Shown here one piece after another: positions 1 to 64,000 of a DNA stretch of 64,000 nt (its first letter is position 1; the number at the start of each line of letters is the position of its first letter). The stretch comes from Bugula neritina (taxonomy: Eukaryota > Animalia > Bryozoa), in the NCBI GenBank assembly GCA_964035545.1, contig OZ037765.1:28395504-28459503 (forward strand). Reading direction: 5' to 3'. The notes below the pieces were generated by a model. That model was not told the origin of the DNA, did no database searches, and saw only the letters and a list, made by a program, of their open reading frames with translations. A program made the position numbers and the translations under genes.

Positions 1-620
1 TATCCCTATCAGTATGAGTATCACTATCAATAACTGTAAGACTAAGAGTAACCGTAAGTGAGTATATTGTATAAGTAAGACTTATTGACTATCACTGTCA
101 CCATCAGTATCACTATTAGTATTACCATTAGTACTACTACTACTATTACTATTAGTCTATTACTAATACTAATAGTTATAGTAATAGTATTACTATTAGT
201 ATTAGTAATACTAATAGTAATAGTAAATGTAATACTAATAGAGTAATACTAATAGTATTAGTATTACTCTATTAGTATTAGTATTACATTTACTATTATT
301 ATTACTATTAGTATTACTATGACTATTACATTTAGTGATTTACTATTACTCCATTACTATTAGTATTACTGTATTACTATTAGTAATACTATAACTATAG
401 TATAAGTATTAGTAATACTATTGCTATTAGTATTACTATTAGATTTAGTATTATTATTACTATTACTATTACTATTAGTATTACTATTACTCATTTACTG
501 TATTACTAGTATTAGTATTACTATTAGTAATTACTAATAGTAATAGTAATTAGTACGAGTATGTTTAGCACGAGCATAGAAATTAGAATAATATCAATAC
601 TAATAGTAATAGTTGAGACG
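1..620. repeat. Low-complexity (TAT/TAC/TAG)-rich tract with 3/6-bp periodicity
   Basis: Degenerate runs such as tattactattagtattag and agtaatactaatagt over about 600 bp, with no coding signal. Confidence 0.85.
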
Positions 621-1894
621 AAAACTTAAATTATTAACTGTAACAAATAATCAAAAGAGCATCAACATCTGCAGAAATTTTTTTTATATAATTTATATAA
701 CCTAGAGGCTACATAATCGGCAATGCAGGAAACACATAATGACTTTTGTATGACCTTGAAGATTTTTTTTTTACCGTTATTATTCACCCAATAACAATAA
801 AGTTTCATTGAAAATTTGTCCAATGGCATGAAACTTGATTCATTCAAGTTATGATAGCCCGTGCTACAAAGGTTCTCTGCATATGCCACAATGTAAAAGC
901 TAGCAAATCGTATTCTTTTGAAGAACACGTTGACTATATAATATATGTTTTACAGTCTAAGTAACAGCAGTAGGGAACAAAAATAGCTAAAATTAGTTTT
1001 TACTTCGTAATTATAATATTGGTGCGCATAGTAGTAAGTAAGTGAGTCATACAAGTTATCCCACATAACTCTAAGTCTATGGTTGTAGTAATGAGTTTAC
1101 TAAGTTGATCAAGCACATCAATTTTAAATTTACGACTGCTATTTGGATTCTATTAGTATTACTATTAGCTAAATATCAGAATTTATATTATTTTATTTAA
1201 TATTTTAATTTAGTTTTATTAAATAGTAAATACTAATAGTAATTACTAAAAGTAAATTAAATTTATTTTTGTTCAACCTCAAAGTTATACTTATTAAGAT
1301 GATGATCATCATGATTATTATAACTTTGACTATAAGTATAACTGTATAACTATAAGTATAACTATAACTGTATAAGTAAAACTAAAAGTATAACATTAAC
1401 TATAAGTAGGCCTAAGGCTAATACTAATAGTATAACTATAAGTATAAAATTAAATATAATAATAAATATTAATATAAATATTATTTATTTTTTAAATTGT
1501 GATAGCTTTGTCACTAACTTTGTGGGTTGTTAAACTTAACGGAACCTTTAAGTTTTAGTGATTAGTCTAATTCACTTTCAGTTAGTGTTGGTGTTACACT
1601 TACTGTTACACTTGCTGTTAGTTTTAGTGAGTTACCAAAATAAAAAGTATCACTATCTGTAACTATACTGTAACTGTAAGTACAAGCTACAGCTGTAGGC
1701 AATTGAAACTTAAGGTTCCTGTTGAGATTAGGCAAATTTAGCAAGTTTCAAATGGCTAAGATTGTAGATGATTGTTTTCAGAAATAATTATAATCCGTGA
1801 TAGTATTAGTTATTGTACCTATGATTAATGTCATTCTTACTCTAAGACTGATGGTATCACAGGCAAATGGGCATGAAAAGGGCTTTTTATTGTG

Positions 1895-2272
1895 TTTGGG
1901 TAGCATAGCATACAATTTTCTGTGCATTTCTCATCTAGACTATGCATCTACAACATTCAACCCCATACCACAAAAAAAAAACAATTTCCATTGAAGAAAT
2001 ACAAAAACTGGTTGTAAGAGCCATAGCTAGTATCAAAGGTCAAAAGCAGTGCATCAAACAGAGGAAAGACTGGAGCTAGTCAATCTTGATGGAAAGAGAA
2101 GAGTTTGAAAGACTAAAAACTGCTTATGAGATCACTCTATATGCTCCTTAAAGAAAAACAGTGCTCCAGCTTTCTGCTGCATATGATGATTTAATGAGGA
2201 CCCGTTTTGATATTGCAATAGCCAGTACCACAATAGTTTTCTACCACAAATTTCAACTAGACAAATCTAAGC
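1895..2272 (+). mobile_element. Degenerate 3' fragment of a CR1-group LINE ORF2, related to the element at 11435-13325
   Basis: Translated pieces IAYNFLCISHLDYASTTFNP, LSAAYDDLMR and QYHNSFLP align colinearly with [30 protein letters not shown] and AYHNSFLP in the intact LINE ORF. The fragment is broken by frameshifts and stops. Confidence 0.8.
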
Positions 2273-4481
2273 ATGAACTTAACCAAACATTGACTGTCCA
2301 AGTGGCAGGTACTTTTATACAATATTACTCTACTATCTCTCACAGCCTACAGCCTAATTTGTTAACCTCTCTGTCCGACTTTATATATGTGAACCACATA
2401 ACTTGGAGGTAATAATACTCTTGATATTGATAACAATGATAGATTTGCACCAGTTTTTAAACTTATTATAATGCCCAATCATAATGATAACCGTTAATGT
2501 ATAATTGTTGTAGTAGTTATTATCAATTGCAATGCATATTAATTTATTTCATATGCCAGTAAGCATGAGTGTATTATTGATTCTTTTTAATTCAACTTAG
2601 CTGTTATGATGACCTTTATTATATTCATTATGTAAGCACAAAGTCAAATGTAATCAAATGAACACTCAAACGGATACTAATAGTGATAGTTATATTATTA
2701 GAAAAATTAAATTAATAATGCAATACTAATTGCAGTTAGTTACTCATTGTTAGTGATTACATCACTGGTAGTTCAGTATGGCTATCACTGACATACTAGT
2801 ATTAAATAATGTGATTATGATTATATTTTAGTTGAATTTACTTTTTATTTAAATTCGAATTTGAACTGCAATCTCAATTTGTTATAAAGTTTAACATTTG
2901 GTTGTTTTAAATATATGGCAACTGCCTATTCTTTCAAACATCAATTGTCTAATTTAATGAGAAAATTTATTTTATGTTGGGTTTGATGTTAAGTATTAGC
3001 ATCAACTTCAAATATTAGTTTCTGTATTGTTGCTATTCCTTGTTATTCTTATTACCATATTCTCAGTGGCTAGCATAGCTGTAACTGTCTAAGCCCTAAG
3101 GTATAGTCACAGTAACAGAGTTATAGTATGAGTATAGCTTATAGCCTATAGCCTTTATGTTAATTGTAGGTTACAAGTCTTTACTATACTTGTAGAATTT
3201 TTGCAACAATAATGTTTAAGTCCACATAGTACTGAACTTCATCAAAACCTGAAATGATACCTTATCTACTACACCACTAAAAAACCTTAAAATTAAGACC
3301 ATGAGAAAAAGAGTTTTCGATGTTTTATACAATGCAATTTTCTACAACAGATGTTATTAAGCAGCTGAGCTGACTGCCAATAACTATTTTTCAATAATGC
3401 TGGAACTCTGTATTCTAGCTTTAATATTTATATACTAGCATTTCTAGCTGCAGTTTTTTCTTTAGTCTTGATTTAATTGTAGAAATATAGGCCTACTAAA
3501 TTCGGTGGCTTTTTCTGTTATAATTTTAGAATATTGGTAAAATTTGGGTTAAATTACTTGGTAGTGTTAGAGTTTTATTAATCATCACAGCTATTAATTG
3601 TTTTTCAGAGTGAGCAAATTATTTTATCTATGACTTTCTTGCTCACCCTAAAGAGTTCATAAAGCTATCATGCCACCCTGCTTAGGGTTTTATTTTGCAT
3701 AAAATCGTTCATCAAAAAGTAGTTTAGAAAAAAAATTGAACAGAATTAGGATAAAAAAAACAATTTTTGGTAGCAAGTTCAAAATTCACATAACACAATA
3801 GAGTAACTATTTGCCTAATGGCTGATGCTTATATTATTTAAAATTAGATTAGATTTTAAATTAGATTTGTCTAAAATAGACTTAGTTGAACCCTGTTAAG
3901 ATAACTATATGTTTTTAAGTACCAATATTTTGATCAATCATGTTACTAAAAATAAATTGTTCAAAGGTTCGGTAACCTGGCATGTATGTAGAGTATTTAA
4001 AATAGTATTTAAAACTGAAGTTATGTTGGTGAAATCTGAATAATACTCAATCGTTCAAGGAACTTAGCAATCATTCAATGAGCAAATAAGTTGCAATAAA
4101 TTTAATATAAAGCAAATTAATTGTTCTAGTGTAGCATGGTATGAATGAAAATTAAAACAATAATCAATACAAGCATTCGTCATACACTGCTCAATCAGCC
4201 ATGCAGTACACAAGTTAGCTTTCAGTTTAGTAACTCCCCATCCTCTTCAGTTTCTTTTTAAATATACTGATTTATAGGAGTTAAAGCCTGTTCATAGTTT
4301 GCCGTATTTCTAGCATTAGATCTAGTTAAAACTACACAGATCAAACAGATTTAAATTGAAGCATGGTATGTTGAAGCTGCTTTTACAGCAGGATATGCAA
4401 CGCAGTTGTTGGTATATAATATTATCTTTTCATAATTTCAGACTGACTCAACATAATGATCTGGCCTATATTAACTTAGGG

Positions 4482-7400
4482 ATGGCTACAGAAACAGGAG
4501 AAAGCTTTAGCTCTCATGAAAATTCCCTAGATAATGCTAATGATTTGGAAGGTAATTTCATATTTTAATCAGCTCTTCATATTTTTGATACAGAAATTAA
4601 CCCAGTTCATACTATCCTATGCCAGAGTATTAAACGTAATTTTAACTGAACGTGGTGCACCGTGTCATTCTGGGGTGATCATCTTAAATATTGATAATAT
4701 GCACCATATTACAGCATTTGTTGTTTGAAATGAAATTATTGTCATAATAAATATGATAGTTGCTAATATTGTTAGCTCCTCTCACTTGTTCTATCTATAT
4801 AAATACTGTGTTTTATATTATAAATCATTCAACCTAATAAACTAGTAAATATTCCACATATTTATAAACGCCTACAAATTATTACAAATTACAACTATAC
4901 AAATAATTCCCAACACAACAAGTCAAGTACACCGGTTCATACTATGAAAACTAATGGTAAACTGACATTCAAATTACTAATGTATTTCTGCACTGCTGCA
5001 AAAAGTAGCTAATGAAACTTATGGGATGGTCCAACTCATCCCAAACTTTAGTGAGTTAAGCATACAAATTGCTATCACTGCCAACAGCTTGTCTTTTAGG
5101 ATATGATAATGAATTTATTCCTCCTGACCATTGCTATGAGTGTCCTATATGCATGATGTGCCTAAGAGAGCCCTACCAAACAGACTGTGGCCATAGGTTT
5201 TGTAGAAACTGTATAAAGCGTTGGCTTAGGTAAGCATGAAATGTGTCTATGTGTTTCTATGTTGTTTAGTTGTCTAGTCATCCTGAACATTGGTAAACGT
5301 GAAACAAAAAAATATTTGTGTACTGCTTTTGGAGTATGATAATGTTAGTCTAATGCTTTTTTGACAATTTCAGTCAGGATTGAAGGCCTCTGAAAGTAGT
5401 TTTTTGCCAACAAAAACATTTGGTTGATGGTATTTTATTATAGGTGTTGTTATAGTGTTGTGATCTATCTATACTGAACACTGTTATATGTAAATGCTCT
5501 GTGTGTTGTTATTAATATAGACATATGTACATAATGTTATTTTATCTGATGAAAAAATGATAGGCTTTTAGAACAATAGCATTGTGTCTGTAGAAGTTAA
5601 AAACTATTGAATCATATTATACAATGTTAATTAGTGTTGTGTGACGTTTGCATGAATAGAACTAATGCTCCTGGAAGGAAATGTCCAGCTTGCAATGACA
5701 TCCTCACTAGTGAACAAATATATCCAGACAATTTTGCTAAAAGAGAGATTTATTCTTTGGAAGCTAAATGCAGATATTCCAAGAGTGGATGCGAGGTGCA
5801 AGACAGTCTGAAGTCACTTTTAGTATGTAACAAAAATTGATTTCTCATTAGATTAGTCAATAATAATAACTTTGGCTAGTAACTCATGTAGATAATTATA
5901 CAGCAGATGGTAAGCAAAGTGGTGATTAGACTGAGAGAGTAGTAGCTGTGTGCAACATGCGTTGTTGGCATTTTATTTCATTTATTATGACTATATGTGT
6001 GCTAATCTATTTCAGACTATGGTTTAGATTGGCATCGTTGCTATGTCAATAGTGATGTTAATATTTCAGAATCACGAAAGGCATTGTGAATTTAGACCAA
6101 GGAAGTGTCCTAATTGTGGCCAGGTTGTTGTATGTAAAGACATGGACGAACATTTGAGTAAACTTTGCCCCAAACTAACTGTCGAATGTCAACTATGCAG
6201 ACACCATGTGCAACTCTCTAATCTAGATAACCATAGAAACTTGTGTGCTATAGGTAATAATTCTTGTCCGGATTGCGGTGAATCTTTAGACTCGAAGGTA
6301 ATTCTATTAGACTACTCAGACTATGTCCCATAATATTCTCAGTATTCACCTCTTTCTACTAGAATATGTAGACTGTATATGCTATAGCATCATGTCTTAT
6401 ATATGTAGATGCTATAGCATCACGTCTTATATATGTAGATGGTATAACATCATGTCTTATATATGTAGACGCTATAGCATCATGTCTTATATATGTAGAT
6501 GCTATAGCATCATGTCTTATATATGTAGATGCTATAGCATCATGTCTTATATATGTAGATGCTATAGCATCATGTCTTATATATGTAGATGCTATAGCGT
6601 ATCTTAGCATCCTATAGCAGACCTACAAGTTATCAGATATTCCACTGAACTAGTTATTACAGTGCTGGTTTTGCATCGCTCTGTGTGTTGGCTGACTGTA
6701 CTGACAAGTTTGTGTTGTTTATTCCATGTTTATGGTTGAGTATAAATCAAATTGCTAAACTCTGCAAGCTCTATGCCAGTGTGGAAATGCATTAGGAAGA
6801 GATAGTAATGTTTAGGTTGCCTGCATTTTGAGCAGTGGCATATCTCCCATCAGTAAGCTAGTAGCCAGCATAATAAGGGACATTTTGTACAAGTGTATCA
6901 TTTGTATGCAGATTTTGCTCTCTAGGCAGTAGTCAAAATAATGTATATTTTACTAACCTCTATTTCTTACGCAACACTCATGTGAATTCATGACTCATCT
7001 TAGCTTGATATAGTTTGTACAGCTCACAGCTATGCTGCTGGAAAACGAACTTTTTGAATAAATATTTCTCTCCCTTTCAATATATTTAGCATTGCTAATA
7101 GACGCCAAGAGCTCACAGAAAAAACTTAACTTGGTTGAATAACACTGAAAAATGTAGTTTCAGTATCATGCTTTACCTACCTTATGTACTACTGCCTCTG
7201 GTTACAGCTATTGTAATATTTACCTGCATGGAAATTTTTGAAATTTGTTAGCAGTTTAGATGTTTTCTTTATTGATTTAGAACTCAGCTGATAAGCTTCA
7301 CACCTGTTCGAAAGAGATGAGTAAATGTAGATTTAATAACTTTGGATGCAAATACAAGGTATGCATTTATTTATTCTAAGTGTGTTTCTTTCATTTATTC

Positions 7401-8649
7401 AAAGTTAATACTGTATATTTAGCTTTATTTCTAACCCCTACCTACAGGTTAAGTTATGTTTATTGCTTATTAATCCCATTGGAATAATAATTTCCTCTAG
7501 TCTTGGCTTTGTTGTTGCTGAATGTACAATAATGAGTTCACATTCTGAGCAAAAGGCATGCTGACCTATCTCAGCCGAGCTCAGGGAAATGAACTCAACT
7601 TGGTTCATGTTGTGCTGCTGTAAGAGGAAACTGAACTATTTGTTCATGTGATATCAACTGCTAACATTGATTGCTTTCAGGGTTTACAGACTGAGATGAG
7701 AAGCCACATGGAGCAGTATCAAAGAGAGCATTTAGCTATGCTAGCTGACTCAGTTGAGCAACTCATGTCAAAATACCCGAAACCATCCCCTGACGTTGCG
7801 GCAATGGGAGCACAATTACAAAACTTTTTCTCAGCTTCTACTAGTGCAGAGTGTGCACCTCGGGACCATGCAATGGCTGCTGCCGTTGATTTTGAAGAGG
7901 ATCTAAAAAAGCCTAAGTTAAAGCGGGCTGCCTCATTGGCCACTCAGCCAGAAAAGAGCTTTGTTGAATCTGAGTCTATGAGATATGGAAGTGGTGAATA
8001 TGCTGTGGAACAGTCTGGTGATGTGGTGTTGCAGCTTCGTAATCAAGTAGCTAGTCAGCAACAGCATATTATTGAACTTCAGTCTAAAGTTAATTATTTA
8101 GAGAGCACTGTTCAAGATGCCCGATCAGATTTACAGAATGTTAAATTGGATTTCAAGAGACGCTTGTGTCACGGAAGTTTTGTTTGGAGACTAAAGAATT
8201 ATAAGAAGTTGAGAGAAGAAGCAAGGCTCGGCGCCCCTAACTGTGTGCTTCATAGTCCAGGGTTTTACACTAGTTTTAATGGTTATCAGTTTTGTATAAG
8301 ACTCAATCTAAATGGAGTGGAGAATGCTCAAGGCACTCATTTATCATTATTTATTCACTTGATGCAGTCGGAGAATGATGACATCTTAGCTTGGCCTTTT
8401 ACCGGAAAAGTCACACTGACGATATGCGATCAGCACCAGGTGGCTAGCAAGCGCACTTCTATCTCGGAGACGCTGGTGGCAAAACCTGGTTTAGCAGCCT
8501 TTCAGCGACCAACCACTTTTAGAAACCACAAGGGTTTTGGGTACATGGAATTTGCGCCAATTTCGTATCTTGAAAGTGAAGACAGGTACTTCATCAAAGA
8601 CGATGTGCTGCTTATAAAAGCAGAGATTCGATCAACTTCTGTCTCTTAA
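4482..8649 (+). CDS. TRAF6: TNF receptor-associated factor 6 (RING, zinc fingers, coiled coil, MATH); coding exons 4482-4551, 5100-5229, 5660-5822, 6070-6297, 7281-7358, 7681-8649
   Basis: All introns are GT-AG with consistent phases. [33 protein letters not shown] and PDNFAKREI match the TRAF6 RING region. The MATH domain contains [20 protein letters not shown] and KGFGY. Confidence 0.93.
6363..6603. repeat. 30-bp minisatellite (atatgtagatgctatagcatcatgtcttat), about 8 copies, in a TRAF6 intron
   Basis: Direct tandem copies are visible. The unit contains the palindrome atgctatagcat. Confidence 0.95.
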
Positions 8650-11125
8650 CCAGGCTGCTTGGATTTCAATTAGTTTTTGGCCAGTAGAAATTCCTTTCTT
8701 ATTAGGTAATTTAATATGAGTAATACCAGCTTACTTGTCTCTCTAATCATATACAGAAGCATTCTATTGTAAACATTGGCAGCAATAAGACTTTTTCGTT
8801 TGATTATTTTATTTTGTGTAAATTTTTATTCTAGTTGCTATCTTGTTTTATGTAGTGTGTTGATATATTTGACTTTATTGTCATTGCTGTTTTCATTAAT
8901 AACTTATTGGAAAAATGGATAATTAGATTTAACAATGTAGATTTTATACAGATTTGACTGGAATTTTAGTGTAGTAGAAATCTATGATATTTTTGCCTTG
9001 TTTCAATTATTTATACTTGTTAGTACTGGTGTTGGTACTGGTGAAATTAGAACACCTTTTCGAACCTATACTTGATTACTTCCTGCATTGCTTTTGTTAT
9101 CAAATTACCCAGTCTGCAAAGTGTTTCTCATTCAGTTGATTGATTACCATTTACTGTGTTCTTATTGGCTTAACGAATAGCCAATAGAAACGCAGATTTG
9201 ACATGAGATGAATTTTTTCACAAATATGCTTTGTTTACATAAGTGATAAGTTTTATTCAGCAATACCTACAAAACATGCCATGATCACATAGTCAAGGGG
9301 GTCCAAAAGTGAAGATTTTTATTGTTTAAATGATATTGCTGATTGTTTTTGAGTGTTGAAGTTATTTTAGTGCCCAAAAATTTGGCACTCCTATAATATT
9401 ATATACTGCTTACTAAGCTACTAGGTAAAATGAACTACTGTAATTTAGAAAAGAATGCAGAAGTTGGCAGAAATTTTGTAACTATTTATAACTGATAATC
9501 TGAAGAATAGTATTTAGTTGAAGAGGGTAATGAACTTGGCAAGTTGCTCAAAGTAGCTACCAGCTCCTACTCTAATATACTCAACACCTAAAGCATACAG
9601 ATTTTCAATAATTGTCATGCAACATGAAATGAAGCAGAAAGGTTTATTCCATTGATGTCAAGTAACCAAGTAACTTAGTAGCTTTGCCAAGTTCATGGAC
9701 ACTATAAGATACTGGGCACCATGCAACAAATTTGCCTATTATCTATGGAGATGCGTAAACTTAAAAATTGCAATAATAAAGCTTTATCTTATCAGTGTTA
9801 GTACACAGCTAGAGCATCTAATACGCCTGCAGGCAAATAAAAGCTAAACTTTGATTGCATTGTTTTGCATAAGTTGGCGACATTTGCAAACTTCCTGCAG
9901 TGAAGTAATAATTTAAACACCTGGATTTTATAATTAGCAAATAACAAATATCATAAATAGTAATTTATAATTATTATACTGTATTTGATATTATAATTAA
10001 TAGTGAGAAAGTCACAGTGACCTAAAGTAAAACTTTGCTTTTTATTCACTCAATAATTTCAATAACAACCCAACACCTTTGTAAAATATAACATGACAGA
10101 TTAAAAGTTGAGAAGCATTATTTGTGTAGGGATACTATGATTTTATTTTGCATTTAATATTAGTCTGCTTATACTATTTCAGCAATCTTTATTAATTTAT
10201 TTGATTGATCATCTGTATATTACTTTGGCATTGAATGCTTAAAACCTTTAAAGAGGCAATAAATTATATTAATTCAAATTAGCATAATTTCTTTGATATG
10301 CAAACTGCAGAAACTTTAAAATATCTCCTATGTTTGTTTGACAAGTAATGAGCACTTTAAAACCCTAGAAGTGACTTGACTTTTATATGGCTGAGTTTTG
10401 CTTTTTCTTTAATTTTGCTTAGAGCATTGGATAGGTGTAATAGGAATTGTCTCCTCTTGCAGTTTAACACCGTCTAAACTCTAAGCTAAATAAAAAAGAA
10501 GAATATGTAATTTATTGTATATAATGCAAAATTCAAATTAACATCTGAAAAAAATATAATCAATTTCAAGTAAGTAAATTATTGAAAAAGGCATGATGAT
10601 GATGAACTCTTTATTGATAAAATAATACAAGAAAAAAAAGAAAATACCTCTAGTTGCAGGCAAAGATGAAAGTTAATATTTTCGAATGAAAAAGGCAACT
10701 CTGCATGAAGAGATAACTATCGAAGATTTTGATGGGCCCAAGTTTCTATTTAATGAATATGTTAGAATTTATCATGTAGATAATTTCTAATTTGAATACT
10801 TACGCTCATGACTTTCTCTATAAACAGCTCCAAAGTGGGAGTGACTCCGAGTTCTATAGTTGGCGGTTCTCGAGCTTGAAGTTTGGGGTCCGAGCTTTAC
10901 AAGTATCACTCTCGATCTGGACCCAAAAGCGCGTTCTTCACTAGTAGTACTAGAGTAAAGTTGTGAAACTATTATACTATTTTCTAACACACATATATAC
11001 GGTAAAATTCCAATAACATAAGATTATCGTATTGGTAAAATGTACTCTTCGCCAACTTGATTTAAAAAAATTATATTACAAAATTGAAATTCAAGTTGAA
11101 CTTGAGAACATCGAGCGAGTTCGAC

Positions 11126-14100
11126 ATGGCAGCCCACGCTCAAGAAAACAAATTTGATTTTCACAAGTTGAAGTCTAGCATTCAGGTAGTTACTGTTACA
11201 ACTGTGGCTGTATTGAATATAAACCTACTCAGTTTAAGATAAAAAAGCTATTTTGTCAAGTTGAAATATTTTTGTAAGCTATAGCTAATGCCTAATGCCA
11301 ATGGTAATACTAATACTCAGTAATACTAATAGTAATACTAATACTGTAGTAATACTAATAGTAATACTAATAGACTTAGAGTTAGTGTATAACTAATTAC
11401 TAAGTATAACCATAGCCGACTAGTAGTAGTACTACTTACTTACTTCGATACTTCGACTTTAGCACACGCTAGATCACCATAAGGCGCAAGAGGCGTGCCT
11501 CAGCAGCTTGTTACAATACATTTGACATAGAATTATAACTGTATTTGCATACATTATGCATTTTAAATTTGGCAATTGTAGTACCTTTCAGGTTATCATT
11601 TATCAAGTATTTGGGGAGTTCCAATTCTTAGGTCTCTAATAGTGCGCGGTAGGAAGCTGTTATGATATGCTGTGCACATGGCAGATATCGCAGTTGGTAT
11701 TCCGTTAGAGGCAGCCCTCGTGGTAACGGTAGCGGTTGATTTGTCCCTTGTCAGTTCAGTGTAGCTGGAAGATAATGCCTGATGACATTCTTCTTTGGAC
11801 AGGATCTTCAAAAGGAGGGTTATTCGTAGGCTTTTGCGACGATCTTCCAGTGATGATATGTTGAGTTGTTCTCTTGCATCACTGATGCTAGCCTCCCGGC
11901 CTTTGAGACAGCAGATGAATCTAATAGCTCGGTTCTGGACTAACTCAATTTCTTTCACAAGTTGCTTTGTTACAGGATCCCAAGTGGTTGCAGCGTATTC
12001 TAGTATAGGTCTGCAGAGAGTCATATATGCCAGCAGCTTTGCTTTCTTGGGAGCTCCATAGAGGGATAGCTTTAGCATGCCAAGAACCTTGTATGCTTTG
12101 TTTATTTTCTTAGTTATGTGGCTGTGAAACTTGAGGTTAGATTGTAGTGTAACTCCAAGGTAGGTAATCTCATCTACGTAAGGCAATGTTTCTCCCCCTA
12201 GTCGATATGATGGTAGAATTTGGGGATCTTTGCCAAATGACATGATTCGGCATTTTGAGGAGTTGAACGGCATCTTCCACTTCAGAGACCAATTCTCAAT
12301 CTGTTCAATATTCTTTTGGAATTTTCGGACATCATCTAGGGAGTCCACCTCTTGAAAAATCAGTGTGTCATCAGCAAATAAACTGACACTGCAACTTAGT
12401 AGATCAGGGAGATCATTGATGTAAAGAAGGAATAGGGTGGGCCCCAGGACAGAGCCCTGTGGAACGCCAGAAAAGACTGGTAATCTACCAGAAGAGTGGC
12501 CATCTATGATTACTTGCTGCTCTCGCTTTGTCAAAAAATTCTGGAGCCATCGGAGTATGTGAGGATTAATTCCATCAACGACGCTTAACTTATGTATGAG
12601 TAGCTTGTGGGGGACTTTGTCGAAGGCCTTCTGGAAGTCGAGGACAAGAGCATGAGTGGTGTGAGAGTTGTTCATTGACCTGGCAATTTCATGGAGGGTT
12701 CCACAAAGCTGTGTTTCGCAGGACAAGCCACGACGGAAACCATGTTGACGATTATGGAGGATGGGATCTAACAGTTTATTGAGATAGTGTAGCACAATGT
12801 GTTCCAGTAACTTGCAAGGTATACTGGTTAATGATATTGGTCGATAGTTGTTTGGCATATCTAGCTGGCCTTTCTTGTGGACAGGGATGATGTTGGCTAG
12901 CTTCCATCCCGCAGGAAGTTTGGCACTGCGCAAGGATGCGTTAAAGATTAGTGTTAGGCAGTTGGCTATCAATCTAGTATCGATGCAGAGATGCTCTTTG
13001 TTAAGTCCGTCCGGACCAGGTGCCTTACCAGTTTTGAGATCGTTCAGAAGCTTTTCCACCCCATCGGGAGTCACATTCAGATCATCATCATCAGAGTGAT
13101 AAGGGAGGTCGTCGGTGAAGAAATCTTGCTGGCAGAACTGTTGCTGAAAAAAATTATTGAGTATCTCAGCATTTTCTCGAGGATCAGTTGTGGAAGTACC
13201 ATTAGGGTGAGTAAGTGTCAGCATGGGTTTTGTTTTGTTCTGAATATTCTTCAGATATTTAAAGAAGGGTTTGCTGTTTCCAGCTTCCAATGGTCCGCAT
13301 ACCACTTCAGTGTATAGTTGTAGACCTACTACTACTAGTACTATTACTACGATCATTTTAATTTTGCTTCAAAGTGAAAGTAACAGTTGAGGTTGACTCG
13401 ACATAAAAGTGTATCACTATAATACTGACTATCACTATAGTAATACTCAAATAGTCAGTATGAGTATAACTATAAGTATAAGTAAAACCTGAGGCTAATA
13501 TCAATCAATATCAAATTGAATATGAAATTGAATATGATCAATGATGACTATTTATTAATAATATTAATATTACTATTAGTATTAGTTTAATATTGAACTT
13601 TTTACAATATTTATATTGTAACATAAAATTTAACAGGCTCAAAGGGGTGCTTATGTATTAATTATATTACTATTAGTATTATCATCATTATGCTTATGCT
13701 TAGCCTTATTGCGATAAAAATCACAATGAACTTAAATAATGAATTACTGCTGTATTAAATTTAGCACTAATAACAATAACATTATTGTACAGTTACTAAT
13801 AGTAATTGTGATTCAATGATAATTGTATTTAGATGATCACTGAGCTACCGTGATCTTAGGGTTAGACTGGTGAGTCATAGGTTCTAACCCCAGTAAAGGC
13901 CATTAATGATGTTAGGAAGAGTAACCAGTCATAATTGCTGCTGTGCCCCATCTGAATAAGTCTTTAGCCCATTTTCATCAGGGATTTTTCACAGAGATAG
14001 TGACTATAAACTTGCGCGAGAGTTTATTTACTAATAAACCATACAAGTATACCAGGTCCTAACTTCCATGGTAACACCAAGTCTAACGTTTGGTGTTTAT

Positions 14101-17100
14101 AACAAGATATATAACAGTTGAATTGTTTTATAATTTTAAGCAATTTCCTGCCATTATTTGATTACATTTTTGCTTTAGTTTTGTTCAGCTCAAGAAAATC
14201 ACCATAATTGTTACTATTAATATTATTATTATTATTATTGTTAATACAATAGTATAAGTAATCCAGTATTACTAGTACCGTTTGTTTGCCAAGTGCATTA
14301 TTCATGGATTGCAGTTGGATCTCTGTTAAAAGTGCATATTAATAAAATAATTTTGTATTTATAGAATATAAATCTAAAAGCAGTAAATAAGTCACTTTAT
14401 AATATGTTTCAAATAATGAAAATCTACAAAACCTTTTCACTGAATCAATATTAAGTTAATTTAGCAAGTTAGTTGGTTGTTAGTTGGTATTTTCTGACCA
14501 AACTATCTTTAATGTTTTTGAGAAATTATACATCATCATCACTTTGCTTGTAGAAGTTAATTGGTACAGCGAACCTTACAGAAGTATCTGCCGTTAGTCA
14601 ATTTCAAAAGGTGCTGTCTACTTCACCTGGGAGGTACTTTCATATATTTAATCTCGTTTTTTGCACTTATGTTCTAATTTACATTGGTTCAATTACATAT
14701 TAAAATTACCTAATACCTATTCAATTTATTTATTGTATTTGAAAATTGCTTACTTTTTAAATTTAATATCAGTTAAAAACAGCTTGTATTTACAATTCTA
14801 TCAATCTATTTTTTTACATTTGATCGAGCTATCTGGAGTTGTTTCATTTTTTGTTTTTTTATTACAGTGACAGTGAGAAGCTAACTTGTGTTGACTTGTC
14901 TCTACGAGATCAGCTCAAGGATATCATTGTAAGAGTTTAAATATTACTTATACTTGTGGTTAACTAGAGTCTACCTAGTGTATGTACTATGTAGATGGTG
15001 TTATTATACACCTACATAAGTTATAAAGTCTTTTCAGTTGGTATTCTTTTCAGTTGGTATTATTATGGAGGATGCAGCCGTGAATATTTAATGGAAGATT
15101 TGTTTAAACAGTTGGCAATATTTTTTTTTCCTTATTCAAAGTTTTATTTTTTTTATAGAAAAATGGAGGAGATATCCAAGACGCTGTTCCTCTACTTGAT
15201 TTTACTTTACAAATTATACCCAAAGGTAGAGTAATCTTTAACCAATAGTTTGTTGGAATTGCTGAAAGCTGTAAAAGTAGAAGTTGTCTTCTCTTTCTGA
15301 CATGTTTATAAAGTTGCTCATTAGTTGGCATATTATTTATATAAGACTTTTGTAGAACCACAAAAAACTCATGCAAGTTTATAGTCACTGTCTCTGTGAC
15401 AAACCTCTGATGGGAAGGGTTTTTGTTAGAACGGGCTAAGGACTTGTTTAGATGAGGCACGGGAGCAATTATGACTGGATGCTCTTTCTAACATCACCAA
15501 TGGCCTTTGTCCGGGTTCAAACCCATGTTGTAGAACCACAGATTCACTTTAAATTGTAAAATTTATTTTCTTTACTCAGCTTTGAGTAATGAAAAGCTCA
15601 CAATAAACATTTGTTTTTCAAAAGTTTTAGGAATTGGCTTCTTTTTTATTTAATCTCAACTAAGCAAAGCAACGAATTATTTGAAAAAAAGTTACATGTT
15701 TCAACTTTCTTATAAAGGCAATTATAAATAATTTGGGAAACAAGTTTTTTAAAATATTCATACTGTGACTGAAACTGTGTGAATGTGCATTTTTAAAAGC
15801 CAAATAAATGTAATTGCTAACTGCCATGTTAATTTTTGTATTCACAATGTCTGTAAGTATGTTTTTATTTTATAAATTTTCTTGTAGCCTTATAGCTCCA
15901 TTCAAAAATGTATGATTCTCAAAGATTTTTGAAGACAAAAGTTCTGAGAGTTTTGAGTTGAGCTGTCAGAGTAGTTTCAAATTCTTCAGTGTTTTTTTGA
16001 ATTTGGTCACCAGAAAAAATATCTAATAACTGAATTACTAAATAAAAACATCTTAATTTATTTAAATTCATATTCACGTTGAAAATAAATTGGTTATAAA
16101 TGTATGACCAGTTACAATTTATTTTATGATTATATTTTTAAATAGTAATGAAACACTTTCAGAGTGTATAAAGCAGAAATTTTAAACTGATAATTTAATT
16201 TGGGCTTTTTAACCTTCCTACACAATGCCTCTGATTCAACTGTATCTGAGCAACATTATGCCGTCTTTATCTCTACAACCTATTTTAATGTTTGTGCACT
16301 TTGTAAATTACCATCTATTTTATTTGTTTAGTGGGTAAATTCATAGGTTTGAAAGTCAATGCTGAAGGTATGCTCAGAAATTTATTGAGTTAAATTTGTT
16401 AACCACAACTGAGAATGTTTGCATGTTCAACTATGTTATACTTTCAACTTCTACAGTTGGATTTGTATTTCTAATGCCTTGTTTCTAATTATCTGTAAGA
16501 GCAACAAACTTAACTATTTGATTGTTTCTGCATGTGGTAAATTTTGCTGTGTTGTTTTCTAAGAGCGAAATTACTGAAAGATCTGTTGATTTCAATTCAA
16601 TAAACTGTTATATTCTTGTCAATGGAGGCATACCCCTACCATATTCTGGTAAATTCCTGTGATTCTCTATATAAATCATGGTGTCCTTGTAGAATCTTGT
16701 CCACTGGGTACCATATTCAGTATGTTAATGGACCTGGCTGATTGCTCTACCATATCACAGTGTGAAGACCTGTTTACATATGTTGAAGGAAAAATGGGGA
16801 AGTTTAAGTCTGTAAGTTTCAATAGGCGTCTGTGTATTAAATATTTCTTTACTTAATATTTATACTCCACTTTCATCATGCACTAAAAACTTACCTGTAT
16901 TTTTTGTAGGAACCTTTTTTCGCAAAGGGCAAAAACCACCTTCTTAGGATGTGCAATGGTAAGGCATACTATATACCTTTCTGTAAAAATTTAATTTTTT
17001 TATTTTCAAAAAGTGTTGGTAGGTCTAAAATACCGATGTGTTGTCTTCTGCTATGATAGATATATTTATGGTTTGTTTGAAGTAAAAAATGTCACACTAT

Positions 17101-20100
17101 TTTTATTTGTGTACAGATATTCTCAAAAAGCTGTCTAAATCTCAGAATACAGTGTTTTGTGGGAGAATACAGTTATTTCTGGCTGGTCTCTTCCCTTTGA
17201 CAGAAAAATCTGGTAAGTGTGCTACTGTTGTCCAACGGTGATTTAAATGTTAAGTATTGTAGCATATCTAGTCTATAAATTCAAGTGTTGGTGGAGCACT
17301 TCTGATTGCTTGTTGTGTTTTTTCAGGATTGAATCTTCTCAGTGAGTTCAACTTGGATAATTTGACCATCTTTGGCAGCACTTCGCTGTCAGTAGACACC
17401 GTAGAGGTCTGTATGTGCTGTTTCTACATCCCAGACACTAATTATCTTTTTGTAACTATTTGCTACAAGTTTTTGGAATCAACAATAATACTCCATCTTT
17501 CTTTTATATGCAAAGTTTTCTAAATGTTTATATTTTATTAATAATTATAAAATTTAAAAATAGGTTTTGTGAAAGAATGCATTTGAATTAATATCATACG
17601 CGTTACAGTTGCCACCAGTAAAACAAGATGAGCAAATGGATACGGAGGAGTTTGGGCTGTCTTTAGCCAAGTAAGTGCATCCATAGAGGGTTTCTTTTTC
17701 TCTTTCGATGACTTAGTGTCCAGTTGGCACTACTGTTTACAATGTGCTATATTTCTTTCTATAAGTTTTTCCATCATTATGCAGTGCATATATTATTCAT
17801 TAATAAAAGTGGTGTTTTAGAGATGCTCCTGTAGACTATAATTTCTACACTAAGTTCTGGTCTCTACAGGATTTCTTCAGGGAGCCCACGCAGTGCTACA
17901 ATCTCTGGAAAAAATTTTCAACGGTATCTTGTTTTTGTCACTTTTTATTAGTTTTTCTCTAAATTAAAGAATTTCTAAGAAATGACCAGTTTAATTAAAC
18001 TTTATAGCCATAAGTTAATATTATGATCTATTCGGTGTACTTGGTTGTTGATTGTACTATGAGAATTAATTATTTCAATATCGTAACTGTTGAAGAAATT
18101 TGATAACTTTTCTGTATTACAGTAATATGTAATACTTCTCTGTAATATGTAATACTTCTCTGTAATACAGTGATACTTCTCTGTAATACAGTAATACTCC
18201 TCTGTAATACAGTAATACTCCTCTGTCGCTATGTCATAGTATACCGACTCAGTGCTGGACACATTTAAGAGCCTCAAGTTGGATGATGCCAAGATGATGA
18301 GTCAGAGACAGAAGCTGAAGTACGTCAAGTCTGTTAGAGATCGGCACACCTTCTTTGCTAAGTACTTGACTAGTGACAAGGTAAGATAACTACTGTTAAT
18401 ATTGTGAGTTGCATGTATATGTATATGTTAATAGTATAGTATATAGTATAGTTATATATATATATTTATTTTTTGTGTGTATTATATACCACTGTATATA
18501 TAGTTTGTGTTTTGAATGTATATACGAGTATATAATTGATATGTTAAATAAAAAGCTGCATTAAAAGTGTTTTAATTACTTGGTTTGTTGTTTTTGTCTA
18601 TAGCCTGTATTTTGGCTGATTCTCAGACACTATGTCATCATTTCTATTTTGTGTATACAAGCGGAATAATGGTGGGATTGATGGGCAGTGTCAATGGTAG
18701 TTTATTCTTTGAGTTTTATCACAAACTTTGGATAATTTGCTGAATATTATTTTAGAAGTTTAGTAGCTACTAGCTATGATTTCCCATGTTGGATTGTCTC
18801 TTGCAGCTCTTCAATCTCCAGCTGAGTGATGGAAATTTCAGACGATATGTTCTTGTACAGTTCCTGATCCTTCACCAGTACTTGACATCTCAAGTGAAAT
18901 TCCGGGTGTAAGTCCAACTAATTTAGTGTATGTTTAATGTTAGACTCATTGTATACTTTTATACATTCATAATGTGCAAACCGTACTGTACATAAAGTAA
19001 AATCTACCGTCTTGTTGATTTTCACATACTATTTTTTCTACTTGTTTATTCATATTATGATAATTATTCAATAGTTTCTTGAATATGATGAGAAAAGGTG
19101 AAAGTTTCTGTATTTAATCTCATGATTAGTTGGAAATGTTTCTTTAGAAAGTTGCTGTGTTGATACAGCCTGTGTGTGAGAAAGAGTTTGAGGGTTACTG
19201 TAGGATATGATATGGTGCTACTAATATTGCTATTATGCTGTTCTGCAGCTCGACACTTGGCCTCACAGAAGAACAGACCAAGTGGCTGACTAAACTGAGA
19301 AAGAATGTTCTGGAACTAATCTCAGAAACGCCACCCAATGGCCCGGCCTTTGCTGAGACTGTTGAGGTATACATATTCCACTGAAGGCTTTCTACTCATC
19401 ACATTTTATTTGTATTTTTTTGGTTTTTCGTTGTGTATTTTTTGACATTCAATATACTGGTCAACTTACCCGTCTTTTTAAAAATTTATGTTCTATCAGT
19501 CATGCCTTTGAGTGCAGAGTTGCACAGTGTTGTTTCTTGCAGCAGTTGTGAATATAATTACCTTACTTCATAATAGTGACATTTTATACTTTTTAGCACC
19601 TCTTGTCATATTCTATGGTATATGATAGGTTTTAGTTATTTAGTGTAATAATTGTCAAGTTTTCTTTCTCAGAGAGTATTGGAGATGGAAAGCTCATGGA
19701 ACAGCTGGAAAAATGAGCAATGTCCTAGCTTTGTCAAGAGAGCAGATCCTAAAGAACAGCGAACTAGAATCATGTATGTATTCTACGCAGCCTCTCTTTC
19801 AACAATGTTGTTAGTGATACTGTAGAGTATTTAACTCTAACTGAGGTTGTATACTAATTAGTGAGTGTGTCACTGTGTTGCATGGAGTGGTTCACTGGTT
19901 CTTTATTTACTTATCTTATATACCGTGAAACTTAAATTAACACAAATTATACCAATATAAAAACAAAGTACAAACAAAAACACTAAATACAGGTGGTGTA
20001 AAATAATTATGGTGGAATACAAAAATGGAATACAGAACTTTATGAACAAAATATAAAATTAAATAAATGAAACTCTACTGACCTTTGGTCTCCTGCTGAC

Positions 20101-22836
20101 ACACTATATTATGTTATGCAAAATTTATGACTACTAACAACAGAGATCTGAGAGTGACTAAATCCAGCAACTAAATCCAGTACACATCTGTCAGCTGGCT
20201 ACATAACAAAACTTCGGTTGCCCATTAAATTCCAAGTCATTTAAAAGCCACACAAGCAAGCATGGATGAGGTACAGCAGTGAGTCGAGCAGCAGGCAATC
20301 CATAAACCCAAGCTTTCTCAACCACAAAGCCTGGGGTAGTCCGAGTGAACTAAGAGATGACTATTATATTTTTACAGATACATTGTTACTAAGCTACTCA
20401 GTCGCACAGCTCACATGTTCGTCTGAGTTCTTTTTTCTAATTAATGGGTTTTGTTGTGGGAATATACTTCGCTTATAAAAATAATAATCAACTATAATAT
20501 ATTTTTACCTTTGACAAAAGTAAATGCAACTTAATTGGTAAATGTTAGTCATCTATATTGGCAATTATATAAGAGCAAGGTAGAATATACATGTGTGTTT
20601 GGTAACTAGTCATAATGTGACACATTGCATGCGAGTTTCCTGACAAAACTGGGAAGGGAAGGTTGTTTTGGTTATTCAAAGTTGAATCCTATGCAAAACT
20701 GAATTGAATTCAAAAACAAAGTTAGCTTTGCTATTCAAAAGACCTGTGAAACTGGGAAATAATCTGGGAGGAAACAAGTTATATTATTACACATGTATAC
20801 TAATATTCTGTCTATAAACATGATATGATACAGGTGCCAAGGAGTAGTTAAGGCAAGCAATTATATGTTTTCCTTACTGCTCAATATGTTATTTAGAGCA
20901 TTCCTAGACATTGTACACATTATGAAAGTATTTGTTGGTAGTGTACGAAAAAGATCTATGGTTGATGATCTCAACATAACAGATCCAAAGATGATTAATC
21001 TGGGCAACAATGAGCTAAACAGACTTTGGAATCTGCATGCAGACAACGAAGCTATTATAAGGTTTATCTTATCTCGGGTCATGTTGTGTGAAATACTTCA
21101 CTTGCTTAGAGTCAATGTTGCATGTAATGTACATTTAGATGAAACATTTCACATTCTCAATCTGTCTAGGTCAGAGAAGAGGCAGTTTGTTCCTGCCATA
21201 GAGCAGTACTTTGAAGATGCCATAATGGCCGCTGATCCGGCTAACCAAATAGAAGATTCCTATAAGTGAGTTGTCATCTCTTGCTCTGTATACTTGAAGT
21301 TGTATCCTTTTTAGCTCTCCACCGAGTCCTTTTTTTCTACCATATAAAGATTTTATAAACCCTTTCCATCAGAGCTTTTCGCAGGGATAGCGTGAGTTCA
21401 TAAAGAATGTATGAACATTAGTATTACCGCTTTTGAATGTAAAACGTTTTTTTAGAGACGTTCACAAACCAGGGTGGCAATGGCGGGCTCTTCGTCTACT
21501 CTCAAAGAAAAGTAGACATTTGTTTGAGCAAACGCAGACTCCTGCTAGGAAAATACCAGACTACCTTGAAGACATCATGAGGAAGTTGGCTAAAGAGATC
21601 ACTGTAAGTCATATAGCTGTGGCTAGACTTCCATCTAGTAGAAGGTTGGCTTGTCTAGTCCAATGTCTCTGTTATTGTTCCCAATAATAGCAGATCATGG
21701 GTCGAGCTGATTTGTCATTGCTATTCTGTTGACGCTGCAGCCAACTGGAGATCCAGGTGGATCCAACCAGGAAGAGGAAGTTTCTCTCCAAACTGGTCAG
21801 GCAAATGAAGAAGAAATTGATGTGGAAGCAGAGGAGGTGTTGAATAATACAGCTGGTGAAAATGACACTAGCAAACCTGGTACAACTCCTGTGGCTGATA
21901 TTAGCCAGTCAAATATCGGTGTGTTAATATTTCTTGAAGTGAATTTAAAAATTCATATTTGTGCAAGTCCATTAGGCACTTTTACAGTAGGAAACTTCAA
22001 GTTTGCTGAATCTTTCTAATATATTACAGGTTCAGAATAAATTCTATGTTAGATACAGGCAAATGGTAAATGCAGCAAGAATGTATTGATTAAAATCAAA
22101 TGGTACAATTTTTGGTCAGTTTTATTTCCTGATGTTGTAGAATATATTTTGCAGTGTAATAAGGCACATATCATTGTAGATCTCAAATTAATGATACAAA
22201 AAATTAGTAGGTGGCAGACGGTCTTTGCAGGGCTAGATTCCTTCAAATTAATTTTTTAACTTATCTGATGCATTTGATGACTTCCTAGAGTTATCATCTA
22301 TTATGATCTTATCAGATGTTGATTTCCCTCTATCATTACTTCAGCTAACAACGATGATATTATGGAGACTACACAGACCTTGCTGTGTTCTCTGGTATCG
22401 AATGACCACATCAATTCAATAGCTGAGCATGTAGCAGATAAATGGGAGAAGCTCGCTACTCAGTTCACCGAGTTGGACCAAGATGATCTCAATTACTTTA
22501 AGGATAAGGAAACCCCATTACTACAGGCCTCTAACATGCTTACAGTTTGGAAGGTAGGCTTATCGATTGTAAGGTAGTCTTATAGATGGTAAGGTAGGTA
22601 GGGTTACAGTTCAAAGGGTTTGCTTATTTTAAAAGGTAAGCTGTCTTGAAAGTTTTTGCAACAGTTTTAGGATATTTTTGTTATGTAATGTTTTTATTTC
22701 TCATTTTCCACATCAATTTTCTCTGCAGGAGATGCTAAACAATAAAGCTACAGTGGAGAAGATGTCCTCTGCATTGAAAGCTGCCGGCATGTCTGAAGTG
22801 GCTATCAAAGTTTTTGGACCATCAGTCTACAGTTAG
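11126..22836 (+). CDS. THOC1: THO complex subunit 1 with C-terminal death domain; about 20 exons (first 11126-11185, then 14554-14633, 14868-14928, 15159-15225, 16693-16811 ... last 22729-22836)
   Basis: Spliced peptides [88 protein letters not shown] and WQWRALRLL are diagnostic of THOC1. Splice sites are GT-AG. The start exon is less certain than the core. Confidence 0.93.
11435..13325 (-). mobile_element. 5'-truncated non-LTR retrotransposon (CR1 group), antisense in THOC1 intron 1
   Basis: About 570 uninterrupted codons of ORF2 (stop at 11596) with RT motifs [43 protein letters not shown] and LFADD. There is no endonuclease domain. A 3' UTR of about 160 bp ends in short tandem repeats (tcgaagta tcgaagta agta agta) rather than poly(A). 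Confidence 0.93.
13843..14030 (+). mobile_element. SINE-like element, probably tRNA-derived (copy 1)
   Basis: B-box-like ggttctaaccc followed by a body (aaaggccatt..tgatgttaggaagag..ccagtcataattgct..cacagagatagtgactataaacttgc) that recurs inverted at 15362-15530. A short similar fragment lies near 21357-21408. Confidence 0.7.
15362..15530 (-). mobile_element. SINE-like element (copy 2, inverted relative to copy 1)
   Basis: The reverse complement reads gggtttgaacccggacaaaggccattggtgatgttagaaagagcatccagtcataattgctcc...cacagagacagtgactataaacttgc, colinear with copy 1. Confidence 0.7.
18112..18226. repeat. 21-bp minisatellite (ctgtaatacagtaatacttct), about 5 copies, just upstream of a THOC1 acceptor
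   Basis: Tandem copies are visible and end about 12 nt before the acceptor near 18238. Confidence 0.85.
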
Positions 22837-23156
22837 CCAACTTAAGCAAGCAGAGTAGTGTGACGTACATATATGCTCCTGTGAATACAGTTTATTGTAA
22901 AGTGTAATGACTAGAGTGTACCAATGTAAAAATTGTTACAATTTTTACAATTATAATAAAAAAAACTCATTCTGTACAAAAAAATAACTGTGCAGCAATT
23001 TTGTTCATTATGATTGCAAATAAAACTAAGAAATAAATAATATAGTAAAATACTTGTAAAAAATATGTAGCAAATTTACAATTATATTGAACATGTTAAG
23101 TAGAAAATGTAAAACATGTGAAATTAGGTGAGATTGTTACTCCAGAGAGAGCAGAG

Positions 23157-26100
23157 CTACACGTCTGTAGGTAAGTGAGTTGTCCTCTCTATCACCATTT
23201 CTACGTGCGCCGGCTGCTGCTTCAATATATTCACAGCAGTATTATGTTCCATTCGATTAAAATCTACTCCGTTTACAGCCAGTATTTTATCTCCTGGAGA
23301 AAGTACTTCATTTGCTGATTGAGTATGTATTTTCGTTATGAAAATACCCTAAAATAATGCACAATGCTGATTGTAATCACAAATGTATAATTGTTAGGTA
23401 GACTAGTATGTACAAAATAATTGCAGTGATTTATAGCAGTGCAACTCTTATAAGTGGTGAAACATGGCACAAGCTTTAGACATCTCTTTTTGGCTTGGAG
23501 CACTTTGAAACCAGTAAACCCAATGCTGCACTAAAACTACAACTATTGTACCAGTTTGATGTAAAAAAAGAAAATTTGATCAAGAAAGTCAAAATAAACC
23601 AAAATTATTAAACTCCAAGTAGTTCGATCAAGTATAGCATTTATTTTCATTTGTTGATAAAGTTTGTCCAGCCAATGAGCAAAGGTCTATTAGACAAAGA
23701 TGAATATATAATGCTATCTTCTAGGCTTAAAGTATTGTCACTGTTAGAAAAATTGTTCAATACGAGAACATAAGCCAATTTTCAAACATCAATATAAGAC
23801 TTACCTCATCATGTGGCTTGTATGGATTTCCCTGCAGTCCAACACCACCAGCTATACTAAATCCTAATCCAGGGTTTTTCGCTATTGAAACTTTCAGCTA
23901 TAAATGAAAATCAGGTACATATAAGACAACTTTTGTACTAATAAATAATAGTCTCAAAGTTCATCAACACTGATAAAAACGACTGTTTATTAAAAATCAT
24001 AAGTCTGCAGTTGGCTCACAGAACACTGTAAAAATATGTTAGCAGCAAAATATAAATACACAAGTGATTATTGTGAACAACTAAATTAAAGCAAGAGTGA
24101 GTAAAAAAGTCTAACAAAATAATACAAAATACTTACTTTTTAATTCATAAAGCAGCTTACCCGAAAGTAATTGTTAGTAAAAAATAAAATATATTTGGTA
24201 AATATCAATACTTTTTATGAAAAAAGTATGACTAACAAATTAATGCAACAAATTTAGGAAATGTTAATAAACTTATAACTGTACAATAAGAACTGCAAGT
24301 GTATATACATTACATAGACCTACAGTTACACATCTGTGTTTAGAAAGGAATTAAAGGGATGGAGAGATTGCTCTGAAAAACTTACAATTCTATTTTTGCT
24401 GGGTGGGTCAACCTCAAGGCCAGTGGGTATTATTTGTTTATGAGGGAGTTTAGGGGACTTTCTAGTGGGAGGAGGCAAGTAGCTATAGTTGGAGGTGTGT
24501 TTCACAGAGTGGGCACTAGGTAGATGCCCGTTAGCCATTTGCTGGTATGGGGAGGCGACACCTGAGTGAAGTGGTTTATGGGAAGCTTGATGACCTCTAG
24601 GCATGTGAATTTGGCTGTCGGCGGCTTCTACTCCAGGCTATAAACAGGAAGAGTATCTCATATACTTTGATATATTCTCAAATAACTGAAAATACTAATA
24701 GTTAAGTAGAAAGTTGGTAGAGTTTGGTTATTTAGGTGAAAAATTAGTTTAGAACTTGAGGTTATTTAGTGGACAACAAAAAATTAATCATTATTGTAAT
24801 TAATAAACATAGACACAGTACTTATGTTTTACAATTTTAAAATTTGAGGGTGAAACATTGCAAATAAATTTTCATAACTTCATGGGCTAGCCTATTGTTG
24901 GTTATTAATATTTAGAAAAATCAATTTAATAAAACTCAATAGCTATTTCCCTTATTCAGCTTCAGTTCAAGGTATTTAACTGCTAGCCAGAGCACAAATA
25001 AACAACATTTTGCTAACCTTGTTAACGACCCCATATAGCTCACTGGTATTGCTCCACGAAACACCATTGTCATTGGGTGCACCACTAAACAAGGCAGGGG
25101 GTGGTACCATATCGTTAGCAGCAGACAACATCTGAGAATGAGGTCGAGTTAACTTCTTGTCGGACTCTCTCCCATAGCCGAGTCGACCCAAGCTTTTAGA
25201 TATTTGAGCTGCATACGCCGTGTCCACCGGACCATCCTCCTGTAAATATACATCGACCAATGAGAGCTTGTTACTAATTACAGATTCAATATATAGGCTA
25301 CAGCATATGAAACCATACACTTAGATTATTGAAGCTGCTGAATTAGAACAGACAACTCCTACTACTGTCTTGTGCATTTAACTTACACTTGCATCATAGA
25401 ATTTGGACCTCTGATTGGCTAATTGGTGGGATTTAGCAGACGTTTCTGCCTTTGCAGTGTTAGTACTGTTGGATCTTTGTACAAGAACTGGCTTTTTACA
25501 ATTTTCTATTGGAGAATAATAACTGGCACCGTTAGTATTTTCATGAGCTATAACCCCCATAGACGAAGGGCGCTTTGACAGACTAGGTGTGACGGGAGTA
25601 CTAGTGACTGCGTGAAGAGCGCTGGTCACAGGATTGGCTGTGACATTCACAAACGAAGTGTTGACATTTCTAATGTTCTCCTCCACGCCATACGATTTAA
25701 ATGGAGTATTGTCATGGTTGGTGGCATCTTCATGTAGAGGAGACGACCTTGGAACCCCATCATTGCTTGCTCCATCAGGACCAGGGTCCCTGGTGGGGGG
25801 TTTGTAAGGCGGAGGGGGTGGAGGAAATACATTATTCTAAAAACAAAAAGCCATGCAGCTACGCTTTGAAAAACGAAGTTCTATAAAAAGACATGCATAT
25901 AAAAACACACACAGCGAGACCTACAAACTTAAAATTTATCGTCATGCCATTAATTCCCTACTTGGTTATTTGGCTGTATAGCATTGGGAGGAGCTTAGTC
26001 TAAAATCCGCTACAGTTTTGTGTGTGTGTGAGGGGGACTTCACAATTGTTATCCAGTTTATTATTCAAGTTTCTAGGAGCTGTGCTACTAGAGCTGTTTC

Positions 26101-29100
26101 AGCCATGTTTATTAATGAAGATTCATTTGGCCCGCTAAAAGTAACTTTGGTTTTTTAAAACTGTTTTGTGTTCAAAGCAGTTCTAGCCCTGAGATATTCT
26201 TTAACCATCGCCCTAAATTTAGTTATCTTTCTTTAAAACTGCCAGCTACAGATTGTAAACAGAGCGAGAGAGAGCTTGCTGTTGACTCTGTGGATTTGGG
26301 ATTAGAATTTTATCAGCTGTATTTTAAATATCTAGTATGGTTTGATAATTTTCACATTCACAGCTGCCTACTACAGCAGCAAAATATTATTATCTGTGCT
26401 TTTTTCTATATTACACAGTAGAAATTACAGGTTTCACAGTTTAGAATAATACAGATGTAAAACACACTGTCAATGTCTTTCACAATCAAATGCTTCAGAG
26501 TCTAAAACTTCACATGAACCTTAAATTTGAATTACTATTTTGCATATCCAGCAAAAATGAATTAATCTATGAGAGTATGGGTTACAAAAGAGAAGACAAC
26601 TTCTAAGAGAGACTGAATAATAGAAATAAAGAAAGAAACTTCAATTACCTCGAGCTGCTTGCTTTCATTGCGTTTGGCTATGGCTATGTTGTAAGATGGT
26701 GGAACAGTGGGTCTATGCTGACTTACGTTACCATTGCTGCCATTAGCTGACCTCCTGGAGATGCCACGCGAGTAACCCGGCCGGGATGATAAGTGGTGCA
26801 TCCGCTGACCTAAACACACATATATAAAGTAAGTAAAATCGCAAACAGAATATATATATATGGTCAAAATTATAACTATAGCAGCAAAAAACATGATGAG
26901 CCAAAATACCTGTTTTAGAGTTATCTTCTCACGCTACAGCTAACTGGTGACTGAAAACCATGAAATTTACAAAAAAATACCAGTGTTACTTTTTATGCAC
27001 TCTTTAAAAATTAAAATGCAGTGAAGAAATTACAATTTTCAAATAAATGAACAATTAAAAATAATAACTTGGTGTAAGTTTTGTAAACCGTATTCTAAGT
27101 TAGTTTTGCAAGTCCTCTAACCTGCATAGGAGAATCCATCCACGTCACTGGCGTAACCATCCCCTACACTTCGCTGGCTGTACCTCTCCCACTCATGGCC
27201 ATCTCGGCCCTGCTGGAGCGGATATCTGGGTCTGGACCTGGTGTCACTGGCCGCTCTAGAAGCCCCTTTAAACTGGGAGTTGTAATAACCCAAATCAGAC
27301 TGCACTTCGGGGTTCTTCCTGTGTTTTTGCATTCGCTGATAATACTTGAAACTAAAAGAAACATATAAAAGTATTATATTCATAATCTTCCACAAATAAA
27401 TGAAAAGTTACACATTTTAAAAAATATTCACGGAAATATAAAATATTGTTAATGAGAAAACTAACCGACGCTGATACATTTTGGGATCTTCATTTGACAC
27501 AAACACACCGAAAGTTTCTTCCTGGCTATTAGCCATTTGACCGTTAGAAGTTGAAAGCTTGTCAGCCTGTGATCTGGAGATGTCAGCAGGTGCCCTAGAA
27601 GTGTCAGCAGGTGTCCTAGCAGTGTCAGCAGGTGCCCTAGAACTATCAGGTGTATCTTGTAACTGCAGCTGACTAGTGAGATAGCGGTCGTACGGCTGTC
27701 CTCTGAGTGATTGCTGACTGCTGTACGGCAGCCGAGATGTGTCATGATGTGACTGATTGTCTCTGGCAGCTGACCTGCTGCTCGGCGTTCTCTTTACTTC
27801 AGTATTGGCAGCAGATCTAGATTCAGTAGGCAGGTGGGAGGAAGCATGATAGTGGCCATTTTGTATTGTCTTAGGCTGACTATAGGTTGATGAGAGACTG
27901 GAACCGTTAATCTTGCCTGAGGGTGAGCTAACAGTTGTAGACTCTGCATCCAGACCTCTTTCTGACAGTTTAGAATGTCTTCTGTCTTTCACTGTATAGT
28001 AATTACTTGTTGCATTAAAATATATGCATAAAAAGCCTCAATTACATCATCTCAACATGATAATGTCTAAATTGTATGTTCAAATGATAAAACAACATAA
28101 AGGTCACTCACATTTATTGGGCTGCCTCGTTAAATCCTGAGATGAATTTTGTTTGTGATGGGCAAGCAGAGACAGCTGTACATCTTCTGAATTAACTTCC
28201 TGGGAATGTCGGTTTATCCTCGCTTTATCTTTAGCAACTTTTTCCTAACAAAAAACATGGTTTCTTTGAAAGTCTTGAAATTTATTTTTTCAACACTTTT
28301 TTTATATTATCAGAGAAACTGCTTCTACACAACATAGAATACCATTCCAGCTAGTTGGCATAAGCTGTGCTTTTTAGGCAAATTATTTTCAATGTCAGAT
28401 AACGCGAAACCAAAAACTGCAAAAATATAATTGACACCAACTAAGCACCATGGCAACTACGGTATTTAGAATTCAAATGAGCAAAGGCCAACCTTTTCCA
28501 GTTTAACTAATCTGTGAGTAGAAGTCTTTGGTGAATCAGGTGCAGAACCAAGGAGTATGTTGCTAGCTGTTTGCTCCTACAATATTAGGTACCGCATGGT
28601 GTTGAAATGAGATAATTAGCAAGATGTGAACAGCCAGTATACAGAAAGTATAATTAGCAGACTAGAAAGAAATGCATACATTTGGACTATTGTCATTTTC
28701 AGCATCACCACCTTCCGTCGTTTTTCTAATCGCTTCATTCTTCATGTGCCGAGTTCGAACTCTCATCTCCTTAGGATACGATGAATTGACCTGCTAAAAC
28801 ATGCAAAATTGAACTATAAACACTTGCCACACCAACAAGTTAAGACAGGCCTGTGCGTTAAAGATTTCATGCTCAGAATTAAACTCATACGATCAAATAG
28901 CAATAGTCACTGCAATAAGCATACGTTGCAACTAGTAGACCCTGCATCTTCAAATTGTATCTGTAACCGCTGCTGCCGCTGCTCCTCCCAGAGAGACGGG
29001 TGGAAGCTCTGGCTGTCATCCCCATACGAATCTATTGGATCCATTCGCTGCTGAGGCAGCAGATAGCAGGTAAGGCATCGTCTGTTTGTTTCTGGGTCAG

Positions 29101-32100
29101 TAGCCGCTTGCAGACGAATTAAAGCTTTTGACTGAAAATATCCAAAAATAAATGGGCTGCATAAATCACCATTTGACAAGTTGATACATCACTGTCTCTG
29201 TGTTGAGTGAAATATTGTTCTTCCAAGACTGAAAACCAAAGAGCATACAGCAGGAAATAGAATTCTGTAAGATGAACTCTTTGCATTTAGCTGAAGTAAA
29301 CAGCAACAGAGTTTACAGACTATGGCTTTGCCATCTTCTGCAATCTTTCTAGATATCACACAATATTTGTACAAATGACTTTTCAACAAATGAAGAAACT
29401 TAAGTAGATTGGAAAGATATAAGAATTCACCTGCAAATGTGCTTTACTATTGCGGAATTCCAGTGAATTACACATTAAAGGAGGGCAACCGAGTGCACAG
29501 CTCTTAGAAATTACACTATTATGCTGTGTTATTTAATTGAGTCATTGAGATGTTGAATGCAAAAACATAAGTGGGTGATTATTTGAAAAACTAGTCCATA
29601 AGTAGGTTTACATTGTACACAGTAGAGAGTAAATTCATGTTTAGTAAAACAAGAGTAGTTGTTGAAAATTGTCTAAAATACTATAGCAAGGTTGTATTAT
29701 AAAGGCTGTATTGATAGAAAGGTGGGAGTACTAAGCTGGGTATGTAAACATTCTAACAAGGAGGAATTGTTGGTCTCTATGAATAGGAGGTATTGTTAGC
29801 CAACCACTTGAGATTCTGCAAACTTCATCCAACTATAGGATGTTCAAATAAACCCAGCATGTGACTAGCTTCTCAATTACAAAAAAAATTAAATTAACAT
29901 TATGACTAAATTTTGAACCTCATGAAAGAGGAATTTAATTAAAAAGTTCACTCAAAAAAGGCGAGTTAATGCAGATCATACAAAATGCCCTGCGACAGTT
30001 GATAATCATGTCTAAATCATGTATAAATGAGCTCTCCAGTGAACGGCTCCTCATACTTGACGTGTATGCTGATAAAATGAAGGAGCGTTTCGAAGAAATG
30101 TGCCAGAGATGCGTGAAGAGCAAGAATTGCCTCATTAGTATGCATGTCTATTACGCATACGGAGCAATAAATCACGCACCACTTTCTCTCTCAAACACAG
30201 CGGTTTGGCTAAGAGAATTGCTAAGTCTTGGTTTCATACACAACGTTTCAATGGCAGTCAGTGCATTCTTGTGGATTTCATTCAGTTACATGTTGTGGAA
30301 GTAGAGGCTGATTAGTACAATGACCTTTATAATTAATATATATTATCAGACTAATTAATAGCCATTTTATTAAAATTAATAACTGACCTGGTTTTCAGCA
30401 AGCCACAGAGCTTGTAGCTCCTTAAGATTCATCAGACTGTAGGGCAGAACTTTTACTTCATTGTCACTTAAGTTCAACACCCTTAGCCTAGGGATTCGGC
30501 CAATCTCATCAGGTAGGTAGGTTAGCCTGTTGCTTCGAACTAAAACATTAATTCCACCATTAACTTAGCCTATTATAGCATGTTGCATGAAAACGGATAT
30601 TTAGCGCAAAACTAACCACACTTTTTTTTAGTAAGTACTGACAGTGCTATTACGAAATAGAAAGTTTCCCAATTTTTTATCAAGTTTTCAATTTACTTTT
30701 GATGGTTGCATTTTTTATGATAATAAAATTTGATTTATGACTAATCATAAAGTTATTTTCATAATAATATTTTCCCTTTTTCATCCCTGCCCTGGACATT
30801 CCAAATTTCATGAATAATAACCATTTGCTACACTTTGGCTACACTACACTAACTATACACTACACTAACTACACACTACACTAACTATACACTACACTAA
30901 CTACACACTACACTAACTATACACTACACTAACTAAACACTACACTAACTATACACTACACTAACTACACACTACACTAACTATACACTACACTAACTAC
31001 ACACTACACTAACTACACACTACACTAACTATACACTACACTAACTATACATTACACTAACTACACACTATACTAACTATACACTACACTAACTACACAC
31101 TACACTAACTATACACTACACTAACTATACATTACACTAACTATACACTAAACTAACTATACACTACACTAACTATACACTACACTAACTATACATTACA
31201 CTAACTATACACTAAACTAACTATACACTACACTAACTACACACTACACTAACTACACTAACTATACACTACACTAACTATACACTACACTAACTACACA
31301 CTACACTAACTACACACTACACTAACTACACACTACACTAACTATACACTAAACTAACTATACACTACACTAACTATACACTACACTAACTATACACTAC
31401 ACTAACTATATACTACACTAACTATACACTACACTAACTATACACTACACTAACTACACACTACACTAACTATACACTACACTAACTATACACTACACTA
31501 ACTACACACTACACTAACTACACACTACACTAACTACACACTACACTAACTATACACTACACTAACTAAACACTACACTAACTATACACTACACTAACTA
31601 CACACTACACCAACTATACACTACACTAACTATACACTACACTAACTATACACTACACTAACTATACACTACACTAACTATACACACAGCATACCTGACA
31701 GGACGGTGAGCCCAGAGCAGCTCCCCAGTTCACACGGAATATCAGCGAGAAAATTCTCATCTGCTATCAGAGTTCTAAGGTGACGCAACAAGCCAATTGT
31801 GGGGGGTATCTCCTCCAGGTCGTTGGCACTCACATCAAACTCAGATAAGGAAACCAGGCTACAGAATGCAAATATCAGTAAGCAACTTAATTAATGTGGA
31901 TTTGTGTAAAAACTAACACTAACAACGAAAAGCTGCCTCCAAATACAATTTGAAGAGTTCTTATCTTCTATTTTGATGTTGAATAATCATAATAATGAAA
32001 TGTCATGAGCTGTGAGTGGATAACATCCTGAACTTTTGGAGGTAGAAGGAACAGCTGCTTGTAGGGTTAGTAGAGTAAACAATATACACCTTGTAATACT

Positions 32101-35100
32101 TTAGTCATCCACATTAGAAATAACATACAATAATTATAAACTGGTGTATACAGACATACTTTAGTAAAAAAAATAAATGTGTCAAAGAAGCATCAAACTG
32201 AAAAAATGAATTTATGTAAACGTTTGTTTATATAAAAAATAATAATAAGGTAAAGCAACTCCCGCTATGTCTTACATACATGTACAATACTATACAATAT
32301 GTTGGACAGAAATAGCATCACAACACCAATACAGGATGCCTGCAATCCCCACCTTATCTCATCTCTCCACCCCAACCCCCTCTCTCCACCCCTACATTGC
32401 TTCCTCTCTCCACCCCTACCTAGCCCCTCTCTCCACTCACCCGCCAATAGATGAGGGCAGCGACACCAGCTGATTGTCATCTACTTTCAGAGTCGTGATA
32501 TTGCTGAGTCTACCGATACTGTGAGGAAGCGTCTTGAGAAGGTTAGTAGAAAGGTGAAGGTCACTGAGAGAGATGCATCCATCTATCTCATCAGGCAAGT
32601 CAGTGATTCTGTTCTTACACGCATCAAAGTACATCAGCTGTTTCAGATTGCCAATTTCCTGTAAGCAGAAGATGTGGCAGAGTTAAGTGTTGGCAATCAC
32701 ATTTATGGAAACTAACAGACTCTTTGAAAGCCCTCCGTGGTAATTACATCAAGTAGACAGTTCCTACAAGTTTTGAAAATGAATGAATACTTTTCATATA
32801 ATTGCAATTTTTTCTCCATTATTCAAAGCAAAATTTTTTCCGCAGTTTAGCCCCATTCTGAAATTCCATACCACTGCTGAATGCTAGTCTCGACTATATA
32901 AATAATGTAACCGGGCTTTCATAATTGAAGCTGTCAACTTGGAATGAAACAAATTATTGATTGAGGAGAGCAAAGCTAACAATGAACTGCTATTCTGCTA
33001 TCTTCCTTACAAACAATCTCCATACTACTATTCCACTGTTTTCAAATTGACATAATACTGACCAACTACAAACTGAATTCTGCTGAAAATATGAATGCCA
33101 AATGCTAAAACATTTATTGCATAACATGTAACCATGAGAAGAGTTTCTGTTGGGTTGACTAAGTAATAGTTACAGAGATAAAAGTGGTCACAGCCTACCT
33201 TTGGAATACTAGTGATCTGGTTGGAGTCACACCAGAGTTCTAGAAGGTTCTTCAGTGTAGCCACAACAGATCCAGACTGCAAAAATATAAAATTCACTCT
33301 AAATTTCATCAAAATATGAGTTTAACCATTTATAGAAATGGATATCATAAGTTAGTTATTTTGCTTTATTGTTATCAAGACTGAAGAGTTGTGATAACAC
33401 TGAACATTGCAGTTACCAACATACACCTTGTGTAACATTATTATGTATTACACAAACGGAATGTTTCACTTTTCCAAAATGAAGAAAGTATGTAAACTAT
33501 GACCAAAGAATCTGCATGAACCAACTGTAAGCGGTTTATCCCCCATCCAACCCACAAAAATGCATTTATCATGAAACGTCTACTAAGCCAAGCATGAAAC
33601 TTCACCAATCTCTCTATTGCTCAATAGTTCAACTTCGGTTTTTTGTAAAGATTTCTTATTAACTAGGATATATCTAAATACTTGTATAATATTGTGACAC
33701 TGCACATCCACCTACTGTCAACATGCATAATCAAAATGAAGCAATAGCAAGCTCTTCTTACTTCAGGGATGAAATAAGTGGGATTTATAAACTACTTTGT
33801 GTCAAATAATGAATGGAACGGCCACTACAACAGACCCTCTGCTTTATCCACTCAAATATAACTAGTCTATCCGTGTACACAAAGGTGTATGCTATGTGTA
33901 TGTATGCTATGTGTATGTATGCTATGTGTGTGTATGCTATGTGTGTGTATGATATGTGTATGTATGCTATGTGTATGTATGCTATGTGTATGTATGCTAT
34001 GTGTGTATGCTATGTGTATGTATGCTATGTGTATGTATGCTATGTGTATGTATGCTATGTGTATGCTATGTGTGTGTATGCTATGTGTGTGTATGCTATG
34101 TGTGTGTATGCTATGTGTATGTTATGTGTATGCTATGTGTGTGTATGCTATGTGTGTGTATGCTATGTGTGTGTATGCTATGTGTGTGTATGCTATGTGT
34201 ATGTTATGTGTATGCTATGTGTGTGTATGCTATGTGTGTGTATGCTATGTGTGTGTATGCCATGTGTGTGTATGTTATGTGTATGCTATGTGTATGCTAT
34301 GTGTATGTTATGTGTGTGTATGCTATGTGTGTGTATGCTATGTGTGTGTATGCTATGTGTATGTATGCTATGTGTATGTATGCTATGTGTATGTATGCTA
34401 TGTGTATGCTATGTGTATGTATGCTATGTGTGTGTATGCTATGTGTATGTATGCTATGTGTATGTATGCTATGTGTATGTATGCTATGTGTATGTATGCT
34501 ATGTGTGTATGCTATGCAAATACTACACTAAAACACTTTGTGTAATCATTCAGTGAATTCTATTGAGTAAAGCAGAGACAAAGCAAAACATTGTATCAGG
34601 TGAATGAGGTGTAAATTATGAGTTAACCGATTAGTAGGATTAGTAAGTGAGTGGTGCTGTAACAGGGTGGGAGTTACTCTTCAAGGGTGCGCCACCAGCT
34701 ATAGCACACACTTGCTTACTTCTAATAGTTAACATAGTGTAACTGAACCCCAGAATGTATCATATTATTACAAGAATATACTATGGAAGATGCAAGTAAT
34801 AAATTAGGTAATGACAGGCTGAGACTGACCAGTTCTGTGAACTCATTGCAGCCAATATCCAGTCTCTCCAGCTCTGTTAGTCTGGCCAATGACTGTGGTA
34901 AAGTCTTTAAGTGGTTTTCTCTTAATTCTAGAGTCTTTAGCTGTGATAATCTACGGAAATACAATTGTTTTACTGCTGCGAAACATAAAGCCATGATTGA
35001 TGGCACCATTATATAACAATATTTATCAGTTGGCAATGGCAGTGAAATATTTTACAGAAATAGGTCTCCGCCCTGATCATGAGTCAGATAATTGATTTTA

Positions 35101-38038
35101 AATATAATTTGAAAACAGTTTTTAAAAATAAAAATATTTGGACCAGGATCACTGTTATCTGGTTGAAATATCTATGAACTTTGAAAATAATATTTAGGTC
35201 ATTTAGTCTTTAGGCTACATGGCAACTGCCAGCTACATAAAATTAGAGCCTAGTTAAAATGATTTAGTTAATTTGTTAGTAACTGCATAGTGACTGCATA
35301 GTGACTGTTAGTGACTGAAAGCCCAGTAGTCACTGTTTGCACCTGATGATGTATATTAATAAGATATCCATACAGGCAAAAGATCTAATCCAATTAAGGG
35401 GCACTTGACTAGGGCTGCTAAGGGGTACTGCTCATCAGTTGGTAGCAATTAATTACTGAATCCAACAAAAATCACTCCATACTTTAGACAATGACATGTG
35501 TTTCCTTTGTAAGGTTACACAGTCATAATTACCATAAGCAGGCCGATGAGTACTGCATACATACTGTGTACATAATGGCCACAGACCCACTCAAAAGTAC
35601 TACCATATGCTACAGGTATTGAGGGCACACTTCTAGGTAAGCTGTGCATGTAATTATTCATTATTAGCTGTCACGGGTCCCTCTGTCAAAACTGTTTCCA
35701 GCTTTGATGGGCGAAGGAAACACTTTCATCTGACGTAAAGCTAAGATATCAACACCCAATAATTTCTTTTAAAGTGTTAAGTTACTACATGCCTGCTCGG
35801 ATCTGTTATAGGATTAGGTTAGCCAACATGAACATCCTGATGTTGATATTGTATTTACAAGCTGAGGTCAGATTAGGTTAGATTCAAGGGTTTGGGTGTA
35901 TAATACAATGGAATATGGTGGGGAATGTATATGATTTAGAAAGCAATATTTCAGATCTATAATTTTTTTATGGCTTTGCATAAAATCACATGATATAAAG
36001 TTTCTATTATCACGATGTGCACTAAAATTCAACGGCAGATCATGTTTTTTATCTGTAATTGGTAGCCAAGGCATGTACAATGATTGCTATCTTCAAAAGT
36101 ATGGAAACATCATTAGAGTTGCTTAATGGCTACGAAGGATATTCATTCTGATGTAAATTTGTCTCGTTGGAGTATAATGATTCACCAACAGTCTAAGATA
36201 TGCAGTAATTGTTCAGTAGAAACAGTAGAAACTGCTTTTAAATTACTGATTAATGGTATAGTTATGAGCAACTTAATAAATGTGAATGTTTATGCTGATA
36301 TATTATAATATAGAATAATACTTTACTGGTAAAATATTTTAATTCACTATACTGAATTATGAGCTAGACAATATATTGACTATTAAAAGAGATGAACCGA
36401 CGTACCTTCCGAAGTTACCTGGAATATACTCAAGGAAACAGTCATTCAGACAGACTTGAGTGAGATTAAGAAGCTGTGTAAACCCATCCGGCAGCCTGAA
36501 GGGAACAATGAGACACAGTCAATGCAGTGCCTAGTTTATTATTCAGTATACAAAGTAAACACATACACAACTGTAAGCCACATAATCAACCTTCAACATC
36601 AGCTCACACAGTTCTCCTATACTTAAATGTGTATCTTGTTGACTTGACAATATATTCAGGGAAGTATCTTTTTCACACAACTAAGCAAAAAATAAAACAC
36701 TTCTATTCCAATGTATCACAGGCAATCGTACGAAAAACTGATGCATAAATTACAAATACGCATAGGGAAAGGGTGAGATTTATGGCTTATTCAACTCCAG
36801 TGGGTATCTCTGATTTATGCAAGATACAAACAGACTAGAGAAGGTTGTGGTGTACTAGTGATTCTAGCACAGCAACATCACACAACCCAGTAATCTAATG
36901 CTCACTCACTTCCCCAGAGGGTTGACACTCGCATCAAGGACACTCAGGTACTTCAAAGTCTTCAAATTCTCTGGTAGCTCAACAATACCTGCGTGAAAAC
37001 ACAACACTTTGTCAACTCCAGTAAGAAGGTTCACAAATATTTGGCAAAACTACTCTCTAACTACAAGTTAAGGACAATTCTGGCAGCAACATAAGTGTTC
37101 CTATCCTCACTGTGGATTTCAATATGGGCACGCTCAACCCACACACCAAATTAAGAGACACAAATTCCAAATAAAAAATAAGGTAATGCCAGACTGCCAA
37201 AGTAACTATGAATGTGAATACAGACAGAACTATCTGTTTCAGTTGCATTAACTCAAACTGCCTGCATTATGCTCTTTTCTTTACAAGCTGTATATTGCAT
37301 ACATAAAATGAATAATGATATCTAATGAAACATGTAATCTATTATGTAGATAGATATGAATACACACCATTTTTACTTAGATCAAGTTTTTCTATATTTG
37401 TTAAAGCTGAAACAGCGGGTGGTATAGAAGTGATTTCATTATCACTGAGAGTTAGAATCCTCAGGCCATGGCAATGGAATATCTCCTGTTGGAAAAGCAT
37501 ATGGCATGGTCTAGATATTGTACGTGTATATATTGATATTACTGTCACTCCATGTTAGATATACTGGGAAATATGCATGCTATTAATACCTTTCTGCATA
37601 TAATATTCAGTTAGTAACATTCCATTATAATAGAGTTATTTCACATAAAAACTTGCTATTCGCTTGGCTATTGCAGCTGCTAGTCCATATGATATAGTAG
37701 TAGACTACAAAGAGTCCATTGATCGAATTACATCACCAAGCTTTAAACAATCAATTGAAAACTTCTAATTGTAGAAAATAGTAATTACTAGACAGCGAAA
37801 GTCATCAAAGAAAACGTTTGCAGTATTCAATGACTTTTTGAATGTATGGTTTAGTATGTCTATTCATCCCATGACATACCCTTGGCAAAACTTTAATTTG
37901 ATTGGAGTCTATGTGTAGCTCTTCAAGAGATCTTTCAGCATTAAAAACAGCACTGGGGACCTGATTCAGCCCGCTGTGTCTGTAGTCAAGTGACTTCACA
38001 TCCACCACCTTGCGGATGCAGCAACCAAACAGGGGCAT
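23157..38038 (-). CDS. LAP1-type LRR and PDZ protein (Erbin/Densin-180/LET-413-like), about 21 coding exons
   Basis: The N-terminus [33 protein letters not shown] is followed by a series of LRR exons ([20 protein letters not shown]) and the LAP-specific [24 protein letters not shown] single C-terminal PDZ follows ([35 protein letters not shown]). One PDZ excludes Scribble. TAG stop at 23157-23159. Confidence 0.9.
27562..27650 (-). repeat. Coding 21-bp tandem repeat (SRAPADT-like, about 4 copies) in the LAP linker
   Basis: [28 protein letters not shown], in frame. Confidence 0.8.
30838..31686. repeat. 17-bp minisatellite (actacactaactataca), about 50 copies, in a LAP intron next to a donor site
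   Basis: Tandem array is visible. Confidence 0.97.
33885..34516. repeat. 14/10-bp satellite (gtatgctatgtgt[a/g]t) in a LAP intron
   Basis: Tandem array; it accounts for the spurious ORFs at 33813-34556. Confidence 0.97.
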
Positions 38039-39499
38039 TCTACATCTGCTGTTCTAGCCAATGGCAGTTTGGAAGTTTACCAACTCATTTATCTATGCAC
38101 AACAAAGCCTATTAATTAAATTAAGTGTCTGCCCAGCAAGAGCAATGAATAATTATCTTCATAAATTAGTATTAAAATGAATACAATTTCCAAAATATTA
38201 AGGAGACGTTAATCTGATAATTTATTTATTAAAACCAATAGTTCAATCAAATCAATCGAAGTAAAAAGAAAACTGATCAAATTATTTAATGCAAAATATT
38301 GGAGAAGTATGCTTTTATGGTGAGATAGATTATTTGGCTAGTCAATCTTACTTGACCACACACTATTATTTTTAAAGAACATAAAAAAAATGCTGCAATG
38401 TTGTACTCTTTTAAAAGTAAAAATATCAATTCTAAATACTACCTTCAACTAAAGAGAAGCAAATATTATTTAAGTTTGTAAAACCAAAAGACTATATAAA
38501 ATTTCTAAATCAACGTTTCATAAAAAACTTACAAAAAAAACTGAAACAACGACGTTAAATTAAAAAAACAAAAACAAAAAACCGAAAGTGACAAGCTTAG
38601 AAGCTTTAAAATTGACACCTTTCATGTAACATCATGCATGGCATGAGTCATCAGATTTCATGGGAAATTGAGAATTTAAAAGTTCACTGTTCACAAACCA
38701 ATAAAGAATTGTGCTTTCAACAGCAACATTTTACATTGTCTGTGATTAGTAGTAATAATCAGCAGTTAATTCACAACTGGTGAATATTAACATCCAAACA
38801 GTAAAGCTGCTAGAGATTAGATTAGGTTTAACATTACTGAATAGACAACCACAACAATAAAACTAATTTAAGTATAACCTATAGTTTACCTTAAACATCA
38901 GTTGGCATAACTTAGCATATGTTTGAGTAGAACTATTAGCATCTAAATCCTAAAACTTGACCCAACCATCTGATGTATCTGATGGTGTCTATCCATGAGT
39001 CTACTGAGTTGAGAGTTAAATTAAGACGATGAAAATTTCAAAATGAATGTCGCTACCTTCTTTGTAACTATAATCACCATACTAATGCTTTAATCATTAA
39101 ATTTAGTCGCTCAAAATGATGGTTATAGACAAAATCATACTTGGGCCTTTACTATAGTAATAGAGGCTAATAGTGCTGCCCTAGCCTAGTGATAGTCAGA
39201 GAGATAGTACAGCAGTAGTCGTGGATTTACCTGTTTCAACTAAAATTAAAATAGCATATATATTTTAATTGGTAAGTATTACTCTCAGTATGAGTATTAG
39301 CTTTAGTGTCAATCAACCTCAGTATTTTTATGTCGACATTCAAATATAGTTCATCTTCATACTTGTAGTTACAGTACTAGGATAGATATTACATTCATAG
39401 TTTTTTACTATAAATTATATACATATTAGGTATAATTTAAATTTTATAGATAATCATGATGATGCCCGATTACCAGTAGGCAGTAAGAGTTACATGCCA

Positions 39500-40510
39500 T
39501 TATGGCAATCATTATTATTTGACAATATTAATACTAAGTCTAGTACTAATACAGTATTGTTAATAGTAACACTAACTGTAAGACTAAAGGCTTTTTGCTT
39601 AAGTTCATTTGTATATGTATTAGTAAAACTAATGTAAATGCTTTTACAACAAGTAGTATAAGTATAACTATTAGTATTACAGTTACTAACAGTAACACTA
39701 ACTTAGTCAGACTAACAGTTACAATAACTACTTAAATGGATATTGAAATTATAATAATAATTAGAATAATTATTAGTATAAGAGTTAAATAAAAATTAAT
39801 CATTACTAATGTTATATTTACTATTAGTATTATATCAAATTAAAATAAAAGTAAAAACCAGTAGAGCTGTAAATTTATTTTTCGATTAGTATTACATTTA
39901 ATCAGTAAATACTGTAAATACTAATTTAGTAAATTACTGAATTAGTATTTATAGTATTTCAATTTAGTACTATTTTAATTTTTAAAATTGTAACAAGTAT
40001 AACTAATAACTAATAAGTATAACTGTATAAGTATGAGTATCTGTATAGCAGTGTTACTGTTATACTTATTCTTATATTTATAGTATTATAATTATTATTA
40101 GTATTACTATTAGTATTAGTTAGGCTGAGTAGTCAGTACTTACAGTTACTGTTACAGTGTTAGTGTTATTAACACTAACAGTAACACTAACAGCAAGACA
40201 AGGAGTGAGTGTGACACTAAGACTAAGAGTAAGAGTAAGGCTAAGAGTAAGTGAGATAAATATAGACATAAAGTTAAACACAGTATCAATGTCACTGAGT
40301 GACTCAGACTGTGATTTGTCACTGTGACTGTGACTGTGTCTGTGACTGTCACTGTGTGAATCACTCTGAATGACAGATAGTGAGATACATTTAGTGATTT
40401 ACTTTTACAGTTTTACTTTTACTTTTAGTTTTAGTGATTTACTTTTAGTAGTACAAAATTAATGCTATCAAAATTATATATACCTAGAGTACTACAAGTA
40501 TAAGTATAAG
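39500..40510. repeat. Low-complexity 3/6-bp periodic tract upstream of the LAP gene
   Basis: Degenerate hexamer runs such as agtataactattagtattac, actgtgactgtgactgtg and aagagtaagagt. Confidence 0.7.
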
Positions 40511-42626
40511 TTGAAGGAGATTAATTGTACTAGCTTATTGCCAACTATTATTACCAACATTGCTGTAATTAATTTATTAAAGCTACAACTTTACCCCACT
40601 ACATTCATCCACAATCAAGTAATCATTATGCATCAGTCACAGTGCAATGCCTGCGTAGTTTTGGTTTACAACGGTATCATTGGATATTCAAGACGATTTA
40701 TATGGCAATATAGAAAAGACAAATCGAAATAACAAAAATTGTGTTCCTTTCATGGTTATGTGAAGGAAAACAACTTCAAACTATACTTCTGATCTCATTT
40801 TGACATACATCTATTCCAAAATTTTATCCTTACACAAACAATAACTTATGTCAAAAAATTTTTGCATCACTTTCAATGTGCATGTATAATTAGTTTGTGT
40901 AAAGACTAAGCAAAACAAACATAATATTACTTGGCTAAAATATTTTATAATAATTATTATATTTAATTAAATACTTCAATTTTACATACTGTAAAATGTA
41001 TTTCATTTATAAAATGTATTTGCATATATAAGAATATAAAATGTATTTACATATATAAAATATGTTGTGTTTGTTGAATTCCAAACAAAATTACTATTAT
41101 AGTGCTATAGCACGTAATAATGATTACCTGGAGCATAATTTGTTTCTGATTTGATACCATGTTATAAGTGGCCTAACATCTTAATGTTTTAGCAAAGTAA
41201 AATCAGTGTTGGTACCCACATGACAAAATAAATTTTTAGGCCCTTTTATGGTTTCAACTAATAATATTAAGTATATCGCATGCTTTAATCCTTGAATGCT
41301 ATTTGACAGGTATTGTCAATAAATATTATAGCATTAGAAATAGATTTTAAAAGTATAAATTAATAATTGAATATATAAAGTTTTCAACTATGGTATCTGT
41401 AGCGTTTCATAAATTATTATAGAACTATTAAACATGATATTTTTTGCTGTCACAGTATACATAACAACATACTAGCACTATGCACTTTACCATGGTCTAA
41501 TCTTGAAGAAATAATTCTTTGGGTTAGCACTCTGACGTTGCAGATCTTTTCAGGCTACTTTCAAGTATAAGCAGTACCTATGCATGCATGTGTAGCTAGA
41601 TTATAAATGCATAATTAAAATTATAATCTACTAATAAATTATATACACACATGTACATGATGTGTGTGTTTATGAATGCATTGTGTATCACAATATAATA
41701 AGCAGTTCAATTTATACAAGTCTTTGGCGGCATTCAGTTAGTTGATGTTGCTCTTGTAACAAAAGGTTGCAACACTATTTTCTCACATTAAATGACTAAA
41801 ACTGTAAACAAGATATGCCACATCAAGCAAAAAATTTAAAAATTAATCAGCTTGTTTAACCACTAGACTGCCAATTTAAAATTTAATGACCAAAATGCAA
41901 GTTAGTAGAGCAGTTAAAGCAACCTTGTGTTTCGTATATAAGTATTAGAACAATGTGCTTTCAAGTGAATATATTTGCTGATAGTTAGTAGTAACAAGTA
42001 TTCCAATAGGAAAAGCAGATGAAATTTTAGCAAAAAAGCAAAAATAAGGTAAGGTAGAAACATATAAATATGTTTTGTTTCAGTAGTGAATAGCAAATAG
42101 TAAATTTAGTCTAAATCAGCATGAAACAAGTGACCTTTATGAGATCAAAGCTACTGAATGATAAAATAAAATCTAAGGCTATTTGCAAGTCAAATTGGTA
42201 TCTATGACAACATTTCTATCACCAGTGTTGGTTTGATTAGCTCATACCATATAATTAAATAATAATAATTTGATTGAGTAAAATATGACTTGTAAATTAT
42301 GGATTATATATAATTACACATGTAGGATAATACAAGACCGGCACCATTACTAAGATTGCGGAAGGATATCAACTAGTAATCAAAAATATCATTCAGAATA
42401 ATTACAAATTTGTACAAAATGACATAACGTCATAAAATCAGCCAATTAAAACACATACCATCAACTATATAATAGCAATACAGTATTACAGCATTAAATG
42501 GCTGCAAATGGAATACAATTATGCAAAAATCGGTGAATAATGTGTGTGTGTATATATATATATAAGAATGTGAATGAATAGTTAGCACTAGTACTATGCA
42601 TAGCTATATCTGTATTTCAACCCAGT

Positions 42627-45600
42627 CTATTGTGTATTCAACTTCTGGCGTTTGGCCGATGGACCTTCTGCATCTGGATTAGCCTGTGGAGGTAGGACGA
42701 CTATATTCTTGGATCCAGGTGTATCCCCATCACTGGTAACCACTGTCATTGGGGAGGCCTTCATCTTAGTCATTGAGCTCTTCACTCCATAGTGGTGATC
42801 CAAGTTCTGTGACTGACTACTCTGTTCAAGCAGCTGCATTGAAAATACACAATCTTCAGTACAAAAGGTTAATGTATCATCATTAGCCAACTTCAGAATT
42901 AATATTACATAATATAAACCTAACCTCAATTTTAAAATAGGAAAACCTTGCAGAGCTCAAAAGATTACACAGCAAGAAAACATAATCTAAAACTCAAGAA
43001 TGCCCCAGGTGTTGAGTATACAAGAGATATAATACTGACCTCTCCCATGACAGCAATAGAGGTTTGACCTGTGGCTCCAGCCACTTTCTGTTCAACCAGA
43101 TAGAAGATGTACTCATCATACAAGAGGCGAATCAAATGAAAGGATCCAAAGGAGGCAGCACTTCGCAAAGTCAAATCTCTAATTATCATGGAGCTAAAAG
43201 CAAGAACAGTAGAAAATTATACTATTTGACATCCATAAAAATACTACATGTTATTCACAAACTGTGGGTTTTTCAAAAAATACAGTGCATTCACAATAAT
43301 TCATTATCTTTGTCAATTGCATCATCAGTTATTACTATTTTGTTTAGTAAAAACAAATAAACAATATCAAAATAAAAGCCTAGCAGTGACTAATAAACTA
43401 GAAACATGGAATGCTCAAAATAAGAAACAGAAGGAAAAAAACATTTATGGTACTGCTTTTTAGTAACTTCCCATTAAAGTGAGATCAGTAAAGTTATTAT
43501 TATTTGCATGCTTCCCTGGAAACATAAAAACCCGTGACCGGTGAAGTGTACACGGGCAACCAGACAAAGGGTGGACGTGAAGACAGACCAGCTGGGACAC
43601 AAACTTACCTGTAGAACGACCATTTTAGGAGAAACTGCCGTGCAGCTTTGGTGAAATTCTCGGTCTGTTGGTAAGGCTTGAGCACCTCATCAACAACAGA
43701 CTGAAGCCATGTACTCCACTCCTCTAGAGTGTGTTGGTCCTGGAGGAACCTCTTGAAGTCCTTCTCCAGCTGGGTGACTAGACTGTCTTCACACTGACAG
43801 ACCCACGATGCTTGTTCCTGTCAGAATATACGCACCCAGGTTGACGGAAAGCACAAACATTGTAAAGCACTTGGCTTGAAAAATCAGAATTTCTGGGGTA
43901 CTATATGCTATGTTAAACATACCAGCTAATTAAACTAAAGGTAAGCAATTTAATGGAATTTAGTAAAATTAGAACCGGTTGGGTAGCATACTTATTTTAG
44001 TATTATATTATTTGTATAAGCGTTGTATTATTTATATAAGTATTTATCATATAATTGAAATAGTTTTAAACATTTGGTAGAGTAAGCTGCTTTGAAATGC
44101 AAGCTTATAAGATTAAAAAGCTATAGAATACATGTGATGAGACAACTTTACACCAACCTAACTTTATATACAACTTAGCATGTTGTTGCTATGTACATAA
44201 GAATTCGTCATTTGCAATGCTATAAGGAGTGATATTAAAAAAAACCGTTGCCGTAGAAACAAGAAAGTTAGATAGAATCACAATATCTGACTAATAAAGA
44301 GAGTAGTGAGCTGCTACCTTGACAACCTTGTACGAACTACAAAAGCACCATATCCTGATTTACACAGCTGCTTACACTACACACTTTAAGCAAGTAATAG
44401 AATTACACAGAATGTATATTTTATACAACAATAATTATATTAGACAGCTATAAAAATTTACATCCCATAAAATACTCAACTAGGATACTAAGAGTATGAC
44501 CTCAAAAAGGTTTTTAAAAGTAATGAAATACACTTTTGATAGGTCAGTTTGCAGTATGACGGTATTGAGTTGAAACAAAAATAGTAGCTAGACAGTATCC
44601 CAAACAACAGAAAGAAAACTTTATCAAAATTCAGAGCAAGTATTGAAGAGAACTCCCTGTTCTATATGCATTCGACTAGCTCTACATCTAGTAGTTCATA
44701 TTTTCTGATTGGCAAATTAGGTAGCGCCTACGATTGGCTTACTGATTCTAAACGCTGTAGTAACTCACTCATGAACTCCAACTCCCACATTGAACCATGC
44801 CAACATGTCGAGTCAGCCAAAATTTCGAAGAGAAATAGCGGACACTAGATAAATGTGAAAATTTCTTCGCTAGTAAAGCGGAAACAGGAAACACCAAAAA
44901 CTTTGGCAAGACAAACTTCTTTCAACGACTATGAGTAAAATATACGTAGATATTAATCATAGATGAATAAAATCTGTTGAAAACCAAAAATGTGAAAAAA
45001 ATTCTACTTCGCAATGTTAGAAGTTTTAAACATTGTTGGACAACTTCTAGAGAGAGAGAGACAGCAGCAAATGGAATACGAGATAATATTACCACGCTGA
45101 ACTACTCGTCACCATGGATGTGTTTTGTGCGGTAAATATAAATATGACATAGTTGAAGATGGCACCAATTGTAGCTTTTTTTACTTACCAGCACATTTTA
45201 ATGAAAAACATGAGCAACTGAATTCATAGCCATAAACATTTTATAGGAGATGGTGCTTTACACTGCTAAACTTTAAAAAACATTTCAATTTTAAAATAAT
45301 TTTTCTATTTTAGTATTTATATAATTTATGATCTTGCCCAGCTCCTGATTTAAAATTTTTTTTTACTCGATTATGCATTGAAATTGATAAGATTATAATA
45401 ATATTCATTATTGATTGGGATGTTTAGTAATAGTTACAACACATAATTCAATCGTAAAGTTGGTTGAGTATGATAATGATGGCCAGTATTATCTTACTGT
45501 TTGTTTATTTTAATAATTGATAATAAACTATTTCCTTCCAGTTTTATTAGCTCCGACAGCCCATCAGTGATGTAACTGAAAGGAGAGCTAAGACAGTTGT

Positions 45601-48600
45601 TGTAGTGACTTCTATGTTGTAAATGTTAATTTGATCAATTCTACTTCATATAAATTTAAATATAACTATTGACAATAGTTTTATTAAAACGTTCATTGTA
45701 CTTTTGAAAACATTAATGCGAAGTTATATTATTTCAATCATTTTATGTTAACAGTTGAGAATTTCTGCTAAGTTTTTCAGTTTCTTGTTATATTAATGAA
45801 CATAGTATGTAATTTGTTTCTCAGAAATAATGCCTGTTGGAGTAAATTTACTATCCTCTTAGCAAATAGAATGACTCTGTTGACAAGCTAGTTGTTAGTC
45901 ATTGTGATAAGAAATTCTTTAAAATCATATTCCTATCTTGAGCTAAAAGAGTACTAATCATATCTATTTTAAAGTTTGTACCTTCAACTGAAATAAATGT
46001 ATTAATATGCAATACATACTGCAATAACAAACCAATAACTGCTAAAAAACAAGTAACAATCAACTTTGTTTTAGGACATCATCAATATTAGGAGATATGG
46101 AGATATACCCATCAATACCTGAACATTGGCGAAATCTACTCGGTTCAGATCTGACAGCATCTGAGTTATTTGGGACGAGTTCTGTAGAACCGATCTGGCA
46201 GCCTGAGCCAGGTGATTGAGTGATGTGTATCGACGCAACGTCTGTGAAAATGCGCTAACGGCACCAATCTGTAAAAATACATGAGGATTTATATAACTAT
46301 AATCTATATTCATAGAAAATGTAAGTAATTAATATTAGAATAATAAATATGCAAGGCTCAATAATATTGATTAAATCAAATAAAAATTCAATTTTTTTAA
46401 AATGTGATTTATTGTTAGACCTCTATAACAAATGTTTACTGTCTTATAATGCCTTTATACTATGACAATCATAAATACAGCAAACATGTCATATACATGA
46501 ATGGATATAAGTTTTATAACTACTGTAATTGGTTAGTCGCACTAGGTGGTCACATAACTGTATAATAGTTACATTAAAAACTATGTTAGCACATTTTTCT
46601 ATACTTGAGACACTGGTCAAACATGATAACTTAACTTATCCCACCCCAAGTCCAATTTGCCGAATATGTTCCATTCACTGTTTTGTTTCCAAGACTCATA
46701 GCTTGTTGTAATTATTTCAAACTTGTCTAACATGTACATTACATTCTGTAACACAAGTCAATTACTGATATCAGACTCACCTTGACACTGATCATAGCCT
46801 CAGGTATTCCCCCAATTGATGACCTTAGGGAGGTTTCCAAGCCTTTCGCAAAGTTTCGAATAGTTTGGGTGAGTGTACCTAATAGAGGATACACCAAAAT
46901 AACAACTTATACACTGAATAATATCCATTTACTTGAGACATACTGTGATGCTGTGTGTGAATGGTGAAACTGCTTGTATGCTGTAACCAAGTCAAATACT
47001 TACTAGGTATAGGCCTAAGGACATCTGGCACCAACAACTCAAGTAGCGCTTGGTAGAAACTGTAGTCTGCTTCCTTTACAAACTCCTGTACTTCTGACAG
47101 AGCAGCCAACTTCAACAATTTCTCTTTCGGCAGTTTTGCCTCCACCTCAGGGTCAACACTACAAGTTATTGACACTAGAGTATATCTGTAGGCGATGGTT
47201 GAACAGGTCAAAAATACTCTCAAGTTGCATGTCACACTCATACTTATATGCAATGTATAAGCTAGAGTAAAGTAGATGCTTCAACTAACCTTACATTCGT
47301 CTTCCTCCAAAATGTTTGCCACAAATTCTCAATGAGATTTAAATGTAAATTTTGAACTAAATCTAACACCGCCTGAAATAAACAACACAGAATGTGTTTG
47401 TACATTTACAGTCATTAGCATATGCATCATGTACCAATCAAATATAAAGATAGTGAAACATGAACCTACTTCACAATGCTCTTTGTACATGGTATCAAAT
47501 GTGTTGGCATCACCCATAGTGACACCCTGGGGCAGGTTCTTGCTATCTATAGTTAGATCATTCTGTGGTATGGCCTCCTCGGGGGATCCTAAATACTGTT
47601 TATGTTGCTCAGTGTCCTGACTTGTAGCAGCTGCCTCAGTCTTCATGGCGTTTCCAGCATCTCCCCCATCGGCACCACTGGACTTGGCTATACGTCGGTG
47701 TGGCTGAGTGGCTTGCCTCATCGCTACAGGAGTATCATCAGGCACCATCTGGTTGAGAGGACTGTCGGCCTTGATGCGTATGCCATAGTAGTGGTACTTC
47801 GAGTTGCCCCTAGAACCAGCCAGTAATAACACTGAGTACAATGTGAAAACACGTGACGGCGTACAGGTAGAGGCTACTTCAACGTGAAGGTTTTCCTCAA
47901 TAGTGATGAGTCATCCATGGCGTGTGTTGTCTTAATTTAAACAGAAATTAGTTTCCAGTCTCTACAATTATAACATGCATTTGTGCATCTTAGTAAGAAA
48001 GTTTAATTGAGATCAGCAGCTTACATATACTTTACAACAAAGAAAAACAATTTAAAAAGACATTTCCAAAATGCTAGCACAAGAGCAGCACCCATCCCCT
48101 GTAAGACTGTGTACTTGACAAGTGAAGAGCGTGTTAGAGCGTGAAAGTCCTTCAGCAGCGGCCACGGTTACCTGGTGCCTAAACGCCGGGTCCTGAGGCC
48201 TAAAAATACCGACCGGATAAGTTTGCCAAAACTAGCAGGATTCATTGGGTCGAGCCTAGCCTGGCGACAATGCTGCATATAATGGGCATAGAGAGTAGAG
48301 CGAGGCAGACTAACTCCTTCAGCTACATCATAGTTATCTAGTAGCCATTGAACCTGCAAGTATGTAAGAAACACGGGTGTAGCATCTTTAATCAATGCAG
48401 ATTATCATTACCTTTGCCCCAATCTTCTAGTTTTCAAATCTCTGAATATTGTTCGGACTAGCTTTCCAAAAGATGCAGGATTGGATGCTTCTATTTTCTC
48501 ATTATTGCAATGATGCATATAAAAGTTGTAGAGTGTACATCGAGGCAAGCTTGTACCATCGCAACTTTCAAAGTTAGCTAGCAGCCATTGTACCTAATAT

Positions 48601-51600
48601 ACAGCACAGAGAATAAGAATAATATTGCATGCAACACAATGTTCAGTATATAATCGAATAATATATTAGTAGACTGAGGTTTTTTACTATTCTCATTACT
48701 AGGTTAGGGGATTAGTACGAGCATATATTATTAGAACAGGGCACCCCATCTCATCTCAATCAGACTTGAGCAGTGGTATAACAAAATAGTTAAGTTTACC
48801 GTTCGATTATCGAAACTCACAGTAGCAGGGGCTGCTCTTGTGGTCTGAGCTAGTGGGTATCCTTCGCCGTCCATAGTAGCACCGTGGATGAGGTAGGCAT
48901 GACCTCCCATTTGTTGCACCATTTGTCCAGGGAAACTCTGTATGCCCAACTGTGATAGCAAGGACAACCATACATTTTCAGTTAAATTACATAACAAGAA
49001 GTGGGGTTTCAATATTTTCCAGACTCAGAAATAAATGGGACCAAGTAAACAAGTAGATTATAATCACAAATAACCAGTTAGACCCTAAAATTATCTTCTA
49101 AGTTTGAGACTCTAATAAACAAGTGATATACAAATAATTACATAGAAATGATATTATCTGGACCCGAAAGGCCACGTAGCTCACATGGAACCATACATGG
49201 AACCACCAGTTTCACTAATTATGGTTATGACGGTTTCTAAATCTTTTATTACAGGTCTAGCAGATTTAAAATACGTAAACATTTTCATTTTGATCACGAC
49301 GCTAAGATTTTTAGTCTCAACTCCCAGAAGGTCAAGGTCACTTTGAGAATGATCAAACCGAATATATTTTTAAAAACACTAAGTTGACACTAAAATCTAT
49401 TATTTTACTCAACGGGTAAAAATTGATTATTAAATGAATTTAAAAATAAAAACATTCATGCTGATACTTATTTTATAATATTTATTTATTCAATTAATAA
49501 AACTTTAAATTATAATTTCGTAGTATCAATACATTACCATGAAAAAAAAGATCTTTATGTTAATACACATGCTTTATAGAATTTGCTAAACTTTATAACT
49601 TTTACTGAATTAATAGAAATCAATTTGATATAAAATACAATGCTACCTCTGTATCTCATGGTTCTATTTCCCACGAAATTCCACAGGTCACGAGGAGGGC
49701 TTGGACCACCGTTTTGTGGCTTATGTATGTGTGTGTGAGATATGGAGAAAGCATTGTCATTGTATTTTTAAAGAGTAATAGTACTACGCTTCGTGCAAAA
49801 ATCTCAATTTTGAATTAACTAATGTACAATGAATAAATAAAAATGGCCGAATTTAACAGATCCGTGAGTTAAATAGGTTGTTTTATATGCAGTCGGCTGG
49901 CTCGACATATATTTCTGATTGGCTAATTAAGTTGCGCCTATGATTGGCTTACTAGTTTTAAATGCACAAATTGTTGCTGATGGCTGTGACTGTCATGGCG
50001 CACACGTGCACTCTAACTCACAGTAAATCACACTAACATTTACAATTTCAGTTTCATAGCTTAAGCTCGGCAACTTTTTTATGTAAGAAGTCACTAAACT
50101 TAAATCACATTGTTGATAAATTGATACAGAAGTAATTTTTATTTTTAAAGATTTTTTTAGTAGTGAAACTAAATGCAGTTGTTTTCGTGCCAGTAGTAAC
50201 ATTATAAAGTAAGCCAATATGAGATGCTAACTCATGAGCCAATCAGAAAATGTCAAGCAGCTAATTGTCGAGCCAGCTGACTGCCTATTATAGAAATTTC
50301 CAAGTTAAATCTGGTATTCTACTATGAGCTTAGTGAGATATGGAGGGAGCATTGTAATTGTATTTTTTAGTGAGGAATAGTACTACACTTTAAATTAACT
50401 AATGTAAAATGAATAAAAAAAAATTACTGAATTTTTTATGGTGATGGTGGACAACTAAAATGACCGTTTTTATAACCGATGGAATTTATAAGCACAACAC
50501 TGATACATTTAGTCTTTCTACTTAGGCTTTAATCATTAATTTATATTATATTAATTTAAAACTAGTTTTTTTAATTGCTTCTGAAATGAAATAAAATTCA
50601 AAACAATACATACAAACAAACATACATACAGAGCTAAAAATTTCCGCGTGTGTGTGCTTGTGTGTGTGTGTGTGTGAAAAACAGTTAAACTCTGCAACTT
50701 GCTGCATGCTAAAATTTTGGGAAACTAAAATGTTTTAGAGCTAAATAAAATACACAAGGCATGCACACATATAATAATAAGTCAGTAGGATATTTTATTA
50801 GACTAAATAAGCCTCACCTGTTGGCCAGTTGAGTATCCATGATAGTTGTTTGTGGGTGAATATGTACTTTGAGAATACTCTTGAAATTGGCTGCAATGAC
50901 ATAAATTGTACAACTTGATTCGGAGTTAGAAAACAGGGCACAGCAGGTTCTAAAGATAGCATTCGATATCATATATTACTTTATATAGGAGAATATTGCA
51001 TTAAAAAAAGGTGAATACAACTCACAATGCTGCACACTTTCCAGTTACATAATGTATAATATAGTTTTACAGTATAAAACACATTATGATGGGTAGAATC
51101 AGTATATCAAAGGCTTCTAACTATATAAGTAAGCACCAAGTGATAGAATACCTTTACACTAATGTGTAGTTCTAGCATTAACTTACATGTTACTTTGCTA
51201 TTTATTAACATACATGTTATTTTGTCATGTTACTTATATGTAATTTTGTCATATAACTTACATTTTACTGTGTCATATATTAAGTTACATGCTATTGTGT
51301 CATATATTAACATACATGTTATATTGTTATAATATATTAACTTACATGGTATTATGTCATATAACTTACATGTTATTTTGTCCGTTGGGATATACTATTT
51401 GTTCCTGACCAGTTGTCACGCGGTTGACAGAATCTACATATTGCACAGGATAAACCGTCTGTCCAGCATTTCCATGATCTCCACCTGCATTTCCTGCACT
51501 GGCAGCTGGGTTGGTGACTGCTAGAAAATGCATAGAATTTGCACTAGTTGGAGAATGGTGGTGATGGTGGTGATGGTAATATCCATGGTTCATGCTAACA

Positions 51601-52389
51601 CCTTCGGAAATATGCATTTAAGCAGAAAAATATAACTCTTGATATGTTTCCTTTAAAAAACAAGCAAATCAGATAGGAATTTTCTTCTAATGCTTTTTTG
51701 GTAGCTATGAAGTCCAAATATCTTAGCTTGAGCAGATATACTAAGTATAAGCTGTCACTGTACGTTCAAATGTTGCTCGCCAACAATATAATTCAAGATG
51801 TTTCACCCTCTATAGCTAAAGGATGAATGATTCAACTTTTGTCACGGCTCAACACACATAGACAACTAATGCTATTACCACTAAAAGCGCGCTTTGACTT
51901 CTGCATTACCACCCTGGTTACTATAGGGTCACGCTAACCAATAAATGGGCTTCCTGGCTAAAAATAACAGTATTTATTTGGAATCTCTTGATTGATTTGC
52001 AATTTCTTCTGCTTTCGAATTCCAAAGATCCAACAAGATATTATAGATGTTATAAAAGAATTACTCACCAAATGCAAAAAAATAATTTACACATCTCAGA
52101 AAACTTCCCATTCCAGTACTTCTAAATTTTAATTCCGACTTACACAATGTACACACACTTCATAAAAATGTCACAAAATGATTAGCAAAGACTAACATAT
52201 TTAGTTGATATCAACAGTTGGCAGCATAGGAGTTATACCTGTCACGATATATTGCTGTCCGCTGCCATCACTAGTGGGTTGAATAATTGTGGCCCCTTTA
52301 CTTTGAGTGACTACAAACTGCTGCCCGGTTGACATGTCTCCAGACACAACAATGGTCTTCCTGGTGGGTGCGGAAGTGCTTGCTGCCAT
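42627..52389 (-). CDS. RFX: RFX1/2/3-type (DAF-19-like) winged-helix transcription factor; coding exons about 52239-52389, 51370-51520, 50818-50890, 48821-48949, [48412-48593 or 48172-48353], 47470-47809, 47293-47372, 47004-47158, 46781-46878, 46119-46268, 43609-43818, 43039-43192, 42627-42832
   Basis: DNA-binding domain [60 protein letters not shown]. Also present are the B/C domains and dimerization domain ([49 protein letters not shown]) and a basic C-terminal NLS-like KRQK. Confidence 0.95.
44663..44825. mobile_element. Short degenerate MITE-like element, same family as 49885-50288
   Basis: Shares tttctgattggc.aatta.gt.gcgccta.gattggcttact with 49912-49953 and has imperfect inverted ends. 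Confidence 0.55.
48172..48353 (-). CDS. RFX: RFX DNA-binding-domain exon B (canonical RFX1/2/3 type)
   Basis: ttgcag|GTT...ACC AG|gtaacc; 182 nt; encodes [60 protein letters not shown](R). Confidence 0.95.
48412..48593 (-). CDS. RFX: RFX DNA-binding-domain exon A (divergent duplicate, putative mutually exclusive exon)
   Basis: attag|GTA...CAA AG|gtaatg; 182 nt and open; encodes [60 protein letters not shown](R). Confidence 0.88.
49885..50288. mobile_element. MITE-like element with terminal inverted repeats
   Basis: The left end atatgcagtcggctggctcgac matches the reverse complement of the right end, ataggcagtcagctggctcgac, at 20/22 positions. There is an inner inverted pair tttctgattggct/agccaatcagaaa and no coding capacity. 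Confidence 0.7.
51176..51381. repeat. Degenerate tandem repeat of about 27-31 bp (about 7 copies) derived from an RFX exon/donor junction
   Basis: The unit is approximately aacttacatgttattttgtcatat; the copy at 51363-51381 is the real junction, gacaaaataacat|gtaagtt on the minus strand. Confidence 0.8.
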
Positions 52390-55300
52390 AGCTTGTAACA
52401 ACTTTGTTCACAAGGGGTTCCAGTATAATTCTAATAATATAAGCAGTACATAAGCCAGGCTAAATATGCACATTGTCCCAGCAGTTTCATATACGGTTAA
52501 CAAAATACTCCAAAACATGGGGGAAATAGTTATAGTGGCTTCAAATCGTCAAAAAACCTGTAATGTAAATTTAAATAGATTATGTTCACTATTCATACTC
52601 TCACTATTCATACTGTAGTCAAAGATATAATATTGTTGCTAGGATACCACTTTACTTGTTGGGGAATTTATTTATAGCTATACAATGCATTCACATCTAC
52701 AAAAACCTACACGGCTGCAAGCAAGCAGCAGATCATGCACAAAATCAGAATGCTTGTTGGTTTTAGTACTCATAGTACAGCTTCGAAAATTATAAATTGC
52801 AAAATAGAGCCGTATAAAACCTGCAGCAAAATTCCAGGAGGAGAAAATAATGCCAACCAGATAATTTAAAAAATGAAAAGGTAGTAAATTTATTATAAAA
52901 CAACATCAGTAATAAGAAATTTCCTCAGTCTATAAAATTATTTTTGTTATTCTACCAAACAAATTTATCAAAAATATTAAATACTTTCTTTACATAATTT
53001 GAATGGACTTGTTTTTCAATCAATGGGAATAGTGTCATTCACATAAACCTCAACCTATACCAGGAAATTTTTTTTAGATCCATTCATTGAAATGGAATAG
53101 CCATTGGCCCTTGTTTCATGTATAGGGAAAGGTCTTTTGAAAATAGTTTCAAAATATAAGCATCTCTTATACTAGTTATAACCTATGACTGGAGCGCATC
53201 TAATAATTAAACTTAGCAAAAACCAAGACAAAGTGAGATGAGTGAAAACGCTTTTAACATGGAATGAAACAGAACCAACATTACTTATGATTGTGAACTT
53301 TATGAGGTGACAGAGAGGTTGACAGATTAATGGAATGGCAGATTAATTTGGAGTTGTCTCTCTTTGAGAGAAGTAAACTTTTTACAAATTGGCCGTAGGC
53401 ACTTGTGGTTTTTCATTCTATGAACAATAATTTAATCGAAGCAAGAAACCCTAGAAAAAGTAAAAAATGAGAACATATCACATCTTGATTGTAAGTTGGA
53501 AAAAACTTGAAAATGTAAACACCTTCATCATCATATACGTCTTATGGACAGCATGTGAATTTGGTGACAAATAAAGTGAAATATAAAGTTAGAGGTCATG
53601 GCTAAGACTTATACTTCATTTTAAAGGTTTATTCCTTAAAAAGTTACATAAATTTGACTGTATATTTTGCAAATGCCAAAAAACACCAACAAAGTCAACA
53701 CAGCATCGACAGCTTTATTTCAGTCTACAGCATTTAAAGACAACACAAGTTTAACTGTGTGTTAATCTTAGGCCAGTCTGTCAACTAATTAAATAGCATT
53801 TATGAGGCATAACTGAATTTTGAATCTATGCTTTTTTTATTCAAATTTTTGTACATATATAATACATCTGGATATTAGTATTTAACCAAAGTTGCTCAAG
53901 TTAATCAATAAACTACTGAGAAACTGAACAACTAATACTTATTGGGCTAGATTTTATCATGGAAGATTCCTAGAGTCTAACTATTCAAATGAAGTATCAT
54001 TTTTGTCAGCAACGACAATCATTTTTGTTCATTCTAGTTTGACCTGGTTTAATAGCAGTGCTCATTATTGATTTAAGATGGCTTAAATCAGACTTGGAAG
54101 TCATTTTATTGTTGTTCATATTAGAAGTCATAGTTTTAATACCCAAGTATTTCAATAAATATGCTGTTAGGTCAAGTGTTGGATAATTTTAATTGATGAG
54201 ATGCTCATGCAAAATTGGAAATTTTAGCTTAACCTATATATCTGAAAACTTATCACTTTAAATATAAACATTAAAGGTAGCCCTAATATTACTTTTATTT
54301 TTTGCAATTTGAATATTCTTGTAACATGCATTAAATCTTTCAAATACAACAAATCTATAATTGAAAATATTTTCTAAAAACCAACAATTTTTTTTCAAAA
54401 AATTAGTAGTACAAAACGCAGTACTTGAAAACCTGCTGGTAAATATTTATCGAAAAGTAGAATATGGCAAAGGCATTACTACTTTGAGTATACTGGTCAT
54501 TGACATATGAGCTATACTGGCTAATGCGCAACACCTCAATCATTTTCTTTCACTGGTTACTTCTAATTTTTACTTTTTGCATTTGTGAATTTCGGCCTTT
54601 GATTAACAATACTTGATTACCAATAACTTATAATTGCAAAGTGAGCATGTTGATAATTTATGCAGCACTTGTAAATTTGGGGGAGACAGATTATTTTTTT
54701 TCAAATACTTGCTGCATATTATGAGAACCTGACTTTCAACTTTTTTCCTTCACAAAAAGACAACTTCATTAAAAGCTAATTGAGGGAATTTAATGTAGAC
54801 ATTTTATATATCTTATTATTTGTACAGAATGAACTTGAACCATAAAACTTTTAAAAATACTAGTAGCTGTGCTTGTTAAATTTTCTGAACACATAAACAC
54901 AACATGTTTAAATGCTTATAAATGAATGTTTCGAATATTATTTCTTTTCACTTTTTTAACATTTATTTTGGTAGTGTTTGTGTTCATCCCTTATTAATTG
55001 TATTAGTATTTGCATAAACATGTGAATTTAACTTAAACTTAAAGCCACCCTCTTTCCTCCTTCTGCAGAATTTGGCCTTACTTCAAAAATCAAACATATA
55101 ATTTAAATTTCTATAAAAAAAAGAGAACTGTTGACATCTTTGTTTGGTACTCAACATAACCTATCTTATAAATCTGATAAATCAAATAATTAAATTATTA
55201 GAACATCATCTTGTTAGTTGTAAGTTTCAGCTTAAGTTCTAGTTCAGTGAATACTATGAAACCATGCATCTTTCTTTTAGTTAAATTGAAACTTACGTAA

Positions 55301-55999
55301 CTGTATTTCATTAAAAAGTCAACAAAGATGGCAATTAGTATTACAATTACTCAACTCTACAGGCTATGAAAAATAACTTGGCTGTAATTTAAAACTATGG
55401 CCCAAAACCAACACGTGTTGATTCTTAACTGAAACAGAAATGAAACCATCGGCACTTGGAGTCAAAGCCACGATGGGATTGAAGATAAATAAATGCTCAG
55501 TTATAGATAAAGATTAGCATCATCGTAGTAACTGTAGTTACGGTAAAAAGTGGTCATTGATAGAGAAAATTAAATTAATTTGAAATCAAAATGAGATCGA
55601 GCCATTCAGTCAGTTAAACTCCATCACAATGAGTATGAGTATCAGTATGAGTATGACAATCGCAATGCGCCAACGACACCTACACTCAAATTGAGTCGTA
55701 AAGTGATACTGATAAAGGGCGAGTTAGAATTAGGGAGTACAGTAGCAGTTAAGGCAGTGGTAGTGTTCTTCGTCATATTCAATTTTACATTGATACTGAT
55801 AGTATTATTTATTGTTAACCTCATGGGCCATGGCGGTGGTCACCGTCATGGTGTCATGATTATCATGACAGTTCAAGGTTTAAACACCATCTTTAGATAA
55901 TAAAGACCACATCCCACGACTTTAAACTACTCAATGAAAAGCAATAAAGAAAGAAACAAAGGCATATGCAGTTTTGACAACTGTTACTAGACACATTTA

Positions 56000-56120
56000 A
56001 AAATTACCTTATGGTTACAGTCGTCTAGCTACGGTGGTTATCTCTATGGCGCTTATTCCTAGGGCAACTGTTGCCAGACGCAAAACAATGGCCGCTATAT
56101 TGCAACGCGGCGATAAAAGG
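56000..56120. promoter_or_regulatory. Candidate divergent RFX/DRC12 core promoter with X-box-like sites
   Basis: Local CpG enrichment; ATTCCT-AG-GGCAAC (56055-56068) abutting a GTTGCC half-site (56070-56075); a minus-strand donor-like AAG|gtaatt near 56007 that could end an RFX 5' UTR exon. Confidence 0.55.
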
Positions 56121-56554
56121 TTTTTATTTTAAAACTTCTTCACTTTAAATTTTGAACTAGAACAAAATCAGTTTAAATGTTACAACTTTTATTTTTAAAA
56201 ATAAAAAATAGGTTCTTATTTGTGCTTGTAAAACTAAATAATATACTGTGAAGCTGCTTAATTTTGCTTGCTGATGTCAGATGCAATAACATAAGTGTTA
56301 CTAGGCTATTTCCTTTTTCTGCCGAATTTTTTGTCACGTGAACAGTAACTACGGTTACGGGATTTTATATAAAGAATTTACCATGTTTTTTGTTGTGTAC
56401 GTAGTCTAAATTGGTAGAGATGGTGGTGTTCTTGTAAAGCTTGCTAACACTCTGAATATTTTTATATACCCATAAAATAAACGACTGAAAATTTCAAAGA
56501 TACACAGTAGGATTGTCATTTTTTATGTAAACGTTTTTATTTTGATAAATTTGA

Positions 56555-57250
56555 TCACTCATAGTCATACTGATAGTGAGTCATACTCTAAGTCATAATC
56601 ATAATGATAATCATAGTCATATTGTTGCTACTAGTACTACTGCTACTGGCACTACCAATGCTACTCAAATTGCTATTACTGTTTCTACTACTACTACTAC
56701 TAGTAGTAGTACTATTAGTATTACTACTATTACCATTACAAATTGAAATACAACCAACACTATGACTACTACAGTACTAGTACTAGTAGTAGTACTACTA
56801 CTAGTAGTAGTAGTAGTATTACTACTACTACTAGTAGTAGTAGTATTACTACTACTAGTAGTAGTAGTACTAGTGGTAGTACTTACAGTTACTACAATGT
56901 AATAGTAAATGTAATGCTAAAGTCATAGTAGTACTACTATTTATTAGTAGTATATGTACTTGTAGTGCTAGTACTACTAGTAGTGATATTAAAACTGTCG
57001 CAATGAGTATCACTTCAATACCAATAGAAATGCTAATGCTATATATCACAATAAAAATTGTAATTTTTTATCTCAATGATCATGGTAATATCAAACTCAC
57101 TATTATCATTATAATCGCAGTAAACCTATGGCTGTAGGTGAATGTTGAAGATATTTTAGGTATCAACTATTGTAGATTTATTGTAGTTATTAGTATAATT
57201 ATTATTATTAGCTGTTAACAGTAATAATAATCACAATCACAATGAAAAAT
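56555..57250. repeat. (TAG/TAC)n-rich low-complexity tract
   Basis: Runs of actactacta ctagtagtag tagtattact. Confidence 0.85.
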
Positions 57251-58699
57251 GAGTTTGTAATTTTTCAAATATTTCCTACATGAATTCAAGCTTTCCAAAT
57301 CATCTTTGGAAACCTTTGTACTAAATTTCTTCTTTTTTGTTCTCACTTATCTTGGCTACTTTTGATATCTTAATTTTCCTAAAAAGTGAATGATGACTGG
57401 ACTTGAATGGAATTTTGTACGAATGCAGTTACCCTATTTTCTAAGAACAATTTCATGCCAATATATTGTTGGCTAAATCATAACATCCACAGGCTATTAT
57501 TTTGTCTAAAAGGATAAATGAAACTTTACCTTGAGTAATATTCAAAATTAAAATAATGAAGTTATTACAGTACTTGTTTATTCTAAAAATGCGTTTAAGG
57601 TTTTTCTAAATATTCTATGCATTATCAGTGATTTATATTTTCTCTTGGTAGCCCATTTTACATGAATTTAAACACTATTTTTTTAAGGTAACCTGTGTGA
57701 TACAGAGAGTTATGTGCAACTTCTTCTTTTAATCACAAATTAAAGTTAAAATGCATGTTCAATTTTACTTTGCAATAGCTTGAAGAGTTTTTGAATAGAT
57801 CCTGAGCTCAAAGTTTTAGAGGTTTAAATTCCGAATTATTTTCTAAAATTTTAGGTGGGTTTTTTAACTCAAATAGTTTTTTATTTTGTATCTAATTTTA
57901 AACCTTTAATTTATTTCTGAATTTCATAAACGACACAAACCTTCTTACATTATTTTTGTGTTTAGCAATACCCCAAAGCACTCCCTTTATTGATGCCAAA
58001 ACAGCTAGTGGCAATATCTTGATAATTGATATTGTAGAAAAATTATTCTGAAATTCTGAATAAAACTTTCACAATTACAAAAATATTTGTTATGTTTTAT
58101 ACTAAAGTTGCTATAACTCCCTTGTTAACTTTATACACCTTTTGCTGCTGAGAAATGTACTTTGGTTAGTAAATTAGATTAAAGCTGCCATGAGTTATGA
58201 TGCAACTTTGCTGTCTGGCATATCTACAGTCTACTGTGATTTGAATGGATGTGATTGAAAGCTTTCCATCCTCAAGTTAAAAGTTTGTGATTGCAAATTG
58301 TATATTCTAGCCAGCCTAATGGGGCAACAATAAATTGGGAGATATGGTTATATAACTTGAAATGATTGAAACTGTAAATAATTAGACAACTCACAAATTT
58401 ATCAATTGACTGGTAGTTTCTCAAAACTTCTTCCTGATTACCCCCAATTGTATTATTGGTCAAGAATTTTATTTTTCTATTATTTAATTACTGAAGACAA
58501 GCAAAAATCTAATTTCTGCAGTTGTTTAACCAATATGAGTATGCTTTGTTAACGCCACTGAATAGAACCTGGTTAAATTACAAGGCCCATAACGAGCTTA
58601 CACCATCCAAGACTTGGCTAATGATTTAAATCAAACATTGTTATCTCTATTTGTAGAATAACTTAAAAACAGATTGAAGTGACAACTAACTAGACAATC

Positions 58700-59398
58700 A
58701 TGCCTCCTAAGAAAAAAGGAAAGAAAAAGAAGAAAGATGATGCAGAGCTTCAATTGGAAGAAAAATATAAAAAGACATTAAACGACATTGAGGCCCTGAA
58801 GGATCAGTTGACAAAAAGGTTATATATTCATAATTTACTTTCACAGATATGATTGGGGCACACGGAGTATGTAGGCACTAAAACAGATTTTTTTTTTCTG
58901 TAAAATAACACACGCCTTTTTTATTCTTCTAGGAAAGAGGTGTCAAGGAGAGCCATGTCAGCTGGTATAGAGTTGAAGGACAAAATGAAGGAAGCAGAAG
59001 AATTACTCACAAAACAGCAAGCGGACCAGAAGTCTATTAGCTCAGACATGACTAGACAATACAAAACAATGCAGACAGAAATGAACCTTCGGATCCACCA
59101 ACTTGAGTCAGAAAGAGACAGGTTGCAAATTGAATTAGAAAAAACCCAAATACTGCTGAAAAATACTATAAAAACAAAAGATAAAGAAATAGCAACGAGG
59201 GATCAAAAAATAAAAGAGCTTGAAAAGAAAATTAAAGAGTTGAGTTATGACTTTGAAATACTTATGAGAGACAGTTTTAATGCTTTACTAGTCAAACTTG
59301 ATGAGGCAAGGAAAGGCTGGGAGGACAAATCTACGCTTATACAAGCAAGAAACAAGCAGGTGCTAATGGAATTTCATCTGAACCCATTGGATATTTAG
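58700..59398 (+). CDS. CCDC153: Coiled-coil domain-containing protein 153 / dynein regulatory complex subunit 12; exons 58700-58818 and 58933-59398
   Basis: MPPKKKGKKKKK N-terminus, then LKDQLTKRKEVSRRA, ISSDMTRQYKTMQ, FEILMRDSFNALLVKL and C-terminal EFHLNPLDI. The phase-2 GT-AG intron joins in frame. Confidence 0.85.
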
Positions 59399-59694
59399 CA
59401 GATAAACTTATGAAGATTGAGATAAATATCATCATAATTTAAATACAAATAACTGATCATTATAGAATAACTTGAATATCTTAGTCCAACTTTCCAGACC
59501 CCTTTGGATTATGTTACAGGACAATAAAATATACCTTTGCAGATTACAGTTTCAAGTAATTTATTAAACTTTATTATTTTGTATAATTTGTACATAAATT
59601 TACAAGATGAGTTGGTATTACTTCTGCGTATGAACTAGTCTATATACTAATTAACTCTCAATACTAAAATGTTGCCTAATTGCGACAATAAACT

Positions 59695-62600
59695 TCAACC
59701 GGCATAGCTTTCTAGCTCTTTCAAACTTTCACTGCTGAGACCACAGATTTCACTACAAATAAAATAATATTGCTGAAATATAATAAAGAAAACCACATGT
59801 ATGACTATTGTAGTCAGCTGACAACAATAAATGACAGTATATATTGTGTGAAAATATACTTGCATTGTTTTAAAGCATAGGCAGCAGCCAACATTACAAT
59901 ATATAAACCAATGTATTCTATTCTTTAATATAGTAATAAAACTTAATTTCCAAATAATGAGGGCAAAACCCTTGTCGCAGGTGTCAAAGCTTACAACTCT
60001 AAAACTATCAGTAGTAGCTGTAGGCTGCAAGCACGGTCGAAAGTTACTATTTGAAAATACCAGCATGTGTAATGCAACATAAACAGATGACAAACAATGT
60101 CAGACATCTATTTTAAAGGGAAAGTAACTCCATCTCATTGACAAATTATAATCAATATAATGACATACTAATTTAGCTTTCACTAGCACACCTTATTCAT
60201 AGTAATAACAAGTGTCCAACTATAAAAATCTGAACCCAGGATTTTTTAATTCCACACCATAGGTAACCACCATTCTATGTGGTTGTTATTACTACTAGCT
60301 CATAACCAAGACAAACACGTACACTGTTTTTACTTTTATGGGACTTGTAACATTTCCTTTTGTAAGATATAATTCTCACATGAAAATGCGGTTAGTCTAT
60401 GTTGAGTAGAGACGGGGTGATGCACCAACCGTACCTTATATGAGGCTGGAATGTGGCTGCTATGGAATGCAATGAAGACTTGAGCTGTGAGTAAAGCTCA
60501 ATTCCTAAAGAGTGACTGCTTCTATTGACGTACAGCTCAGTGCTTCTCTTCCCAGTGACTGTAGACACTCTGAAGAGGCATTCTATAGTCTAAACAAACA
60601 CGGAGAATGCTTACATTAGCGGACTTTAACCAACTGCATTGCTGCACAAATATTATATAGTAATTGTCACTAGAGAAACGCTGCATATCATAAAATGAGT
60701 TTATATATAAACATGCTTTACATTTAATGCACTTGTCTTGATATTTAAAGGGACAGACACAATGTTGAGTGAAATATTTCTTGAAAAATGAAAATATGGT
60801 TCAACAGTCTAAAATGTAAAAAGCATGCACGTTGATACCAATATATGCTTGAGCTGTGAGCAATGTAATAAAACTAACCCGAGTCAATGAAATGAGCAGA
60901 TTGATGATTTCTCCAAGATTTTGCTGTACAATACCGTATTTGTCCTCAGTGAGTGAACGGGTGATCAGATTAGACAATGCTGTAACAAAATTCAATGTGT
61001 TTACATGCTCTATTAGCTTTTACATGTTACTTAGAAGAAATATTTTTATATATTGTAAAACTTTTTCATCATAATTATATAGAATGATTAATACAATCTT
61101 CAATTAAATTTAATGAATTATATATTGTTTTTGCAAGTAGTTAATGACCTGTATTCAACTAGTAACACTTTAATAAATTGGTGATGGTTCTCCAGTCAAG
61201 TACCACAAAAGTTAAAAATGATAAAGATAAACACTTTCACTGTTGAAAAACATAGCAACGAGGAAAGCTAAGCCTACGGATGACTGCCTATGAGACACTG
61301 TAAGATAAGGTCATAGGTCAAACATACCACAGACACACCAGATGTGTTTCTGTGAGTCATAAAACAGTTTGGCTGACAGCTTTTCAGGATATTGCTGATA
61401 GAGGAAAGCTGGATAATACCATTTCTTGGTGGCCTGAAATTAAAAGAAAATTGTATAGCATATTTTACCATGATAGAAAACAACTTTGTGTTGTAGAAGT
61501 TGTAACTAAGGCAAGAATAAATTGCATAAAAGTGAAATACAACCCACGCATGATTGTTTGTTCAAACGCAGATTTGTCGATTTGTATGCTATGGTTTATT
61601 GGAAAAAACATTGCACATAGGAAAACAGGTATAATGTTGCCTTCTATAACTTATTGTTCATAGAAATTTATATGAAGCTGCAGTGTGACCTGTTCAAGTT
61701 GTCACATGTACCAGGTTGGCGGACGAAACTCTACGAAGGCCATTAGTCATGTAAAAGAATCCAGTCATGTTGCCACTATAGTTTGAGGCTGAATTTACAG
61801 CCAATATAAAGACCCTTACCTAAAGATTTTACAAGGATTGCTACTATAAACAGATGCACTGTAAACAGTTCACAGCATGTTATGACAAATTCTGTCATAC
61901 AATAGAATACCTGACTTGGTTGAGATGATTTCGGAGAGCTGTTGTACCCAGGCTTCAAAGTCTCTATCTTACTTCCGGCTTCTGAAACAATAAATATTTT
62001 GGCCCACTTGTATGAGTGTCAAGTTTCTAGGTTTGATTTGCTCTTCACAGTTACTACCAAGAGCTTAGAACTTCAGCTAACAAAGACGTAGGACTTAGAG
62101 GCACACAGACAAATAAGCTACCTATTGGCTTCCTATCATCACAACTGTTTATCAACTTCAACAAGATATAATTTCCAGAATAGGTATAAACACCACCATT
62201 GACAGACTCACGGCGTGGCATGATACTTTTGTATGACTCAACAAGCTCTTTGTTGCTGGTTTCAATACGATTGAGCAGCTCTTGAAGTTGAGCCATGGTG
62301 ACGGCAGAAACAGCTTTCCAAACCTTGGGATGTCCACCGGGATTACTCAGGCTGAAGATGTTCTGTCTCCTGACATCGTCAGACCTTGCAGAGAGTTGGT
62401 GGAGGTCTTTGAATGCCAGTATCTACATACAAAGTATCTACATACAAAGTATCTACATACAAAGTATCTACGTACAAAGTATCTACGTACAAAGTATCTA
62501 CGTACAAAGTATCTACGTACAAAGTATCTACGTACAAAGTATCTACGTACAAAGTATCTACGTACAAAGTATCTACGTACAAAGTATCTACGTACAAAGT

Positions 62601-64000
62601 ATCTACATACAAAGTATCTACATACAAAGTATCTACATACAAAGTATCTACATACAAAGTATCTACATACAAAGTATCTACATACAAAGTATCTACATAC
62701 AAAGTATCTACGTACATAGTATCTACATACAAAGTATCTACATACAAAGTATCTACATACAAAGTATCTACATACAAAGTATTTACGTACAAAGTATCTA
62801 CGTACAAAGTATCTACGTACAAAGTATCTACGTACAAAGTATCTACGTACAAAGTATCTACGTACAAAGTATCTACGTACAAAGTATCTACATACAAAGT
62901 ATCTACATACAAAGTATCTACATACAAAGTATCTACATACAATATATCTACATACATAGTATCTACATACAAAGTATCTACATACAAAGTATCTACATAC
63001 AAAGTATCTACATACATAGTATCTACATACAAAGTATCTACATACAAAGTATCTACGTACAAAGTATCTACGTACAAAGTATCTACGTACAAAGTATCTA
63101 CATACAAAGTATCTACATACAAAGTATCTACATACAAAGTATCTACATACATAGTATCTACATACAAAGTATCTACATACAAAGTATCTACATACAAAGT
63201 ATCTACATACAAAGTATCTACATACAAAGTATCTACATACAAAGTATCTACGTACAAAGTATCTACATACAAAGTATCTACATACAAAGTATCTACATAC
63301 AAAGTATCTACATACAAAGTATCTACATACAAAGTATCTACATACATAGTATCTACATGCAAAGTATCTACATACAAAGTATCTACATACAAAGTATCTA
63401 CATACAAAGTATCTACATACAAAGTATCTACATACAAAGTATCTACGTACAAAGTATCTACGTACAAAGTATCTACGTACAAAGTATCTACGTACAAAGT
63501 ATCTACGTACAAAGTATCTACATACAAAGTATCTACATACAAAGTATCTACATACAAAGTATCTACATACAAAGTATCTACATACAATATATCTACATAC
63601 AAAGTATCTACATACAAAGTATCTACATACAAAGTATCTACATACAAAGTATCTACATACATAGTATCTACATACAAAGTATCTACATACAAAGTATCTA
63701 CATACATAGTATCTACATACAAAGTATCTACATACAAAGTATCTACATACAAAGTATCTACATACAAAGTATCTACATACAAAGTATCTACATACAAAGT
63801 ATCTACATACAAAGTATCTACATACAAAGTATCATAGGGGGTTCTACAGTGTGTACAACTGCATGGCCACCAGCCAACAAACACACTACTTGCCTGACTA
63901 GTGAGCGAACTCAAATCTATACAATAATATCTAAAGTTCCAGAATTTTGCAATAAGTCAAAAATATGAAATGTTGGGCCAGTATCACTAGGCAACAGTCT
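59695..64000 (-). CDS. NDC1: Nucleoporin NDC1, 3' exons (the gene continues beyond the window)
   Basis: Exon peptides ILAFKDL..RRQNIFSLSNPGGHPKVW (from 62422), LFYDSQKHIW, LSNLITRSLTEDKYGIVQQNL and LKSSLHSIAATF match the NDC1 C-terminal domain. TGA stop at 59695-59697. Confidence 0.88.
62419..63833. repeat. 15-bp minisatellite (gtatctacatacaaa), about 94 copies, overlapping an NDC1 splice acceptor
   Basis: Highly homogeneous array with cat/cgt variants in blocks; it accounts for the spurious long ORFs at 62282-63968. Confidence 0.98.

Follow-up and report, generated by a model that had tools for sequence, protein, structure and literature searches.

The RFX1/2/3 gene of Bugula neritina very probably carries functional, mutually exclusive, tandem-duplicated DNA-binding-domain exons, which most likely go back to an ancient single duplication and of which the upstream exon looks like the major form in Bugula. 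The gene lies on the minus strand of a 64,000-nucleotide stretch of contig OZ037765.1 (herein termed the window, to which coordinates refer unless stated otherwise). The two exons are named A (48412..48593), encoding a derived version of the domain, and B (48172..48353), encoding the canonical RFX1/2/3 version. They are preceded by the shared exon U and followed by the shared exon D.

Gene architecture and the alternative exons

The gene model comprises 13 exons from 52389 to 42627 and has an open frame of 693 aa with either exon A or exon B; it was searched exon by exon, and the joins were only frame-checked. The first coding exon (52239..52389, with the ATG at 52389) is 71% identical to the N terminus of Watersipora XP_067943527. 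Coding exon 2 (51370..51520) follows from the Watersipora comparison and the frame model, and coding exon 3 (50818..50890) from the loose end of an RNA contig of set X3 at 50822, meaning that it is spliced to exon U (48821..48949), which ends in RAAPAT. Downstream of the pair, exon D (47470..47809; identified by Pfam, the Watersipora comparison, and reading frames) encodes the distal wing (GNSKYHYYG...). Exons E (47290..47372) and G (46781..46878) and the last coding exon (42627..42833), which runs to the stop codon, were placed by the Watersipora comparison and the frames. Four downstream exons score over the cut-off of PF25340, which represents the B, C, and dimerization domains: F (47004..47158), I (43609..43817; 75 bits), and J (43040..43193; 66 bits) as BCD domain, and H (46119..46268; 70 bits) as BCD/dimerization domain. 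PF02257 is passed by both alternative exons, with 75.8 bits for A and 83.2 bits for B at a cut-off of 27. Because PF02257 is present in both exons and PF25340 in the four downstream ones, the gene is of the RFX1/2/3 type.

Exon U can be prolonged in frame by 21 nt (48800..48820; VSFDNRT) up to a second GT donor, and the Watersipora RefSeq model uses this extension together with exon A. The same seven codons and GT donor occur in five bryozoan orthologues; use in Bugula was not seen. The position of the extension is taken by a 48-nt cassette exon in Lingula and by a 102-nt exon in Tubulanus. Within intron 3, a 45-60 nt piece at 49663-49736 is a dispersed repeat that many contigs match with unrelated flanks. 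Elsewhere in the window, a 586-aa reverse-transcriptase ORF (RVT_1) is located at 11596-13356 on the minus strand and a 333-aa TRAF/MATH-domain ORF at 7648-8649 on the plus strand, and long simple-repeat arrays with a 15-nt unit (about 33800-34560 and 62280-63970) create spurious ORFs on both strands.

Exons A and B are each 182 nt long, stop-free, and flanked by AG and GT, and they lead from phase 0 to phase 2; on re-measurement, these features were the same as in the first-pass annotation of the window, which had been made from the letters alone. The encoded peptides share 34 residues over 60 codons and, in addition, the split Arg codon, which gives the 35 of 61 identical positions without indels counted before. 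The many synonymous differences described earlier are likewise present: of the 34 identical residues, 22 are encoded by different codons, synonymous sites are saturated (pS 0.78), and DNA identity is 59%. Exon A encodes three cysteines and exon B one, which matches the previously noted gain of two in A. The whole domain has 76 residues, of which the alternative exons cover residues 2-62 (1DP7 numbering), and its distal wing (SKYHYYG) resides in the shared exon D. In the frame check of the full model, the U-A and U-B joins both have their first stop at codon 694 of 694, whereas the U-A-B join leads to a stop at codon 234 and the double skip to one at codon 192, in agreement with the earlier statement that either exon alone stays in frame and that both or neither cause a frameshift. 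A single long exon made of A, the intron, and B is ruled out by three stops.

Transcripts and control of exon choice

Four RNA contig sets were aligned to 47400-49800; such contigs give no true junction counts and drop rare forms. The junction from U to A (48821>48593) was recovered as a joint at 48819/48591 in the contig sets of two studies (X1 and X3), and in both, the A contigs end at 48411. The intron after A and exon B begin with GT and exon D with GG; a fork between the intron (GT) and exon D (GG) predicts a break after one shared G, as is seen in the A contigs. Exon D itself is without records in all four sets, probably owing to filtering, and the A-to-D and B-to-D joins were deduced from contig break points. 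The depth in X1 is 40.9 for the A contig and 40.6 for the U contig. In all four sets, exon B is found only in low-depth contigs that are continuous with the intron, one of which (X4) ends exactly at the B donor, and this break suggests some B-to-D splicing. The junction from U to B (48821>48353), which the first-pass annotation had also expected, has no joint in the four contig sets. The annotation had further named a never-spliced exon A that is also decayed in relatives, and predominant A+B co-inclusion, as outcomes that would speak against the model; the U-to-A joint is seen, and no A-to-B joint occurs in the four sets, which drop rare forms. Exon A looks like the major form in the Bugula bulk RNA examined, and exon B is probably a minor form, restricted to certain cell types or stages, for which we infer a mature mRNA. 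A poison role for exon A is ruled out, since the spliced form seen contains A and the paralogue described below uses its A-type exon constitutively.

Each mRNA would contain one exon copy, as the branch point in the short A-B intron (48354..48411; 58 nt) would be too close to the A donor; CTACAC, 33 nt from the donor, is a candidate for this branch point. This intron measures 45-65 nt in all six bryozoan genes and is the shortest of the introns measured there, the other bryozoan RFX introns having at least 72 nt and those in Bugula at least 93 nt (by approximate mapping, and for RFX genes only). It is also the shortest of the gene in Lingula (82 nt) and Tubulanus (76 nt). For bryozoans, branch-point candidates were predicted at 24-38 nt from the A donor, and a distance of under 50 nt between donor and branch point is a recognized exclusion mechanism based on steric interference (PMC5740500). 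The sequence thus suggests steric exclusion between A and B in bryozoans, backed by NMD: an mRNA with A+B or with a double skip would carry a frameshift and an early stop and be a candidate NMD target. Because the intron between the tandem exons of Owenia is 251 nt long, steric exclusion is not universal, and therefore the frameshift, and hence NMD, would be the general safeguard. A distant branch point in Owenia was considered but is unsupported, as there are candidates near the donor but AG dinucleotides follow. An RNA hairpin across the A-B intron gave no signal (z-scores from +2.4 to -1.4), and 7-mers shared after exon B across all taxa were not above shuffles.

Just after exon B, a YGCY-rich stretch is found (48042..48165), with 7 YGCY in Bugula compared with 2.6 expected (p=0.001, for a motif chosen after seeing the data). 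At this position, the five orthologues have 5-10 copies and 21 other introns have 0-3, the motif again being post hoc. YGCY is the motif of MBNL. Downstream MBNL motifs promote exon inclusion in differentiated cells of planarians (PMC4978528). As a hypothesis, the cluster could be an MBNL-type splicing element that controls exon B.

Conservation and origin of the exon pair

The orthologue of Watersipora subatra contains A and then B, each of 182 nt and 65 nt apart. Between Bugula and Watersipora, 55 of 60 residues are identical for exon A (pN 0.064) and 53 of 60 for exon B (pN 0.065), with pS above 0.9 in both cases; pN of the constitutive exon F is similar (0.062). These values are in line with the old duplication under purifying selection that had been claimed, synonymous sites being saturated. 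Metagenome contigs contain four more bryozoan-type genes with the pair in the order A-then-B, with 182-nt exons and AG/GT borders. Three of them are orthologues with both exons intact and A-B introns of 60, 52, and 50 nt, and one is of the paralogue type; the species were taken as bryozoans from sequence similarity. The search of relatives that the first-pass annotation had called for thus shows a conserved tandem position, low pN of both exons against Watersipora, and an exon A that is intact rather than decayed.

A second, full-length RFX1/2/3 gene of Bugula on contig 2 (about 14,468,900-14,473,700) has the same exon layout and one A-type domain exon, which shares 77% identity with A and 57-59% with B. 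It matches GenBank KAF6020630, RFX2 of B. neritina. A single A-type domain exon is also found in the paralogue of Watersipora and of two metagenome species. In one metagenome species (L036/L037), the paralogue-type gene keeps both exons with an intron of 45 nt, and therefore the pair existed before the gene was duplicated, B having disappeared from the second copy later. The Bugula genome has eight PF02257 matches; as the paralogue makes an A-type domain constitutively, no canonical RFX1/2/3 domain other than exon B is among them. Four other PF02257 loci (C1:14270674, C4:5638330, C9:10022401, and C3:22730274), of which two are RFX4/6-like, one is RFX5/7-like, and one is weak, show no tandem duplicate within the 10 kb covered. 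The 5' neighbor of the paralogue is an SGT1-family gene in Watersipora and on one metagenome contig. Among the duplicates retained after whole-genome duplication in bryozoans, a preprint lists rfx, without reference to splicing (10.64898/2026.09.16.752000); we infer that the two Bugula RFX1/2/3 genes are this retained pair.

Beyond bryozoans, two tandem 182-nt exons, the derived first and the canonical second, are present in the brachiopod Lingula, the nemertean Tubulanus, and the annelid Owenia, whose locus was traced via a divergent domain in an Owenia protein. A novelty of bryozoans only is ruled out by these pairs. Of the RefSeq RFX2 isoforms of Lingula anatina, two (X2 and X6) contain the upstream exon, and the downstream exon is found in the remaining six. 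The models of Owenia and Watersipora use the upstream exon and that of Tubulanus the downstream exon; none, Lingula included, uses both. At the one locus examined in the mollusc Lottia gigantea (L044 1555-2953), a single exon lies between U and D with no upstream duplicate, and 43 bivalve-type proteins have one common canonical domain. Judged from this one mollusc locus, the exon pair may be absent from molluscs.

Exon trees were built from 60 columns, and topologies were compared by AU tests. In the free tree, all upstream exons stand apart from all downstream and single exons with a bootstrap of 70, which is modest support, and bryozoan B groups with the Lingula downstream exon and not with bryozoan A. 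Four independent duplications are rejected (p=0.022), and neither one origin (p=0.16) nor a separate bryozoan duplication (p=0.19) is rejected. Residue 25 is F or L in all seven upstream exons and H in the 13 others; A12 to C and Y9 to F each occur in six of seven upstream exons. A single origin is favored because these derived states are shared. One duplication would have taken place before annelids, nemerteans, brachiopods, and bryozoans split, after which the upstream copy would have diverged and the downstream copy stayed canonical; following the gene duplication, the second RFX1/2/3 copy would have lost B in most lineages sampled. The phyla concerned separated in the Cambrian or earlier. 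Two side observations concern other parts of the family. Owenia has a second tandem duplicate, of the distal-wing exon (L041 about 9096-9200 and 9266-9373; copies 56% identical), which was not seen in Lingula, Tubulanus, Lottia, or bryozoans, and could hence combine two by two domain halves. RFX domains that have N-F/Y-Y in helix 2 and an altered SLRR motif (P0003, P0007, P0012, and similar ones) fall into a separate clade and may be upstream-type exons from another phylum.

Several other readings of the pair can be set against these data. That it is an assembly artifact, an allelic copy, or a dead exon relic is practically out of the question given the low nucleotide identity of A and B, the continuity of the pair in independent read contigs (X3), and its presence in eight other genes across four phyla. 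Exon B of Bugula might no longer be a coding alternative and be kept as an unproductive or regulatory element, with transcripts that retain the A-B intron or join A and B being degraded, en route to loss as in the paralogue. The lack of a U-to-B joint in four runs, the observed joining of B to the unspliced A-B intron with its three in-frame stops, and the loss of B from the paralogue in Bugula, Watersipora, and two other species would fit such a role, but we consider it very improbable: amino-acid-level purifying selection on B equals that on A, at saturated synonymous sites, and the exon is intact, canonical, and 182 nt long in all five orthologues and the one paralogue examined. Conservation of RFX protein sequence would not be expected of a poison exon, whose reading frame is shifted, and the protein conservation of B speaks against this function.

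Convergence is unlikely, though less so than an unproductive exon B. Herein, the pairs of bryozoans and of the other three phyla would stem from separate duplications, and bryozoan A would not be orthologous to the other upstream exons. The bryozoan A exons do sit on a long branch with helix-3/wing changes common to no outgroup, the AU test tolerates a separate bryozoan duplication, and Lottia has a single exon. Against it stand the same order of derived and canonical exon in all four phyla, the shared states at residues 25, 12, and 9, the rejection of four origins, and the closer relationship of bryozoan B to the Lingula downstream exon than to bryozoan A, all of which argue for the single duplication.

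DNA-binding properties and biological meaning

The domains of both exons are over 40% identical to known RFX domains, and exon A matches 1DP7 with an E-value of 5.6e-20. An AlphaFold model of the Watersipora A-type domain has a pLDDT of 91, with 1DP7 as best Foldseek match (TM 0.80); the A-type domain is thus predicted to fold as the RFX1 winged helix. Exon B, identical to the oyster domain in 50 of 60 positions and with the higher PF02257 score, is a canonical RFX1/2/3 domain, as had been recognized before. None of the positions that are invariant in 35 RFX domains is changed in A (K45, R48, R57, R58, G60, and R62 are among them), and Y67 in the distal wing is common to both forms because it is encoded by exon D. 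K45, R58, R62, and Y67 are residues that we take to be DNA contacts in 1DP7. Nine conserved DNA-contact residues have been described for RFX domains (PMC2873420), and in RFX1, helix 3 and the wing contact DNA (PMC6212790).

A and B differ by 26 substitutions. The oldest of these (H25 to F/L, A12 to C, and Y9 to F) map to strand 1 and helix 2. Those near helix 3 and the wing (I47V, S49T/M, L52R, G53D, R55K, and T61Q) are fixed in bryozoan A exons only, and five of them (G53D, L52R, S49T, I47V, and T61Q) occur in none of 37 canonical domains. The earlier claim that helix 3 and the wing are changed in A therefore holds for the substitutions as such and fails for the distal wing, which lies in the shared exon. 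Similarly, of the proposed differences in affinity, specificity, or cofactor surface, the one in specificity is weakened, since the invariant positions are kept and the helix-3/wing changes are bryozoan-specific. The two proteins would otherwise be identical and have the same dimerization domain. Most likely, both would bind X-box DNA and differ in affinity, flank preference, or partner surface and not in the core motif.

It is somewhat unlikely that A and B recognize different DNA motifs and drive different target sets, in a specificity switch like that of FOXP1-ES. In FOXP1, exons 18a/18b were reportedly described by Gabut and colleagues in 2011 as a mutually exclusive, developmentally switched exon in a winged-helix-type domain, and RFX A/B are likewise alternative exons within such a domain. 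However, base-reading residues and the motif change in FOXP1-ES, whereas RFX A keeps the invariant residues. For such a switch speak the five substitutions foreign to canonical domains, which are located within or next to helix 3 and the wing and are fixed across all bryozoan A exons; at 53-55, however, RFX5 contains a comparable D-x-K, both forms have the distal wing with Y67 in common, and the ancient A/B differences are away from the wing. This question concerns function only and is compatible with the model of mutually exclusive splicing; the preferred reading remains a difference outside the core motif.

Known RFX1/2/3 factors (human RFX1-3, C. elegans DAF-19, and Drosophila dRFX) likewise combine PF02257 and PF25340 and have a winged-helix fold, but the Bugula gene differs in having two alternative exons for the domain. 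A literature search, conducted mostly outside subscription journals, found no paper on an RFX DNA-binding-domain exon switch, in keeping with the first impression that none had been described, and in parts of the supplement to the human mutually-exclusive-exon catalogue (PMC5740500), RFX1-4 have no entry. The Lingula RFX2 isoforms X1-X8 (XP_013412046 to XP_013412055) show that the two domains of the orthologous gene have already been captured by automated annotation; these are database models without comment, and the search yielded no account of the pair or of its age or function. The RFX exon pair is real, ancient, and, in the literature searched, apparently undescribed. Comparable is TCF3/E2A, in which the equal-size tandem exons 18a/18b (E12 versus E47) swap part of the DNA-binding domain of a dimeric factor (PMC6120717); it belongs to another fold (bHLH) and family, and its differences in dimerization and DNA binding were shown experimentally, whereas those of RFX A/B are putative. 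Splice-isoform separation after gene duplication has been described for CALU, U2AF1, and MARVELD3 (PMC4494069), where one paralogue keeps a single homologous exon and the other keeps both, as in bryozoan RFX. Herein, the separation is partial: one copy has A and B and the other the derived A only, and one species has both exons in both copies.

Cilia genes have RFX1/2/3 as their conserved master regulator, whose DNA-binding domain is considered to show almost no variation. That a derived domain has been kept beside the canonical one in four phyla implies a selected function, which was overlooked because gene models usually show one exon. The RFX pair cleanly illustrates an exon duplication after which the gene was duplicated and an isoform then lost, and if the absence from molluscs holds, lophotrochozoan relationships may be addressed with it as a rare genomic character. 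A far-reaching picture, which we regard as speculative and doubtful, would be that of a cell-type-regulated switch that arose before annelids, nemerteans, and lophophorates split and that alters the DNA-binding or partner specificity of RFX. An MBNL-type factor would drive B, bryozoans would rely mostly on the derived domain, and the duplication would group these phyla to the exclusion of molluscs. The canonical and derived forms would then run different ciliary programs, for example, one in the ciliary bands of the larva and another in the lophophore or in sensory cilia. Since the derived domain is the main or only one made by both Bugula paralogues, bryozoan ciliary regulation may rest mainly on a non-canonical RFX.
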